The notes beneath the pieces were generated by a model. The model was given only the letters and a program-made list of their open reading frames with translations. It was not told where the DNA came from and did no database searches. From IMG/VR virus record IMGVR_UViG_3300023112_000001: a DNA stretch of 64,000 bases; one strand, 5' to 3'. This DNA is from a virus. Taxonomy: Duplodnaviria; Heunggongvirae; Uroviricota; Caudoviricetes; Crassvirales. Below, in pieces: positions 1-64,000 of this stretch (position 1 is the stretch's first letter; every line of letters begins with the position of its first letter). Position numbers and translations under genes: made by a program.

Positions 1-1
1 G

Positions 2-1759
2 GTCGGATTAGATCCAGCGACTGTCACATGGTTTTTAAAACAACCAGTTATTCAGGATATAACTGATAAATTTTTTGCTTCTGGTGAAGATTACGTAGAA
101 GAGTCTAATATAATTGACAAGTATAAAGAAGAGTTCGGAATAACCTCTGATCCAGAAAATGCTCCTAACTTAAATACAAAAGAGTTATTAAAAAATCTTA
201 ATAAATCTACTACAGATAAATCTCAAAAAGAGGTATTAGAGGCTTTTTTAGTATATAAAGATATGGCTAAAGATTGGACAGCTCTAGTGTTAGCTTCTCG
301 TGCTGATACCAAAGGATTTGGACCAACGCTAGCTGATTCGGAAAGTATTGTACATGCTATCAGCAAGGTTAAGGAAGACGATTTTAGCATAAGTGGGGCT
401 AAAGACTTATTTGATATTAATTCAGATAAATATAGGTTAGTTGCAGCATTTACTGAATATGGAATTAATAAACCATTAGAAATTGTAAATAAAATGTTTC
501 CTTATGCTGATCAAACTGGATTATATATGCTTTCTAAAGATTTATTATCTAATTTTATTAAAAATAGAGAATTATCTGTTAAAGAGAGAAATGTTATAAA
601 TGATCAAATAACTGCATATCTATTAAGTAAGTTTAATTTATTTAACCCAAACGATAGATCATACTATTTAAATAAGTTTCCTAAAGAATTTTTGGAATTC
701 TCAGAAAAAAATAGTACATTCGCTGATAATTATTTAGTTCGTAGACTTTTATACCAAAGCTCTAAGTCAGATAAAAATACTCCTATTGAAAGAATAGTAT
801 TTAATAATACTGGATCTCTTAATAATGAGCAAAAAAATGATATTCAGAAAGCTTGGTTAGACTTATATGAAAGTCCTGAATCTAGAGATATGGCTGAAAA
901 ACTATTTAAATATACATACTTTACTACTGGAATGTCTTTTGGAGCTAACGGTTTTTCTCATTTAATGCCTGTTGATCTTTTAACTGATAACGGCATAAAA
1001 GATAACAATTCTGTTTCTTTAGCAGATTTTATGTGGGAACTACAAGATAATAATATTTCTAGTGGCGTAAATGCAACTGAATTCATAGATCAATTTTATA
1101 GGAATAACTATAAAAGTAAAGCATTTGTTCCTAGAGTTAATGAAGAATCTACAAATGTAGACGAAACCCATAAAAACTCTAAAGGTGAAGTTATTGGATT
1201 TACTGTAACCCCAAAAGTTAAAGACAGCTCATTTATTGTTAAATCAAATAACCAAGAAATTGTTTATTCTAAATTTATTTCTTATGAAAATAAAGATAAA
1301 TCCATTAGCTTATATGAGAATAGAAGCGTTGGACCTGTAGCTACGTATGTGTTAACTAATAAATTAGGGTTTCCTAATCATGTATTTGAATATCTTCAAG
1401 GATCTGCAACGTTGACAAGCTCTTTAGATATTAATAATGTTCAGAAATATACCGTATCTGATGTATTAGGGAGCAAAGGTCCAGTTAAGAAAGTATCTCC
1501 AGCGACTAATTTTACAGATGGTAAAAAAGAGGCTACCCTTGAGGGAGATGACGCTGGTAAGTTTGATAAAGTTTCAACAAAATTAAATCCTACTAAGGAA
1601 TATATTTTAGATATAACTTATAGAGGTAAGGAATACTCAATAACACAATTACCTAACAATAAGATAGTTGACAGCAATAATCAATCCTTATCTTATAATA
1701 GCCCAAAGGCAAAATTATTTAGAGATGCTTTAGAGTTAATCAATAAAAAAACATGTTAA
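2..1759 (+). CDS. large hypothetical protein, 5'-truncated by the window edge. Frame 2 is open from nt 2, so the ORF-track start at 263 is an internal Met. Possibly virion- or tail-associated.
   Basis: No in-frame stop between nt 2 and 263; coding-like composition throughout; no recognisable catalytic motif; lies 3 nt upstream of the 1097-aa gene. Confidence 0.5.
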   Translation, partial: VGLDPATVTWFLKQPVIQDITDKFFASGEDYVEESNIIDKYKEEFGITSDPENAPNLNTKELLKNLNKSTTDKSQKEVLEAFLVYKDMAKDWTALVLASRADTKGFGPTLADSESIVHAISKVKEDDFSISGAKDLFDINSDKYRLVAAFTEYGINKPLEIVNKMFPYADQTGLYMLSKDLLSNFIKNRELSVKERNVINDQITAYLLSKFNLFNPNDRSYYLNKFPKEFLEFSEKNSTFADNYLVRRLLYQSSKSDKNTPIERIVFNNTGSLNNEQKNDIQKAWLDLYESPESRDMAEKLFKYTYFTTGMSFGANGFSHLMPVDLLTDNGIKDNNSVSLADFMWELQDNNISSGVNATEFIDQFYRNNYKSKAFVPRVNEESTNVDETHKNSKGEVIGFTVTPKVKDSSFIVKSNNQEIVYSKFISYENKDKSISLYENRSVGPVATYVLTNKLGFPNHVFEYLQGSATLTSSLDINNVQKYTVSDVLGSKGPVKKVSPATNFTDGKKEATLEGDDAGKFDKVSTKLNPTKEYILDITYRGKEYSITQLPNNKIVDSNNQSLSYNSPKAKLFRDALELINKKTC

Positions 1760-1762
1760 AAT

Positions 1763-4700
1763 ATGGCAAGAAGTTGCACTATAAATGATGCTCGAACAAA
1801 AAGAGCTAAAGAATATTTTGGAGAAAAAGATTTTAGAGTTATTTCTGAAAAAGGCATGGGTGGTTTTAATTTTGAGATCACCTCTCCTTATGGCAATAAA
1901 ATTGTTAATAGCCAATTATTTCAAGATATATTAAATGATGATAGATTATCTCATTTAAATTTAGAAGAGCTTGCTGAAAAAGCTTTTGATATATATTTAG
2001 ATTCATTTTCAGATGAATTTGTATCAAAACATGGCGAATGGACTAAGACTGGCAGAGGCTTTAAAGGCTCTAGATATTCTAATACTGGAGAGCCTAATAT
2101 TAGAATTGTATTTCCTAAAAAAACTAAAAAATCAACAGAACAGGAGTCTGAAAAGGCTATAGATTTTCTAAAAAGAACTGTTTCTGAATTAGAAGAGAAG
2201 ATAACTGTTTTAGATAAAAAAGCTACAACGGCAGAAGCTGAAGAAGAGGTTGCTAGATTGACTGAGCTTAAGGCAAGGCTTGAAAAATCATTAAAAGATG
2301 ATGAAATGGTTCTTGGTGTTAGAGAATATTTAGATCAATATTTATTAAATAAAGAGATTCCTAAAATATTAACAGTTTTAGAAGATATAAAATCTGGAGA
2401 AAGAGATATTACCGATAGGACTATTGTATGGATGGAAGATTTTATTATGCTACATAAGCCTAATCTGCAAAGGTTACACGTAGCTTTAAATAGTTCACCT
2501 GAATTACAAGCTGAATATGAGAAAGATTTAAAAACCATTATAGAGGAAGTAGAGAAGCAATTAGGTATAATTGAAAGTTATGCTACTTCTTATGCTGAAG
2601 ATTCTGTAATAGATGTTACTTACAATGTTTATAATAAAGGCGGTAAGGAAAAGTTTAGTAGAGATACCATTAAGGGATGGTACGAAGATACTGTTAAAGG
2701 TATTAGCGGTTTATCGAGATGGTTTGGTATTAAAACCTCAGCAGGAGATCCTGTAATAAGGATGGTTGCTGAAATGATCTATAAGATCAAATATAATATA
2801 GATAGGGTAGTTAATCCAGCTACAGATAAGCTTATAGATCTTCAAATGGATTTACATAAGGCTGGATTTAAAGATATGTCTATATTTAATGAAAAATATA
2901 ATGGCAAGCGTACTGGATTTTTAATAAATAAATATAAATGGGGTGAGCTGTATACTGCTAAAGAAAATCTTCAAGCGGAATTAGTTAAAACATTTAAAGT
3001 GGATAACTATGAGCAGGTTCTTTCTATGAAAGAAACATTAAAATCTTCTGATCCTAAATTAATAAAATTTAAGAAATTAAATGAAGCCTATAGTAAAAAG
3101 TATAAGGTTCATGGTAAAGACAGAGCTCCTATAAATAAAGAGTTTGAAAAGCTTATGGAAAATAAGGCTTTTGCAAATTATTATAACGCTTTATACGATG
3201 TTCATACTAAATCTAAAGCTAGATTGACTAGCAAATTCCAAACTGGAATACATAAATATATGCTTCCTCAAATAAGAAATAACGAGTTAGAAGTGTTGCA
3301 AAATCAAGGCGTAAAAGAAGCTGCTAAAGTTACATATAGAAAGGGCAAGGAGGTATTTAAAACTACTGAAGATGATATAGAATTTGGCGATATTAATAGG
3401 GATAAGAATGGTAAGATTATGAAGGTGATCCCTATTCATTATACTAGCAAATTGCCCAATCAAGAAGAGTTGTCAAATGATGTAACCTCAATGTATCATA
3501 ATTTTTATAAGATGGCTGAAAATTTTCGTCAAATGAGTGAAAATGTTGACACCCTTGAACTAATATATAGAGCTATGGGTAAGCGTAAGATAGAGACTAA
3601 GCAATCTGCAGCTTCTGTTGAAGACTTACTTAAATCAGAAGTTTATGGTCAAGCTCTTAAAGAAATAACCGTAGATGTTTTAGGCACAAAAGTTAATGTC
3701 TCAAAGGTATTACAGACAGCATTAGTAAAATATCCTGCTTCTGTCAATATGTTTATGAATATGCCAGTTACTATTTCTGGTGCAGCTAAAGCTGAGGTTG
3801 ATAAATACATGGAAGTTATGGCTGGAAAGTTTATGACTCCGTCGTCGGTAATTACAGCTAAAAAAGAGTATTTAAAGAATATACATAGTTCTATTTCTGA
3901 ACTAGGTAGTCGCAAAAAGACGAATAAGTTCGATTTAATGCTTAAATACCTTCAAGTGGATGATGTACTCCATAAAGCTTATAGAAACCTTAATATCGAC
4001 TCTAAAGCCCTTAGACAGGCTCATTCTGATTTAGCATATGTATCTATGATGCCTCATGCATACGCTCTAGCTGTTAAAAATGCTTTAGGTATAATGTATA
4101 ATTATAGATTAGTTAATGGTGAATTTATTACAGAATACGACTTAAAGCAAAAATATAAAGAAAAATCTGGCAAGATTAGTAATAAGGAATTCAAAGAGAC
4201 TGCAGAATATAAAGAATTTAAAGATGAGTGGTCTAAAAGCAAAGATAAATCTTTATATGATGCTTATACTATTACTGATAACCAATTCACAATTAAACCT
4301 GAATACAAGAAGTATATAAGTAAGGATTTTGAATATAAAGTCTCTAAAATAACTAGAAACCTAACAGATCAAATGGAGGGAAAACGTAACTCTTTAGATA
4401 AAGCTGGTATTGATATGCATCCTCTAGGTAGAGCTATAATGCTCCATAGGGGTTGGATTCCAAAATTAGCTTCTCAAAGATTTAAGACTGGCGGATTTGA
4501 TCTTTCCCTAGAAGAAGAAAATGAAGGCTTCTATAGAACTGTTGGTAGGTTAACCGCCAATATGTTTAGCATGACTGATGGTAATATTAGATTTAAACTT
4601 GCTAAATGGAATGAGCTGGAGGAGTTTGAGAAGCGAAATACTGTTAGATTTATGTCTGACTTAGTAGCTTTAATGGTTATAAGCTTGATGGCTACTGTTT

Positions 4701-5056
4701 TAAATAAAATTGCAGATGATGACGAAGAAGATAAGTGGGCTATAGAATATGCTGCTTATCAAATTAATAGATTATTGCTTGAGCAAAAAGCTATGAGTCC
4801 AATACCATTTTTAGGAGGTGGTATGAATGAATTATTTAATACTCTTAAATCGCCAGCAGCAGGTATAAACCAATGGGAGAAAATTACTAATATAAGTAGC
4901 TTATTTATGGATATGGGTGATGAGATTAATTCTGGACCTTATAAAGGGATGTCTAAATGGCAAAGGTTTTTAATACAGCAGGGTCATCTTAAGAATTTAT
5001 ATGAAATACAGTTCCCTAAATCAAAGAACTCATTCATGAAGTCGCAAATCTTATAG
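1763..5056 (+). CDS. large hypothetical protein (1097 aa), charged and coiled-coil rich; possible virion structural or ejected protein.
   Basis: Uninterrupted 3.3-kb ORF tightly coupled to the upstream gene and followed by a hairpin plus T-run terminator; no motif-level identification. Confidence 0.5.
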   Translation: MARSCTINDARTKRAKEYFGEKDFRVISEKGMGGFNFEITSPYGNKIVNSQLFQDILNDDRLSHLNLEELAEKAFDIYLDSFSDEFVSKHGEWTKTGRGFKGSRYSNTGEPNIRIVFPKKTKKSTEQESEKAIDFLKRTVSELEEKITVLDKKATTAEAEEEVARLTELKARLEKSLKDDEMVLGVREYLDQYLLNKEIPKILTVLEDIKSGERDITDRTIVWMEDFIMLHKPNLQRLHVALNSSPELQAEYEKDLKTIIEEVEKQLGIIESYATSYAEDSVIDVTYNVYNKGGKEKFSRDTIKGWYEDTVKGISGLSRWFGIKTSAGDPVIRMVAEMIYKIKYNIDRVVNPATDKLIDLQMDLHKAGFKDMSIFNEKYNGKRTGFLINKYKWGELYTAKENLQAELVKTFKVDNYEQVLSMKETLKSSDPKLIKFKKLNEAYSKKYKVHGKDRAPINKEFEKLMENKAFANYYNALYDVHTKSKARLTSKFQTGIHKYMLPQIRNNELEVLQNQGVKEAAKVTYRKGKEVFKTTEDDIEFGDINRDKNGKIMKVIPIHYTSKLPNQEELSNDVTSMYHNFYKMAENFRQMSENVDTLELIYRAMGKRKIETKQSAASVEDLLKSEVYGQALKEITVDVLGTKVNVSKVLQTALVKYPASVNMFMNMPVTISGAAKAEVDKYMEVMAGKFMTPSSVITAKKEYLKNIHSSISELGSRKKTNKFDLMLKYLQVDDVLHKAYRNLNIDSKALRQAHSDLAYVSMMPHAYALAVKNALGIMYNYRLVNGEFITEYDLKQKYKEKSGKISNKEFKETAEYKEFKDEWSKSKDKSLYDAYTITDNQFTIKPEYKKYISKDFEYKVSKITRNLTDQMEGKRNSLDKAGIDMHPLGRAIMLHRGWIPKLASQRFKTGGFDLSLEEENEGFYRTVGRLTANMFSMTDGNIRFKLAKWNELEEFEKRNTVRFMSDLVALMVISLMATVLNKIADDDEEDKWAIEYAAYQINRLLLEQKAMSPIPFLGGGMNELFNTLKSPAAGINQWEKITNISSLFMDMGDEINSGPYKGMSKWQRFLIQQGHLKNLYEIQFPKSKNSFMKSQIL

Positions 5057-5101
5057 AAAGTATGTATAGGAGTCGGTTTAAAAAGAATTAATTTAATTAA
5101 T

Positions 5102-5132
5102 AGGAGTAGCACAAAACTACTCCTTATTTTTT
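5102..5132 (+). terminator. rho-independent terminator (likely bidirectional) between convergent genes.
   Basis: Hairpin AGGAGTAG-cacaaaa-CTACTCCT followed by TATTTTTT; sits between a + gene ending at 5056 and a - gene ending at 5117. Confidence 0.6.
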
Positions 5133-5347
5133 AATAATACCTTAATTGATTTTTGTAATTGTTTTATACAGGATTTATGATTTTCAATTTCTTCTTCTTT
5201 AAATAAAAGATCAGAATACATTTCTGATTCACTACTATTTAATTTAATTAATTCGCTTTGATGTTTTTCTATAATTTTAGATAACATTTTTACGCTATAA
5301 TCCATAATATATTTATTGTATAAATTTAAAAAAGGAGTAGTTGTCAA
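5117..5347 (-). CDS. small hypothetical protein (76 aa), coiled-coil-like.
   Basis: ORF at the distal end of the minus-strand block; no motifs. Confidence 0.35.
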   Translation of the reverse strand: MTTTPFLNLYNKYIMDYSVKMLSKIIEKHQSELIKLNSSESEMYSDLLFKEEEIENHKSCIKQLQKSIKVLLKNKE

Positions 5348-5361
5348 CCACCCCTTTTTTT

Positions 5362-5985
5362 TTAAATAAAGTTTTTATAATTATCTTTAATTTTATCCAA
5401 TCTATGTAGCTCATATTTTTCAATTATGAATTTAATTTTAAAAGCATACATGGGATCTGTTGCATAACCTCCATTTTTAACTAAATGAGCCGCTTCTTTG
5501 TAATTTGAAGCAGCCCCTATATTATATCTTTTGTTATTATGGAGTAAATTAGATACTGCTCTAATGTTATCAGCTTTAGAATTATATTTTTGAAAACTAT
5601 CTGTTATAGTAATAAATTTACTACCATCCCATTCTTTAGTCTTCCTAACATGTCCTTTGCCTTTAATACCGAAATAATTGTTTCCTATAGAGTGTTTACC
5701 CCAACCAGTTTCTATTATAGCCATAGCTATAATTACTGACGGGTAACTGTCGCAATTTTCAATAATTAAACTTAAATTTTCTTCGGTTAGAAAGTTCTTA
5801 GCACTAGAAGAGTATTTATATTTAACCCCTACGTCTGCCGTATACGAACTTAATTCTTTTTGAAAATTAATTATATTAACCGCTTTCATTACATCGTAAT
5901 TACTTATATTAATTACCGCTGACGGTACAGTTATAATTGATATAAAGCATAAACTGATAATAAAAAATAGTTTTTTCATATTCAT
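5362..5985 (-). CDS. secreted mannosyl-glycoprotein endo-beta-N-acetylglucosaminidase-family protein (glucosaminidase domain); a peptidoglycan hydrolase, possibly lysin or virion-associated.
   Basis: N-terminal signal/TM peptide MNMKKLFFIISLCFISIITVPSA; glucosaminidase signature IAMAIIETGWGKHSIGNNYFGIKG (compare the AQAxLESGWGKS...NNLFGIK motif of FlgJ/Lyz2 enzymes). Confidence 0.7.
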   Translation of the reverse strand: MNMKKLFFIISLCFISIITVPSAVINISNYDVMKAVNIINFQKELSSYTADVGVKYKYSSSAKNFLTEENLSLIIENCDSYPSVIIAMAIIETGWGKHSIGNNYFGIKGKGHVRKTKEWDGSKFITITDSFQKYNSKADNIRAVSNLLHNNKRYNIGAASNYKEAAHLVKNGGYATDPMYAFKIKFIIEKYELHRLDKIKDNYKNFI

Positions 5986-6062
5986 TTTTTTTAAAAAAGG
6001 TCACGAAGATAAGTAAAATAATTGAATTAACCAACTATTTTACCTATTTTCGTATATATAAT

Positions 6063-6674
6063 TTAATTTTGTGTAATTAAATTACTTAGAGGTAATAATT
6101 CAATTTGCTTGCAAAAATACTTCCATTCGTCTAATTTATGATTTTTACGTTGATTGTAAATTGTTTTTAATTGAAGATAGTTTGTAGATATTCCCATCCA
6201 TTTTAAGTATCCAGATGGAAGATTAGCTATTATATTTTTAAAAAATTCACTTTTTTGAATAGAATCTTTTGTGTTATTATATCCATAAATATATTTATTT
6301 AAGGTATCTATAAATGCTAAACTTACATTTGGTATAAAATCATTCTTAGTCAAATTTCTACTAGTAATCTTATGCATCTTGCTCTGACTACTGACAATAT
6401 CTATCCAATTGTATCTCTGCAATTGAGGGCTAAAATATTCTGGATATCGTAAATCAAATTGAACTATAACTCCTTTTAAGAAATTATCATGACCTGTACC
6501 AGACTTTACTTTTGCTAACTTTTCTGCTCTTTGAATATTATTATCTAAATTAATAGTCTCATGTAATCCATTTGCGATATCATTTATATCAATAGGATCA
6601 CCTGTTGTCATAGGATAACCGCTACGAAGTATTGATTCTTCTAAACCATATACTTTTACATTTTTAATTTCCAT
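6063..6674 (-). CDS. hypothetical protein (203 aa).
   Basis: ORF overlaps the downstream gene by 11 nt (operon-like); no recognisable motif. Tpt1-type RNA 2'-phosphotransferase was considered, but its motifs are not seen. Confidence 0.5.
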   Translation of the reverse strand: MEIKNVKVYGLEESILRSGYPMTTGDPIDINDIANGLHETINLDNNIQRAEKLAKVKSGTGHDNFLKGVIVQFDLRYPEYFSPQLQRYNWIDIVSSQSKMHKITSRNLTKNDFIPNVSLAFIDTLNKYIYGYNNTKDSIQKSEFFKNIIANLPSGYLKWMGISTNYLQLKTIYNQRKNHKLDEWKYFCKQIELLPLSNLITQN

Positions 6675-7068
6675 TAACTTTACTTTTTAACACTATTTTT
6701 TTGTATTGATCTTTGCAAATCTTTACTAATTCAGGATCGTTAAATGAATATTGATCTGGTATATCTAATATATAAGATCTTTTTTTAGCATTTAACCTCT
6801 CAATATCATGCTTTACTTCATTATAATTTTCCCTATTTACAAATACTATTTCATCAGCCCATGATATTAACGCCTCGCTAATTGGTATTAAAGCATACGC
6901 TTCAACAGTACCGCAATTCCTAACATTATATCCATATTCTTTTATAAGCATGTTCTGCAAAGTTGCTGATCGTAACAACCCTGCCGAACATACTGTTAAA
7001 ACTTTTTTAACCTTTCCTTGAAACGAATTATTTATATTAAATAGCTGATTCCTGCTTCCCTTTATCAT
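6664..7068 (-). CDS. low-molecular-weight protein-tyrosine-phosphatase / arsenate-reductase-like phosphatase.
   Basis: P-loop VLTVCSAGLLRSAT matches the C-X5-R(S/T) LMW-PTP signature near the N-terminus; DP dipeptide (NDPELV) where the general-acid Asp is expected; 134 aa. Confidence 0.6.
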   Translation of the reverse strand: MIKGSRNQLFNINNSFQGKVKKVLTVCSAGLLRSATLQNMLIKEYGYNVRNCGTVEAYALIPISEALISWADEIVFVNRENYNEVKHDIERLNAKKRSYILDIPDQYSFNDPELVKICKDQYKKIVLKSKVNGN

Positions 7069-7762
7069 ATTCTAAATATATTCCATTATTAACATTAACG
7101 TATTTTAAATTTTTAACGCAAGCATTTACAAATTCAGTTTTTAATCCTGATTGATTTGGTTTAAATATACCACAATTATATACTCCACCTTCATCATGTA
7201 AATGCCCAAATATATGATATTTTGGATTGATTTCAGTCACTTTATTTAATAAAGCTTTGTCTCCAACTTTTTCATAATAATTAGAATGAGCAATTGTGTA
7301 ATCTAATATTCCTTTTGGTGGCCCATGAGTGACTATTATATCTGTATTTAATGGTATATCTTCCCAATAATTACTTATTTTGTGTCTTGGAACATTATAT
7401 GCCCATCCATGTCCAAAAGTTGGCGTATATGGGCTCCCAAATATATTAACTCCTTCTAACGTAATGCTTTCATGAATTAATACAGTAATATTTGGGTAAT
7501 CTTGCTTAAAATTATGAAATTTAGCCTCTACGCTTGTATCGTGATTTCCAGGAACGTATACTTTATGTTTATATGGTAGTTTATTAAACCATTCTAAAAA
7601 ACTTCTCATTTGACCATCATTAATAGATAAGTCTCTATGCCCTCCAGCGTCACCAGAATGTATAACCATGTCTACTTCTTCTGGATTTGGCGGTATTAAC
7701 CTATGATGATCACAATGAGTATCGCTTATAGCCCATATCTTTATTTTATCTTTTTCTTCCAT
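7037..7762 (-). CDS. calcineurin-like metallophosphoesterase (candidate RNA 2',3'-cyclic phosphodiesterase / 3'-phosphatase).
   Basis: Metallophosphoesterase motifs ISDTHCDHH (D-x-H), HSGDAGGH (GD-x-x), VPGNHDT (GNH[DE]), GHLH. Confidence 0.75.
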   Translation of the reverse strand: MEEKDKIKIWAISDTHCDHHRLIPPNPEEVDMVIHSGDAGGHRDLSINDGQMRSFLEWFNKLPYKHKVYVPGNHDTSVEAKFHNFKQDYPNITVLIHESITLEGVNIFGSPYTPTFGHGWAYNVPRHKISNYWEDIPLNTDIIVTHGPPKGILDYTIAHSNYYEKVGDKALLNKVTEINPKYHIFGHLHDEGGVYNCGIFKPNQSGLKTEFVNACVKNLKYVNVNNGIYLEYDKGKQESAI

Positions 7763-8402
7763 CTACTATATCTATTTTGGTATTTTCCATAACCTTTCTA
7801 ACTTCATTAAAGCTAATTGGCTTATATTCACCAAATAATTTAAATATATTATCCACTCCAACATCTAATTGCTTTCCTTTAGGTTTATAATTACCATGAT
7901 TATGACCGTGTAGATTCCAACTGCCTCTATGTTGCTCACTCCAAACAGCTATAGGGAAATGCATTATAGTTATCATATGCCCATCTATAGATATTTCCAA
8001 GTATCTTTGATAAGAACTAAATAATTCCTGAGCATTAATCCCAAATTCTTTATTATTATCAATATGTTGATCATGATTACCGCCAATTAAATGTATGGTT
8101 TTGCAAATTATTTGCTTTCTAAATTTCCATATATTTCTCCAACCGCCAAATGACCAATCTCCTAAATGAAATAATATATCATCCTCTTTAACATATTTAT
8201 TAATATTATCAACAATATGTTGTGACATTTCTTTTGTAGTTTTAAAGTCTCTACAATTGTCAGGACTAGCGTCATTCCAAGAAGATTCTCCTAAAGTAAT
8301 ATTTTTATGCCCATAGTGGGAGTCTGATGTAAACCATATATTTCGCTCTTTTGATTTAAGTTTCAACATATTTACTCTCCATTTTATTAAGCCATTCAAC
8401 AA
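7746..8402 (-). CDS. calcineurin-like metallophosphoesterase (second paralogue).
   Basis: Motifs FTSDSHYGH, HLGDWSFGG, IGGNHDQH, HGHNH; overlaps the neighbouring genes. Confidence 0.75.
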   Translation of the reverse strand: MLNGLIKWRVNMLKLKSKERNIWFTSDSHYGHKNITLGESSWNDASPDNCRDFKTTKEMSQHIVDNINKYVKEDDILFHLGDWSFGGWRNIWKFRKQIICKTIHLIGGNHDQHIDNNKEFGINAQELFSSYQRYLEISIDGHMITIMHFPIAVWSEQHRGSWNLHGHNHGNYKPKGKQLDVGVDNIFKLFGEYKPISFNEVRKVMENTKIDIVDGRKR

Positions 8403-8586
8403 GATTTTGAACTATTTTTTGAGAATAATTTGTATCCCCAGTAATAATCCAATCTGGTATAGTATATATCATCATCCAAATTATAGATAATATAAATACA
8501 CAGGTAAATATTATAATACCTATAACTATAAGTAATCTTTTAATCATAATATTTATTATAAAAATATTTAATAACTTTAAATCCAA
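8356..8586 (-). CDS. small membrane protein (76 aa).
   Basis: Strongly hydrophobic segment LLIVIGIIIFTCVFILSIIWMMIY; the ORF overlaps both neighbours and could be spurious. Confidence 0.35.
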   Translation of the reverse strand: MDLKLLNIFIINIMIKRLLIVIGIIIFTCVFILSIIWMMIYTIPDWIITGDTNYSQKIVQNLVEWLNKMESKYVET

Positions 8587-8986
8587 CTTTTTTTTCTCCT
8601 AAGAACCCTCTCTTTATATCTCTATACACACATTTCCAAAAAGGAGTCTCAAATCTTTTAAACTCTAACTCTATATTTAGATTCTTATTAGGTGTTTTTA
8701 TATTTCCAAGTAGATCATACCAAGAATTAATAGTTGATTTATTTAAATTTGTAGCATCTACAACAACATTATATTCAGATTGCAATGCAAGTTCTACGGA
8801 ATGCATTTCAAGCTTTGTTATAAGTTTCTCTCTATTTGGAACCCAATACTTCCCACACATCTCCCTTATATCATCTCTGCATACCCTAATCCATGTTGTT
8901 GGATTTTCTTTTGCCAGTTTTAAAGCAAAGGTGCTCTTACCTGAAGCAGGAGCACCTTGTAATATCAATAATTTAATTGTTTTCAT
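8540..8986 (-). CDS. P-loop polynucleotide 5'-kinase-like protein (the kinase domain of a T4 Pnk / bacterial Pnkp-type RNA-repair enzyme).
   Basis: Walker A ILQGAPASGKSTFA at the N-terminus followed by RVCRDDIRE (compare T4 Pnk K15, D35, R38); 148 aa; immediately downstream of the RNA ligase gene. Confidence 0.6.
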   Translation of the reverse strand: MKTIKLLILQGAPASGKSTFALKLAKENPTTWIRVCRDDIREMCGKYWVPNREKLITKLEMHSVELALQSEYNVVVDATNLNKSTINSWYDLLGNIKTPNKNLNIELEFKRFETPFWKCVYRDIKRGFLGEKKVGFKVIKYFYNKYYD

Positions 8987-10309
8987 TTAATTTAAATCTT
9001 CTTGATCAATAACTCCTTTATCTTTATCTCCAGATTCTTTTAATCTAAAAGCATCGCTTTTATACTTAAGACATTCCCAATTTCCTTGCTCGTTAATAAA
9101 CCAAACAACTACACCTTCTTTAAGTGTGTCGTTAGCTAATTCAGACTGCCCTTGAGCATAATTAACAATTTTTTCTTCAAGAATCTCCATAGATCTTTTA
9201 GTTCCAGAAAAATACACTTTCTCAAATAAATGAGGTTTTTCTAATCCTAACTCTTCAGCTCTATTATAAACATATTCTCTAGAATAATCTACAACTTTAC
9301 CATCTTCATTATTCATTGTAATGCGATACAATAAATTACGATAAGGTTGGTTATCATATTCTAATTGTAACTCTAGTCCACCTTCTCCTTTATCTTTTCT
9401 TATATGAGGCTCACATCCATATGGAAATCCTTTTTGAATTTGCTTACCAGTTTTTTCATATCCAAATAACTCCATATAAAGCTGCTCTCCTTTAAATAAT
9501 TTCTGAGCTTTAAGGTTTTCTAAAACTTCTTCTCTCATAGTATTATCATGATATGGAGATTTTTGAGTATCTGGAGTATGAACTACTCTACGAGTACCAT
9601 TAAGATATTCCCAATTAGATACATGAGCACCTTTATTTAAACGATTTTTCTTTTTAGAAATAATATTCCAAATCAAAAGTTTAAATATATTAATGGGCTT
9701 CTCTTTAATCACATTAACATGCCCAGTTCTATGAGACGTTCCATGAACTTTTTCTTCAATATAACATATTGTTTGAGCTGGAATCCTATGTTTGTTACGC
9801 ATAAACTGAGATGTATCCCAATGTTCTACAAACATAGGGGCTTTAAAAGCTTTTCTTCCAGAATTTTTCTTACCATTATTATGATTATCACTATGATGTA
9901 TTAATGGTATATATTTTTCGCAAAATTTACCCCCATTAATAGAATCGAACTCTTCACCTATATCATAATCTGATTTTATTACACCTAAGTAAGATAAGTA
10001 TTCAAATTGGAATAAAAATCCATCAGATGTTTCTCCGCGCATTTTAATGCATTTTACCCTACCATCATCTCCAAAATATCCTGATTTGGTTTTATCAGCA
10101 TTTAATTCTGAATGACGATATAAGTTATTTGCATGTAAGAAATTATCAGACATTTTCATATTAGAATCTATATAGATCATAATATCTCCTACCTTAACAT
10201 CTTTTCCCGTAATTACTTGAGTTCCAAATAGTTTTACTAATTGGATTCTATCCATTCCAGGAATCTCTTCTGTTTTGTTTATTTGTACTACTACTGCTTG
10301 ATTATTCAT
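8987..10309 (-). CDS. ATP-dependent RNA ligase (Rnl2/Rnl5-like nucleotidyltransferase); start reassigned to the internal Met of MNNQAVVV.
   Basis: Ligase motif I EEKVHGTS (compare T4 Rnl2 KIHGTN), motif III LYMELFG, motif IV EGVVVWF, motif V LKYKSDAF; an N-terminal roughly 170-aa extra domain as in the Deinococcus/Naegleria-type (DraRnl/NgrRnl) RNA ligases. The ORF-track N-terminus (MIKILFY...) overlaps the next gene out of frame. Confidence 0.7.
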   Translation of the reverse strand: MNNQAVVVQINKTEEIPGMDRIQLVKLFGTQVITGKDVKVGDIMIYIDSNMKMSDNFLHANNLYRHSELNADKTKSGYFGDDGRVKCIKMRGETSDGFLFQFEYLSYLGVIKSDYDIGEEFDSINGGKFCEKYIPLIHHSDNHNNGKKNSGRKAFKAPMFVEHWDTSQFMRNKHRIPAQTICYIEEKVHGTSHRTGHVNVIKEKPINIFKLLIWNIISKKKNRLNKGAHVSNWEYLNGTRRVVHTPDTQKSPYHDNTMREEVLENLKAQKLFKGEQLYMELFGYEKTGKQIQKGFPYGCEPHIRKDKGEGGLELQLEYDNQPYRNLLYRITMNNEDGKVVDYSREYVYNRAEELGLEKPHLFEKVYFSGTKRSMEILEEKIVNYAQGQSELANDTLKEGVVVWFINEQGNWECLKYKSDAFRLKESGDKDKGVIDQEDLN

Positions 10310-10571
10310 TATTAATTTCTTTAAATAATTCTTCTTTAAGTGATAAAATAGAATCTTTATCAATTCTTTTAACTACTGTAAATCCCCCTGCCCTCATTCC
10401 GCCAAACTCTACTGCAACATCTTTAAGTTTAGCTTTTTCAGATGCTAATTTCAAAGTAGCTTTTATAGCGTCTTTTTGAGCTCGACTTATTATATTGTTT
10501 AAATCAAATTGACTAATTGAATAAGACGGTATACCTATTGTATATTCTTTAGCTTTCTTCATAACTACCAA
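10302..10571 (-). CDS. hypothetical protein (89 aa).
   Basis: ORF in the operon; no motifs. Confidence 0.4.
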   Translation of the reverse strand: MVVMKKAKEYTIGIPSYSISQFDLNNIISRAQKDAIKATLKLASEKAKLKDVAVEFGGMRAGGFTVVKRIDKDSILSLKEELFKEINNE

Positions 10572-10954
10572 TCTATGTTAATTGCATACTCTCCAGCTTC
10601 AATTAATCCTCTTTTATGTAAATCATTTGCTACTGTATTTATATCAGGATAAAAATTTCTTTCCCAAAATAAATTAATAACCCACCTCTCTGTTTCTTTA
10701 CCTACTTGTTTTTTAGGACTACGTTTTAGCCATTTATTAAATTTAACCCCCATAATCTCGCCATTAATTATTTCTGGTATATCTTCCTCCATTTCTTCAT
10801 CTTCTGTATAATCTGATGGAATGGTTAAATTAAACACACCTCTAGGCTTACAACCTTCTTGTTGTTGAAAAGAATATGGTTTATTATATGTTTTTCTTAT
10901 AAGATCATCCCAATCTTGTACTTCTATAAATTTTTTATTACTTATTTTAATCAT
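10565..10954 (-). CDS. hypothetical acidic protein (129 aa).
   Basis: ORF with tight overlaps; no motifs. Confidence 0.45.
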   Translation of the reverse strand: MIKISNKKFIEVQDWDDLIRKTYNKPYSFQQQEGCKPRGVFNLTIPSDYTEDEEMEEDIPEIINGEIMGVKFNKWLKRSPKKQVGKETERWVINLFWERNFYPDINTVANDLHKRGLIEAGEYAINIDW

Positions 10955-11747
10955 TATTATTTAATTTATATTTCCAAATAAATCCTTGAGAAGTTTTTGT
11001 TTTATTAATACAATTTGCATTTATAGCTTTGTAAGATAAATTTAATTTTTCTGAAGCTATTTTAGCATTTTCCCATTCTTTAATAACTTTATTATTTAAA
11101 TCAAACTGTAGTACTGGTTTAGAATTATGATGATCTTTTCCAGTTTTGCCAAACATAGGATTTTTAATTCCTTTTTTTGCATTTGATAAATTAACACTTG
11201 CTTCTTTTGAAGTTTTTCTACCTTTAGAAGATTTAGATATCCCTTCTCTTCTTTGCAATTCCATTTTTTCTGAAATATTTCTATTTTTAGCGGAAACACT
11301 TTGTTTTAATCTTGATTCTTTAGAATGAATCTTACCTTTCCATACATTATTTTCTTTAAGTCTGTTTTTAGTTGCAATAGACATTTTTAGCTTAGAGCCC
11401 TCGGAATGTTTTTTATTTTTCATTGGACTCTTTTTACCGCGCATATTTTTAGAAAATAATTTTTTAGCATGATCATAAGATTTAGAAGATGGGATAAATC
11501 TTCCAGTTTTACTTCCATTACACATCATCCAAAAAGCATAAATTAATTTTTCATTTTCGGGATATATTTTTATTAATATATAGTGAACTAAATAATGTTC
11601 TTTAGCGGTAAGTAAAACTATATTATTTTTTTTATTATCTCCACCTAAGCATTTAGGTATAATATGATGTTTTTCATAATAATTATTTGTTTTGATTCTA
11701 AATTTTCCTATCGTAATAATTTTATTATAAATTTTTATATAATCCAT
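10947..11747 (-). CDS. free-standing HNH homing endonuclease with C-terminal NUMOD-like DNA-binding repeats.
   Basis: HNH core EKHHIIPKCLGGDNKKNNIVLLTAKEHYLVH; C-terminal repeated GK(K/T)xS/HS..SK.K.S basic modules resembling NUMOD3. Confidence 0.75.
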   Translation of the reverse strand: MDYIKIYNKIITIGKFRIKTNNYYEKHHIIPKCLGGDNKKNNIVLLTAKEHYLVHYILIKIYPENEKLIYAFWMMCNGSKTGRFIPSSKSYDHAKKLFSKNMRGKKSPMKNKKHSEGSKLKMSIATKNRLKENNVWKGKIHSKESRLKQSVSAKNRNISEKMELQRREGISKSSKGRKTSKEASVNLSNAKKGIKNPMFGKTGKDHHNSKPVLQFDLNNKVIKEWENAKIASEKLNLSYKAINANCINKTKTSQGFIWKYKLNNND

Positions 11748-11799
11748 ATATTTTACTTTTCAATAAAGATAAGTAAAATTATTGATATACACAAATTTT

Positions 11800-12393
11800 T
11801 TATGGAACAAATAAGCAGGACGGGTTGTCAGGATGAATATCTACCTCAATGGGAATTTTCTTTTTAAACTCATCCCTATTAAATGGTTTTGTAATTAAAT
11901 GGTGCCCATTTTTAGTTTCAATTATATCTATACCTTTTTCTCCTTTTGGAGACAATGGTGTTAGTATCATTAAAATACCTTTTAGATTAACATCTTCTAA
12001 TTTTTCATCAATATCAATAATCCATTTTTTAGAATCTCCAGATTCAGCACTAAATCTATTACAACAAGAATTAAAAGCATCTTTTGCTGGAATGTAATTA
12101 TTATTTATAATGCAATCAGATAAACTTTTCATTGTTTGCAAAGCTATTGTTTTAAAGCTTCTTCTATTAAGATTAAAATATGCTCTAGCTTTATAATAAT
12201 TACACATGTCTATTATCTCTTTTTTGTGAGAAATAAGCTGCTCTTTAGACTTTATATAGAATACATGTACAACTTTAGAAGATTTTTCTAAACCAGGATT
12301 TTCTTTCTTACGTCTTATTATCTGTAAAAAATAAAAATCATCTTCACTTCTAAAATCCATTAAATCTAGAATTTTATTGAAATTATCTACCAT
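11800..12393 (-). CDS. hypothetical protein (197 aa).
   Basis: ORF only. Confidence 0.45.
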   Translation of the reverse strand: MVDNFNKILDLMDFRSEDDFYFLQIIRRKKENPGLEKSSKVVHVFYIKSKEQLISHKKEIIDMCNYYKARAYFNLNRRSFKTIALQTMKSLSDCIINNNYIPAKDAFNSCCNRFSAESGDSKKWIIDIDEKLEDVNLKGILMILTPLSPKGEKGIDIIETKNGHHLITKPFNRDEFKKKIPIEVDIHPDNPSCLFVP

Positions 12394-12626
12394 TATTTCA
12401 TTATTATTTTTTTTCTTTTTGGTTTTTTTGCTGACTTACTTGCAGTTCCTTCTTGCTGCTCCAATAACCATCTATATTCTTGTGGTGTAACAAAATCCAT
12501 ATCTCGATCTTTGTTTTCATCACAATTCATCCATGCATGAATTTGTAGCACATCAGTAAATTCTTTATGATGGTTTAGATCATTTACATCTACAGCTATC
12601 ATTTTATAATTTTTAATTACTACCAT
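12393..12626 (-). CDS. hypothetical protein (77 aa).
   Basis: ORF only; basic C-terminus. Confidence 0.4.
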   Translation of the reverse strand: MVVIKNYKMIAVDVNDLNHHKEFTDVLQIHAWMNCDENKDRDMDFVTPQEYRWLLEQQEGTASKSAKKPKRKKIIMK

Positions 12627-12627
12627 T

Positions 12628-12867
12628 TTAAGTTAGTTTTTTAGTTATTAATATATTATCTTCTATAGCCTCTATTTCTCCATCTACAGCTTCTTTGTAT
12701 AACTTTTGTTTTAAACAGCTTCTTCTTAATTTATTATAAGTATTTCTGGCTACTTTAGATTTACGTTTATTTCCTAATTTATTATCACAGCATTGGCACT
12801 TAATTCCACCTATTCCTGTATATTTAAAACCAGCTTTCTTATATAAATCTTTCATATTATTTTGCAA
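12628..12867 (-). CDS. hypothetical small Cys-containing, Lys/Arg-rich protein (79 aa), possibly nucleic-acid binding.
   Basis: C-x-C-C motif (GGIKCQCCDNK) followed by a very basic segment. Confidence 0.4.
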   Translation of the reverse strand: MQNNMKDLYKKAGFKYTGIGGIKCQCCDNKLGNKRKSKVARNTYNKLRRSCLKQKLYKEAVDGEIEAIEDNILITKKLT

Positions 12868-13621
12868 TTATATTAAACCCATTATTTATTAAATCCTCTA
12901 CTATAGAATTATTTATATTTATTTTATATGGAGCTTTTATCTCTTTCCCATTAAAAACAAAATATAAATTATGACTATTCCCAATCATATTTTTAAATAT
13001 ATAAGGTTTAAGTTGCACCATATTATAGAATACATCAGATTCAATATATATATCAGAAATAAATTTAGTTACATTAAAATTTTCCGCTTCAGTTATCATA
13101 GATACAGATGCCGAACCTCTGTCACTATTATAATTAACTTTAACTAAATATACTCTATTTAAAAATAACTTTGGGATTAATTCTTTATATTGTTTGCCAA
13201 ATAAATAAAATTCATAAGACCCAGTTTCATCCTCAAAAGATAATTTAGCGTATTTATTTCCACTAACTTTAGCGGTCATATGTTTTATTTGTGTTAAATC
13301 TCCAATAAATTTTAAGTTTTTATTATTTTCATTTAATAAAAAAATATCTTTTAAATTAGTATTACAAATTTTGCTTTTGATTAATTGATATTTAGATAAT
13401 TTATTATATGAAATACATAAACCTAAAACCTCTCTTTCTTTCGATAGTAATTCGTTTACATCTATTTTTGATTTTAATTTTAATTCTAAGTTAGAATCTT
13501 CTTCAGCTCCAAATAAAGATAATTGATTTCTATCATTTTTTTTATATTTGCTATAAAGACCATCGGCATTGTCTAATAATGTTTGCCTATAAATTAAAAT
13601 ATCTTCAGCTTCTTTATACAT
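12857..13621 (-). CDS. hypothetical protein (254 aa).
   Basis: ORF only. Confidence 0.45.
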   Translation of the reverse strand: MYKEAEDILIYRQTLLDNADGLYSKYKKNDRNQLSLFGAEEDSNLELKLKSKIDVNELLSKEREVLGLCISYNKLSKYQLIKSKICNTNLKDIFLLNENNKNLKFIGDLTQIKHMTAKVSGNKYAKLSFEDETGSYEFYLFGKQYKELIPKLFLNRVYLVKVNYNSDRGSASVSMITEAENFNVTKFISDIYIESDVFYNMVQLKPYIFKNMIGNSHNLYFVFNGKEIKAPYKININNSIVEDLINNGFNIIAK

Positions 13622-13717
13622 AACATATAATTTTAAAAAAATATAGAGAGGTTTTTACACCCCTCTATAAATCACTAACACTAACTATTTACTAACCACT
13701 TATTATGAAAAATATTA

Positions 13718-15460
13718 TTATATTCCGCAGGTTCCGCCTTTGCCACTTATCGAGCAAACGTCATGAAATTCTTCTTTAAACTCTTTCCCTTCATGTTCTA
13801 AGGCTTCTTTATACGAGACTCTTGTTAATGGTTGACCACCTCTACTTCCATCAGGATAACAGGTAAACCCTCTTAACCTATGAGCGTACTTTAATAATGT
13901 TTTAGCAAATTTATTTACCTTTGTTTCATTATTAAGTTCCGTTCCCCAAGGTGGTAAATTAATTGTACTCGATATACTCATATCAACATAATCTTGAATA
14001 TCAGCTTGAAATTTAATTCTTTTCTCAAAATTATTTGCTAAATCTAAAGCAGTCTCTATTTTATCAGGATCTATATTATACTTCTCTACAAGTATTTTCG
14101 TAGTTCCATCAATAACATATTGATAATGCCAAGAATCACCATTTTTAAGATATCTGCGCTTATAAGCTGCTGCAAATAAAGGCTCTCCAGAAGTTGAAGT
14201 TCCTGCTAAAATTCCAATTGTACCAGTTGGCGCCAATGCTCTAAACGCTGCTGGTATATTAATGCCTAGCTTATTAGCTAACTCTATAGCTCCTGTTTCG
14301 CTATTAGTCTTATACACTTCTAGCCAATTCTGTAACTCATTCGTTACGGTATAATCATAACCTCTAGTAAGAAGCCATTCATGAATACCCATTAAGCCTA
14401 ATCCAAGCCTTCTGTTTTGCTCTCTAACCTCTTCTATTTTCTTATATGGTAATTGAGCCTTTAATGTACCGCATAGTAAAAATCTACTAGCTAAATAGCA
14501 TATTCTTTGGAATTCTTCAATTGATTCAATTCTTGACATATTCACAGAACCTAAATTACATACATCAGAATCATCTTCAGAAGTAACCTCAGTACACGCG
14601 TTTCTTAATGTCTCATTAACCTTTTCAAAGAAATTAAAGCTAAATCCAGGTTCTCCTGATTTCATAGCTTGACGACAATTTTCAATAAATGTCATTGGAA
14701 TATATTTAAACTCCAATTCTTTACCAGATTGAAATCTTCTTTTTATATCATCTATCGGTAAATCATAAACTGTTTCCAGAAATTTATTATCATAATTCAC
14801 ACTGATATTAGTCATATCTAAAGGAGCTGGATAATTGAAATCCTTTTCTTTTAATTGACCTATAGTAAGATTTTTTCCATTATCATCATAGGCACCACTG
14901 ATAGGCATATTATACCAATCTTTAGAGTGCATATATTCTCCAATATCTCCATGTCTCCAATTTAATGATGCGTATATAGCACTTCTTCTAGAACCTCCCT
15001 GCATGACATTACGACCAATTTCATTGATCATATACATTTTAGGTATTGGTCCAGAAGCTAATCCGCCAGTTTTTTTAATTATAGATCCCTTAGATCTGTA
15101 TATAGAGTAATCATTTCCTATTCCTCCGCCAGTCATAAGACAAGATTCCGCCTTCCAACTTAAATTAGCCCAATCTTCTCTAGAATCTTCCTCAGATTTT
15201 AATAGAAAGCAATTATTATAAAATTTATTTTTCCTATTAGCGTAATAAAGATATCTACCACCTGCAATAAATTTCATCTCCGAATGATACCTTATTAACT
15301 CATCAACCTCCTCTTTAGGTAAAATATCTCCACATACATTTTGCATTAATTTTGTAGATAATTTCTCCCATGTTTCGCAACCCTTATGGGCATATTTATT
15401 TTCAAAAATATCTTTTGCAAAATCTGTTCTAAAAACATCAACCTTGTTGTTTTTATTCAT
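13718..15460 (-). CDS. ribonucleotide reductase catalytic subunit (probably class II, B12-dependent type).
   Basis: RNR active-site-like motifs RNACTEV (compare SNLCTEI) and CNLGSVNMS (compare class II CNLGS(I/L)NL); C-terminal Cys pair CSISGKGGTCGI; 580 aa. Confidence 0.6.
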   Translation of the reverse strand: MNKNNKVDVFRTDFAKDIFENKYAHKGCETWEKLSTKLMQNVCGDILPKEEVDELIRYHSEMKFIAGGRYLYYANRKNKFYNNCFLLKSEEDSREDWANLSWKAESCLMTGGGIGNDYSIYRSKGSIIKKTGGLASGPIPKMYMINEIGRNVMQGGSRRSAIYASLNWRHGDIGEYMHSKDWYNMPISGAYDDNGKNLTIGQLKEKDFNYPAPLDMTNISVNYDNKFLETVYDLPIDDIKRRFQSGKELEFKYIPMTFIENCRQAMKSGEPGFSFNFFEKVNETLRNACTEVTSEDDSDVCNLGSVNMSRIESIEEFQRICYLASRFLLCGTLKAQLPYKKIEEVREQNRRLGLGLMGIHEWLLTRGYDYTVTNELQNWLEVYKTNSETGAIELANKLGINIPAAFRALAPTGTIGILAGTSTSGEPLFAAAYKRRYLKNGDSWHYQYVIDGTTKILVEKYNIDPDKIETALDLANNFEKRIKFQADIQDYVDMSISSTINLPPWGTELNNETKVNKFAKTLLKYAHRLRGFTCYPDGSRGGQPLTRVSYKEALEHEGKEFKEEFHDVCSISGKGGTCGI

Positions 15461-15465
15461 ATAAC

Positions 15466-15996
15466 TTATAATTTAAATGTTTCGCTTAACGTGTCTGGAA
15501 TACTTGATAATTCAATATCCCTTGGTATTTTCATATTTAACTTTTTTTCTAACTCTTCTCTTCTTTGAGGGCTTTTAGAAAATATTTGATTTATCTCTGC
15601 ACTAAAACTAAGGCTTACATTATCCTTAGAGGATTTTAATACTATTATTTTATTATCATTCTCAAATTCTGAATATCTTCCATTAATAAAATTAATATAA
15701 TCATTTGATAATTCTTTTGGAATATTTAAGTATATAAAATAATATTCTTCAGCAATGGTTAACCCTTTAAAGATACTACTTTTTTTTAAATTTGATAAAT
15801 ATTTTTGAAATATATTATTTTTTTCTTTTGGTTTATTTAATTGTAATATGAATTGTTCTTTTAATTGATCATCTACTTTATTATAGCAATAACATTCTTT
15901 TAAAAACTCGATAAATAAATTTTCGGTTAATTCAGAATTTTCACTTTTTAAATACTTACAATATAACGGTAATAGGTAAGTAAATGATTTATTCAT
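15466..15996 (-). CDS. hypothetical protein (176 aa).
   Basis: ORF only. Confidence 0.45.
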   Translation of the reverse strand: MNKSFTYLLPLYCKYLKSENSELTENLFIEFLKECYCYNKVDDQLKEQFILQLNKPKEKNNIFQKYLSNLKKSSIFKGLTIAEEYYFIYLNIPKELSNDYINFINGRYSEFENDNKIIVLKSSKDNVSLSFSAEINQIFSKSPQRREELEKKLNMKIPRDIELSSIPDTLSETFKL

Positions 15997-16009
15997 ATCT
16001 CCTCCTTTG

Positions 16010-17026
16010 TTAATAAGGTCTTGTTAACTTAATAACACCTTTATTTTCATACTCCTCTCTAGTAACGTCATAAATTCCTGTTTCTTTATGAAACTTATAA
16101 TCTTCTAAATAATCAAGAATTCCTTTTCTTTGCTGACCTCTACTGTCTTTATAACCCTCAACATACATTGATACAGCTTCTTCATCTAACTCATACACTA
16201 AAGGAACTTCAGGTCTTTCTCTTGAAATATAAAGAAATTGAAATGGTAGTATTTTATAATCTCTTAATTCTTTATATCTATTCTTTAAATTCATTATAGC
16301 CAAATAATATAAAGACCCTTGAAGCCAATATTTATATTGAAAATAATTACCTTTCTGTCCAATAAAATTCGCTTTACTTCCAGTTTTTAAATCTATTGGT
16401 CGTAAAGTTTTCTCTTTATGATTAATTTGAAGAAAATCTAATAAGACTTTCATTTCAACACCATTTAATCTAAAGCTTAATGCTAATTGCCTGTACGACT
16501 CTATTTTCAATGGAGGACTTACTATATCCTTGCTATACTCATGCGTATGTAACACATTTAATATATTCTTAGCTAATTTTAAATCAGATTCAGATATAAC
16601 ATCCTTACCATTTTTTCTAGCTATCTCTCTATTGATAATAGTTTCTATTTCATTAGAAGTAACCTTTTTTAATCTTAAGTCATCTTTTTTAACTCCAGTC
16701 CATAATTTTAATTCATCAGAAATAACTAATCTACCTTCATTTGCTATCTCTAACTTATTTCTTTTGATTAATTCATCAACCAATAATTTGCTATGACCAC
16801 TTAATTCTGTATGCGGATAAACATATACGTCTGGCTCTTTATCTTCTGTAATAATTTTATCAATATATGATCCATAATCCATATATGTAGAATTAAATTC
16901 AGGTAATCCATCTCTTATAACCGTAACATCCCCTTCAGAAATTTTTTTTAATAAACTATTATTTACATTATTTGACTTCCTATAATCTTCTATTAATGAG
17001 CCTTTAATTACTTTTAGAAATTTCAT
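16010..17026 (-). CDS. PD-(D/E)XK nuclease (RecB/Cas4-like family); candidate recombination exonuclease.
   Basis: Motif III-like IDLKTGSK (D-x-K) and QxxxY-like YKYWLQGSLYYLAI typical of RecB-family nucleases. Confidence 0.45.
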   Translation of the reverse strand: MKFLKVIKGSLIEDYRKSNNVNNSLLKKISEGDVTVIRDGLPEFNSTYMDYGSYIDKIITEDKEPDVYVYPHTELSGHSKLLVDELIKRNKLEIANEGRLVISDELKLWTGVKKDDLRLKKVTSNEIETIINREIARKNGKDVISESDLKLAKNILNVLHTHEYSKDIVSPPLKIESYRQLALSFRLNGVEMKVLLDFLQINHKEKTLRPIDLKTGSKANFIGQKGNYFQYKYWLQGSLYYLAIMNLKNRYKELRDYKILPFQFLYISRERPEVPLVYELDEEAVSMYVEGYKDSRGQQRKGILDYLEDYKFHKETGIYDVTREEYENKGVIKLTRPY

Positions 17027-17136
17027 CTTTTTCTAATGTTTTAAAATGTTCCCTTATAATTTTTCCTAACTCTGCATCGTTTGGAGTCTCTTGAACTAAT
17101 TTACGCGCATATATATACACCTGAATCGCTCTTCCT

Positions 17137-17349
17137 TTATCCATTTTTTTTAGATTTAATATTTAATTCACTTATAATCCCATCTAATTTTACAATTCTA
17201 TTGTCGTTTGGAAATATTGCCATCATCGCCTCTGTTATTACTCTAGCACGACCATAATCTCCATCAGATATAGCTTCATTAAATTTCGCTCCTAAATGAA
17301 TTTCATCGTCAAAAATTTCTCTACCTAATTCATAAATTTTCTCTATCAT
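17137..17349 (-). CDS. hypothetical protein (70 aa).
   Basis: ORF only. Confidence 0.35.
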   Translation of the reverse strand: MIEKIYELGREIFDDEIHLGAKFNEAISDGDYGRARVITEAMMAIFPNDNRIVKLDGIISELNIKSKKNG

Positions 17350-17855
17350 AGTGTATTAATTTGAATTATTATCTCTCTATCTTCTAGATCATCAACTTGC
17401 TGATACTCATATTCAATTTTAGTTAAATATTGTATCGAATCATCAGGTATAATCTTGGCTTTAACTATGCAGTCATTGCCAGTTTTTATTAATATTCCTG
17501 CAAGGTTTTCTATATCCCAATTAGGAATATAACCTTCTTTAGGGTACTTCCAATTTACCTCACCTTTTCTTCGCTGTATTGCCCCATGATTTATAACTGT
17601 TTTTATTATATATTTAATACTAACTGGGGTCTCTATCTCCAATCCTCTTGGAATATAACTTAAAAAATAATGATGTAAACTTTTTACTGCCGTGTTCCTC
17701 CCAAATCTAGCAATAGCTCCATTATAGATATTTTGGCTATTAACCTTTATGTATCTATTAGGAGCTTTTTTATTGCTAGTATACGGTATATGAGTAGGAA
17801 ACTTAGGGAATCTAAGTTCTATCATTTTGTTTTTGTCTCCAATTTTTAAAATCAA
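17346..17855 (-). CDS. RusA-like Holliday-junction resolvase (putative).
   Basis: NWDIENLAGILIKTGNDCI...IPDDSIQ resembles the RusA DxDNxxK...D...DD catalytic pattern. Confidence 0.45.
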   Translation of the reverse strand: MILKIGDKNKMIELRFPKFPTHIPYTSNKKAPNRYIKVNSQNIYNGAIARFGRNTAVKSLHHYFLSYIPRGLEIETPVSIKYIIKTVINHGAIQRRKGEVNWKYPKEGYIPNWDIENLAGILIKTGNDCIVKAKIIPDDSIQYLTKIEYEYQQVDDLEDREIIIQINTL

Positions 17856-18810
17856 GCGCTATTCTAGAATTAACAGTCATGCCACCACCTTGTTGCATAT
17901 ATCTGAAATGCGCAAAATTTAACATATCCTTTTCAGAATACTTAGGTTTATTTTCTTTAGCATATATTTCTGCTGCTTTTTTAGTTGAAAAAGCTTTGCT
18001 AGTATAGGATAAAGTCCTACTTATAGCTGGGAAATTACCAATATCAAAATCTTTATCTGAAACATACCAATAATTATCCCCTTTAAACATATTAACCCCA
18101 TCTTCGGTAACAAATAAAATCTTTTTTGATTCTATGTATTTTAAAGCTAATTTTTTTGTAGAGAAATACATAAAACTTTTTTCACTTCCATTATATTTGT
18201 ACATATAATTATGACTATCATAACCATATAGCTTATTTTCACTTATTTGTACAGCACATGATTTATCCCCTTCATATATATCTACACCATCTTCAGTTAC
18301 AAATAGAGGTTTTTTATATGCTTTAATTATACTCAATTTAGCTCCATATACTCTACAGTTTGTATTTCTTCTTACTTTTACTCTTATACCGTAGTCACAT
18401 AATTCAAAAGAGTCTATAATATTATTTTTATTATGACCAATATCTATACTATCTCCAACTGTAAATACTTCTCCATCAGATAGTCTTTTTATTGAATATA
18501 TTGAATAAAGATCACTTTCTAATATATCTTCTGTTGTATAGCCTGAAGTTATTGCTTTTCCATTTATATTTCTACACCAACAACCTATATTTATATTGCT
18601 ACCAAAATTTGTAAATAAATCTTTTAAGTCAGAGTTTTGTTTAAAACTTAATATCTCATAATCCTTCTCTTCAACTTTCTCCCAAAATTCTGGAAAATTT
18701 GGAGCTTCATCATGCGTGGCTTTGGTTCCTTTCCCATCGCAAATATCGCCGACCTCCCATTGTTTCCCTGATCCTGCAGGATATCGTTTTACGCATTTAT
18801 ATTTGATCAT
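17812..18810 (-). CDS. hypothetical protein with an internal tandem repeat (332 aa).
   Basis: Repeated segments KPLFVTEDGVDIYEGDKS and KILFVTEDGVNMFKGDNY. Confidence 0.45.
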   Translation of the reverse strand: MIKYKCVKRYPAGSGKQWEVGDICDGKGTKATHDEAPNFPEFWEKVEEKDYEILSFKQNSDLKDLFTNFGSNINIGCWCRNINGKAITSGYTTEDILESDLYSIYSIKRLSDGEVFTVGDSIDIGHNKNNIIDSFELCDYGIRVKVRRNTNCRVYGAKLSIIKAYKKPLFVTEDGVDIYEGDKSCAVQISENKLYGYDSHNYMYKYNGSEKSFMYFSTKKLALKYIESKKILFVTEDGVNMFKGDNYWYVSDKDFDIGNFPAISRTLSYTSKAFSTKKAAEIYAKENKPKYSEKDMLNFAHFRYMQQGGGMTVNSRIALDFKNWRQKQNDRT

Positions 18811-19232
18811 TTTATTATTCCTCCGTTTTTATCAATTTTATCTTCTGTTAAATATTCTTCAATTTTAGTTACGTCAATAACAAACGACATTGTCATCCCG
18901 CCTTTAGGATTTTGAAATGGCTCATTTTTTTGTACTAAAAATGGAGTTATAACTTCTTCGTACAGTTCAAAATTATCCTCCCTATCTAATGCAATACAAT
19001 GAGGTTTGTCACACATCAATCTTTTAGAAACAACTAATTCTTCAAATACTACTCTAGGGTTATGACTCATATTAGATATACCTCTAACAGCAAATAGTCC
19101 ACAAGAGCCTAGTGGAGAATTTGAAGCTATTATGTAAGAATATTCACAAGGTTGTATAATATCAAAAATACTTGGCTCACTTTTATGTTTTTTATTTATG
19201 ACTACTGGCTTTTTACCATTTAATAATTTCAT
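18807..19232 (-). CDS. hypothetical protein (141 aa).
   Basis: ORF only; dUTPase and dCTP-deaminase motifs were looked for and not found. Confidence 0.4.
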   Translation of the reverse strand: MKLLNGKKPVVINKKHKSEPSIFDIIQPCEYSYIIASNSPLGSCGLFAVRGISNMSHNPRVVFEELVVSKRLMCDKPHCIALDREDNFELYEEVITPFLVQKNEPFQNPKGGMTMSFVIDVTKIEEYLTEDKIDKNGGIIK

Positions 19233-19887
19233 TATTTAAATTTTTAGTTATTTTATCAATTTTTTTAAAGCTAAAGTCCCACCTATTTCCTTTATAACTT
19301 AATTCTAATGGATGTTCAGCTTCAATAATATAATTATTGTCGCTAATATGCTTTTTATATTTTTTAATATAATTACCCCATAAGCAATAAACAATCCCGG
19401 GATTATTTTCAGATAAAGTTTCTAATAAATATTTAATAAATACATCCCATTGTTTTACATGAGATTTACTAGTTCCAGCTTCAATTGTTAGAGATGAGTT
19501 TAATAATAAAACTCCTTGTTTAGCCCAAGACTCTAGCGTTGTATCAAAATTAAGATCTAATCCATTATAATAATCTTCCTCAACATTCTTTTTTATGCTC
19601 ATCAAAGATGGGCTTAATAGAGGAGATTCTAATGAATTTCCAAAAGCTAACCCATTTGCTTTTATGCTTAAAGGTGGGCAATGACCAATAATTACAACTT
19701 TTAAATCTCTATACTTTGTTAATCTAAAAGCTTTAAATACATCTTTTTGTTTTGGATATATTGCAGCTTTTTTTTTATAAAGCTCTTGTAAATATTCAAT
19801 TAAATTTTTAAAATAATTTGAAGCCAGTACAGGGCGCAAAACCCCATACCAGTCTCCAAATATTTTTCTTGCTACTTTTTCATTCAT
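19213..19887 (-). CDS. uracil-DNA glycosylase family-1 homologue with a remodelled catalytic motif (GQDPY replaced by GHCPP).
   Basis: Family-1 UDG motifs VVIIGHCPPLS...NGLAFG (compare ILGQDPYHGP..GLCFSV), QGVLLLNSSLTIEAGTSKSH (compare GVLLLNxVLTVRAxxAxSH) and EAEHPLELSY (compare HPSPLS). The water-activating Asp is Cys and the thymine-excluding Tyr is Pro. Confidence 0.7.
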   Translation of the reverse strand: MNEKVARKIFGDWYGVLRPVLASNYFKNLIEYLQELYKKKAAIYPKQKDVFKAFRLTKYRDLKVVIIGHCPPLSIKANGLAFGNSLESPLLSPSLMSIKKNVEEDYYNGLDLNFDTTLESWAKQGVLLLNSSLTIEAGTSKSHVKQWDVFIKYLLETLSENNPGIVYCLWGNYIKKYKKHISDNNYIIEAEHPLELSYKGNRWDFSFKKIDKITKNLNNEIIKW

Positions 19888-21426
19888 TTAAATTAATGAT
19901 TTAATAGGATAATCCCATTTTTTTAAAGAATCTTCTTTAACTTCTAAAGCACCAATTCTATCATCTTTTTCTGCATGTTCTTTCATCATACTTTTCCTAA
20001 AGTCAGAGTATGAGGTTAAATAATCACTAAGCTCTTCAGAATAGATATCTTTTAAAATTCCTTTTAAATCAATATCTACCTCTGTCTTAATAAACTGTTT
20101 TTGATATTTTTCAGCATATCTACATATAGCGTTAACTATAAAAAGCCAATTAATTACTTTATCAGAATTAAATGTAGAAGTATGTACTCTAAATTCAGCC
20201 GTACCTCTTTTATTGAAAAACAAAGGTATTAAATTACACCAAAAATAACGGTAGTTAACATACCATTTGTGATCAAAACCATTATCACTAGGATGAGGCA
20301 TTCCCATATAATACTTACTGCTTTGCTTGCCTCTCATTCTTCTTAAAAAATTATTGGCATTTTCCTCCTCCTCCTCATCCATTACAACTGGAGTATCTAT
20401 ATCAGTTTTACCATAAATATAGAAATTAAAAAGCTTTGACAAGTCACCATCCATTTTTTTATTAAACTCAACTTTTGGTAACGGCTTACAATAGTCTTTT
20501 CCAGTATTTTTAAACTTTGATGTTTCTTTAAAATACTCAGGAAACATTTTATACATCTCATCTTGAATCTTATATAATACTTTAAAGATAGATATCCCAT
20601 ATTCTGGTGTTTTTGCTATATTCCCAATATGAATATGTAAAGATCCATCTACATTTCTCAAACAGTATTTATTAAGTAATTCACAAGATTGTTTTATTGT
20701 GTGAAGACCTCTTTCTCCCTGTAATGGGATAGTTGTATATTCAAATGGATTAACCATTCCGTGTCTTAAACTACCATCTTTAAGTGGTATTAATCCTGTT
20801 TTATAACAATGTCTAACAGGTATTTGACCATTATAAGTTTCAAATTCTACTCCAAATGTAGTTTCTCCTAATTCTGTATGAAACTTTTTAGTTACATCTT
20901 TATTAAAAGAAAAATGCTTTTCATAGTATTCCTTAAATGATTGAAATTGATGTTCAAATGAATAATTTAATCTAAATGGATATCTTGATCCAATAAATTT
21001 TTCTTTTACTTTAACGCCACTAGCCTTTACAATTGACTTATGAATAAATTTTCCAGAATTTATTACTTCAAGAAAGTTTTTAGTAAGAATATCTTCAGAT
21101 ATTGCTAAAGAAAATTCACCATACCTATCGGTTGTAACTTCTATGTTTTTAATACTATCTCTAGTAAATTTACCGTATACTGGATCTTCGTTTTCATCAA
21201 ACCCAATTATACCGTTATATAGATCTGTTCCAGACTTTAACACCCAATGTTTGGTTTCATTGTCAAAATCAATTAATCCATTATTTATTCTATGCCATTT
21301 ACCATCAGACATTTTAAAGCACTGAACACCCATCTTATAAAATTTACCAGAAATTTTTCTACATTCTGATCTTATAGCTTCTTCACCATTATATGTCTCT
21401 ATTACTTCGTTAATCTTTTTTGCCAT
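19888..21426 (-). CDS. amidoligase (GCS2/YbdK-like carboxylate-amine ligase) with a large N-terminal extension.
   Basis: G-x-E-x-E motif FGVEFETY and H-x-H motif GSLHIHIGN, characteristic of the gamma-glutamylcysteine-synthetase-2 / Amidoligase_2 family; 512 aa. Confidence 0.5.
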   Translation of the reverse strand: MAKKINEVIETYNGEEAIRSECRKISGKFYKMGVQCFKMSDGKWHRINNGLIDFDNETKHWVLKSGTDLYNGIIGFDENEDPVYGKFTRDSIKNIEVTTDRYGEFSLAISEDILTKNFLEVINSGKFIHKSIVKASGVKVKEKFIGSRYPFRLNYSFEHQFQSFKEYYEKHFSFNKDVTKKFHTELGETTFGVEFETYNGQIPVRHCYKTGLIPLKDGSLRHGMVNPFEYTTIPLQGERGLHTIKQSCELLNKYCLRNVDGSLHIHIGNIAKTPEYGISIFKVLYKIQDEMYKMFPEYFKETSKFKNTGKDYCKPLPKVEFNKKMDGDLSKLFNFYIYGKTDIDTPVVMDEEEEENANNFLRRMRGKQSSKYYMGMPHPSDNGFDHKWYVNYRYFWCNLIPLFFNKRGTAEFRVHTSTFNSDKVINWLFIVNAICRYAEKYQKQFIKTEVDIDLKGILKDIYSEELSDYLTSYSDFRKSMMKEHAEKDDRIGALEVKEDSLKKWDYPIKSLI

Positions 21427-21430
21427 TTTT

Positions 21431-23437
21431 TTAAGCTATATTAAGTTTTGAATTAAGAATTGTGTCTTTTAAATCATCTACTAACGCTTGAACTGTTTTT
21501 GATGATTCTAACCATGACTCACTTAAAGTGTCGTCTTCTATTTTATTTAACAATTTTATAACTTGGTCAAAGTCTTTAGAGACTCCATCGTTATAAATTT
21601 CCTCATACCAAGCTTTTTGCTCTTCAGTTAACTCAAGAGAACTGCTTGCGTTTTCATTTTTTTTCTTTTCTTTTGCCTTTTCACCAGATTCAATCCATTC
21701 TTTCATAGTAGACTTTACCCAAACTTCACTTTTATCTATGTAATGAAGAATGTCGTCATATGTTTTTCCATAATGATCTAAAGCATCAAAATATTTAATT
21801 ACAGTGGTTTCGCCATATTCTTCTTTTTTGTAAAAGTCTCCTTCTTCAAAAAATATTTCATTTTTAGTGAGAACTTTAGCTGCTGCCTCTAATGCTATTT
21901 TATTTTGCTTATTATCATCGCTTTCTTTATGATCTGGAGAATTAAAAGGCACTACCTCAATATGAGTTAATCTTCCATTATAAAAAGTATATTTTTTATT
22001 ACTAAATAATGGAGCGAATGATCCTGTATAAGAGTTCCCAGATTTATTATAAGCCCCCATACTAGTATATAAGTACTCATGCTTAATGTTAGTAACTGGA
22101 TATATAGCATATTCCATCAATACAGACAATCTTTTTGCATCTGTATCTGAATTAGATAAACATCCACCTGGAATTAATTTACCTTTCTTAACTCTTTTAA
22201 GAGCTTTTGATGCTTTTTGATAAGAGGCATGATCTGGCAACATTATCCCATCTGTAAAATAATAAAGCTTGGCGTCATCGTCAGTTTTTTTTGAATAATA
22301 TCCAATTTCATCAAGATAAATTGCACCATGAACTAATTTTTTAGCACTAGCTTTATTTTCTTTCATGTAATATCTTCCAGAAGCATATTGAACTATTTTT
22401 TCTGTTAAATTTAAAGATTCAGCTTCCTGAGCAAATACATGTAATGGTGTTCCAGGATTATTTTTAATACTTTGACTTATAATAGGTAATTGCAATTGAG
22501 TATCTTTAGGCTTATTCCTATTATTAAATCCTCCTACATTTACGGAATTAGGAAAGTAATCCTCTTCATTATAACCACCCCAACTACTATTATTTGTAAA
22601 AGATTTTACTTGAGCAGCATTGCTTCTATCTATGGGAATTTCATCTACGATCACTCCATTTTCTATTACTAAAACAGTATTTTCTACAACTGGATCTATG
22701 TTAGGACTCTCGTCTTCAGCAATCATCCACAATGGAGCTTCTAAAGAACTAAGCCATAATCCTTTTTTATTATTATATGAAAATAAAGGTCTTTCCTCCG
22801 TTACTTCAGAAGTTGCATAATTATACTTTCTTGAGGCGCCTTTAAATACATATCCTAATCCATCTTCTTTATTTTCCCAAATAATAGATGCAGCACCTCT
22901 ATATTCCTTTAAAACATCATAATTTTTTTGTTTTATTAAAATATAAGATAAAATTTGAGTGTCATTTGGGGAGTATTCTTTTCCATCATAAATAAATTTA
23001 TCTGGAACGTCATATTTTTTCTTTAATTCCTCAGAATTATACAATGTTCCATTATGTATAGCGCCGCCTATTATATTATCCTCTTCCGAATAACAATAAG
23101 GCTGAGTATATTGAATGAATTTGCCCCCACTACTAGCCTTCCTAGAATGACCTAGAACTATATTATGTTTTGGAGATGGTACAACATATTCTTCTATTAA
23201 GTCAGAATAACCTTTATTTACAATATGTTTTACGTTATTACCTGATAAAAATCCAGATGCATCTCCACCTCTAGTATCATTAATAATACCTAGCAAATTG
23301 AATTTATCTTTGCTGAAACCACGAGAATTTTTTCCCATAAAAGCCCATATTCCACAATTAAGGGTGGAGTAACTCCCACCCTTAATGTAATTAATCAAAC
23401 TACTTATAAACAATGTTATTAATACTATATTGTGCAT
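21431..23437 (-). CDS. class II (Ntn-type) glutamine amidotransferase-domain protein with a 27-aa hydrophobic propeptide before the catalytic Cys and a roughly 430-aa C-terminal domain of unknown function.
   Basis: NCGIWAFMGK...RGGDASGF matches the N-terminus of GAT-II enzymes (compare MCGIxG...RGPDxSG of AsnB/PurF). No SGGxDS PP-loop follows, so it is not an asparagine synthetase. No Met directly precedes the Cys, implying propeptide removal. Confidence 0.65.
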   Translation of the reverse strand: MHNIVLITLFISSLINYIKGGSYSTLNCGIWAFMGKNSRGFSKDKFNLLGIINDTRGGDASGFLSGNNVKHIVNKGYSDLIEEYVVPSPKHNIVLGHSRKASSGGKFIQYTQPYCYSEEDNIIGGAIHNGTLYNSEELKKKYDVPDKFIYDGKEYSPNDTQILSYILIKQKNYDVLKEYRGAASIIWENKEDGLGYVFKGASRKYNYATSEVTEERPLFSYNNKKGLWLSSLEAPLWMIAEDESPNIDPVVENTVLVIENGVIVDEIPIDRSNAAQVKSFTNNSSWGGYNEEDYFPNSVNVGGFNNRNKPKDTQLQLPIISQSIKNNPGTPLHVFAQEAESLNLTEKIVQYASGRYYMKENKASAKKLVHGAIYLDEIGYYSKKTDDDAKLYYFTDGIMLPDHASYQKASKALKRVKKGKLIPGGCLSNSDTDAKRLSVLMEYAIYPVTNIKHEYLYTSMGAYNKSGNSYTGSFAPLFSNKKYTFYNGRLTHIEVVPFNSPDHKESDDNKQNKIALEAAAKVLTKNEIFFEEGDFYKKEEYGETTVIKYFDALDHYGKTYDDILHYIDKSEVWVKSTMKEWIESGEKAKEKKKNENASSSLELTEEQKAWYEEIYNDGVSKDFDQVIKLLNKIEDDTLSESWLESSKTVQALVDDLKDTILNSKLNIA

Positions 23438-24237
23438 TTAACTTTCTCCTCTATTTTTAATTTGTTTTTTACTTCGTAAAGATTGCTTCTAATATCAGAA
23501 TCACCTACATTATCAAAAGATAATATTTTTTCTATATTACCTTCAATATTAAGCCAATCAAACATTTTAATTACCTGATCATAAACCCAATCTAAATACT
23601 CATCATTAGCGAAATAGCTTCCTAGAGCTCTAACCTCAACTCCATATGATTTAATTCTTATAGATCCATAAGACCCATAATTATTCCTTCTAAACTCATC
23701 ATATTTGATTTCATCGCTAGGCAACACTACAAATAAATCATACGCTCGACCTATTGCTTTGGCAATTTCACCCATTCCGAATTTTGATTCATCAAATTTA
23801 TATCCTAAATGAAGATGAAATCCAGCTACACGCTTGTTTGTCTCTAATTTTGGAGTTTCTATTTCACGTAATTGAGAATCCCAAGAATTAAAAAATCCAG
23901 AACATCCAAATTCTTTAGCATCTTCTAAATCTAAAAATCTATTTTTAAATTCAACTGAATCCTCACAAACAATTTCACATCCTTTAATTTCTGCTATTGT
24001 ATTAATTATATTTTTCAGAAACTTCATAGAATGAATAAACTCTTCTTTATTTTTTGATGGAGGGATATTCCCCTCAACCGTTAAGTTATCTTTATGGATC
24101 AAAAATCCTTTTGTTCCAGCTTCTTCTGGTGCAAATTTTGTTCCAGATGTAATTAACGAGGATGGCATATATGTACCATCTTTTTTCTTTCTAATAAAAA
24201 ATTCAGGATCTGAACCTATTGTTTGTAATTTTAGCAT
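23425..24237 (-). CDS. amidoligase (GCS2/YbdK-like carboxylate-amine ligase), short form.
   Basis: IGSDPEFF (G-x-[DE]-x-E-F) near the N-terminus and AGFHLHLGY (H-x-H); 270 aa. Confidence 0.5.
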   Translation of the reverse strand: MLKLQTIGSDPEFFIRKKKDGTYMPSSLITSGTKFAPEEAGTKGFLIHKDNLTVEGNIPPSKNKEEFIHSMKFLKNIINTIAEIKGCEIVCEDSVEFKNRFLDLEDAKEFGCSGFFNSWDSQLREIETPKLETNKRVAGFHLHLGYKFDESKFGMGEIAKAIGRAYDLFVVLPSDEIKYDEFRRNNYGSYGSIRIKSYGVEVRALGSYFANDEYLDWVYDQVIKMFDWLNIEGNIEKILSFDNVGDSDIRSNLYEVKNKLKIEEKVKCTI

Positions 24238-24238
24238 T

Positions 24239-25087
24239 TTATAATTTTTTAAATCTAATTATTTTATAATATTTGTTTTGAAAATCGTCATTTAAAACTT
24301 TAATCAAATTGTTTTTTATTGTTCCTTCGTATACCTTACCTATACTTAAATAATAAGCATTCTTATTGTCTACACACTTAAATCTTTCAATTTTAGAATT
24401 AAATAGACTCTTTAGCTCTTTTTTTAATTCAACCCAATTTTTATTAGAATATAATCTTTGAAGGCTGTCAATCTTATTTTCTTTAATTGAGTTTATAGAT
24501 GATGTTGAATTTAATATACTGAAAAGCTCTATTTTTAAGCTATTTTTAATGACATTAATATCATACTCTGCGACACAATAACATGAGTTAAATGGTTGAT
24601 GATAACTACGATAAGTTACCTGTGGTGTAATTATATGCGCTGCATGAAATAATTTCCAAAATGAGATAGAAGGATATTGTTTTTTTAATTCGCAATACGT
24701 TTTTACAGTTTCAAGACAATCTTCTGTTCCAAGATACCTTACTATCTGATTGATGAATAATTTATTTCCAGGAGATAATCCCTTTGTATTAACCTTTACC
24801 GCTTTTGCTGACGAAAGTTTTGGATAAAAACCTCCAGGAAGATCAAAGTTAATGTCTTTTACAATTGAAATATTTTTACATATTTCCTCTTGTATGCCAG
24901 ATATAAATGTATTTAATGTACTAATTTTCACCCTTCTATTTAAATGAAAATAATATTCATCTACTCTTTTAACAATAGTTTGACACGTTCCATAATATAG
25001 CGGTTTATACCCTTTAGGTATTTTTGCAAACAAATAATTAGATTCAGTCATTTTCCAATACCTCTTCATTAATTTTTGTAAATTCAT
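24239..25087 (-). CDS. hypothetical protein (282 aa) inside the amidoligase operon.
   Basis: ORF; translationally coupled to its neighbours. Confidence 0.45.
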   Translation of the reverse strand: MNLQKLMKRYWKMTESNYLFAKIPKGYKPLYYGTCQTIVKRVDEYYFHLNRRVKISTLNTFISGIQEEICKNISIVKDINFDLPGGFYPKLSSAKAVKVNTKGLSPGNKLFINQIVRYLGTEDCLETVKTYCELKKQYPSISFWKLFHAAHIITPQVTYRSYHQPFNSCYCVAEYDINVIKNSLKIELFSILNSTSSINSIKENKIDSLQRLYSNKNWVELKKELKSLFNSKIERFKCVDNKNAYYLSIGKVYEGTIKNNLIKVLNDDFQNKYYKIIRFKKL

Positions 25088-25448
25088 TCCAGTCTCCAGA
25101 TGCTATTTTAGCCAATCTGCTAAAATCTCTAGCATCATTTTCCATATAATACATCCACGCCTTACCGTATTCAGTATCTATTTCTTTTCTATTATAAAAA
25201 GTAGGATAACCTTCTAGGGAATCTAAGTTCTTTAACGTTTCATTGTCATTTACTTGAAATATTTCTAACACTATTTCATTTTCGCCATTAAGCGTAACCG
25301 CTGGAAAACCACCTAAACTGTACATAGTATATTCTGGTGTAGTTCTATGTAATCCAACATACGCTTGATTTCTTAATAAATAGTTGTTATAATGATTTTT
25401 TCTCAATGTTCCGTATACTGCTACCAAAACAGGTGGTTGTAATTCCAT
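25044..25448 (-). CDS. gamma-glutamyl cyclotransferase (GGCT / AIG2-like).
   Basis: VAVYGTLRKNHYNNYLL and GGFPAV match the YGTL...N and G-[YF]-P signatures of the GGCT/AIG2 fold; 134 aa. Confidence 0.7.
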   Translation of the reverse strand: MELQPPVLVAVYGTLRKNHYNNYLLRNQAYVGLHRTTPEYTMYSLGGFPAVTLNGENEIVLEIFQVNDNETLKNLDSLEGYPTFYNRKEIDTEYGKAWMYYMENDARDFSRLAKIASGDWNEFTKINEEVLEND

Positions 25449-25452
25449 AATT

Positions 25453-26259
25453 TTAAATTTTATTGTTAATTATTTCAGTAATTTTTTCTTTATAAGCCTG
25501 AACTCCTTGTTCTCCAAGACTTGGAGCTGAGTTTACTTCAACTACGATAAATTCAGGATTATCTTTTTTAGACGATTGTATTCTTAAATCTACGCAACCA
25601 ATATCTAAGCCTACAGCGTCGATAGCTTTACAGCATTCTTCTACCACTAAATCCCAATTAGATGGCTTATCGAATAATTCATGATTTTCATTTACCCAAT
25701 TACAATTAGAGCTATTAAAGAACCATCTATCTTCAGCATCTTCTTTACGAAGTTTTCTCCAAGTCATAAAACATTCGTCTTTAGTACAATGGAGGCGATA
25801 TTCTTTAGCGTAATTGTGAAATTTTTCAAAATAATAACCATCCAATTGAGCTTGAGTGGTGTTATTAATAAATTCTTCTAGTTGCTCTTCGCTATCTATC
25901 TTAATCATTCCTTTTCCCTTAAAGCCAAATACTCTTTTAGCTAATATGGGATAATGATCAACAAATTTTACACCATAGTCATCATGATTTGTCCACCAAG
26001 CAGATTGCTTTACTTCGCTTTTATCAAAACATGCTTTCATCATAAGTTTACTGCGACTGTTTTGGATAGATTCTACAGTATTAACTTCAATGATAGTGTA
26101 CTTTCCATATGATTTAGGGAAAGCCACTTCTGTTTCAGTTACTGATCCTAGTCTAACCAATGATCTAAGTCTAAAAGGACCTATACCATTATTTCTATGC
26201 CTTAAAGCAGAGCAAGAGTGATTTTTTGATCTCACTCTTGCATATCTTTCTCTTACCAT
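25453..26259 (-). CDS. ATP-grasp ligase (RimK / glutathione-synthetase-like).
   Basis: C-terminal FIVVEVNSAPSLG (compare the E-x-N motif of ATP-grasp enzymes); size and layout consistent with RimK-like peptide ligases. Confidence 0.6.
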   Translation of the reverse strand: MVRERYARVRSKNHSCSALRHRNNGIGPFRLRSLVRLGSVTETEVAFPKSYGKYTIIEVNTVESIQNSRSKLMMKACFDKSEVKQSAWWTNHDDYGVKFVDHYPILAKRVFGFKGKGMIKIDSEEQLEEFINNTTQAQLDGYYFEKFHNYAKEYRLHCTKDECFMTWRKLRKEDAEDRWFFNSSNCNWVNENHELFDKPSNWDLVVEECCKAIDAVGLDIGCVDLRIQSSKKDNPEFIVVEVNSAPSLGEQGVQAYKEKITEIINNKI

Positions 26260-26262
26260 AAT

Positions 26263-26964
26263 TTAAGATAAAATTGATTTTTTATTTTCTAACAAATAAC
26301 GTATTGCTGCTAAAGCAAACGGATTATACGTTTCTTCAGGATGAGCTTGTTCCGCTACGATTGGTAGCTCAGGATGAGCAATTAATTCTACATGTCTACC
26401 ATGCTTTTTATCTGATCTACCCACCACAACTAATGGAGTATTATTCATAATAGTATCTTCTCTTAAAACTTGATGATGAATACTATTTGTTCCATAAACT
26501 GGTCTTACGAAATTAAGATTCCTTGCTAAAGCTTTTCTTACACTTAAGTCTATATCTACCTCATGAACTAGCTTGCTTCTATCATAGCTCTCGTTATGAA
26601 CATGATTCACATGTTGTCTCATGGATGCTCCGAAATATACTCCTAAGCTCTGAAACCCTCTGCAAATACCATATATTGGCGTTTTAGCTTCAATATATTT
26701 TGGTAAATGATTAATATCAAAATATTCTCTAAATGGGCAAGGTTTTCCAGTAAAATAACCAGGAGCCTGATTATACCTCATTGTATCTACATCTGGACCA
26801 CCTGGTATTAATAATAAATCTAAATCAGTCCTTATTGGTGAATGTGGATTCAATATTATAACTTCTGCATCAAATGATTCAATAAATTGCATATAAGGAG
26901 CAGTTACACCAAAACTATTATCTCCTGTTTTCCATGCTGGAATTCCTATTTTATATTTTTTCAT
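26263..26964 (-). CDS. class I glutamine amidotransferase / peptidase C26 (gamma-glutamyl hydrolase, PuuD-like).
   Basis: Catalytic Cys motif PIYGICRGFQSLG (G-x-C-x-G-x-Q); His-Pro-Glu motifs ELIAHPEL and EQAHPEE. Confidence 0.7.
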   Translation of the reverse strand: MKKYKIGIPAWKTGDNSFGVTAPYMQFIESFDAEVIILNPHSPIRTDLDLLLIPGGPDVDTMRYNQAPGYFTGKPCPFREYFDINHLPKYIEAKTPIYGICRGFQSLGVYFGASMRQHVNHVHNESYDRSKLVHEVDIDLSVRKALARNLNFVRPVYGTNSIHHQVLREDTIMNNTPLVVVGRSDKKHGRHVELIAHPELPIVAEQAHPEETYNPFALAAIRYLLENKKSILS

Positions 26965-26975
26965 ATTTTTTTTTA

Positions 26976-27368
26976 TTAATCTTTTTTAAATATCCAAGTT
27001 CTTATTTTGTTTCCTGTATTTGCATTTACTGACTCTTCAGATGAATGCTGACATATTCTATCTAATATTTTATTAAACTCTTCTCCACCATGAATAGTAT
27101 TTGTAAATACTAGAAATGATTTTCTAGAATGCTTACCATTATTACATAGTTGATTGAATCCTTCTTTAAAGATTTCGCATAACTCTTCTTCCGTTAAGGT
27201 TTCTTTCCATCTCTGAACTTTTCTATTTTCAGGATTTCCCATCAATACAGAAGTTCCACAAGTTACATATTGAGCTCTAAATATATGTTTTTTTCTTCCA
27301 AATGTAATTGTAGATCTTTGTCCTCCATCATAAAGATCTTGACGATTCCACTGCATTTCTATGTTCAT
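26976..27368 (-). CDS. hypothetical protein (130 aa) between the two GATase1 genes.
   Basis: ORF only. Confidence 0.4.
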   Translation of the reverse strand: MNIEMQWNRQDLYDGGQRSTITFGRKKHIFRAQYVTCGTSVLMGNPENRKVQRWKETLTEEELCEIFKEGFNQLCNNGKHSRKSFLVFTNTIHGGEEFNKILDRICQHSSEESVNANTGNKIRTWIFKKD

Positions 27369-27967
27369 AATAAATATTTTTTTATTAATTTTTCACAATA
27401 TTCTTTTGTTTTTTTTGGGCAATTAGGAAATTCAGGATGACCTTGAATTGCTAAACAGTTAGTATCTGGGTAATATACTATTTCAGGTTCAAAAGGAATC
27501 TTTATATCACCTAATCCAGTCGTATATTCACTAGATCTATTTACAGAGCTCCACGCAATTAACTTGTGATTAGGAACATGAAAGGGATTCATCATTTGAT
27601 GATGAGTAGAAGTTATCTCAAGCTCTTGAACCCCATCAGTAATAGAATGATTGCCTGATATAGCATGATTAGTTACATTTTGTATAACTTTCCCATTTTG
27701 CTGCATAGCAGTAAGAAATTGCGATCCATAACATATTCCTAACATAGGGATGTTATTTTCCAAAGCATGGTTATATGCTTCAATTTCTTTTAGCGACCTA
27801 TTTTTGTCTATATAAGACCTTACGTTAGCCTCTCCATATATTTCTGGGTCTACATCTGGACCTCCAGTAAATATAACTAATCCTTTAGCCTCTTCTATTT
27901 TATCTAATAGATCTTGGTTAATCCAATTTTTATAAGAATCTCTTCCTAGTGTAAGTATTCTATGCAT
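27365..27967 (-). CDS. class I glutamine amidotransferase / peptidase C26 (second paralogue).
   Basis: PMLGICYGSQFL (G-x-C-x-G-x-Q), STHHQ and IQGHPEF. Confidence 0.7.
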   Translation of the reverse strand: MHRILTLGRDSYKNWINQDLLDKIEEAKGLVIFTGGPDVDPEIYGEANVRSYIDKNRSLKEIEAYNHALENNIPMLGICYGSQFLTAMQQNGKVIQNVTNHAISGNHSITDGVQELEITSTHHQMMNPFHVPNHKLIAWSSVNRSSEYTTGLGDIKIPFEPEIVYYPDTNCLAIQGHPEFPNCPKKTKEYCEKLIKKYLL

Positions 27968-28659
27968 TTTTTGTTATTTTTTCCTAATTCGTTAGAAATT
28001 AAATTTTTAATCAATTTATAGTCTTGTGATTTTTCATTTACTGGATCACATTTTCTAAAACTTTCTTCTAAATACTTTTGTGGGTCATAGTGCTGTATGT
28101 CAAACGTTCTTATTATTTCATTTCTATTAACTCCATAATCCATTACCCAATGATTGGTATTTCTTATTTTACCTCCATTGAAAAAATAAAATTGAGATAC
28201 AAAAAATATAACCTCTACATAAGAATATTTACACTCTTCATTAGAAAATACATTTAAAGATGGCAATATTATATTATTCCATTGATATTTATTATAGGGA
28301 GCCCTAACAAACATTAAAAGAATCTTATAAAATAATCTTTTATTAATTTGCGTTTTTAATTCTGCTGGATCTATAGAAATCAATATTCCATCAAGATCAA
28401 CATATTTTGGGTCAATATAATCAACACATTCTTTTTTTTTAAGAGTATGCTCTTTAATTTCAACAATACCTCCAAAACATTCTTTAAGATTATTTAAATG
28501 AATTAAATATTGATCAGTTTTAGCAGGTGATTCTTTCATTTGCCGAAAATTCATGAAAACATTTATTTTGAAATCATAATTATGTTTAGAAAAACATTGA
28601 TCTTGATTAAATAATCCATTAAATGAATTATTTGAAAATATTACATTATCTACTGCCAT
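27946..28659 (-). CDS. hypothetical protein (237 aa), first gene of the amidoligase operon.
   Basis: ORF only. Confidence 0.45.
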   Translation of the reverse strand: MAVDNVIFSNNSFNGLFNQDQCFSKHNYDFKINVFMNFRQMKESPAKTDQYLIHLNNLKECFGGIVEIKEHTLKKKECVDYIDPKYVDLDGILISIDPAELKTQINKRLFYKILLMFVRAPYNKYQWNNIILPSLNVFSNEECKYSYVEVIFFVSQFYFFNGGKIRNTNHWVMDYGVNRNEIIRTFDIQHYDPQKYLEESFRKCDPVNEKSQDYKLIKNLISNELGKNNKKCIEYLH

Positions 28660-28669
28660 TTTTTTAAAT

Positions 28670-29692
28670 TTATTTTAATATTTCTTTTAATAATTTTTTA
28701 GTTTCTATTTCTTTATATTTTTTATAATAATCAGTTATATCCTTACTGTTAAAATCAAATGTAGTTATAAATTCAAATCCAAAATCTTTTCGATTTCTTT
28801 CAGCAGATTTTATCCCAGCATTATCATGATCATAAAACGTTAGTATTCTATTAGCTTTTGATTTTAATATATCAATTACTTGAGGTTTAAATATATATCC
28901 TTCTCCTTGTGGAGATACTGCATTATAGCCATATTCATATAAAAACATCACATCTTTTGTTGATTTAGTGATTATGATTAAATCAACTACCTCATCAGGT
29001 AACAAGCCCCATCCAGAAAAAGTTCCGTCTAAAAATCCATTTAAAAATTTATTATCTCTTGACTCCCTAAATGGCTGATATATCTTATAATTAATAATAC
29101 CATCTTTATACTCTTTATAAGCATAAGCATAATTATCAGCTTTAAATATCTTATTATTCATCCAATAATATTTAATAGGAACTACATTAAATATATTAAG
29201 AGTATTTAAAGATATACCAAATTGATTCCAAAATCTTAAATCATTAATATTCCATTTTCTAACAGATATATCTAAATTTAACTTTGTAGATGAAAATTTT
29301 TTTCTAGAATCTTTATTTAATCTATATTCTACTGGTTTTAATTGCTTAAAGTCAATATTATTTATTATAAATTTATTTCCAAGATTAAAGTCGATTATAA
29401 TTCTCTCTAAAGCGTCAGTATATTTACTTAGATTAAATAAATGTTTTACAAAATTAACAACATCACCGCTTGCTCCTCTGTGATCTTTAAAAAACAAACT
29501 TCCATTTACTTTTTTGCTTGGAAATATTCCAAAAGATGGGTTTTTATCTTTACTTAATGGAGAATTAAAAGGCTTTCCCACTATAAATTCACCTATATAA
29601 TAGCGATATACTTCATAGTCAGAAACCTCGTCCATTAATTTTTCATAAGATGGATAGACTTTATCATATTTACTATCATTTGGATTAAACAT
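28670..29692 (-). CDS. DnaG-like DNA primase (degenerate zinc-ribbon plus Toprim domain).
   Basis: KNPSFGIF...FKDHRGASGDVVNFV resembles the DnaG zinc-binding domain but lacks the Cys ligands; Toprim motif ILTFYDHDNAG (D-x-D-x-x-G). Confidence 0.6.
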   Translation of the reverse strand: MFNPNDSKYDKVYPSYEKLMDEVSDYEVYRYYIGEFIVGKPFNSPLSKDKNPSFGIFPSKKVNGSLFFKDHRGASGDVVNFVKHLFNLSKYTDALERIIIDFNLGNKFIINNIDFKQLKPVEYRLNKDSRKKFSSTKLNLDISVRKWNINDLRFWNQFGISLNTLNIFNVVPIKYYWMNNKIFKADNYAYAYKEYKDGIINYKIYQPFRESRDNKFLNGFLDGTFSGWGLLPDEVVDLIIITKSTKDVMFLYEYGYNAVSPQGEGYIFKPQVIDILKSKANRILTFYDHDNAGIKSAERNRKDFGFEFITTFDFNSKDITDYYKKYKEIETKKLLKEILK

Positions 29693-29746
29693 TGTCTCAT
29701 GTTTTAAAAAAAAGAGGGGCTATTAACCCCTCTTATATATTTGTTA

Positions 29747-30370
29747 TTAATCTTCCCAAAAACCAGAACCTTCAGAACTATCATCAGAACTTGATGAGTC
29801 TTTTTCTGAATCCTTTACTGGTCTTTCCATGATAGCATCATTTTTATTATTTAATTTGCTACCTGGAACTCCAATATACCAAGGGTATCCGTTTAATCTA
29901 AGAAAATCACTTGGAAAATTACCGTTTCCATAATCTACAACTATATCAAACATTTGACCTTTATTTGCTGATAAAGATTCTTTAATGAAGATAAATGCAT
30001 AATCTAAAAAATCATTATAATCCTTTATATCTCTTTTATAATCTAATTGATCATTTTCATTTATTTCATGACCAAATGTTTTTAAAAGATGCTTTAATTC
30101 ATTAACCGCGTATTTTTCAGCAGCAGGTGATTTAAAACCACTAGAGTAATAAAACCCCTTATTTACTGGATAAACACTAATTGAATCATCACTATTAACA
30201 GTTTGCTCTGTGTCCCACGCAAACAATTTATAGTCAGGAGCATTTTCATTATCATTTTCTCCTTTCCTCTCTACTGTAACCTTACATCCAATAACTACTC
30301 CAGCTTTTCCATTATTAAATACTAATGCTTTTGGCTTGTCGTCAAATTTTTCTTGATCTAAATAACTCAT
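29747..30370 (-). CDS. putative single-stranded DNA-binding protein (T7 gp2.5-like, acidic C-terminal tail).
   Basis: Highly acidic C-terminus SSSSDDSSEGSGFWED with a penultimate aromatic residue; sits between the primase and the Sak4-like ATPase. Confidence 0.4.
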   Translation of the reverse strand: MSYLDQEKFDDKPKALVFNNGKAGVVIGCKVTVERKGENDNENAPDYKLFAWDTEQTVNSDDSISVYPVNKGFYYSSGFKSPAAEKYAVNELKHLLKTFGHEINENDQLDYKRDIKDYNDFLDYAFIFIKESLSANKGQMFDIVVDYGNGNFPSDFLRLNGYPWYIGVPGSKLNNKNDAIMERPVKDSEKDSSSSDDSSEGSGFWED

Positions 30371-30406
30371 TCTTTATATATATTTGTTGTTGATAATTAT
30401 AAAATT

Positions 30407-31120
30407 TTATCCGTAATACTCTTCTATTGTTCTAGCAACTAAACCTAAATCATTAGGTATATACATGTCTTTAAACATGCCTATTGGTGATTTTGCTGGA
30501 AACTGTCCATCAAAATTAGTTACAAATTGTTTTATAGCTTTACCTTCTTTAGAATCAAAAGTTTGTTTTCCGTATAAAACAGTATCAAACTTACCTTCTG
30601 GAGTAATATAATCTTGAACCATTTTTCCAGTTGTTTTGAATCTATAAGAAACACTATCAATAGAAGAATCTTTATACTCCTCAAAGTGGGCTAATACAAA
30701 GAAATCTAATCTTTCCGCACCTTCCATTGCATTAAAGATTAATCCCATATCATAGCCTATTTGTTTTGGAGCATCCCATCCTTTGCCTAATGCATTCTTC
30801 ATATAGTAATCTTGCATTACATAATTACTATCATCCCACACCACTCTTTTGATCTCTGGCATTTCAGATTCTACAAATGATATTACATCAGCCGTCATCT
30901 TGGCATTATTTGTAATAAATCTATGCCCAGAATTAGGCTTACCACCTCTATCAACTACGGGGTAAATCTTACTACTATTTTTAAATGGTAGTGGTTTACT
31001 TGTAGCTGAAATCACGTATGTTGTTTTAGGATCTAACCCCTCAATACCTAATTCTGGAATATGTCCAATACTAGAAGACTTTCCAAAACCAGATGCTGCT
31101 AAAATTAATGTCTTACTCAT
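30407..31120 (-). CDS. Sak4-like / AAA_24 family RecA-fold ATPase (recombination mediator).
   Basis: N-terminal Walker A ILAASGFGKSS; about 237 aa, typical for the phage AAA_24 family. Confidence 0.5.
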   Translation of the reverse strand: MSKTLILAASGFGKSSSIGHIPELGIEGLDPKTTYVISATSKPLPFKNSSKIYPVVDRGGKPNSGHRFITNNAKMTADVISFVESEMPEIKRVVWDDSNYVMQDYYMKNALGKGWDAPKQIGYDMGLIFNAMEGAERLDFFVLAHFEEYKDSSIDSVSYRFKTTGKMVQDYITPEGKFDTVLYGKQTFDSKEGKAIKQFVTNFDGQFPAKSPIGMFKDMYIPNDLGLVARTIEEYYG

Positions 31121-31140
31121 AACGTATTTATTAAATTAAT

Positions 31141-31890
31141 CTATTTTAATTTTAACGTAAAAATAATTATTCTATTTTCACTATTAAAATTCTGCTCAAA
31201 ATCACTAGCTGTTGAAGCTATCTTATAAAAATAATTAACTAATTCTTCATATCTATCTGTAATAGAAAATAATCCAAAAATAAATCTATCTCCTTGACTT
31301 TCTCTTAAAGTAGTATTAAAATTATTTTGTACTTCACTTAAAATACTTTTAACAGCACATATTCCAAAATGCCTATACACGCTTTCAATATCCCCAAACA
31401 TCCCTATACCACATGAGAAAAATGACTTTGAAAGAAATTTTAAAGTTCCAGTTTTTGTGACAAAACTACTATTTCCATGTGATTGATTATATCTTATATA
31501 AGGATATTCTCGTTTTTTTTGTGGTTCCGCTTTAAACCCCAGCGACTCTTCTGCTATCGGATTGTCTATTCCAATAGGACCTCCACGAGAATGTGCTGTA
31601 GATCGAAAGTTTTCCATTGCTCTTTTATATAGACCTGACGTTGAATTAGGGTCAATCTCATCGTCTGACGACTTTACCTCTTCCTCGTTTATTGATTCTT
31701 TTGCCCCGCTTTCACTTGTCGCTTCTCCCATATCTACATCTGAATAAAACCAATTTGGAAATTTCAAAGTTTCATTAATTTTAGATTCTCCATAATATTG
31801 AAGTGGGACAGGTTCGATAGGAGCTTCTTTTACCTCCTTTTTTGATGTTTTTTTATTAGATTTGTTTCTTAAATTTTTTCCTTTCTTCAT
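31141..31890 (-). CDS. hypothetical protein (249 aa), basic N-terminus.
   Basis: ORF only. Confidence 0.45.
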   Translation of the reverse strand: MKKGKNLRNKSNKKTSKKEVKEAPIEPVPLQYYGESKINETLKFPNWFYSDVDMGEATSESGAKESINEEEVKSSDDEIDPNSTSGLYKRAMENFRSTAHSRGGPIGIDNPIAEESLGFKAEPQKKREYPYIRYNQSHGNSSFVTKTGTLKFLSKSFFSCGIGMFGDIESVYRHFGICAVKSILSEVQNNFNTTLRESQGDRFIFGLFSITDRYEELVNYFYKIASTASDFEQNFNSENRIIIFTLKLK

Positions 31891-31909
31891 AAGCTTATTT
31901 ATTTGTATA

Positions 31910-32155
31910 TTAAATTTCGTTTCTTTTAAATTCTTCTATTCTTTTATATACAGATTCATTTACATCTCTTGGTAACTCTTTGAATTGATTCGCAGCCCCT
32001 AGAAACATTAAATCTATACTTAGATTAGATAATCCATCTCTATTTAATAATATTGATAATTCTCTATGATCATTTCCTATTCTATTTAAATTTAATCCAT
32101 GATAATTCTCAATATTATAGTAGTATGGATAGAATAGCCCAAACATAAGATTGCA
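31910..32155 (-). CDS. DnaB-like replicative helicase, exon 2 (C-terminal 81 aa).
   Basis: CNLMFGLFYPYYYNIENYH...SILLNRDGLSNLSIDLMFL aligns with the DnaB C-terminus ADLIMFIYRDE...IIIGKQRNGPIGTV.LTF. The ORF-track Met is created by the intron's terminal G. Confidence 0.6.
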   Translation of the reverse strand, partial: CNLMFGLFYPYYYNIENYHGLNLNRIGNDHRELSILLNRDGLSNLSIDLMFLGAANQFKELPRDVNESVYKRIEEFKRNEI

Positions 32156-32561
32156 CATTTTGTTATCTCTAAGGCTCTTTATCCTTAGATTCTATAGCTT
32201 TAATTAAGTTATACTATAGCTCAGACTATATCATCTTCCTAAAATCTAGAAAGTCGGATGTTCGTGGATATCTTATATTCTAAATAATGAGGCAAGTATC
32301 GAAGCTTGCAATTGGGACCCCGCAAGGCGCTATTAAGCGGAGCAGTGCTAGTTTCCACGCTTACTCTATTATCCTCTTAGGAGCTGTGTCTACCAATTCC
32401 ACCACTCATTATTTAGTTTCAATATCTAGTCGTTGAACCGACCAAAACCATTTAGATTCTGGGTTGGCTGCTGATTGTCCTCTTCAGGAGTTTCCAGCAA
32501 TTTATCCGATTTTATAGGGACTGCAATTTATACATCATTGATGTATGCATAAAAGGACTCA
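32156..32561 (-). ncRNA. group I self-splicing intron (about 406 nt, no homing-endonuclease ORF) interrupting the DnaB-like helicase gene.
   Basis: On the minus strand, the 5' exon ends with U (...AGGGAU) and can pair with intron GUCCUU to form P1. Conserved group I core elements are present: P AAAUUGCUGGAAAC, Q AAUCAGCAGCC, R GUUCAACGACUAGAUA, S AAGAUGAUAUAGUCUGAGC. The intron ends with G before UGC AAU CUU. No long ORF; GC content is higher than the surroundings. Confidence 0.7.
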
Positions 32562-33434
32562 ATCCCTAGCTGTTAATTTATTATCAGCTAATCCATATGG
32601 AGTAGGCTTAACCTTATCCACAACCAAACCTCCTTTAAAATCAAAAGCTGAATCTTGACTTTGAGCTGATTGTTGTTGAACATTTACTATACTATAATTA
32701 TATTTATCTCTTAATTGAAGGCAATAATTACTTGAAAACAAACTCATTGTTTCATGTAAAGACATTCCCTTTTCAGGATTCAATAAACCAATATGGTCGG
32801 TAATTACTATTACAAATTCATCAGGATTATTAGGATAATATGCATCCTTTTTTTTCTTTTGAATTATTTTTCCATTTTCCTCCCAGTCCATAGTAGTATA
32901 AGTTTGCTTTCCATTCTTTTCAGCATAAGAATTTACAAACTTTAAAATACCAGTAGGATTTCTTATATTGTCATTGATTACAACTATTTCTTCAAAAATC
33001 CTTAACCATTCCTGAAATTCTGGAGACTTAATTATATTTAGTATTTTTTCATCTAAAATATAGCTTGAAAAAACTGATCTTAATTTTTGGGGGCTAATAA
33101 TTATATTATGTGATTTAAACAATTTATAACTAATAGCAGATAATATTTTTAATTCTTTACTAATTTCAAGACTAAAATAAAAAATTTTAGGCTTAATGCT
33201 TGTGTTATCTTTATTAGCTATATACCAATCTACAACATTAAATACAAACATATAGTCTGTAAATTGTGTTTTAGCTCCTTTTTGAGCACTTGTTACTATA
33301 TAGTACTTGCCTTGCTCAATCCCTGGTAAATACTCTGATAATCTATTAAGAGAATAAGGTATTGCTACTAATTCTCCTTTTAATCTTCTATTCCTATTGC
33401 TTTCTAACTTACTTATAACATTTTCTGATAACAT
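32562..33434 (-). CDS. DnaB-like replicative helicase, exon 1 (291 aa, RecA-like core).
   Basis: Starts at MLSENV; the upstream 55 aa of ORF 32559..33599 are an out-of-frame overlap with the preceding gene. Walker A-like IVTSAQKGAKTQF, Walker B VIVITDHIG, and KPTPYGLADNKLTARD aligned to DnaB RPMLSDLRESGSIEQD. The in-frame stop immediately after is the first codon of the intron. Confidence 0.65.
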
Positions 33435-33435
33435 A

Positions 33436-33963
33436 TTAAATTCTTGTATAATTGCTAAAAGAATCCTTACTATCTTCTTTAATAATAGGCTCAATTTCAC
33501 CAATATATTTTTGAAATTTCTCTTGATTAAATAAAGTTTCAATACGAATATACATTGACATGGATCTATTGTCTTTCCATTCAGTATATTTATTATCAAT
33601 TACTTTTTTTAAATCATCTTTTCCATACCCTTGCCTTAATCTATCCTTAATATATCTTCTATTAGAGATAGACGTTACAGATATTTTAGTTTTATTGGTT
33701 ACTTTTTTAAAATATTCTATAATTTCAGTTATATCATCTTCTATAGAATTAATTTTAAAATGTCTTTTAGCTTTTGATGTTAATTTTATTGTTTCATCAA
33801 TAGATTCTAGATATCCCTTTTCTTCTAACGAATCCAAATATATTGATTCAGTATTAAAAGGGATATCAGAGTCTTTACCTATTTGATCTATTTTTAAAAT
33901 AGTTAAATATTCATTGATGTTTATTTTTAACTTTTCTAATAACGTTAAATCTATTTTAATCAT
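33436..33963 (-). CDS. hypothetical replication-associated protein (175 aa), possible helicase-loader/organiser.
   Basis: Directly upstream of and coupled to the helicase; no secure motif. Confidence 0.4.
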   Translation of the reverse strand: MIKIDLTLLEKLKININEYLTILKIDQIGKDSDIPFNTESIYLDSLEEKGYLESIDETIKLTSKAKRHFKINSIEDDITEIIEYFKKVTNKTKISVTSISNRRYIKDRLRQGYGKDDLKKVIDNKYTEWKDNRSMSMYIRIETLFNQEKFQKYIGEIEPIIKEDSKDSFSNYTRI

Positions 33964-34150
33964 TTTGCATATAGATATATTTTAATTTATTTTAATTTTG
34001 TCTTAGTTACTGAAACCCCAGGTCTACTACCCATCATTTCTTCATGATATATTTGCTCTTTTTTAAGAGTTTCAGCATCTTTAGGGGTTTTTCTAGCCCC
34101 TATAATACCACGCTCTCTACTAGTTACTATATAAATATCCATGTTTTAAT

Positions 34151-34480
34151 TTATTTTAATGAATCCAATAAATCTTTTTTTGTAGAAAATAATTTATTTT
34201 CATAATCAAAAAAATAATGAGGCGAACTTTGATATTCTTCACTATCAAAATGTAATAAATTAATATTATATCTTATCCATCCATCTATCTTTTTATCTTT
34301 TTTTGGTACAAAAAATAAATTATTAAATATTTCCTTTACTTTATATCCTCTTGAAGATAATCCTGGGGTTTTAAAAGCAAATTCTAAATAATCTACTACT
34401 CCTTTAGAAACTTTATTATCAGATAAAAACCATACAGAATCTCCAGGTGAAAATTTATAGTTTATTTCAAATTTATTCAT
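34151..34480 (-). CDS. hypothetical protein (109 aa).
   Basis: ORF only. Confidence 0.4.
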   Translation of the reverse strand: MNKFEINYKFSPGDSVWFLSDNKVSKGVVDYLEFAFKTPGLSSRGYKVKEIFNNLFFVPKKDKKIDGWIRYNINLLHFDSEEYQSSPHYFFDYENKLFSTKKDLLDSLK

Positions 34481-34623
34481 ATTATTTAATTTTTAAATAT
34501 CTAATTTGATTATCTTTAATAGATTTTATCTCTCCAAGTGGAATCAATCTATTTACTTTTTTTGATCCAGTTTTAGATAAAAAAGTCAATGTGTCTTCTA
34601 TGTAAATTACCATAATATATGTG

Positions 34624-35067
34624 TTAATAATTTTCTTTTAAAATTTGAAAAATTAGCTTAAGAGACATTCCATCTATACCTTTATCATAGGAAGAACCAG
34701 TCCTATCATATAAAATATTCATATTGTATTTACTAAAAAATTCCCATCCAGAAAACCCTTCCTCTCCTGCAAATACAACCACTTTTTCGACATCTGGGCA
34801 ATATCTCATAGAAATGTAACGAGGGTTTTTGTCATAATAACCTGTTAGAGTTATTTTCATTAAAGGAAGACATATTATAATATCTTCATATGATACTTTA
34901 GATTCAGGATTATAATTCATATACAAATCATGTAAATCTGAAATTGACCTTCTCCTACCTCTACTGCAGTTTGTTGTTGCTGGAGATCCAGAATTAATAT
35001 ACTTCTCTAAAAAGGTTAATAAATCCTTCTCTTCTTCAATTGATTTATTTGGTTCTGATAACTCCAT
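34624..35067 (-). CDS. hypothetical protein (147 aa).
   Basis: ORF only. Confidence 0.4.
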   Translation of the reverse strand: MELSEPNKSIEEEKDLLTFLEKYINSGSPATTNCSRGRRRSISDLHDLYMNYNPESKVSYEDIIICLPLMKITLTGYYDKNPRYISMRYCPDVEKVVVFAGEEGFSGWEFFSKYNMNILYDRTGSSYDKGIDGMSLKLIFQILKENY

Positions 35068-35479
35068 TATTATATTTTTTATATGAATTTATTAAAAAAT
35101 TTATCATAATATTAGCTTTTACTCTTCTTGCATGAGAGCTAGTGTATTCTATATATACATTATTGTTTAAAACATCTTTTAGAGATCTTGTGTAAACATG
35201 TGAATTATGAGCTCTTGCATATGTAAAAACTATTGAATCTACATTATGACAATATATAAGATATATTTTATTTGTTGCAAATAATTTTAATAATATACTA
35301 GCTAATTCTTTTTTAGAAATTTTTTTTTCAATTACATATTCCCATATATATAAAAAAGTCACTCCACTATAATAATTTCTTCTAGGATTATCTAAGCATT
35401 CTAATTTGTATTCTTTAAAGTATTTACGTATTTTTATTTTATGTCTTATTTTTGCTATTTTTTTTATAAAATTTTTCAT
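35045..35479 (-). CDS. hypothetical basic protein (144 aa).
   Basis: ORF only. Confidence 0.4.
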   Translation of the reverse strand: MKNFIKKIAKIRHKIKIRKYFKEYKLECLDNPRRNYYSGVTFLYIWEYVIEKKISKKELASILLKLFATNKIYLIYCHNVDSIVFTYARAHNSHVYTRSLKDVLNNNVYIEYTSSHARRVKANIMINFLINSYKKYNNGVIRTK

Positions 35480-35482
35480 AAT

Positions 35483-36661
35483 TTATTTTATATATTGTTT
35501 TAATCCTTGTAAAGCATTATTTAAAAATTCTTCATCTCTAGTATTTTTTACATATATAATATATTGAATAGGTTTTTGACCTCTAAATATTCTACCTGAT
35601 TTTTGTATATATCTACGAGTAGATCCATCTAATTGAACTATTAGCCCAGATTCAATGTCAGTTAAATTAACCCCTTCTTGTAACATACTAATTGCAAATA
35701 TATTTGATATTTTACCTTTATTAAAGTTATTGATAATTTCTTGATTATTTTTGTTTTTAGAATGCACTACATTATTATGTGATCCTAAAGTTTCTGCTTG
35801 ATCTATACTTCCAGCAAAACAAATAAATCTAGATTTTTTATTGGATAGTTTCTTTGAAATATCTAATGCATGTGGAGTTTTCACTTCAGAGAGAAATCTT
35901 TTTCTTTGTGATCCAAATTGTAACCATTTATCTTTATTCCATTTAGCTTTGGTTCTAAAGTATAGTTTTCTCCAATACTCCATTTGTTCTTCAAGCCAAA
36001 TATATTTTTGGTGCTGAGTACAATGTACTTTTAAATTTACTGCTGTATTTTCTTTAAGAATTTTCCATCTTTCAGAATACTTACATTCTAATTCTATACG
36101 GTTTGTGGACAATCCTTTAGTTAAAATAAAGTTTTGATTTATATTTTCATCATTTAATTCAACTTCAATAAGATTTATTTCAGGCTTTGGAATTAAATTC
36201 CATTTTATAGCATCGTTTAAGGTAATAGTGTAAGTGTGCAGCCTTTTAAATAAGTATTTTAAGGTGTATTTATGGTCTTCATCTAATGTAGCTGATAAGA
36301 ATATGTTGTTATTGCATTTAATAGATTTAATAGCTCCTATTCTCTTATCAGACCCTAATCCATTATGTGCTTCATCATAAATTACCCAATCAATTTCTGT
36401 ATTAGCTAATTTATGTATAGATGCATATAAAACCATTGTACTTCTACCTAGTATGTCTTCGTGACCATGTTTTAATATATCTGCCTTCCAGTTAGCCTTA
36501 TGCGTTGTTTCAGATAACACAATATAACCCCTTCCCTTTAACGTCGATACGATATCTAAAGCTGCTTTAGTTTTACCAGTGCCAGTAGCCCATTCTAAAA
36601 ATAAGTTACTATATTTAGCAAATAATTCTACAGCTTTAAATTGTATTTGATTTTTTGTCAT
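35483..36661 (-). CDS. superfamily-2 DEAD/DEAH-type helicase.
   Basis: Motif I EWATGTGKT, motif II YDEAHN, motif III FLSAT, motif VI QKSGRIFRG. Confidence 0.7.
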   Translation of the reverse strand: MTKNQIQFKAVELFAKYSNLFLEWATGTGKTKAALDIVSTLKGRGYIVLSETTHKANWKADILKHGHEDILGRSTMVLYASIHKLANTEIDWVIYDEAHNGLGSDKRIGAIKSIKCNNNIFLSATLDEDHKYTLKYLFKRLHTYTITLNDAIKWNLIPKPEINLIEVELNDENINQNFILTKGLSTNRIELECKYSERWKILKENTAVNLKVHCTQHQKYIWLEEQMEYWRKLYFRTKAKWNKDKWLQFGSQRKRFLSEVKTPHALDISKKLSNKKSRFICFAGSIDQAETLGSHNNVVHSKNKNNQEIINNFNKGKISNIFAISMLQEGVNLTDIESGLIVQLDGSTRRYIQKSGRIFRGQKPIQYIIYVKNTRDEEFLNNALQGLKQYIK

Positions 36662-36894
36662 TTCATATATTTTTCTAATTCAATTTGCTTATTCAAGCAA
36701 CCTTGAAAGCTTGAAAGCTTTTTATATTGATCATATTCTAATCCAAATCCTTCTATTTTAAATCCTTTTCTTGAATAAGAGTATTTTAATACACAAGTAA
36801 TAGTACCTATACTCCTCCTATAACTGTATTTAAATTTTGATGAAGACTCAAATACAGTTTTCCAATCGTTAGGTTTTATTAATCCAAAAAACAT
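36658..36894 (-). CDS. hypothetical protein (78 aa).
   Basis: ORF coupled to the helicase. Confidence 0.35.
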   Translation of the reverse strand: MFFGLIKPNDWKTVFESSSKFKYSYRRSIGTITCVLKYSYSRKGFKIEGFGLEYDQYKKLSSFQGCLNKQIELEKYMK

Positions 36895-36988
36895 ATTGTA
36901 AGTCTTTTAATTATACATAATATAATAAATGATATTATAATATATATTATGGCATTAAAATAACACCATAATATATATAAATAATAAA

Positions 36989-37219
36989 TTAATAATCTAA
37001 AATAAAACAAACTTTTCTTTCCTCTTTATTATTAAATTCTTTTTCTTTACTCAATAAAGATAGTCCACTTTTTCCTGAAGAAGTTTCTATGTCTTTTGTT
37101 AAAACAATATCGCGAATTATTGATGTAGTGATATCAGATTCACTATCAAAAAATTCTATTTCATCATCATCATTTAACGCTGAATTAGATAAAGCTTCTT
37201 TTAATTCTTTTAATTTCAT
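36989..37219 (-). CDS. hypothetical acidic protein (76 aa).
   Basis: ORF only. Confidence 0.35.
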   Translation of the reverse strand: MKLKELKEALSNSALNDDDEIEFFDSESDITTSIIRDIVLTKDIETSSGKSGLSLLSKEKEFNNKEERKVCFILDY

Positions 37220-37226
37220 ATTTTTA

Positions 37227-37901
37227 TTATTTTAAATTTTCAAAAGCTTCTTCAACAGCTTGAGAATGATTTTCATCCTCTTCATCTTCATTAGATATAT
37301 AATCTAATTTAAATTCTTTTGCTGTTATATCAGAATTAACTTGATTTATAGAATCATCTAGACTAGTGCCATCAACATCCAAAATACTATTATTAGCATT
37401 TTTAAGTGCGTTATTAGTCATTTGTCTAGCTTTAAGACCTTTAATCTCTATTTCATGTTTAGAAATTCTAGTCTTAAGTTTAGAAATGTTTGATTCTAAT
37501 TTAATTCTTGTTTGCATAATGGTTTCTAAATTTTTATTAAGCATATCTAATTCTTTTTGATACGTTAACATTAATTCCAATTTAGATTTAGCTAAATCAT
37601 TATTTTTATCATTTTTAGCTTCTAATGCTTCATGTTTTATAATATCAATTTTCTCTATGAGACTTTTAATTGATACTTCAATATTTTTTTCTTGAGCAAA
37701 TAAATCTCCAGCATTATCTACCATTTTATTGATAGATTTTTTAGCATCAGAAATTCTCAATTCTAATACTTTTACAGTATTAGTAATTTCCTTTAAAATT
37801 GAATTAGTTTCTGATCTAACCCAAAGTAATAGTTTCTTTCTATTAATAGCTCCGATTGCTAATATAATACAAATTGCTGCAATAATAATAATTGTTGTCA
37901 T
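37227..37901 (-). CDS. membrane-anchored coiled-coil protein (224 aa).
   Basis: N-terminal TM helix TTIIIIAAICIILAIGAI followed by a long heptad-like, charged region. Confidence 0.45.
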   Translation of the reverse strand: MTTIIIIAAICIILAIGAINRKKLLLWVRSETNSILKEITNTVKVLELRISDAKKSINKMVDNAGDLFAQEKNIEVSIKSLIEKIDIIKHEALEAKNDKNNDLAKSKLELMLTYQKELDMLNKNLETIMQTRIKLESNISKLKTRISKHEIEIKGLKARQMTNNALKNANNSILDVDGTSLDDSINQVNSDITAKEFKLDYISNEDEEDENHSQAVEEAFENLK

Positions 37902-37916
37902 AATTTTAATTTTAAT

Positions 37917-38348
37917 TTATTTTAATAATGTTTTTTTGTAATTTAATACTTTATTTTTAATATCAATATTTTCTTCAGAATCATTATCATGTATTTCAAA
38001 AAAATTTTCATCTAATTTTGAATAAGAAAACTGTAATCTATTTATAGAATAAAAATCTACATAATCACTATAAATTCTATGATTAGGTTTTTGAATCCAA
38101 TTTTTATCAACTAAACATTCATGATATTCATTTGAATTCATTTTTAAAAATCTATTTTTAAGATGAAATTCAACTAAAAATGGATATATAATTTCAGATT
38201 TATTGTCAACTGTATCTATATCGTTTTCAATATCAATATCAAATTTTTTAGCAATACTTATAACTTTTTTTAATTCTGAAAATCTATTTATTAATATTTG
38301 AGGACCATTTTTATCTACACAATAATTTAAAAACTCACGTTTTGTCAT
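37917..38348 (-). CDS. hypothetical protein (143 aa).
   Basis: ORF only. Confidence 0.4.
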   Translation of the reverse strand: MTKREFLNYCVDKNGPQILINRFSELKKVISIAKKFDIDIENDIDTVDNKSEIIYPFLVEFHLKNRFLKMNSNEYHECLVDKNWIQKPNHRIYSDYVDFYSINRLQFSYSKLDENFFEIHDNDSEENIDIKNKVLNYKKTLLK

Positions 38349-38504
38349 TTTTAAATATTTTAATGAATCTTCTAAATGAAAAATATATTAAACTTAATAT
38401 AATAAAAACTAAAAATATTATAAATATAAATTTAGCTAAAATTACCCCTATTATTATAGATAATGCTATTGTAAGCAATAATCTTTCTTTACTTATGTTA
38501 TTTT

Positions 38505-38918
38505 TCATTTTAATAATTTTTGTTTATAAAGCTCTGTTTTATTAATTTCATCATTTTGTATTAATTCATCAACATTTTTTATTGAAAATACATCCTGATG
38601 TACTTGACATAAAGATTCTAATGCGCCAATTTGTTCTTCAGCGTTATTAATATAATTTCTAAAATAAGATTTACCATATCGTTTAACATAATCACCTCCA
38701 TCTATGGTATGTGTGTATTTTAATACAAACAATAGTGCTGGAAAGTCTGGATTTTTTTGTATTAAATTATCATGCTCTAGATCTGGTAATTTTATTTTAA
38801 AAAACTCTTTCCAAAAATTTAATTCTTTTATATTATTGCATGTAATATAGAATTCATGATTAAATATATATAAAAGTAATTTTTCGGTATCTAATTGTAA
38901 GAAATCATAACTAATCAT
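38505..38918 (-). CDS. hypothetical protein (137 aa).
   Basis: ORF only. Confidence 0.4.
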   Translation of the reverse strand: MISYDFLQLDTEKLLLYIFNHEFYITCNNIKELNFWKEFFKIKLPDLEHDNLIQKNPDFPALLFVLKYTHTIDGGDYVKRYGKSYFRNYINNAEEQIGALESLCQVHQDVFSIKNVDELIQNDEINKTELYKQKLLK

Positions 38919-38924
38919 AACTAA

Positions 38925-39197
38925 TTATTCTAATAATTTTTGTTTATAGTTGTATACTTGAAAATCTACATCAAGCACTTCAATCAATTTAACATCTCTT
39001 ACATTACGTGTATTTAGATTACAATAATAATAAAAATCCATTTGTTTACCGTAAATTTCTCCTAAAACTTTACGGCATTTCTTTCCTTTTTTATTTTTTG
39101 AATCACAGTGTACATAATAATGCATTGAATTAAGATTACCAACTATATATTTTGGGTCTATTGCGCCACATTTTGGACATTTATAATGTTTTTCCAT
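38925..39197 (-). CDS. zinc-ribbon protein (90 aa).
   Basis: CPKCG...HCDSKNKKGKKC forms a C-x2-C / H-C-x-C metal-binding pattern. Confidence 0.4.
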   Translation of the reverse strand: MEKHYKCPKCGAIDPKYIVGNLNSMHYYVHCDSKNKKGKKCRKVLGEIYGKQMDFYYYCNLNTRNVRDVKLIEVLDVDFQVYNYKQKLLE

Positions 39198-39268
39198 AAT
39201 AAATTAATATAAAAAAAGAGATGGCATTTCTACCATCCCTCTAAACCTAAACTTACATTATGAAACAA

Positions 39269-39808
39269 TTATGATTGAGCGCTTAAGACTTTATTTTTTT
39301 TAATTACTCCTCCTTCATATTGCGATTCAAGAACTGTTTTAATTACAGTATGATCTATGTCTTCTGCTAAAACTAATTCGCATTGACGATAAACAGGAGA
39401 AGCTGTTTCTTTACAAACAAGCATTTCCAACTCTTTTGTCTCTCTATTTCTACCTTGACGAGGTTTATGATTGAAATCAGGATTAGGAGTTAAACTGTCA
39501 TTTATCTGTAATGCAAAATCTGTATCAAATATTTCATTAAGATTGTCCCCTATATTAACTGCCTCTGCATTCTCAGCAGATACATTTTGGAAACATCTTT
39601 GAATTTGCCCAGAAAATCCAAGCAACATAGCTGCTGCAGGATTAATTGATCCTCCACCTAAATTAACGGTTTGTCCAAGACAAAGTGTTATAAACTCAGG
39701 GTTAGCTGTTTCTTTTTTGTCAATTACGACAATATTTGCGCTATTTAAAACTTCTTTAATTTTAGCGTCTTGTAATAATTCTTCGTTTGTACTGTTTAAA
39801 TTAATCAT
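39269..39808 (-). CDS. hypothetical protein (179 aa).
   Basis: ORF only. Confidence 0.45.
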   Translation of the reverse strand: MINLNSTNEELLQDAKIKEVLNSANIVVIDKKETANPEFITLCLGQTVNLGGGSINPAAAMLLGFSGQIQRCFQNVSAENAEAVNIGDNLNEIFDTDFALQINDSLTPNPDFNHKPRQGRNRETKELEMLVCKETASPVYRQCELVLAEDIDHTVIKTVLESQYEGGVIKKNKVLSAQS

Positions 39809-39847
39809 AATAAGATTTTTTAATTTGTTAATAAATGTTAATAATTG

Positions 39848-40153
39848 TTAGTTGATGATTACTTCTTTTTTATGCTTTATATCTTCATTAAAGATAGACA
39901 TTAGCTTAGATAAAGCTACTAATGATTTATTTTCAGTATTAGTATTCTTTAATGGAATATTTAACTCTTCGATAACTTTAGTTTTATTATTTCTAATAAT
40001 TACTTTACGAGTTTTAAATACTACCTTATCTCCATCTAATACTTTTTCAGATATTTCAAATGGCGCAACTCTTCTAATGAATTTACCATTTTTGTCTTTT
40101 ATTATTCCACCATGATACTTTACATCTCTTGATGAATACACTAATTCTGCCAT
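39848..40153 (-). CDS. hypothetical protein (101 aa).
   Basis: ORF only. Confidence 0.4.
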   Translation of the reverse strand: MAELVYSSRDVKYHGGIIKDKNGKFIRRVAPFEISEKVLDGDKVVFKTRKVIIRNNKTKVIEELNIPLKNTNTENKSLVALSKLMSIFNEDIKHKKEVIIN

Positions 40154-40198
40154 AATTGTTTAATTTAAGTTTATTTAATTTATGAATATTAATTTGAG

Positions 40199-40275
40199 GC
40201 AATAACAAGATTCGAACTTGTGCTCAATCCGCTGTTATGCAGATTAGCTCTCAACCACTGAGCTTATATTACCAT
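40199..40275 (-). tRNA. tRNA-like element with canonical acceptor, D and T arms but a non-canonical anticodon arm; identity unresolved.
   Basis: Minus strand: acceptor GGTAATA / TATTGCC (one G.U); D arm AGCTCAGTGGTTGAGAGCT; T arm ACAAG-TTCGAAT-CTTGT. The anticodon region AATCTGC-ATAACA-GCGGATT pairs as a 7-bp stem with a 6-nt loop, or 5 bp with an 8-nt loop, instead of the usual 5 bp with a 7-nt loop. Confidence 0.4.
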
Positions 40276-40279
40276 AACA

Positions 40280-40309
40280 AAAAGACTCTTTATATTAAAA
40301 GAGTCTTTT
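40280..40309 (-). terminator. rho-independent terminator for the minus-strand SPFH gene.
   Basis: 11-bp perfect stem AAAAGACTCTT / AAGAGTCTTTT with loop tatattaa; on the minus strand it is followed by UUUUUGUU. Confidence 0.55.
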
Positions 40310-40434
40310 CTAGATTTATAATAAAATACTTTTTATTATGTTATATTATTTATTTTATATATTATATTTATTTATTTATAAGGCGATCCTCTAATATCCT
40401 CCATAATATTGGCAATTTTATATATTAATAAATA

Positions 40435-41295
40435 TTAATTAGCTATATTTTTGAATATAGTCGGCACTGTACCATAAGTAGGTAATTTGCCATCCCATCG
40501 TTCAATAAATTGCTGCTGTACAAGTAATGGAGTTAATGCACGTTGCTTTTGTTCGTAAGAATATCGCTCTGCATCTGCTTTAACTTTCATGGATTCAGCT
40601 TCACCTCTAGCTTTTTCTATTAATTTATTAGCGTCTGCTGTAGTTGATTGTAATTCAGATTCTTTAGTTAAAGCTGTTTGTTTTGCCTTCACTTTAGCCT
40701 CTATACTTTTTTCTATAGCAACAGGAAGACCTACATTACTAACTAAGATTACCTTTTCTACCTGAAATCCTTCATTATTTAATATATTAGCAACTAAGCT
40801 ATCAGCTATTTTTTCAAATGCTCGTCTATTAGTAAACATTTCTTCTGCTGTAAAATAGCTACAAGCTGTATTATACCCTTCTCTTGTATAATTTCTAAGC
40901 ACTGTACCACCTACTTCATCTAAAGGTTTTCGGTATTTCTTAAATATTGTTACAGCATTTTCAGATGGAACAAGATAATTTAAACTAACATCTAATGATA
41001 CAGTCATACCATCTTTAGTTGTTAACTTAAATGAGTCATCTTCACGACTACCTTCTCTTCTATCCTTAGTCCAAATTTCATTTTGAACATATGTTGGAAA
41101 TTCAAAGATTTGAGTTTTGATAGGATTATACCATTGTGCTCCAGTCACTTCAGTAATGTCATCTACTCCTTTATCTGTTCCATAAAGATTTACCTTAATA
41201 CCTATGTGACCTGCATCAATACGTTCGTACCCACAAGAGCTGAATAATGTTATTGATAATAAGATCAATAATCCATAAAAATTTAATTTTTTCAT
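40435..41295 (-). CDS. SPFH / band-7 (prohibitin, HflK/C-like) domain lipoprotein.
   Basis: Lipobox LLSITLFSSCG; mid-protein band-7-like region; C-terminal alanine/glutamate-rich coiled region EKSIEAKVKAKQTALTKESELQ...AERYSYEQKQRAL typical of SPFH proteins. Confidence 0.6.
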   Translation of the reverse strand: MKKLNFYGLLILLSITLFSSCGYERIDAGHIGIKVNLYGTDKGVDDITEVTGAQWYNPIKTQIFEFPTYVQNEIWTKDRREGSREDDSFKLTTKDGMTVSLDVSLNYLVPSENAVTIFKKYRKPLDEVGGTVLRNYTREGYNTACSYFTAEEMFTNRRAFEKIADSLVANILNNEGFQVEKVILVSNVGLPVAIEKSIEAKVKAKQTALTKESELQSTTADANKLIEKARGEAESMKVKADAERYSYEQKQRALTPLLVQQQFIERWDGKLPTYGTVPTIFKNIAN

Positions 41296-41592
41296 TTTTT
41301 AAAAATTTTAAGTGTTAGTATAAAAAGTGTTATTAATAAGATAAACCCTAATAGGTTTATAAAAGAATGTGCCGTATTTAAAAATACAGGAAAATACCAT
41401 AATAGTATAAAATCTGCTACTATTATGGCATAATGTTTAAATTTAAGCTTTTCAAACATGTCAGTAAATATTTAAATTTTCATGTATAATATCTGGATCA
41501 ATTTCTTCTCCAAAATACACGCAATAATCAAATGTCCCTTCAATAAGTTTTGTTTTTGACATAATATTTTTTGTTGATTTGCTAATAAATTG

Positions 41593-42042
41593 TTATTCTT
41601 CTAATATTCCTTTAATATCAGCTAAATCATTAGCAAGCTTTGCTTCTGCACTTAAATTTTCTTTAAGTTTTGCCTGGATTTTAGTTAATTTATCAAGCTG
41701 CTCTTTGTTGGCAACCTCAATAGCTCTTGATTTTAAATGATCAAGTATTGCAGAAGCTTCCATTTTATTAAGCTTAAAGGTAGGAACCTTAATATTTTCA
41801 GGTACTATAACTTTAGCAGCTTCATTATAAGCACATTCTTTACCCATCACCATTGATGTTGCTTTAATAATAGTACTTAAATTATTTATATTATCAATTT
41901 TACCAAATTCTGGTAAAGCTTCAGTAGTTTTAGGAGTTGTAGGTAAACTACCTTTAATTAATTTAATTTGCTCTGTTACCTGTTCTAGCATTTTTGGCAC
42001 ATCATTTGCTCCTAATACTGCTACTGTTGTTCCTTTTTTCAT
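41593..42042 (-). CDS. hypothetical protein (149 aa).
   Basis: ORF only. Confidence 0.4.
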   Translation of the reverse strand: MKKGTTVAVLGANDVPKMLEQVTEQIKLIKGSLPTTPKTTEALPEFGKIDNINNLSTIIKATSMVMGKECAYNEAAKVIVPENIKVPTFKLNKMEASAILDHLKSRAIEVANKEQLDKLTKIQAKLKENLSAEAKLANDLADIKGILEE

Positions 42043-42061
42043 TTTTGTTTAAGTTTTATTG

Positions 42062-42316
42062 TTAATAAATTTCGTAATTATCTAATATTGATGTAAAATC
42101 TTTAAGAAATATTTTTTTATGATTTCGTTTTGGTCTATCATAAGAATGAGCTGAACCTACTTGAGGGTAATGAAAATAATAATTAACTTTACATTCCCAA
42201 GCATCATAATATCCTTTATATTCTTTAGAATATTCTTTTAAAAAATTATTTAGAAAGCTAATATTTTCTTTATTTATCTCTATGCACCATTTTGCAGGTA
42301 AATTAGTATATTTCAT
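42062..42316 (-). CDS. hypothetical protein (84 aa).
   Basis: ORF only. Confidence 0.35.
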   Translation of the reverse strand: MKYTNLPAKWCIEINKENISFLNNFLKEYSKEYKGYYDAWECKVNYYFHYPQVGSAHSYDRPKRNHKKIFLKDFTSILDNYEIY

Positions 42317-42518
42317 AATTATCTATTTCTTTATTCTTTCTTCTTTCTAATTCTTGTTCAAAAACAGAGTGCATACTTTTAGCAGGGTGATAAGGACTAT
42401 ATCCTGAAATTAATCTCATACAATTTTTTATATGATATTCATCCATTGTCCTTATTTTCATTCTTTTACCACTTGCCGTTAACCATACTTCTGTTGTATA
42501 ATTATTTTTTTCTTTCAT
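42303..42518 (-). CDS. hypothetical protein (71 aa).
   Basis: ORF only. Confidence 0.35.
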   Translation of the reverse strand: MKEKNNYTTEVWLTASGKRMKIRTMDEYHIKNCMRLISGYSPYHPAKSMHSVFEQELERRKNKEIDNYEIY

Positions 42519-42536
42519 TTTTTTATTTATTAATAA

Positions 42537-42938
42537 TTATAAGCTTAATATTAAAGATTGTAAAGTTCTTGTGGCAATATTTAATTCTTTTGGATTATCA
42601 AATACTCCTACAAATGATTTCTTTATTATATCTATTTTACTTGATACTATAGATTTTGAATAGTATCCAGTTCCAAGTATTCTTGAATTATAAGGCATCA
42701 AATTAAGAGAATCTTGAGTTGTTGACAATGGCATAGAATATGCTATATCTTTAACAACTTTAATAACAACATGTGGTCTAGCTTTTGCCCCTGTAACAGA
42801 TAAATAAACATCTCCTTTCTTTATTTTTGAAGGAATTGTTTTTGGTTCAAGGGTAATACTTTTTATTAAATGTATTAATTCTTTAGATTGTATTTCTGGT
42901 TTGTTTTCTATATAATTTATTGTTTCTTGTTTGTTCAT
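42537..42938 (-). CDS. hypothetical protein (133 aa).
   Basis: ORF only. Confidence 0.4.
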   Translation of the reverse strand: MNKQETINYIENKPEIQSKELIHLIKSITLEPKTIPSKIKKGDVYLSVTGAKARPHVVIKVVKDIAYSMPLSTTQDSLNLMPYNSRILGTGYYSKSIVSSKIDIIKKSFVGVFDNPKELNIATRTLQSLILSL

Positions 42939-42961
42939 TGTTTTTTAAGTTTTATATTGTT

Positions 42962-43414
42962 TTAAAATTTTAATCCAAAGCCTACTTTAGCATCTTGATT
43001 TAATATATCATAATAAAAAATAGATGTTAAATTATTTATCACATCAAGATTAAATCCTAATTCTATTGATAACTTATGTATCTTGTCAGGCCTAAGAGAA
43101 TATATTGTTTTTGATTGATAATATATATCTGTATATACTCCCACAATATTAAAAGAATAGTTATTTACTAAGTTTTTATATACTTTGTAACCTATTCCAT
43201 ATTTAGCTAGATTCATTTGATCTTTATCATATTTAATATTGGCTGCTTCTGCGGATAATATTATATTATGATATGTAAATACAATTCCAACTCCATTTTT
43301 AGGAGGACTAAAGGTAAATGACACACTTTTAGTTGATTCTTGGTTAATATTATTATCTTGAGCTTGTATTGATAAGCTTAATATTAACATTAGAAAATAC
43401 ATTAGTTTTTTCAT
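42962..43414 (-). CDS. outer-membrane beta-barrel protein (OmpA/Opa-like small barrel) with signal peptide.
   Basis: Signal peptide MKKLMYFLMLILSLSIQA; alternating hydrophobic beta-strand pattern; C-terminal GFGLKF ending in Phe, typical of outer-membrane barrels. Confidence 0.55.
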   Translation of the reverse strand: MKKLMYFLMLILSLSIQAQDNNINQESTKSVSFTFSPPKNGVGIVFTYHNIILSAEAANIKYDKDQMNLAKYGIGYKVYKNLVNNYSFNIVGVYTDIYYQSKTIYSLRPDKIHKLSIELGFNLDVINNLTSIFYYDILNQDAKVGFGLKF

Positions 43415-44316
43415 GGTTAATTAATTTAGTTAGTTAATATTTACTACTCGTATCAATAGAGTAGTCTGCACAATTAATTTAATAATAAGTATCCACTTGA
43501 CTCTGATTATAAATCAGCTAAGAATGTACTTCCCATTCTAAATTAGGTAGAGGCTTATACTAAAATTAAACTATACGACAATATATTTCTATATTGAAGG
43601 CTAAATACTGTTCGTATACTCCAAGTTATTTAGCTGCCTACAATTAATAGATAGAGGTACAGGCTCTCATATCCTGTTTTCAAAGCTATTAACCTTATTA
43701 ATTGTAATATTATCACCTCTTTATTTTTCTCTTTCTTTTTAAAACGAAAGTATTAGGTGTAATTATTATAAGCCTTTCACTTATCCATGAGCACGCACTC
43801 ATTTCCTCACAATTTGTTGTTCAGGTATGTGACACCTATATCTCCATCAATGATTTACGTTTATAAGAGATTTGGGCTACTTTCAACGTAGTAGTGACGT
43901 ATTTAGTAAAAGTTATTAATTCAAAGTCAACGTTTCATAATATATCCTCTAATTAATATAGATTAGATTGTTCCGGAATAGCGAGTATTCTCTATTTATC
44001 TAATCATTAAATACTCCTTTTAAAAACTATTATTTATTATTACTATGCTTTTCAGGAGCTAATAATAATGTTATTATAAAAATAGCTGTAGCTATATGAC
44101 ATAATATACCTATAGCTATTAAATACCATTTTGCTACATATAAAATAGTTTCCATAGTTTATTTTTTTAAGTTTATTATATTAATTAATTTATATTTTAA
44201 CAAGATGAACTTAATAATAATGCAATGAGTATTACAAGTAAAAGAAATACTTGGGCTATAGCTATTCTTTTCATAAATATTAATTTTGATGGGTTTTCAT
44301 TACTCATTATAAATGT

Positions 44317-44535
44317 TTATTTAATTAACAGTTGCTGAATAAGCATACCTAATTCAAATATTGTTTCATTAGTTCTCCTTTCAGGAGCTTGAAATGATAA
44401 GAATACTCTATACATATTAGGTGAAACTTGAGTCATACTCATACCTAATTCTGGTAATTGTTCTTGTAGCTTTTTCTTAGGAAACTCTCCAAATAATGAT
44501 ATATTATGTGTAATTTCAAGATTAATAGTTTTCAT
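44317..44535 (-). CDS. small hypothetical protein (72 aa).
   Basis: ORF; member of the small-gene cluster. Confidence 0.4.
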   Translation of the reverse strand: MKTINLEITHNISLFGEFPKKKLQEQLPELGMSMTQVSPNMYRVFLSFQAPERRTNETIFELGMLIQQLLIK

Positions 44536-44830
44536 TTGTTAATAATTTATGATTTTTACATTTTCCAAATTTAAGTTTACATTCACCATTTTTAAGCTCA
44601 TAAGAACAAGAACCTTTTCCTTTTAAATTACAAAATGGTTTATTAATTATAGAGTTATAAATAGATTCAATTTCTTTATCAGTAAGAGTGGATTGTCTAC
44701 GTCCTGTAAAATACATGCCAGTAAAATTACTTTTTTCTAATAGCTTAAGTTTATTCCACCATTTAAGAGCTTTTGTTCTTGAGGTTTCTATATTTCTTGG
44801 ATCATTTTTAGCCATGTTTATAGTTTTCAT
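44522..44830 (-). CDS. small hypothetical Cys-containing protein (102 aa).
   Basis: ORF; CNLKGKGSCSYELKNGECKLKFGKCKNHK Cys/Lys-rich segment. Confidence 0.4.
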   Translation of the reverse strand: MKTINMAKNDPRNIETSRTKALKWWNKLKLLEKSNFTGMYFTGRRQSTLTDKEIESIYNSIINKPFCNLKGKGSCSYELKNGECKLKFGKCKNHKLLTNENY

Positions 44831-44834
44831 AAGA

Positions 44835-45071
44835 TTATTTTTTATGTTTACAGCTTCTTTTAGCCTTACAGATAACTCTTGTCCTCTGCGATGAACATTT
44901 ATCTTTACAAGCGCAAAATACAGTTTTAATTATAGATGATGTGTTGTTATCCTTATTGGCATTATAAATTAATGTATCTATTTTATTGATCTGCATTTCA
45001 ATATAAAGGCTGTCTCTTTTTTCAAGTCCTTTTAATAATTCATTTCTTATTTTACTTAGTTCATTGACCAT
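44835..45071 (-). CDS. small hypothetical Cys-rich basic protein (78 aa).
   Basis: ORF preceded by the conserved start-proximal motif; C-terminal CACKDKCSSQRTRVICKAKRSCKHKK. Confidence 0.45.
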   Translation of the reverse strand: MVNELSKIRNELLKGLEKRDSLYIEMQINKIDTLIYNANKDNNTSSIIKTVFCACKDKCSSQRTRVICKAKRSCKHKK

Positions 45072-45286
45072 TATAAATGTTTATTTAAAAGTTAAAATGA
45101 TTTTTGTTCTTTGGACTACACAATCTCAATAAAGAGTTATTAATAGGTCGCCAATCCTATTTATTATAGTGTAAATTCAGGAACTAAATCTAACAAGACT
45201 GAAATGCTTTTAAATACATTGGTCTGACTCAAGGCTCCTACCAGACAGTACGCTTAGATTCACGTGTTTGTAGCAATGTATTATTA

Positions 45287-45493
45287 TTAATTTGACAAAG
45301 TTATTTCTCCATCAAAGTCTTTAAATCCTAGCCAATCACAACTATGATATCCTGGATCATGAATTGCTCCTCCAGAAATAACTGTACCTATTGTAGGAGC
45401 AGTTGCTAGAATAATTGTTCCTTTAGAATGTATCATCAATTTAGGGAAAGGTAATTCTTTAGGTGACTTTTCTTTATTTATTTTTATATTCAT
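45287..45493 (-). CDS. small hypothetical protein (68 aa).
   Basis: ORF preceded by the conserved start-proximal motif. Confidence 0.45.
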   Translation of the reverse strand: MNIKINKEKSPKELPFPKLMIHSKGTIILATAPTIGTVISGGAIHDPGYHSCDWLGFKDFDGEITLSN

Positions 45494-45735
45494 AACAAAT
45501 GTTTATTAATAGATTCTTGTATATATTCTTTATTTTTGTGCGAATGCTTAATTTCATAATTAATCTTATTTCTAAGTCTTTTAGCATGAAATGCACATAG
45601 TATCTTAACTTTAACCTTAACCTGTTTCTTATCTTTATTATAAGTAGTTATGGTTAATCTATATTCAGGTTCTCGTAAACAATGATATTTGCTTGTACCT
45701 GAATGAGAGGTTACTTTAGCTTGACATTTATTCAT
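45490..45735 (-). CDS. small hypothetical basic protein (81 aa).
   Basis: ORF preceded by the conserved start-proximal motif. Confidence 0.45.
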   Translation of the reverse strand: MNKCQAKVTSHSGTSKYHCLREPEYRLTITTYNKDKKQVKVKVKILCAFHAKRLRNKINYEIKHSHKNKEYIQESINKHLL

Positions 45736-45899
45736 AACAAATGTTTATTTAAGTGTTAAAACAACTCTTATAACCCCTGCTTAGAGGTTAAATATACGCA
45801 CCAAAAAATACAATATAGATAGCTCCGAACCATTTAGGTATTATATGGAGAAAGTGCGTTATTATCTATATTTGCCAGCAATTGGATAAGAGTTGTTAA

Positions 45900-46148
45900 T
45901 TAATGATAAAGCGTTTTAGTAATATATCTAATTCTTTTATTACGATATGTTATTTTATGAACCTCTTTAGTTTCCTTACCATCAGGTATCATTCTACCAT
46001 CATATCCAGATCTAATTGATACATTATATGTATTTGATTTAACAACTTCTCTTGATTCTATAGTCCAATGACCTTCAAGATATAAGATAACAAGCATTCC
46101 AATTAAAAGAATTACTATAATAGATACAATTATATAAATAAGTGTCAT
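45900..46148 (-). CDS. small membrane protein (82 aa).
   Basis: N-terminal TM helix LIYIIVSIIVILLIGMLVILYL; preceded by the conserved start-proximal motif. Confidence 0.45.
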   Translation of the reverse strand: MTLIYIIVSIIVILLIGMLVILYLEGHWTIESREVVKSNTYNVSIRSGYDGRMIPDGKETKEVHKITYRNKRIRYITKTLYH

Positions 46149-46603
46149 AACAAATGAGTATTTAGTGAATGTTAGTGATTACTATGTAGTTGTTAATATA
46201 ACTATAAAGTTTATATTAATAGAGTTAATGTAGAGAATGATGTAGGTGATAAAGATGAGGTAATGAGTGGGAGAAGGTTTAACCCCTCCCAAACTCACCC
46301 CTGTAACCCCTATAAACACTAGGTTTTCACCTATTTAAGCTTCTTAGGCTTTCTATTGTTGAAATTAAATACAGCAATCGTATATATTACCACTATTATA
46401 GCGATGACACTTACCATGCCTCCTATAACAATGAGTATTTTATTAAATATCTCCATATTAATTGAATTTATGTTTGGATGTAGGGCATAAAGCGAGAGAA
46501 ATTATGTTTAGAGCTAGGGACATATACTATACACCGTTAATGTAATATAGCAAGGTTTAGAAAAGAAAGGTTACTATAGCTGGTTTAGAAATAAAATAGT
46601 AAA

Positions 46604-46621
46604 GAGCCCAATTAAGGGCTC
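46604..46621 (-). terminator. rho-independent terminator after minus-strand gene 46628..46894.
   Basis: Stem GAGCCC / GGGCTC, loop aattaa; on the minus strand it is followed by UUUACUAUUUUAUUU. Confidence 0.5.
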
Positions 46622-46627
46622 AATACT

Positions 46628-46894
46628 TTAATTATATACTAGTTCTTGTAGAATAGCACCATCCTTAGTACTTAAGGGCTCGCCATCTTCATTGGACATG
46701 TCTTGAAATGTATATCCATCAGGAATACTAAATTCAAAGCCTTTATCGTCATCGGTAAGTTTTTTCTTAGCGAAGTGATTTGCGCCCTCACGATTAACAT
46801 AAGCTGGGTGACCACCACGCTCTAAAGGGTTACGCTTTACCATAAGAAGTGCGGATTTTTCACCGCGTAATGAATTAAAAGTAGCTACTGCCAT
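46628..46894 (-). CDS. hypothetical protein (88 aa).
   Basis: ORF with a repeat/promoter-like element upstream and a terminator downstream. Confidence 0.45.
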   Translation of the reverse strand: MAVATFNSLRGEKSALLMVKRNPLERGGHPAYVNREGANHFAKKKLTDDDKGFEFSIPDGYTFQDMSNEDGEPLSTKDGAILQELVYN

Positions 46895-46990
46895 GATTAT
46901 TAAGTTATATTAGTTTATTACAGTACCATTACTGCAATATTAAGATAAGTAAGGTTACTATAGTTGGTTATAAATAAGCATAGAACTATC

Positions 46991-47224
46991 CTATATGGAT
47001 AGCTCATGCCTAGTTATAGTGATGTTGTTACTAGATGCTAATTCAATATCTATAGCAGACATATCTGATGTTGCCATCTGCATACCATAAGTGTCTTTCA
47101 TACGCTTAGCGTGTTGGAAATCAGCTTGAGCTTGATCTCTCATGTCTTCTAATTCTGTACGTGTTAATGTAGTTAATGACATATCAATATAGTTTAAGTT
47201 ATGTTTATGGGGGTACAATCCCAA
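46991..47224 (-). CDS. hypothetical protein (77 aa); first gene of the minus-strand block, divergent from the + block.
   Basis: ORF only. Confidence 0.4.
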   Translation of the reverse strand: MGLYPHKHNLNYIDMSLTTLTRTELEDMRDQAQADFQHAKRMKDTYGMQMATSDMSAIDIELASSNNITITRHELSI

Positions 47225-47407
47225 TATTTAGAAAAGGAGGGGACTTTAGATGGTATACCCTCCAGTATATACGCCTTTCTAGTATTTCTATATATAATAT
47301 ATACCCATCCTAGCATATACACCTATTCTAAGGGGGGGTATATATTTTATTTTAAAATAATTGTAATATTATTTGGACTTTACATATATATTTTATATAT
47401 TAGCAGA

Positions 47408-47554
47408 ATGGATATAGATAAAGATAAAGTTTGTACATGTGATTGCCATAAGAAAGGTTTTGATGTAATGCACATGATGGCTTGTTGTGAGCATACATAT
47501 AAAAAGTATATAAATGATGATGGAAGTATAGATTGGGAGGCTTACAATGGATAA
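47408..47554 (+). CDS. small Cys/His-rich protein (48 aa; the ORF-track 117-aa ORF trimmed to its internal Met).
   Basis: MDIDKDKVCTCDCHKKGFDVMHMMACCEHTYKK; the upstream part of ORF 47201..47554 overlaps the divergent promoter region and reads as low-complexity sequence. Confidence 0.35.
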   Translation: MDIDKDKVCTCDCHKKGFDVMHMMACCEHTYKKYINDDGSIDWEAYNG

Positions 47555-47998
47555 TTTAACTATACTAGGATTTGTAAGTGTAATATTTAGTTTTATTTGT
47601 TTAATTATTTGGGTAATAATAGATTTTAAAAATAATCAATAAATGGAAGCAAGACAGTCATCACTTTGGAAACATATAAAAAGGAATCATCCTAAATTAG
47701 CAAGGAGGTTGATTAAAGATATTATAACTAAAAAGAGATATGATGATGAATAAAAGGTAAAGTTTATAGTAAGAAAAAATAATTGCTAAAATACTTGCAT
47801 ATGTCAAAAAAAAAGCTTAACTTCGTAACTCGATATTAAAGAGTTTCTTCTTTAAAGAGAAAGTTTTTAATAAGAGAATTACTAAAGTAGTTAGTAAAGA
47901 ACGCTCGCCGCTAGGCATCGAGTGAAGAAGTTAATCATCCCGCACTACATACCATAAGAACTGTTTGCGGGTATTTTTTTAATTTAAATATATATAAT

Positions 47999-48295
47999 AT
48001 GGGGAAGTCATTAGGTAACACCGATACGAACGGTGCAAAGGAGAATGTAAAAGATATTGTATTCTGGGGTAACGGGGATACATTTAAACTAATTAGTAAA
48101 GCATCTTCTCAAAAAGAAGGTTGGATGAAATCAACCAAGGCAATGGAAATCATTGATGTTGGATGTGTGATTCAAGTCACTACACAGCAAAACGATCATG
48201 TTGCTGAGGCAGTCACATTTGTTCCAGATGTTAAAATTAAGGAAACTAGTAATGCTGACGGGAAAATAATCAGTAGAAGTATTATAAAAATCTAA
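47999..48295 (+). CDS. hypothetical protein (98 aa).
   Basis: ORF only. Confidence 0.45.
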   Translation: MGKSLGNTDTNGAKENVKDIVFWGNGDTFKLISKASSQKEGWMKSTKAMEIIDVGCVIQVTTQQNDHVAEAVTFVPDVKIKETSNADGKIISRSIIKI

Positions 48296-48462
48296 TATAT
48301 TATAAAAAATTTGGAATTCTCATTTATTTTACATATATTTGTACCCATGATAAGACTTGAACAACATACGACAGAATTGACACCGCAGGATGATAGATAT
48401 CCAGGGCGTTCGGTATGGTTATTAGTCTAGTAAGATTGTTTTAAAAATAACTCATAAAGAAA

Positions 48463-48489
48463 CCCTGGTCAAATCGACTGGGGTTTTTT
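48463..48489 (+). terminator. rho-independent terminator upstream of the tRNA cluster.
   Basis: Stem CCCTGGTC / GACTGGGG with loop aaatc, followed by TTTTTT. Confidence 0.45.
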
Positions 48490-48498
48490 GTTATATAT

Positions 48499-48571
48499 AG
48501 CTCATAGGTCAAATGGTTAAGATGCATGACTGTCTATCATTGCGGAGCGGGTTCGACTCCCGTATGAGCTG
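48499..48571 (+). tRNA. tRNA-Asp (anticodon GUC), probable.
   Basis: Acceptor AGCTCAT / ATGAGCT (7 bp); D loop contains GG; anticodon loop CTGTCTA; T arm GCGGG-TTCGACT-CCCGT. A U at position 37 and one anticodon-stem mismatch are atypical. Confidence 0.55.
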
Positions 48572-48576
48572 CATAT

Positions 48577-48650
48577 CTAGGCGCGATCCATTGGCGCGGT
48601 TACCTACCTTGGACGTAGGGTTATTGTAGGTTCGACTCCTACCGCTTAGA
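48577..48650 (+). tRNA. tRNA-Pro (anticodon UGG).
   Basis: Acceptor CTAGGCG / CGCTTAG with the bacterial tRNA-Pro hallmark C1-G72 pair and A73; perfect anticodon arm CCTAC-CTTGGAC-GTAGG; T arm GTAGG-TTCGACT-CCTAC. Confidence 0.7.
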
Positions 48651-48652
48651 CT

Positions 48653-48723
48653 CCTCCTGTAGCTCAATGGTAGAGTGCTTGACTGTGAATCAAGAGATCT
48701 GAGTTCAATTCTCAGCAGGTTGT
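48653..48723 (+). tRNA. tRNA-His-like (anticodon GUG) with a defective acceptor stem and no encoded G-1; possible pseudo-tRNA.
   Basis: D arm GCTC-AATGGTA-GAGT; perfect anticodon arm CTTGA-CTGTGAA-TCAAG; T arm CTGAG-TTCAATT-CTCAG. The acceptor CCTCCTG / CAGGTTG has two adjacent mismatches, and position -1 is T rather than G. Confidence 0.4.
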
Positions 48724-48729
48724 CATTAT

Positions 48730-48801
48730 TGTTCCTTAGTGTAATGGTTAGCACACAGCACTTTGAATGCTGTAGTCTAGGTTCGAGTCCTGGAGGAACA
48801 A
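48730..48801 (+). tRNA. tRNA-Gln (anticodon UUG).
   Basis: Acceptor TGTTCCT / AGGAACA with a U1-A72 pair as in bacterial tRNA-Gln; U8; D arm GTGT-AATGGTTA-GCAC; anticodon arm CAGCA-CTTTGAA-TGCTG; T arm CTAGG-TTCGAGT-CCTGG. Confidence 0.7.
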
Positions 48802-48959
48802 CAAAATACTTCATACTTTTCTTGGATTATTAAATTTAAATTTGTATATTTGCTGTATGAGATTAAAATATCATGTATCAGACATAATTAAAATGGCAGA
48901 TCAAGATGAAGAAGAATTAGAGTTGTGGTTAATAGATCATCCAGAGTTCTCTTCAGAAG

Positions 48960-49580
48960 ATGGATTTGTGTATTACGAAACATTTAATAATTAATATGAA
49001 AGAAGAATTAATAAGTAAGTTGCAACCAGGAGACATTATACTATGCAGAGGTAATAGTGTATTGTCAAAGTCAATTCAAGTATTCATGAGACTATATATG
49101 AAGAAGCTTGGATATAATAAAGAGTTTATAGAAGCTCGCCTAACTAACCATACTGCTACAGTAATAGATATATGGGGCAGTACATATGTAGTTGAAGCAA
49201 TGGGTAAAGGAATTGAGATAAACCCATTCTCTGAAGCGTATGGTCATAAGTTAGATACTATTAAAGTTATAACCCCTAGAAAGAAGTATACAGCTAAAGA
49301 GAAGAAAGAAATATCTAGAGAAGCTACAGAGCTTTGCTTTAATCCTACTAGATATGATATAGCCAATTTCTTTTATCAGATATATAAAGTTGTTACTACT
49401 AAGAAGAATAAGCCTGGAAAGTGGAAAGGACCTAAAGGAGAGACATCAAAGAAAAGATTATATTGCTCTGAGACATCAGCATATTTAGCTAATAAGATTC
49501 GTAATGGTGTATTTGAAGAGTTCTGGGCTATGAACCCTGTAGACGTAATGTTAAATAATAAGTATAAAGAACTAAAGTAA
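48960..49580 (+). CDS. permuted papain-fold peptidase (YiiX / DUF830-like, NlpC/P60 superfamily); candidate cell-wall amidase/endopeptidase.
   Basis: PGDIILCRGN..., HTATVIDIWGSTYVVEAMGKG, LYCSETSAYL (C-S-E catalytic Cys context) match the YiiX-like permuted catalytic arrangement. Confidence 0.5.
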   Translation: MDLCITKHLIINMKEELISKLQPGDIILCRGNSVLSKSIQVFMRLYMKKLGYNKEFIEARLTNHTATVIDIWGSTYVVEAMGKGIEINPFSEAYGHKLDTIKVITPRKKYTAKEKKEISREATELCFNPTRYDIANFFYQIYKVVTTKKNKPGKWKGPKGETSKKRLYCSETSAYLANKIRNGVFEEFWAMNPVDVMLNNKYKELK

Positions 49581-50077
49581 TGGGTAAGTATAAGTTTGGG
49601 AAGAGTAGTATAAATAATATACATACAGTAACATCTTTATTACAGGAGTTGGCTGCTAGAGCTATAGAGGTATCCGAGGTAGATTTTGGAGTATTAAGCA
49701 CTGGAGGGTTAAGAACTCCAGAAGAACAGAATGAAATATTTAAAATAGGTAATAGTAAATGTGATGGATATAAAAAGAAATCGTATCATCAAACTGGATT
49801 TGCTATTGATTTTGTACCTTATGTTGATGGAAAATATACATGGAATAATGTTGAAGCTTTGTTAAGGACTAAGCAAGCTGTAGATAAGGCATGGAAAGAT
49901 ATACTACATGGAAACCACTTCTTGCACTGGGGAGGTTACTGGGGAGCTAAGGATTTAGACGGAGACGGTAGATTAGAGATAACAGATAGAATTGGTTGGG
50001 ACGCAGCTCATTATGAACTTAGATCTTATCCTCAAGTAAAGAATGTATACAATATATATACATATACACATGTATAA
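49580..50077 (+). CDS. peptidase M15 (VanY / L-alanyl-D-glutamate peptidase-type endolysin).
   Basis: Zn-binding motifs SYHQTGFAIDFVP (H-x6-D) and WDAAHYEL (D-x-x-H), characteristic of phage M15 endolysins. Confidence 0.75.
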   Translation: MGKYKFGKSSINNIHTVTSLLQELAARAIEVSEVDFGVLSTGGLRTPEEQNEIFKIGNSKCDGYKKKSYHQTGFAIDFVPYVDGKYTWNNVEALLRTKQAVDKAWKDILHGNHFLHWGGYWGAKDLDGDGRLEITDRIGWDAAHYELRSYPQVKNVYNIYTYTHV

Positions 50078-50228
50078 TTAAACATACTTCATGTTAAAAT
50101 AGAGTTAGAGCCTTAGTAGAAATACTAGGGCTTTTTTATTTATATTACACTTTATAATAAAAAATATTAGATTTTCCTTGGAAATATAAAATATTTTTCA
50201 TACATTTGTGTAAATCAATAAATAAAAC

Positions 50229-50633
50229 ATGAAGACGAGGAGTTTAGTTTATTTAGCATTACCATATACTTTTAATGGTGAAAAAAGTTTTGATATTGCA
50301 AATATAGTTGCAGCAAAGCTAATGAATGAAGGTAATATAGTTTTTAGCCCTATTAGCCATGCACACCACATATCAGATTATTTAGATCCAGAATTAAAGT
50401 ATGATCAAGAATTTTGGATGGGTCAAGATTTGCCAATGTTAAGTAAATGTGATAAATTAGCTATTGTGCATATAGGTATTGATGGGCCAAAACTAATAGA
50501 GAATAGTAAAGGTTGTCAATCAGAATTAAAACATGCTAAAACCTTTGGTATTCCAGTAGAGCAATATTATTATGAGGAAGTTCTTCAGAATGGAGAAACA
50601 GTTTACAGTATAAATAAAGTAAAAAGATATTAA
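50229..50633 (+). CDS. DUF4406 / nucleoside 2-deoxyribosyltransferase-like protein.
   Basis: N-terminal VYLALPYTFNGEK...IANIVAAKLMNEGNIVFSPISHA resembles the MKIYIAGPMTG...N..F..A...L...G..V.NP pattern of DUF4406 / DNPH1-like proteins. Confidence 0.45.
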   Translation: MKTRSLVYLALPYTFNGEKSFDIANIVAAKLMNEGNIVFSPISHAHHISDYLDPELKYDQEFWMGQDLPMLSKCDKLAIVHIGIDGPKLIENSKGCQSELKHAKTFGIPVEQYYYEEVLQNGETVYSINKVKRY

Positions 50634-50959
50634 TGTCTAACGAACTAGCAGAAAGAAAGAATAACGACAAGTTAAGATGGAGAAACTTTCCTAGATTCTT
50701 AACTAGACCATTAGCTCAAGTAGCTCAATATGGAGAAGGTAAATATGAAACCTTTAATTTCCTAAAAGGAGGAGATCAATTACAATACTTAGATTGTATA
50801 GACAGACATTTGGACTCTTATACTGATCCTAAGCAGGATGATTTAGATCCTGAGAGTAGAGTTAATCATTTAGCTCATGTAGCATGGAATGCTCTTGTTG
50901 CTATTTATATGTTAGAGAATCATCCTAAACTAGATAATAGATTTAAAGATGAAGAGTAA
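50633..50959 (+). CDS. MazG-related all-alpha dNTP pyrophosphohydrolase-like protein (dATP/dGTP diphosphohydrolase N-domain type).
   Basis: RWRNFPRFL.RPLAQVAQYGEGKY...LDPESRVNHLAHVAWNALVA matches the conserved GAxKY...D.ESG..HL.H...N pattern of this phage NTP-PPase family. Confidence 0.45.
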   Translation: MSNELAERKNNDKLRWRNFPRFLTRPLAQVAQYGEGKYETFNFLKGGDQLQYLDCIDRHLDSYTDPKQDDLDPESRVNHLAHVAWNALVAIYMLENHPKLDNRFKDEE

Positions 50960-51137
50960 AGAAGATTTAATAGGAACAGAATGGAAGTGTCCTAAATGCA
51001 ATGAGATTGAGATTATAAATATTAATGGTGTTGATCATAAATGTAATAAATATTGGGACGGTTCTTCATTAAAAGAATTGTTTGAGATGAAGGAATATTA
51101 TACTAAACTTAATAGAAAAATATTTTATGGAGAATGA
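50949..51137 (+). CDS. small zinc-ribbon protein (62 aa).
   Basis: C-x2-C ... H-x-C (CPKCNE...DHKCNKY). Confidence 0.4.
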   Translation: MKSKEDLIGTEWKCPKCNEIEIININGVDHKCNKYWDGSSLKELFEMKEYYTKLNRKIFYGE

Positions 51138-51459
51138 ACCTTGGGCTAATTATAAGGATTGGAAGGTGCTGCATGATTTTTATAATGGTAAAGAAACAAA
51201 TATGGAAAATAAAAAAGAAGAGTTAAAAGAACAATTACAAGATATAGCTATTCCAGCTAAAGAGACAACAATAGAGGCTTCTGAGATAGAACGTCAAGCA
51301 GCTTTATGGTTAGAGGATCATAAGGACTTTGATTTAATTACTATGACCAAAAGACCAGAAGATATGCCTTATGAATTATACACTGTTATTAGAAGAGTGG
51401 CTAAGAAGGCTTTAAAGAGATATACTAGTAGACCAGGGAGAATAACTGAATATAGATAA
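51127..51459 (+). CDS. hypothetical protein (110 aa).
   Basis: ORF coupled to its neighbours. Confidence 0.45.
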   Translation: MENEPWANYKDWKVLHDFYNGKETNMENKKEELKEQLQDIAIPAKETTIEASEIERQAALWLEDHKDFDLITMTKRPEDMPYELYTVIRRVAKKALKRYTSRPGRITEYR

Positions 51460-51469
51460 AATAAGTTTA

Positions 51470-51913
51470 ATGTACAAAATAGAAGAAATACCAGAAAATA
51501 CATTACCATCCTTTAAAAGCAAAATATATCCAGAATTTGACTTGGTAGATGGTTTTATTAAAACACATTATTTTAAAGAAGGTCATGGAGAAACTGATCA
51601 TGATTTTTGTGCAATATATAATACATTTATTAAAATAAATAGAGATGGGGATAATTACTTAATACCATATTTAAATAGAGTTAGGCATGGGCAAATTGGA
51701 ACTAAACATCCAGATGATGTAGTTAAGTTATTTAAAAAACGCATAGATAGAGAGGTTCAGGATTTAAAAGATAATTTTATTATTCCAAATGAAGATAGTT
51801 TAATGAAGCCTTTAAATGGCTGTTACTCTATAATCTATAAATATAAGAAAAAAGATAATGAATATATTAACGGAGAGAGATTGGAAAATAATGAGACGAC
51901 CAGTATATCCTAA
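51470..51913 (+). CDS. hypothetical protein (147 aa).
   Basis: ORF only. Confidence 0.45.
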   Translation: MYKIEEIPENTLPSFKSKIYPEFDLVDGFIKTHYFKEGHGETDHDFCAIYNTFIKINRDGDNYLIPYLNRVRHGQIGTKHPDDVVKLFKKRIDREVQDLKDNFIIPNEDSLMKPLNGCYSIIYKYKKKDNEYINGERLENNETTSIS

Positions 51914-52151
51914 TATACAGTTTGTTTCAGATGGTAATAGAATACAGGTTCAGTCAATGTTAGGTATTGCTATTAAAGGAGAAGAGTATTATTTACCACT
52001 TATTAAGATTTTGGAGATTAACGAGATAAGTGATTTTTGGAGATTGACTGAAGAGTATGTAGAAATAGTAAAAGAATTAGTAGACAAATATGTTTCTGGA
52101 AAGGAAGATATTGAAGAGAATGAAAACATTTATAAAATAGAAGGAGCATAA
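51858..52151 (+). CDS. hypothetical protein (97 aa).
   Basis: ORF only. Confidence 0.4.
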   Translation: MNILTERDWKIMRRPVYPNIQFVSDGNRIQVQSMLGIAIKGEEYYLPLIKILEINEISDFWRLTEEYVEIVKELVDKYVSGKEDIEENENIYKIEGA

Positions 52152-52390
52152 TGGAGAACAAAGTATTTTATATTAAAAACAGTGTACCTCTAGAGGAGGC
52201 AGAAGAATTTGTTATAGGAGACGAGTACTTTAATTTAAAAGGAGAGGGGTTTAGATATGCGGGGAATGAGGTGTTTGATAAGACTAAAGAAACACCTCTT
52301 CTCTATGGAGCCCCTGGTGCAACATTGCCAGAACTAACGAGAAAAGAAGCTCTTAAATTGTTTTGGATATTAAGTAAAAATTTAGAGTAA
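52151..52390 (+). CDS. hypothetical protein (79 aa).
   Basis: ORF with ATGA-type overlap. Confidence 0.4.
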   Translation: MENKVFYIKNSVPLEEAEEFVIGDEYFNLKGEGFRYAGNEVFDKTKETPLLYGAPGATLPELTRKEALKLFWILSKNLE

Positions 52391-52752
52391 TGAAGAAAAT
52401 ACCAATTAAGACAACTGAGAATAAGTTCTTTAGACAATTTTTAGAATTGTTTAGAAGCCTACCTCCTTTTAATGAATTAAGATCTAGAGAGCTAGATGTG
52501 CTTAGCCAGATACTATATCAAAATAATAAGTATAGCTCTATAGTTACCGTAACTAGACCTTTAGTGGTATTTAGTAAAGAGGTTAGAAAAGAGATGAGAG
52601 AGTCTTTAAGTATTTCGGAAGATATATTTAATAACAATTTATCTGGATTACGTAAAAAGAATCTAATAAATGAGGACAATAGGTTGATCCCATTTTTAGA
52701 AACTCTAAAATATGATAAAGAATTTAAATTAGAATTTAATTTTAAAGGTTAA
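52390..52752 (+). CDS. hypothetical protein (120 aa).
   Basis: ORF only. Confidence 0.45.
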   Translation: MKKIPIKTTENKFFRQFLELFRSLPPFNELRSRELDVLSQILYQNNKYSSIVTVTRPLVVFSKEVRKEMRESLSISEDIFNNNLSGLRKKNLINEDNRLIPFLETLKYDKEFKLEFNFKG

Positions 52753-52973
52753 TGAATTACTCAACAGTAGAAGTTATTAAATTAGAAAGCTTAGAAGACT
52801 TAGATAAATACTACCATAAGTTTGAAAATTATTGCAGTGAGTTCCAGGAGATTAAAGGTAATGGATTTTCATACGATATTGATGTAGACTATGATGAAAT
52901 GGAATTAACCATTAACATAAATTTCGATTGGGAAGAAGATGATAATACAGAAGGAGATCCGGGACTTAATTAA
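52752..52973 (+). CDS. hypothetical acidic protein (73 aa).
   Basis: ORF only. Confidence 0.4.
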   Translation: MNYSTVEVIKLESLEDLDKYYHKFENYCSEFQEIKGNGFSYDIDVDYDEMELTININFDWEEDDNTEGDPGLN

Positions 52974-53184
52974 AATAATTGCAAAAAAACATGATTTACC
53001 ATTTGAAACTGCTAGAGAAATAATTTATTCTCAGTTTAAGTTTTTAAGAAAAGAGATAGAGAAAGGATCTAAAGAAGATACTAGTACTTATAAAAATGTA
53101 CTACTCAAGTACTTAGGGACTTTTCATGTAACAGAAAGAAAAATAAACTTTCTAAACAAAAAAAAGAATGAGGAACATAACTGA
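52939..53184 (+). CDS. hypothetical protein (81 aa).
   Basis: ORF only. Confidence 0.4.
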   Translation: MIIQKEIRDLIKIIAKKHDLPFETAREIIYSQFKFLRKEIEKGSKEDTSTYKNVLLKYLGTFHVTERKINFLNKKKNEEHN

Positions 53185-53722
53185 AAACTTTAATACTAAT
53201 AATAATTTTTGGGATTATGCCGCTCAGTTTAAAGTAGTCAGTCCATTTAAAGAATTATATAGCTCAGATAAATCTAGAGGTAAGAAATCATCTTCTAATA
53301 TAATGTGGGCTATATCTTTATGCTATCATCCTGCATCAGATTTATACAATCTTCCAGATAAAGAAGATAGGGTGTTTGATATGGTTAAGGATAAGTCTTT
53401 TAAGTTAAAAGATTACGAAGAGCAAATAGAGTTATTTAAAGATATGTGTTTAACTCAGGCTCAGAAATCATTAGAATCTTGGGATACACGCATGAGACAA
53501 AGAGATGTGTTTCTTAAAGATCAAGAATATAATTTTGATCAGTATGATGATTTAGGTAAGACTATTAAGGGGACTGCAGATCAATTAGACAAGATGGCTG
53601 CTAATACTGGAAAGTTGTATCAAGAATTTTTCAAAATTAAAAAGGAATTAAATGAAGAAGAGCAAACCGCAAAAGGGAAGGGTGGGAAGAATTTATCGCT
53701 ATCCGATTCTGGAGAGATTTAA
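53168..53722 (+). CDS. hypothetical protein (184 aa); small terminase subunit candidate by position.
   Basis: Charged, helical-looking protein two genes upstream of the large terminase; no motif. Confidence 0.3.
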   Translation: MRNITENFNTNNNFWDYAAQFKVVSPFKELYSSDKSRGKKSSSNIMWAISLCYHPASDLYNLPDKEDRVFDMVKDKSFKLKDYEEQIELFKDMCLTQAQKSLESWDTRMRQRDVFLKDQEYNFDQYDDLGKTIKGTADQLDKMAANTGKLYQEFFKIKKELNEEEQTAKGKGGKNLSLSDSGEI

Positions 53723-54008
53723 ACTTAAGGAAAGCTTTAAAACTATTCTTTGCTATGAGAGAATATCTATCGCTATTAATGTGAATGACATTTGGCAATC
53801 GAGAAAATTATATGATTTTATATTATATGTAAAAGAATATTTTATTCACAAAAGGGAAAGGAGTAGTTTGTTTAAAGGTATAGAAGTATTTAATAATAAA
53901 ACTTGTCCCAATATGATGATTAGTGAATATTACTATATAAGAAAGCAAAGCAGTTTTGACAATAGAGACAATGTATATATAAATAAAAAACTTTCAAATA
54001 ATGGATAA
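53652..54008 (+). CDS. hypothetical protein (118 aa); start uncertain.
   Basis: Covers the otherwise uncovered segment 53723..54000; overlaps the upstream ORF in another frame. Confidence 0.3.
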   Translation: MKKSKPQKGRVGRIYRYPILERFKLKESFKTILCYERISIAINVNDIWQSRKLYDFILYVKEYFIHKRERSSLFKGIEVFNNKTCPNMMISEYYYIRKQSSFDNRDNVYINKKLSNNG

Positions 54009-54189
54009 ACAAGAATTTAACATAGGAGATAAGGTCTATCATATATTACCAGATAGCCCACAAGGAATTGTATTTGATGTATCTTATTCATTTAGATACA
54101 ATATGTATAAGTATGAAGTGGTTTGGGACATAGATCGTAGTGTTTGGTATGTAGGAGATGAGTTAAGCAAGAACAAATCTGTTGTATGA
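54001..54189 (+). CDS. small hypothetical protein (62 aa).
   Basis: ORF only. Confidence 0.4.
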   Translation: MDKQEFNIGDKVYHILPDSPQGIVFDVSYSFRYNMYKYEVVWDIDRSVWYVGDELSKNKSVV

Positions 54190-56378
54190 TAGTAAACAAT
54201 GAAAACTTTCTATTAAAAGAGATCCCAAATTATCATCCTATAGCACAAAAGTTTGATAGACTTGGATTTTGGAAAGAGGAGAAGCGTAAATGTATAGAAG
54301 GGTTTTGGTCGGGAGGCAAATGGATGCCTCCTGAGCTTTATTATTATTGTAATTTTCATACCATAATATTTGAAGAAGGAGCGAATCGCACCATTGGTAG
54401 ACCTTGGCTTAGAGATATAGATTGGGAACAAGCTTATCTATATACCGAGGCTTGCGGGTTCTCTGGATTTGAATTAGATACAGAGTATACTTGCCATAGG
54501 CATTATGGTCCTGAACAAGATAGAGCTATTAAATTTGGCTGGCTTACGGAAGATGAAGCTAATTCAAAGAAGTATATTCCAACTAGAGATTATTTAAGAA
54601 AGAATCATGGTAAGTCTTTAGGTAAAGCTATATATCTAAATAGTGCTAAAAATATAATTGAGTTAGCATCAAGGGGTTACGGAAAATCATATGGAGCTTC
54701 TGGTAGGATAGCGCACAACTTTTTATTTGATGGAGCTAGAGATTATGATCTATACTTAGAAAAGCGTAATGGAGATAAACCATATACATCAGAAACAGTA
54801 GTTGGAGCTATTGACGCTAAGTACAGTAATGACTTATTAGAGAAGGTTAAAGTAGGGATGAAGTACCTTCCTGGGGAAGCATCTATTAAAATAGGGAATG
54901 ACACAGAATTCTTTCCATCACCATTAGCTATTAACTTTACTGGTAGTATAGCTCCAGGTAGAAACTATGTATCAGTAAATAGTGAATCTAAATTATATCA
55001 CAGAACATTTGCTGATAATCCATTTGCAGCTAACGGTACTCGCCCAAATAGAGTATTTATAGATGAGGTAGGTTTTATGAATAACTTACTTGAAACATGG
55101 GGAGCTGTAGAAGCTACTCAGGCTGCCGCAGAATTTAGAAGGCTTTGCATGTATGGCATGGGTACTGGTGGATTAACTACTGGTGGAGCTGCTCTATATG
55201 CGCAAGAAATATTTTATAATCCAGAACAATACGACTGCATAGCATTTGAAGATACGTGGGAAGATAAAGGTAAGATATGTTATTTCGTGCCAGCTACTAA
55301 AGCACTTAACATGTTTAAGGAAGGTCCTAATAAAATCTCTAATGAGGGAAAAGCTTTAGAATACATACTTGAAGAAAGAGCTGCAGCTAAAAGCGCTACA
55401 AGTAGTACTAAATATCAAGCCACTATAATTAACAAACCCATTGCGCCATCTGAAATCTTCTTACGGATGGAGGGAACATTTTTTCCTACTGCTGACTTAA
55501 ACTCTGTTTTAGCTGACTTAGAGGGAAGTGGAACTACATTAAACGCAACATATAAGATTAGGTTTAATTTGATAGATGGGAAACCTGCTATCGCTGTTTC
55601 GGATGAACATCCTATTAGAGAATTTCCTTTAAGAAGAGGGAGGAATATGGATGCTTGCACTGAGTTATTTGAATTGCCAAAAACTGATAGTAACGGGAGG
55701 GTTCAGTTTGGTCGATATATAGCTGGATGGGACCCCATTAACACTGACGACAATTCAGATGTTCAGCAATCATTACAATCAGTATTTGTATTAGATTCAT
55801 GGACTAACAGGATAGTGGCTGAGTATACAGCAAGAACATATTTGGTAAATGATTTTTACGAACAGACTAGGAGATTATTAATATTTTACAATGCTGTTTG
55901 TTTATACGAAAGTAACGTTAAAGGTCCTTATGGATATTTTAAAAATAAAAATTCATTACATCATTTAGCTGAAACACCAGAAATACTTAAAGATCAAAAT
56001 CTTGTAAAAGGTAGTACTGTCGGAAATAAATCGCTAGGGGTCGCTACTAATGATAAGGTAAATGCTTATGGATTAGGATTGATTTTAGGATGGATGGAGG
56101 ATCAAGCTTATGATAGAGATGAGGGGATTAGAAATTTAGATTTAATTGAATCTCCTGCGCTTATAAAAGAATTGGTTTCGTATAGTGCTGACATAAACAC
56201 AGATAGGGTTAGCGCATTAGCTATGGTCATGATCTTAAAAGAAGATAGAGCAAGAGCTACAGATATATTACTCAATAAAAGAGTAAAGACTAAATCTTCT
56301 GATCCATTCTTTGATAGAGCTTTTAAAACAGATTATATGTCTAGTTATCTTCGTAAAGTATATAAAAATTCACATTAA
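54186..56378 (+). CDS. terminase large subunit (ATPase plus nuclease).
   Basis: Walker A-like LASRGYGKSYGAS, Walker B NRVFIDEVGFM, acidic nuclease-domain motif IAGWDPINTDDNSD; 730 aa; followed by portal-like and capsid-like genes. Confidence 0.65.
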   Translation: MIVNNENFLLKEIPNYHPIAQKFDRLGFWKEEKRKCIEGFWSGGKWMPPELYYYCNFHTIIFEEGANRTIGRPWLRDIDWEQAYLYTEACGFSGFELDTEYTCHRHYGPEQDRAIKFGWLTEDEANSKKYIPTRDYLRKNHGKSLGKAIYLNSAKNIIELASRGYGKSYGASGRIAHNFLFDGARDYDLYLEKRNGDKPYTSETVVGAIDAKYSNDLLEKVKVGMKYLPGEASIKIGNDTEFFPSPLAINFTGSIAPGRNYVSVNSESKLYHRTFADNPFAANGTRPNRVFIDEVGFMNNLLETWGAVEATQAAAEFRRLCMYGMGTGGLTTGGAALYAQEIFYNPEQYDCIAFEDTWEDKGKICYFVPATKALNMFKEGPNKISNEGKALEYILEERAAAKSATSSTKYQATIINKPIAPSEIFLRMEGTFFPTADLNSVLADLEGSGTTLNATYKIRFNLIDGKPAIAVSDEHPIREFPLRRGRNMDACTELFELPKTDSNGRVQFGRYIAGWDPINTDDNSDVQQSLQSVFVLDSWTNRIVAEYTARTYLVNDFYEQTRRLLIFYNAVCLYESNVKGPYGYFKNKNSLHHLAETPEILKDQNLVKGSTVGNKSLGVATNDKVNAYGLGLILGWMEDQAYDRDEGIRNLDLIESPALIKELVSYSADINTDRVSALAMVMILKEDRARATDILLNKRVKTKSSDPFFDRAFKTDYMSSYLRKVYKNSH

Positions 56379-56442
56379 TTTAATCTTTATTTGGAAGTTA
56401 TATTTTTTTTTAGTATATTTACAGCAAATCTAGCAAAACAAA

Positions 56443-58815
56443 ATGATAGGTAACTCTAACGGAAGAATGGGGCATTTCCCAGTACAAAAGAAACCAGATA
56501 GCCAAAAAACTACTGAGTGGTACAAAGAATGTATAGATGCTGGTCTTGATCTAGCTTTTTTAGATCAAGGTAAAAGTAAACATAAGATGTCAGTTTATGC
56601 TGACTTAGATAATGATATTATAGATGAAAATGAGATTGAAAAAGTATTCAATCCATTAAATATAGAATACGCAGCTTTCCCTGCATCATTAAAAAATTAT
56701 CCCTTAGCTGTTCCAAAAATTGATTTACTTCAAGGCGAGGAACTTAAAAGGAGATTTGATTTTTTAGTTAGAGGTAGGAATGATAATACATATTCAGATG
56801 GTCAAAGTCAATTACAGAAAATGTTAATGGACATACTGACTGATGAATTAACTAGTGAATCTTTTGATGAACAAGACGCTCAAGCTAGAATAGAGAAGTT
56901 TTCTAAATATTCTAAATATGAGTGGAAAGACACTAATGAGTTAACTGCTACCAGGATATTAGAATATTTATTCAGAGAGCAAAATTTACAAGATAAATTT
57001 AATAGAGGTTTTAGAGAAGGCTTAGTAATGGGTCAAGAAGTTTATAGAGTAGACTCTATAGGCGGAGAACCCGTTGTAGTTAAATGTGATGCTCGTAGAG
57101 TGTTTACCTTAAGAAGAGGTGATTCTGAAAAGTTAGAAGATTCTGATATAATCATGGAGATTAACTATGAGCCAATTGGAGCTGTTGTTGATGAATTCTA
57201 TGATGACCTAAAGCCATCTGAGATTGATCAAGTAGAGTACGGCAGAAATCATACAGCTAATTCTAGTGGAAGTGTTTTAGAATATGGAAATACATATCCG
57301 CAAATATATTCCAATGTAGATCCTGGAGCTAATGGTGAAGGATTTATGTCATTGGACAATATGACTGAAGCTTATAATTTATTCTCATTACCATATGATG
57401 TATATGGAAATGTTAGGGTGGTAAGAATGAGATGGAGGAGCAGAAGAAAAATTGGTGAATTAACATACTTCGACGAAGAAGGTAACGAACAAAAAGATTA
57501 TGTTCCTGAAGGATATAAGATAGATAAAACTTTAGGAGAAACCGTAAAGTGGTTATGGATAAATGAAGCTTTAGAAGGAACATTGATAGGTAAGGATATA
57601 TATGTTAAGATGCAGCCTAGAGAAGTTCAAATGAGACACTTTGACAATATCTCTAAATGCTTCCTAGGATACGTTGGTACTGATTATGGTAAATCATTAA
57701 TGTCGAGAATGGAACCTTATCAGTATATATATAATGTATATATGCGGAGACTAGATTTAGTCTTAGCTAAATATAAAGGTCCTATCTATGAATTAGATGT
57801 ATCTAAAATACCAGATGAATGGGAGATGGACAAGTGGATGTATTATGCTGATGTGTTAGGATGGGCTCCAGTAGATCCATTTAACGAAGGCAAGAAAGGT
57901 GCTGCAACTGGAAAGTTGGCTGGCAATTTTAATACTACAGGTAAAGTACTTGATCCTAATATTGGTAATTACGTTCAACAAATTATAGGTATGTTGAATT
58001 ATATAGAAAACCAAATGGGTGAAATTGCTGGTGTAACTAAGCAACGTCAAGGACAGGTAGATAATAGAGAGACTGTTGGTGGTGTAGAAAGAGCTGTTAC
58101 TCAATCATCTCATATTACTGAAAAATGGTTTTTTGTACATGACGAAACAAAGAAAAGAGTTTTACAAGCTTTATTAGATACCGCTAAATATACTTGGAAA
58201 AGTAAAGACAGTAAAAAATTAAATTATGTACTTGATGATATGTCAAGAATATTCCTTGAGTTTAATCCAACCGAAATCGCTTCTACTGAGTTTGATTTAT
58301 TTGTTAGCAATTCTAGAAAGGATATGGAATTAAAACAAATGGTAGAGGGAATGGCTCAAGCTGGAATTCAAAATGGATTAGGAATGAGCGCTATGATTAA
58401 GGCATTGCGAGAAGATAGTGTTATAGCAATGGCTAGAACTATTGATGATGCTGAAGAATTAGCATTCCAAAGACAGTCTGAAGCGAGTAAGCAGCAAGCT
58501 GAAGTTGAGAAAATGAAAGCGCAGCAAGTAGCTCAAGAAAATGAGGCTAACAGAGAATTAGAATACTATAAAGCTGATTTAGAGGCTCAAGTAAAAAGAG
58601 AGGAGATAGCTGCTAAACAATCTGAAAATCAAGAAGTAGATGATTCAAGTGAAGATTCTAAATTAGATATTCAGAGACAAAAACAAAATTTAGATGAAAG
58701 GAAACATAATGATGACGTAAACATTAAGAATAGAAGTATTAACGAGACTATACGTTCTAATAAATCTAAAGAATCTATAGCAAAATCTAAACCAAAAACA
58801 ACACCTAGTAAATAG
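56443..58815 (+). CDS. portal protein (putative) with a charged C-terminal tail.
   Basis: 790-aa protein immediately downstream of the large terminase; the assignment is positional. Confidence 0.45.
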   Translation: MIGNSNGRMGHFPVQKKPDSQKTTEWYKECIDAGLDLAFLDQGKSKHKMSVYADLDNDIIDENEIEKVFNPLNIEYAAFPASLKNYPLAVPKIDLLQGEELKRRFDFLVRGRNDNTYSDGQSQLQKMLMDILTDELTSESFDEQDAQARIEKFSKYSKYEWKDTNELTATRILEYLFREQNLQDKFNRGFREGLVMGQEVYRVDSIGGEPVVVKCDARRVFTLRRGDSEKLEDSDIIMEINYEPIGAVVDEFYDDLKPSEIDQVEYGRNHTANSSGSVLEYGNTYPQIYSNVDPGANGEGFMSLDNMTEAYNLFSLPYDVYGNVRVVRMRWRSRRKIGELTYFDEEGNEQKDYVPEGYKIDKTLGETVKWLWINEALEGTLIGKDIYVKMQPREVQMRHFDNISKCFLGYVGTDYGKSLMSRMEPYQYIYNVYMRRLDLVLAKYKGPIYELDVSKIPDEWEMDKWMYYADVLGWAPVDPFNEGKKGAATGKLAGNFNTTGKVLDPNIGNYVQQIIGMLNYIENQMGEIAGVTKQRQGQVDNRETVGGVERAVTQSSHITEKWFFVHDETKKRVLQALLDTAKYTWKSKDSKKLNYVLDDMSRIFLEFNPTEIASTEFDLFVSNSRKDMELKQMVEGMAQAGIQNGLGMSAMIKALREDSVIAMARTIDDAEELAFQRQSEASKQQAEVEKMKAQQVAQENEANRELEYYKADLEAQVKREEIAAKQSENQEVDDSSEDSKLDIQRQKQNLDERKHNDDVNIKNRSINETIRSNKSKESIAKSKPKTTPSK

Positions 58816-58836
58816 TAATAACTTAGCATAAATTAT

Positions 58837-59772
58837 ATGACTTACGAAGAGGTAGTTAAGAAGTTTCAAACGAATCCAAAGTACATGCAATCTGGAGCAG
58901 GGAAGCTTGCAAAAAGATTTAAAACAACTAGAGAGGTTATTTATCAAGCTAGAAGCTTGGTTAAAAGTTACAGTAAGGATAAAAAGTATAAAGATAGGTT
59001 GCCAAAGATATTAGTTTTTGATATTGAGTCGAGTCCATCTATCTCATATACTTTCGGTAGATTTAAAACTAATATAGCATGGAATCAAATAGAACAAGAA
59101 CCTATTATGTTAACATGGGTAGCTAAATGGTTAAATAGCTCAGACGTTCTATCTGATAAGATTACAAAAGAAGAGGTTTTAAAGGCTGATGATTATCGAA
59201 TTGTTAAAAGTTTATGGGACTTAATGGATTCAGCTGATATAGTTATAGCTCATTACGGAGATCGTTTTGATTTACCGTTATTAAATACAAGAGCTATTTT
59301 GAATGGATTGCCCCCATATAATACAATTAGATCTATAGATACAAAGAAGGTTGCTTCTGGAATATTTAAATTTCCATCAAATAAACTCGACGCTCTCGCT
59401 AAATACTTTGGGCTAGAGGGTAAGATAGAAACTGAGTTTCAATTGTGGGTAGACTGCTTAAAAGGCGATGAGCAAGCTATACAAGATATGGAGACATATA
59501 ATATTCAAGACGTATTTGTTTTAGAGGAGGTTTATCTTAAACTAAGACCTTACATTAAGTCCCATCCAAATATTGCTGTTTATATGGACGTTAAAACTCA
59601 AGTGTGTAGTTCTTGCGGAAGCACTAAGCTAAACAAGACTGGAAAATTCCAATATACTAATACTGGAAAGTTTAAATTATACAGGTGCGAGTGCGGTGCT
59701 TTATCAAGAGGTAGAAGAACTGATTTTGACAAAGGGCGCAAAAAAAACCTATTAACAAGTATTGCTAGGTAA
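58837..59772 (+). CDS. DEDDy 3'-5' exonuclease (DnaQ-like) with a C-terminal Cys4 zinc ribbon.
   Basis: Exo I ILVFDIESS, Exo II IAHYGDRFDLPLL, Exo III ETYNIQD (Y-x3-D); C-terminal CSSCGS...CECG. Confidence 0.65.
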   Translation: MTYEEVVKKFQTNPKYMQSGAGKLAKRFKTTREVIYQARSLVKSYSKDKKYKDRLPKILVFDIESSPSISYTFGRFKTNIAWNQIEQEPIMLTWVAKWLNSSDVLSDKITKEEVLKADDYRIVKSLWDLMDSADIVIAHYGDRFDLPLLNTRAILNGLPPYNTIRSIDTKKVASGIFKFPSNKLDALAKYFGLEGKIETEFQLWVDCLKGDEQAIQDMETYNIQDVFVLEEVYLKLRPYIKSHPNIAVYMDVKTQVCSSCGSTKLNKTGKFQYTNTGKFKLYRCECGALSRGRRTDFDKGRKKNLLTSIAR

Positions 59773-59840
59773 CTATAAAGTTTATAATAGAAATTAGTTT
59801 TTAATCAAAAATTTGCAAAAGATAATAAAAAATATTATGT

Positions 59841-61022
59841 TTGTTTATAATTAATAATATAATTATGTCAGGAGAAAAGGAAGAAAATTTATTTGAGGAA
59901 TTAGATTTTGGTTCGTTTGTTAGCGAACTAGAAGATTCCATAGAGGTTGATCAGGTTGAGGGGCCAGAATCAACAGAAGAAGTTAATATAATTGAAGAAC
60001 AAAATTTAGAAGCATCACTACAAGGGACTGAAGAGTCTGCGGAGGATGCTGATGCTTCTGAAGAAACACAAGAGACTATCGAAGAAACAGAGGATTCTGA
60101 AGGTAGTGAAGATAATGACGATAACTCCTCTCCTTTAACTCCATATGCTAAGTTGCTTGTAGATGACGGCATCCTCCCCAACTTTAATTTAGAAGCATAC
60201 GACGGAACTGCTGATGGATTAAAAGATGCAATGACTACGGAGATTAATACTGGAATTGAAGATTACAAGAATCAATTACCAGAAGAGGTAAAAAGTTTAT
60301 TGGAAAATTATGAAGAAGGCGTTCCTTTATCTAGATTGTTAGAGATAGATGAAAAGCGTACTGAATATAAATCTATTAAACAAGAACAGTTGTCAGGAAG
60401 TAAAGACTTGCAAAAGGCTATAATGAATGACTACTATAAAAATACCACTAAATTTACTGAGGATAAGATTAACAAGTTGATCCAGATATCAGAAGATTTA
60501 GACAATCTTGAAGGTGAGTCTCAAGAAGCTTTAACTGATCTAATCTCTTTCCAAGATGAATATGAAGCAGAAGAAGTTAAGGCTGCTCAAGATAATAAGA
60601 TAGTTCGAGAAGAAGCTCAAAAAAAGAATCTAGAAGATTTTAAAAAGACTTTGGATAGCTCTGATGAGATTATACCAAACGTTAAAGTAAGTAAAAACAT
60701 CAAAGATTCTTTATATAAGATCATGACAACACCAGTTGGTCAAGATGACAATGGGGTTCCAGTAAATAAAATAGGTAAATATAGATTAGAAAATCCACAT
60801 GAATTTGATATTACATTATCATACTTATTTGAAGTAACAAAAGGATTTTCAGATTGGTCAGTGTTGTCAAGCGCTGGTAAAGCTAAGGCGGTAAGATCAT
60901 TTGAAGAGTCTATAGCAAGACAAGACTATAAGGGAAGCACTGGAAAACTTGGTACTAAATCATCAAAGCCTAGTTCATCTAAAGGACTTCTTGACGAAAT
61001 ATCAAAAATAAATTTTAAATAA
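59841..61022 (+). CDS. acidic scaffold / prohead-core-like protein (putative).
   Basis: Extremely acidic, low-complexity N-terminal half (EE/DD-rich); lies between the portal-like and capsid-like genes. Confidence 0.4.
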   Translation: MFIINNIIMSGEKEENLFEELDFGSFVSELEDSIEVDQVEGPESTEEVNIIEEQNLEASLQGTEESAEDADASEETQETIEETEDSEGSEDNDDNSSPLTPYAKLLVDDGILPNFNLEAYDGTADGLKDAMTTEINTGIEDYKNQLPEEVKSLLENYEEGVPLSRLLEIDEKRTEYKSIKQEQLSGSKDLQKAIMNDYYKNTTKFTEDKINKLIQISEDLDNLEGESQEALTDLISFQDEYEAEEVKAAQDNKIVREEAQKKNLEDFKKTLDSSDEIIPNVKVSKNIKDSLYKIMTTPVGQDDNGVPVNKIGKYRLENPHEFDITLSYLFEVTKGFSDWSVLSSAGKAKAVRSFEESIARQDYKGSTGKLGTKSSKPSSSKGLLDEISKINFK

Positions 61023-61042
61023 CCTTTTAATTAATATAAATA

Positions 61043-62539
61043 ATGGCAACATCATCTAGTTCGATTCCTACTTTAAGGGTAGAATCCAAAGATTGGGCTG
61101 GTCTAACGACTACCAATCATTTAGGGGCATTATTTGGAGAAAAACCAATCATGATAAGTGATTTTATTTCTCGATTACAATACATGGACCTTGGTGAAGA
61201 TTTAATTAGCTTCATGAATAAGTTTCCTGTTAAGTACATCGAGGATGATCGTGAATTCGAGTGGTTACTTCAAGGCGCTGAAGATAAAAACATTCCTCTT
61301 GTGGGAGCAACAGATATCGCTGGTAACGCATTTACCGCTGCAAGTCAGCCAGGTAAAGGTGGATCTCGCTTTATCATGACTTTCCCTGAGAAACTATTCT
61401 TCCAACAACACGTTATCGTTGGTGAGAAACCTGATCTTTATCATATTTTGATAAGAACAGAAGGTAAACAAATTGGAGCTAACTTCTCTTATGAAGTTGA
61501 ATTAGTTACTAATAGTTCTGACATGTTTATCCCAGTAGAAGAATTGGCTGCTGACACTCGTTGGTCTGCAGACTACTCTCTATCAGAGCAAACTCTTTCT
61601 AAGAAAGGTTCTGATATAAGTTTCACGTCTCCATTCAGAATGACTAACCGTATGTCTTTCATGCGTAAAGAGCACACAGTTCCTGGAGATATGATTAATA
61701 AACGTGAAAATGATCCAGTTGTTTTTGGTCTACACGGTTCTGAAGGTAAAGAAATTAAGACTTGGTTAAATAAGCTTGATTGGACATTTCTTCGTGAATT
61801 CCGTAGAGAAAAATCTAGATTAATGTTTTATGGAAAGTCTAACCGAAGAGATGATGGTACTTATGGAAACATAGGTGACTCTGGTTATGAAATCAAGGCA
61901 GGTCTTGGTCTTCGTGAGCAAATCTCTCCATCGAACCTTTTCCATTATAGTGTATTTGATATTGAAACTTTAGTTGATTATGCTTTAAGTTTATCTGTAG
62001 GGAAACTTCCAGAAGATGCTAGGCGTTTTGTAATCGCTACTGGCGAGCATGGATTGAAAGTTATTTCTCGTGCAATTGAACAATATGCTGGCGCAAGCGC
62101 ACTTCAGTATAATCGTATTGAAGGTATTACTGGTGGAAGTAAAGCTTCTTACCATAGACCACAATTTGTTAAGTTGGCTGAAATCAACGGGATTCAATTT
62201 GAATTTATTCATATGCCATCCTATGATGATGAAGTACGTAACAAAATGTATCATCCAGATGGAGGTTTAGCCGAATCACATCGTATGACTATTATGGACT
62301 TTGGTTCTGCTGAAGGTAATCCTAATATTCAAATGGTTAGAGCTAAAGGTTTTGACGAAGCGTTTGGTTATTTACCAGGACTAAGAGATCCTTATTCTCC
62401 AGGTGGAACAAAGGGTTCTCCAAAAATTATGGCTTCTCCAGTAGATGGCTATACTATTCACAAAGCAGATTGGTGCGGAACAATGGTAAGAAATCCTATG
62501 AGAATGGGAGAATGGATACCTAGCGTATTGTCAGCATAA
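61043..62539 (+). CDS. major capsid protein (putative).
   Basis: 498-aa protein following the scaffold-like gene; size and position typical of HK97-fold capsid proteins; no motif confirmation. Confidence 0.45.
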   Translation: MATSSSSIPTLRVESKDWAGLTTTNHLGALFGEKPIMISDFISRLQYMDLGEDLISFMNKFPVKYIEDDREFEWLLQGAEDKNIPLVGATDIAGNAFTAASQPGKGGSRFIMTFPEKLFFQQHVIVGEKPDLYHILIRTEGKQIGANFSYEVELVTNSSDMFIPVEELAADTRWSADYSLSEQTLSKKGSDISFTSPFRMTNRMSFMRKEHTVPGDMINKRENDPVVFGLHGSEGKEIKTWLNKLDWTFLREFRREKSRLMFYGKSNRRDDGTYGNIGDSGYEIKAGLGLREQISPSNLFHYSVFDIETLVDYALSLSVGKLPEDARRFVIATGEHGLKVISRAIEQYAGASALQYNRIEGITGGSKASYHRPQFVKLAEINGIQFEFIHMPSYDDEVRNKMYHPDGGLAESHRMTIMDFGSAEGNPNIQMVRAKGFDEAFGYLPGLRDPYSPGGTKGSPKIMASPVDGYTIHKADWCGTMVRNPMRMGEWIPSVLSA

Positions 62540-62594
62540 TTAATATAGGGGACTCTTTATTGAGTTCCCTTATTTTAAATTTTTAAATTATAAT

Positions 62595-63482
62595 ATGGAA
62601 ACTAAGGAAGTTATAGGGGTAAAAATATTACAAAATAAAAAAGTAACCATAAAGCCTATCATAAGGGGAAGGGCTTTTGCATCAAAAGAAAGCAAGCATG
62701 ATGGTAAATTCATGTTCACTGGATGCAAGGAAAGGTTTACTTTAAAGCAAGATAAAAATACAGGAGCATTTGTTAATGTATTTGCTGAAGGCGAAAGAGA
62801 AGCATTTGAGAAAGAGCTTCAACTAGAAAGCGGAGAATTATCTTTATATAAAAGAAAGAGTCCGTTTTGGGCTAAATTTTGGGTAGAGTTAGATAAGAAT
62901 CCTAAAGTATTAGATTTAAATCTACCAGTCCATGCTTTACAATTAAAAGTTCTTCAGTCATATACTGATATCATAGCGCCTGATTGGGATTCACGAGAAT
63001 TCAAACCTAGTTATAAATGGGCTATAGTTGATGAAGACGCTGTAATTGAAAAAGAAAGCAAACTTGCAAATAGAATGTTAGAAGCTATGACATTGTTTCA
63101 AGGTATTCAAAAATCTCAGAAACAAATGTTAGATGTTTTAAGATTATTGGACAAGAAGCCTGATAGGAGCGCGAATAAAGACTTTTTACAGAAAGAGATA
63201 ACTAAGGTTATAGCTCAGATAGAAAAGATCCCAGGATCGTCTAATATAGATGATTTTATTAAAGCTGCTTCTGACAAACAAGCCTCAGACAAAATATTTG
63301 TGTTAGATGCTCTAGACGCAAAAGTGATTGTGGTTGATAGAACTTCTAATGAATTTAGAGAATTAGAATCAAATAAATTGTTAGGCAAGAGTCTTCAGGG
63401 TGTTGTAGATCATTATGGTGATCCTATGTATCAAGAAGACAGATTACTTATAGAAGAGAAAATTAAGAGAGCAAATAGATAA
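62595..63482 (+). CDS. hypothetical head-module protein (295 aa).
   Basis: ORF downstream of the capsid-like gene. Confidence 0.4.
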   Translation: METKEVIGVKILQNKKVTIKPIIRGRAFASKESKHDGKFMFTGCKERFTLKQDKNTGAFVNVFAEGEREAFEKELQLESGELSLYKRKSPFWAKFWVELDKNPKVLDLNLPVHALQLKVLQSYTDIIAPDWDSREFKPSYKWAIVDEDAVIEKESKLANRMLEAMTLFQGIQKSQKQMLDVLRLLDKKPDRSANKDFLQKEITKVIAQIEKIPGSSNIDDFIKAASDKQASDKIFVLDALDAKVIVVDRTSNEFRELESNKLLGKSLQGVVDHYGDPMYQEDRLLIEEKIKRANR

Positions 63483-64000
63483 TGAATGCTGCTGAAATGA
63501 AAGAACTATTACTGTTGAAGTTTGATGGCTTATTTGAGTCATCAGCTCCAGCGTATAGTGATAATCAGTTAAGTGCCGTATTGAATAATGCCCAAAGGCG
63601 TATTCTTAGGGATGTAGATTCTGCTGACCCTAAGAAGCGATATGGAGGATTTGATTATAATGAAAGGGTTAGCAAATATATTGCACCTCTTATTAGTGGA
63701 GACACTCCTGACGTGGTTGCCGCATATGTGCCATTATATCCATTAGGCGTGGGATATGAACTACCTGTAGACTGCTGGTATTTAAGGTCTGAAAGAGCTC
63801 TTATAGGAACGACTGGTGTAAAAGTTAAAAGAGTTACACATGATTCTTATAATGCCAATATAGACAATCCTTACAAGCGGCCTAGTTCTGAGGAAATATG
63901 GCGATTAGACGCTGGCGAAACAGGAGGTCAAACTATAGTGGAATTAATACCTCCAGAAGGATCGTCTATAGCAGAGTACAGTATAGTATATACTAAAGAA
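63481..64000 (+). CDS. hypothetical protein, 3'-truncated by the window edge; not in the ORF track because no stop is reached.
   Basis: ATG at 63481 overlapping the preceding stop (TAATG); frame open to the end of the window (MNAAEMKELLLLKFDG...). Confidence 0.45.

Follow-up and report, generated by a model that had tools for sequence, protein, structure and literature searches.

We find that a group I intron very probably interrupts a replicative helicase gene of DnaB type, in a crAss-like phage, on the minus strand of the 64-kb stretch of DNA analysed here (the window), and that its removal would join the exons in the way a preliminary description of the sequence had proposed. We infer splicing in vivo from sequence, structure, covariation among relatives and the exon junction. 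The ribozyme belongs to a family that is common in Crassvirales and in Flavobacterium phages, where HNH or LAGLIDADG endonuclease genes are its usual companions, and as phage elements go the window intron is ordinary, its host gene less so. The coordinates of all features are collected in Table 1.

Detection and boundaries of the intron

The stretch between the two helicase fragments had been described as a 406-nt group I intron lacking an ORF, with a higher GC content and a P, Q, R and S core on the coding strand, and all of this is borne out. In an Rfam/Infernal scan of positions 32050-32700, the model RF00028 (Intron_gpI) matches over its full length (model positions 1-253) with 57.2 bits, above the gathering score of 50, and E = 7.3e-14. 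Two Rfam scans of the whole 64-kb window, one at the gathering threshold and one at E ≤ 0.001, returned tRNAs only and no intron match, because of speed filters; the 57.2-bit match is seen only when a short subregion is scanned. P, Q, R and S each occur once in the window and in the correct order, GC content is 37.9% in the intron versus 26.7% in the exons, and the only ORFs of at least 30 aa inside the intron are a 39-aa GTG ORF on the coding strand and short ones on the opposite strand. Weak P-like and S-like motifs also pointed to a second candidate intron, at 45437-45883 on the minus strand, which we rejected.

The intron starts with UGAGUCC, its first codon being an in-frame UGA stop, and closes with the tail AACAAAAUG, which is kept across the ribozyme family and whose terminal G lies at 32156; with U32562 as the last exon nucleotide, both splice-site nucleotides are those anticipated. 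The predicted ligated exons read ...GCUAGGGAU^UGCAAUCUU... (^ marks the junction), joining GAU to UGC, and two intron-less alleles (L014 and L015, 66-69% identity) read GCTAGAGAT^TGCAAT, that is ...AGAGAT^TGCAAT..., at the same place. The intron-containing allele itself is present, with identical junctions, in independent assemblies from two samples.

Table 1. Features of the intron and its host gene, in window coordinates
Feature	Position	Strand	Details
Helicase exon 1	33434..32562	-	291 codons, MLSENV... to ...LADNKLTARD; ends with the U of GAU, TGA next
P1 5′ strand, UAGGGAU	32562..32568	-	Last 7 nt of exon 1; pairs with GUCCCUA, U.G at the splice site
Group I intron	32561..32156	-	406 nt; RF00028 match; ends set by protein colinearity, intron-less alleles and the U...G rule
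P1-loop hairpin	32527..32553	-	Intron nt 9-35; minimum-free-energy fold
Internal guide, AUUGCA·GUCCCUA	32527..32515	-	13 contiguous pairs across the ligated junction
P3 5′ strand	32509-32504	-	Rfam alignment, fold; 96% paired, 5/6 pairs covary
P element	32502-32491	-	
P4	32499-32494 with 32474-32469	-	Rfam alignment, fold
P5	32489-32486 with 32481-32478	-	89% paired
Q element	32476-32466	-	
P6	32461-32455 with 32449-32443	-	81% paired
R element	32439-32427	-	
P7 5′ strand, GACUA (in R)	32427..32431	-	Pairs with UAGUC 32228-32224 (in S); pseudoknot with P3
P7.1/P7.2-type peripheral hairpin	32267..32426	-	Between P7 and P3′; holds the distal insert
tRNA-Leu-like insert	32283..32412	-	130 nt; distal part of the P7.1/P7.2-type hairpin
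P3 3′ strand, AUCCGA	32259-32254	-	Rfam alignment, fold, covariation
P8	32253-32247 with 32241-32235	-	79% paired, 5 pairs covary
S element (J8/7 and P7 3′ strand)	32235-32224	-	After P8
P9, CUAUAG/CUAUAG	32219-32214 with 32197-32192	-	87% paired, double changes at 5 pairs
P9.1, CUAAGG/CCUUAG	32188-32183 with 32174-32169	-	92% paired, double changes at 6 pairs
Helicase exon 2	32155..31910	-	81 codons and stop, CNLMFGLFYPYYYN...KRNEI

The interrupted helicase gene

As had been foreseen, pipeline annotation leaves the gene as two truncated products: P0001, a 291-aa fragment encoded by exon 1 that aligns to residues 1-291 of uninterrupted homologues, and a 78-aa product. Removal of the intron fuses the two ORFs into a 372-aa protein reading ...TARD^CNLMF..., which aligns to uninterrupted crAss-like 'replicative DNA helicase' genes in one tblastn piece (94-98% coverage) with no gap at ARDCN; this gapless colinearity and the intron-less alleles agree on the proposed ARD^CN junction. 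Among the 120 closest proteins, truncation is confined to the window's own product, and exon 2 is conserved both in L014 and L015 and in Steigviridae helicases.

The designation of the gene as DnaB-like stands at the level of the family profile and does not extend to the window protein by itself, which has no Pfam hit at E ≤ 0.1. Pfam, PDB phmmer and PHROGs searches with the spliced protein alone assigned it no function, and a family profile was required: PF03796 (DnaB_C) matches 30 of the 41 aligned family members, and the profile matches DnaB and G40P structures with E = 2e-6 to 8e-5. The DnaB N-terminal domain is absent from the 372-aa protein, the profile being aligned from about DnaB residue 178 onward. 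In this alignment ...LadnkltarD^vnlm... faces ...LRESGSIEQD^ADIV..., which places the junction at DnaB IEQD^AD, the site originally claimed. The DnaB intein would be offset by some residues from this site, the Ssp DnaB extein reading G^SIEQD. IMG/VR helicases are at most 35% identical to the window helicase, and a megablast search of phage genomes with 24 kb of the window returned no close relative.

Core fold and covariation

Covariation was assessed for ten helices, comprising 57 pairs, on 27 family members, with slid and shuffled alignments as controls. Paired cells amounted to 86.4%, versus 32-42% in the slid controls, compensatory double changes were present at 41 of the 57 pairs, and none of the covariation measures was equalled in 500 shuffles. 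Two helices are uninformative here, P4 because its invariance across the alignment is forced by the search pattern, and P7 because it is invariant in 27 of 27 members.

The peripheral hairpin between P7 and P3′ has two tiers, an outer stem GAUAUU/GAUAUC that covaries at six of six pairs and an inner stem CUAAAUAAUGAG/CUCAUUAUUUAG, and the R-S spacer that contains it measures 191 nt, versus 45-86 nt in most of 112 family members. Subgroup IA2 (T4/Twort type) would call for P7.1 and P7.2 at this place and for a P2; the window intron has a single two-tier hairpin here, backed by covariation, and the subgroup assignment is approximate because P2 is absent, with a gap of just 5 nt between P1 and P3.

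A guide sequence that spans both exons

Close to its 5′ end, the intron carries a guide with complementarity to both exons. The P10 part, AUUGCA (32527-32522; intron nt 35-40), pairs with the 3′ exon start UGCAAU, and the P1 part, GUCCCUA (32521-32515; intron nt 41-47), pairs with the 5′ exon end, where U32562 lies opposite G32521; complementarity of 13 nt was reached in 7 of 5,000 dinucleotide shuffles. The exon end has AGG in the window versus AGA in the intron-less alleles, and the window exon fits the guide better. The guide adjoins the UAAAA-P3 junction on the 5′ side, at a position homologous to that of the guides in the introns of cr1_1, cr50_1, Fpv20 and L057. Relatives in dUTPase, Sak4-like ATPase and helicase genes have guides at this position that match their own, different exons, and between cr1_1 and cr50_1 a C-to-G change in the exon is paired with a G-to-C change in the guide.

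The preliminary description had instead formed P1 with GUCCUU (intron nt 4-9), which is most likely wrong; judged by complementarity and position, the P1 guide is probably GUCCCUA. For the same intron to use AGGGAU/GUCCUU as P1, the following hairpin would be P2 and the downstream 13-nt complementarity a coincidence. This pairing has six pairs, including a U.G at the splice site, and the Rfam alignment also puts P1 there, with flagged non-canonical pairs; it would, however, leave a loop of merely 3 nt and no P10 (1 pair), whereas GUCCCUA and AUUGCA provide 7 + 6 contiguous pairs exactly where the guides of cr1_1, cr50_1, Fpv20 and L057 complement their own exons, and we consider it quite improbable. 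With GUCCCUA as the guide, GUCCUU could act as a second exon-complementary stretch that competes for the 5′ splice site. The hairpin in the P1 loop occupies the position of the HNH or LAGLIDADG ORF in cr50_1, cr1_1, L046 and L057, and may be the scar of ORF loss.

We propose that the helicase gene is expressed as a single minus-strand pre-mRNA containing the 406-nt ribozyme. The core, P3 to P9, folds in the standard way; P2 is lacking, and a peripheral hairpin of IA type separates P7 from P3′. Once the guide had paired with the 7 nt that close exon 1 and the 6 nt that open exon 2, an external guanosine would cut after U32562, the freed 3′-OH of exon 1 would attack after the terminal G, and joining of the exons would restore the H4 motif in a helicase of 372 aa with a DnaB C domain.

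A tRNA-Leu-like insert in the peripheral hairpin

The insert in the distal part of the peripheral hairpin combines an acceptor-like stem of 7-8 bp with a U8, a D-arm GUGG-AAUUGGUAGA-CAC and, directly adjoining the stem, a T-arm-like hairpin of 5 bp, GCAAG/CUUGC, whose loop contains UUCGAUA. Its D-arm region, GAGUGGUGGAAUUGGUAGACACAG, equals the phage tRNA-Leu consensus in an alignment to five sequences, four of which are annotated phage tRNA-Leu genes. Where a tRNA would have its anticodon and variable region there are about 70 nt instead; the anticodon stem is weak, and the T-loop is 8 nt long. A helix AAUUGG/CCAAUU could form as an alternative to the tRNA-like fold. ARAGORN calls the insert at a relaxed threshold only (-ps90) and with a 53-nt 'intron'; any ARAGORN call was obtained in 2 of 500 shuffled introns and in none of 19.8 kb of family spacers, and neither default ARAGORN nor the Rfam tRNA model (E ≤ 10) reported the insert as a tRNA. 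It is unique to the window copy of the ribozyme family, being absent from relatives, and exact-pattern scans of IMG/VR and JGI metagenomes were empty.

We regard it as unlikely that the P7.1 loop of the intron acquired a module derived from tRNA-Leu and that this module has a function instead of being a neutral insertion. Such a module might offer a docking site to a host protein that binds tRNA, or be cut by RNase P/Z, which would decide what becomes of the excised intron or free a tRNA-like RNA. In yeast mitochondria, leucyl-tRNA synthetase helps group I splicing. We found no group I intron described in the literature that has a tRNA-like domain embedded in it. The 130 nt, which enlarge the peripheral hairpin well beyond that of most relatives, could also impair folding.

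Other readings of the interruption

The size of this insert, unusual as it is, together with the lack of an endonuclease in the intron and an in-frame ATG (32158) directly before exon 2, could be taken to indicate a dead relic, in which splicing has been lost and the helicase gene is defunct (a pseudogene) or yields two separately translated polypeptides. We consider this highly improbable, and we reject the ATG as an independent start of exon 2 because it belongs to the family-conserved intron tail that ends in the terminal G. The core helices, the guide and both splice-site nucleotides are all intact, and both exons keep the residues conserved in the helicase family, without frameshift or stop. 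Moreover, a protein made in two pieces would hardly be viable when split, as here, within the conserved H4 motif, and no second helicase of the same family was seen in the window. Another type of insertion (intein, group II intron, miniature transposon or assembly chimera) has nothing specific in its favour, other than that metagenome assemblies can be chimeric, and is effectively refuted: stops in all frames exclude an intein, group I is the sole Rfam match at significant E-values in the subregion scanned, the boundaries follow group I rules to the single nucleotide, and the identical junctions in assemblies from two samples argue against a chimera.

Relatives of the ribozyme

The dUTPase introns of p-crAssphage (Carjivirus communis KP06_gp34/35, 'contains intron insertion'), cr50_1 and cr1_1 belong to the same ribozyme family, with 76-82% identity to the window over the P3-P6 and P8-P9.1 segments and a common guide position and 3′ hairpin GGAUAAAGAGCC, but they carry an HNH ORF in the P1 loop and a compact P7.1 region without the tRNA-like insert. 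The closest core relative is a polA intron in IMG/VR (L046), with 87% and 78% identity over its two halves and an identical P7.1 skeleton, and over 45 nt at its 3′ end the polA intron of cr116_1 matches the window intron with 93% identity; both differ in their host gene (DNA polymerase A), in having a LAGLIDADG or other endonuclease ORF and in their distal insert. Rfam had no match in the region of the polA intron of cr116_1, probably because the ORF breaks up the model.

A further family member interrupts a DnaB-like helicase gene at the homologous codon boundary (L057, IMGVR_UViG_3300020047_006415), reading ...SKD^ADIV... where the window reads ...ARD^CNLM.... Its guide, GUCCUUA, pairs with the exon end UAAGGAU via a U.G, but its host helicase is only 27-34% identical to that of the window, its P1 loop contains a LAGLIDADG ORF and the tRNA-like insert is lacking. 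To our knowledge, this intron has been neither annotated nor described so far.

The classical T4 td, nrdB and nrdD, Twort and S-PM2 psbA introns are likewise IA-type self-splicing ribozymes in conserved motifs of DNA-metabolism genes, and the core P-Q segment of the S-PM2 psbA intron is 88% identical to that of the window. Introns have been reported in helicase genes of the Staphylococcus phages Romulus, Remus, K and G1 (PMC5526547), a likeness at the level of the helicase gene. These classical and Staphylococcus phages are of a lineage other than that of the window (Crassvirales-like, with Bacteroidota hosts). As group I introns are also documented in crAss-like phages (PMC7886860), and L057 has one at the same site, the preliminary description overstated the rarity of such an element. 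The H4 motif of DnaB-type helicases is also a target of inteins, at DnaB sites a and c (PMC4760082), selfish elements that are removed by protein splicing, unlike the RNA intron of the window.

Mobility and implications

The window intron encodes no homing endonuclease ORF, and tblastn of the 64-kb window with eight family endonucleases matches the ribozyme core only. ORF-less phage introns can be moved by free-standing endonucleases in 'collaborative homing' (reviewed in PMC3984707); here, in contrast, no relative of the family's homing endonuclease genes lies within the 64-kb window, and the adjacent genes are conserved and serve replication. The intron most likely derives from relatives that bear an endonuclease and home into conserved replication genes; it would have either lost its ORF or reached the site by a route that the guide sequence directed.

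The intron load of Crassvirales-like phages is probably undercounted, because genome-scale Rfam searches miss this intron and the endonuclease-domain approach by which the crAss-like intron catalogue was built (PMC7886860) is blind to ORF-less introns. In the window, the consequence is that the only DnaB-type helicase seen is now annotated as fragments of 291 and 78 aa. More broadly, in Bacteroidota phages one ribozyme family, whose endonucleases are interchangeable, moves among genes for dUTPase, polA, a Sak4-like ATPase, capsid and helicase, and the IEQD^AD site of the H4 motif has been struck in two helicases that are merely 27-34% identical. If the tRNA-Leu-like module were functional, it would represent a new kind of peripheral domain of group I ribozymes.

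A group I intron in a DnaB-type helicase gene

The helicase reading frame begins with ATG and reaches ...LADNKLTARD before a TGA stop; a second ORF, reading M-CNLMFGLFYPYYYN..., lies downstream, and 406 nt separate the last sense codon of the first from the TGC of the second. This stretch has a GC content of 37.9%, against 26.7% in the exons, and holds no coding-strand ORF longer than 39 aa. Conceptual splicing yields a 372-aa product that aligns in one tblastn piece (coverage 94–98%, identity 32–37%) with genes annotated as 'replicative DNA helicase' in numerous Crassvirales, among them crAss001, IAS virus and DAC15, ...GLADNKLTARD^CNLMFGLFYP... (caret, junction) lying gap-free opposite ...GLGDSKYIARDCNILLGLFSP... 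of the uninterrupted helicases. Of the best 120 among 584 homologues from a large protein collection, one alone is truncated: P0001 (291 aa, on a 101,130-bp contig), which is the exon-1 product of the window itself; the others are uninterrupted, 355–392 aa long and at most 69% identical.

The two closest alleles that lack the intron read ...GCTAGAGAT^TGCAATCTT... and ...GGTAGAGAT^TGCAATTTA..., and the window reads ...GCTAGGGAT^(406 nt)^TGCAATCTT... at the same site. A TG repeat at both intron borders leaves the junction slightly ambiguous, and we adopted the exon limits listed below because no other placement has both an exon-final U and an intron-final G. A second sample contains the same intron-bearing allele, identical throughout exon 1 and 137 nt into the intron. 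The intron opens with an in-frame UGA, so that translation halts at the splice site, some 35 nt short of the guide; it closes with AUG, within the family-conserved tail AACAAAAUG, which imitates a start codon for exon 2.

Coordinates of the intron, its host gene and related features
Feature	Location	Position (strand)
Exon 1 (ATG at 33434)	window	33434..32562 (-)
Intron	window	32561..32156 (-)
Exon 2	window	32155..31910 (-)
TGA stop of exon-1 ORF, intron nt 1–3	window	32561-32559 (-)
Second ORF	window	32158-31910 (-)
AUG, last three intron nt	window	32156-32158 (-)
Arg codon preceding splice site	window	32565-32567 (-)
Guide, intron nt 35–47	window	32527..32515 (-)
Distal insert, 130 nt	window	32412-32283 (-)
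Intron_gpI match	window	32570..32202 (-)
tRNA without assigned anticodon	window	40196-40273 (-)
Four-tRNA cluster	window	48499-48802 (+)
tRNA-Pro of cluster	window	48577-48651 (+)
Helicase insertion, about 1.1 kb	L137 (IMG/VR)	2808-3891
Family intron with LAGLIDADG ORF	L057 (IMGVR_UViG_3300020047_006415)	1640-2815
Split helicase	L071	1036-5134
DNA polymerase I interruption	L006 (cr116_1, MT774389 35100-36041)	2138-3079
Sak4-like gene	L018 (Flavobacterium phage Fpv20, NC_031912)	1384-2315

Searched singly, the helicase protein has no Pfam, PDB or named PHROG match. Among its aligned family members, 30 of 41 match PF03796 (DnaB_C), and the family profile finds the DnaB structures 2vye, 4a1f and 2r6a and SPP1 G40P 3bgw (E = 2e-6 to 8e-5). 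In the profile alignment ...LadnkltarD^vnlm... falls opposite ...LRESGSIEQD^ADIV..., which bears out the IEQD^AD-equivalent position proposed in the preliminary description. The site lies in motif H4 of DnaB-type helicases, where DnaB intein sites a and c also fall (PMC4760082). The window's helicase lacks the DnaB N-terminal domain. Its neighbours (a Phg_2220_C protein, a conserved 249-aa protein and a P-loop protein, with an SNF2-type helicase further upstream) agree with the replication block of crAss-like phages (PMC7886860). Judging from a TerL-like ORF with 34% identity to Cellulophaga phage phi14:2 and 27–30% to Crassvirales, the window derives from a divergent crAss-like phage; searches of phage and IMG/VR collections found no close relative.

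The ribozyme core and its detection

All four core elements of the preliminary description (P, Q, R and S) are exact, single-copy and correctly ordered, and the Rfam search it proposed gave, when 32050-32700 was scanned alone, a full-length match to Intron_gpI (57.2 bits, gathering score 50, E = 7e-14). A whole-window scan at the gathering threshold reports four tRNAs and no Intron_gpI, and a permissive one (E<=0.001) again does not report Intron_gpI. An above-gathering match of 57 bits thus appears in the 651-nt subregion but not over 64 kb, so that genome-scale cmscan runs undercount such introns. The intron is overlooked by annotation pipelines and default Rfam scanning alike.

From the fold and the Rfam alignment we assigned P3 (UCGGAU/AUCCGA), P4 (UGCUGG/UCAGCA), P5 (UCCU/AGGA), P6 (CAGAAUC/GGUUUUG), P7 (GACUA/UAGUC), P8 (CUUUCUA/UAGGAAG), P9 (CUAUAG/CUAUAG), P9.1 (CUAAGG/CCUUAG) and a two-tier hairpin between P7 and P3'. 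When the window intron, with its insert removed, was aligned with 26 compact family members from phage genomes and IMG/VR, 86.4% of cells in this structure were paired, versus 32–42% with partners slid by 1–3 columns. Both sides change in 41 of the 57 pairs, and none of 500 shuffles attained any of the measures. P3, P5, P6, the P7.1 stems, P8, P9 and P9.1 covary; P4 and P7 are invariant, the former because the search pattern imposes it.

Guide sequence and P1

The GUCCUU (nt 4–9) first assigned to P1 gives way to a better candidate: it makes only six pairs with AGGGAU across a 3-nt loop and offers no P10. Directly 5' of the conserved UAAAA-P3 junction, the guide AUUGCA-GUCCCUA pairs with UAGGGAU of exon 1 (U.G at the splice site) and UGCAAU of exon 2, giving 13 contiguous pairs over the ligated junction, a run matched by 7 of 5000 dinucleotide shuffles. 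Guides at the homologous position in relatives complement their own exons, and because of this guide–exon covariation across host genes we prefer P1 as predicted from the downstream guide, which would leave the intron without P2. The Arg codon preceding the splice site is AGG, forming a G-C pair with the guide, but AGA, which would mismatch, in the intron-less alleles L014 and L015; the window's exon thus fits the guide better.

Guides of family members and their exons
Member	Host gene	Exon sequence	Guide
cr1_1	dUTPase	AGACUCU^GGUUA	UAACU-GGAGUCU
cr50_1	dUTPase	AGACUGU^GGUUA	UAACU-GCAGUCU
Fpv20	Sak4-like ATPase	GAAGGAU^UACGGA	UCCGUA-GUCCUUC
L057	helicase	UAAGGAU	GUCCUUA

A tRNA-Leu-like insert

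The R-to-S spacer spans 191 nt, versus 45–86 nt in most of 112 family members. L046, an IMG/VR locus and the closest core relative, shares the stem skeleton but differs in the distal insert, which in the window sits inside the P7.1 hairpin. This insert combines a 7–8-bp acceptor-like stem, U8, a D-arm (GAGUGGUGGAAUUGGUAGACACAG) identical to the phage tRNA-Leu gene consensus and, adjoining the 3' acceptor strand, a T-arm-like 5-bp hairpin with a UUCGAUA-containing loop; about 70 nt replace the anticodon and variable region. None of the relatives examined has the module. Neither ARAGORN in its standard mode nor Rfam tRNA called it; only at a relaxed threshold did ARAGORN report tRNA-Leu(AAG) with a 53-nt insertion, a setting at which 2 of 500 shuffled introns, but no part of 19.8 kb of family spacers, were called. 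The tRNA-like fold has a poor anticodon arm and competes with an AAUUGG/CCAAUU helix. On balance we favour a tRNA-Leu origin; the insert is probably not a decoding tRNA, and any function is speculative.

Elsewhere in the window, a tRNA scored by Rfam at 41.5 bits, to which ARAGORN could assign no anticodon, has an anticodon stem AAUCU/GGAUU around a 10-nt loop, GCAUAACAGC; suppressor tRNAs are known in crAss-like phages (PMC7886860). ARAGORN also finds a cluster of Asp, Pro, His and Gln tRNAs, of which Rfam lists just three, tRNA-Pro being missing.

Family, mobility and probable ORF loss

The family is widespread in Bacteroidota phages, occupying the dUTPase genes of p-crAssphage (annotated 'contains intron insertion', with an HNH ORF), cr50_1 and cr1_1, polA of cr116_1 and L046, the major capsid gene of bajarodcaudo virus 1 and the Sak4-like gene of Flavobacterium Fpv phages. 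Two IMG/VR members interrupt helicase genes: L137, after VQQQSA, at a different site from the window's, and L057, where ...SKD^ADIV... marks the codon boundary of the window's IEQD^AD equivalent in a helicase 27–34% identical to the window's, and whose P1 loop carries a LAGLIDADG ORF. The L057 intron is apparently unannotated. A further split helicase, in L071, has a gap of about 4 kb between residues 52 and 55, in the Walker A region, reminiscent of DnaB intein site b.

In cr116_1, the annotation divides DNA polymerase I into two CDSs flanking an endonuclease ORF. At its 3' end, the sequence separating them shares 93% identity with the 3' end of the window intron, and the interruption looks like an unannotated group I intron, although Rfam detected no intron in this region. 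In Fpv20, a family intron with ORF gp64 divides an apparent short, unannotated 5' exon (MSDTKIRT...HDKWKD) from the rest of the gene, and its guide fits both exons.

In most family members the P1 loop or P9 houses an HNH or LAGLIDADG ORF; at the relatives' ORF position the window intron has just a 27-nt hairpin, and homologues of eight family endonucleases were absent across the 64 kb. Endonuclease-mediated homing followed by ORF loss is the likeliest history. Three members combine guides GUCC(C/U)U with exon ends ...AGGAU, which makes an ectopic move directed by the guide a possible alternative, and trans-mobilisation may also have operated; both pathways are reviewed in PMC3984707.

Relation to known introns

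This intron has no ORF and interrupts motif H4 of a DnaB-type helicase from a divergent crAss-like phage. Because Staphylococcus myoviruses are reported to carry group I introns in their helicase genes (PMC5526547) and ORF-less phage introns have been described before (PMC3984707), its kind is already known; the tRNA-Leu-like module is its one unusual feature.
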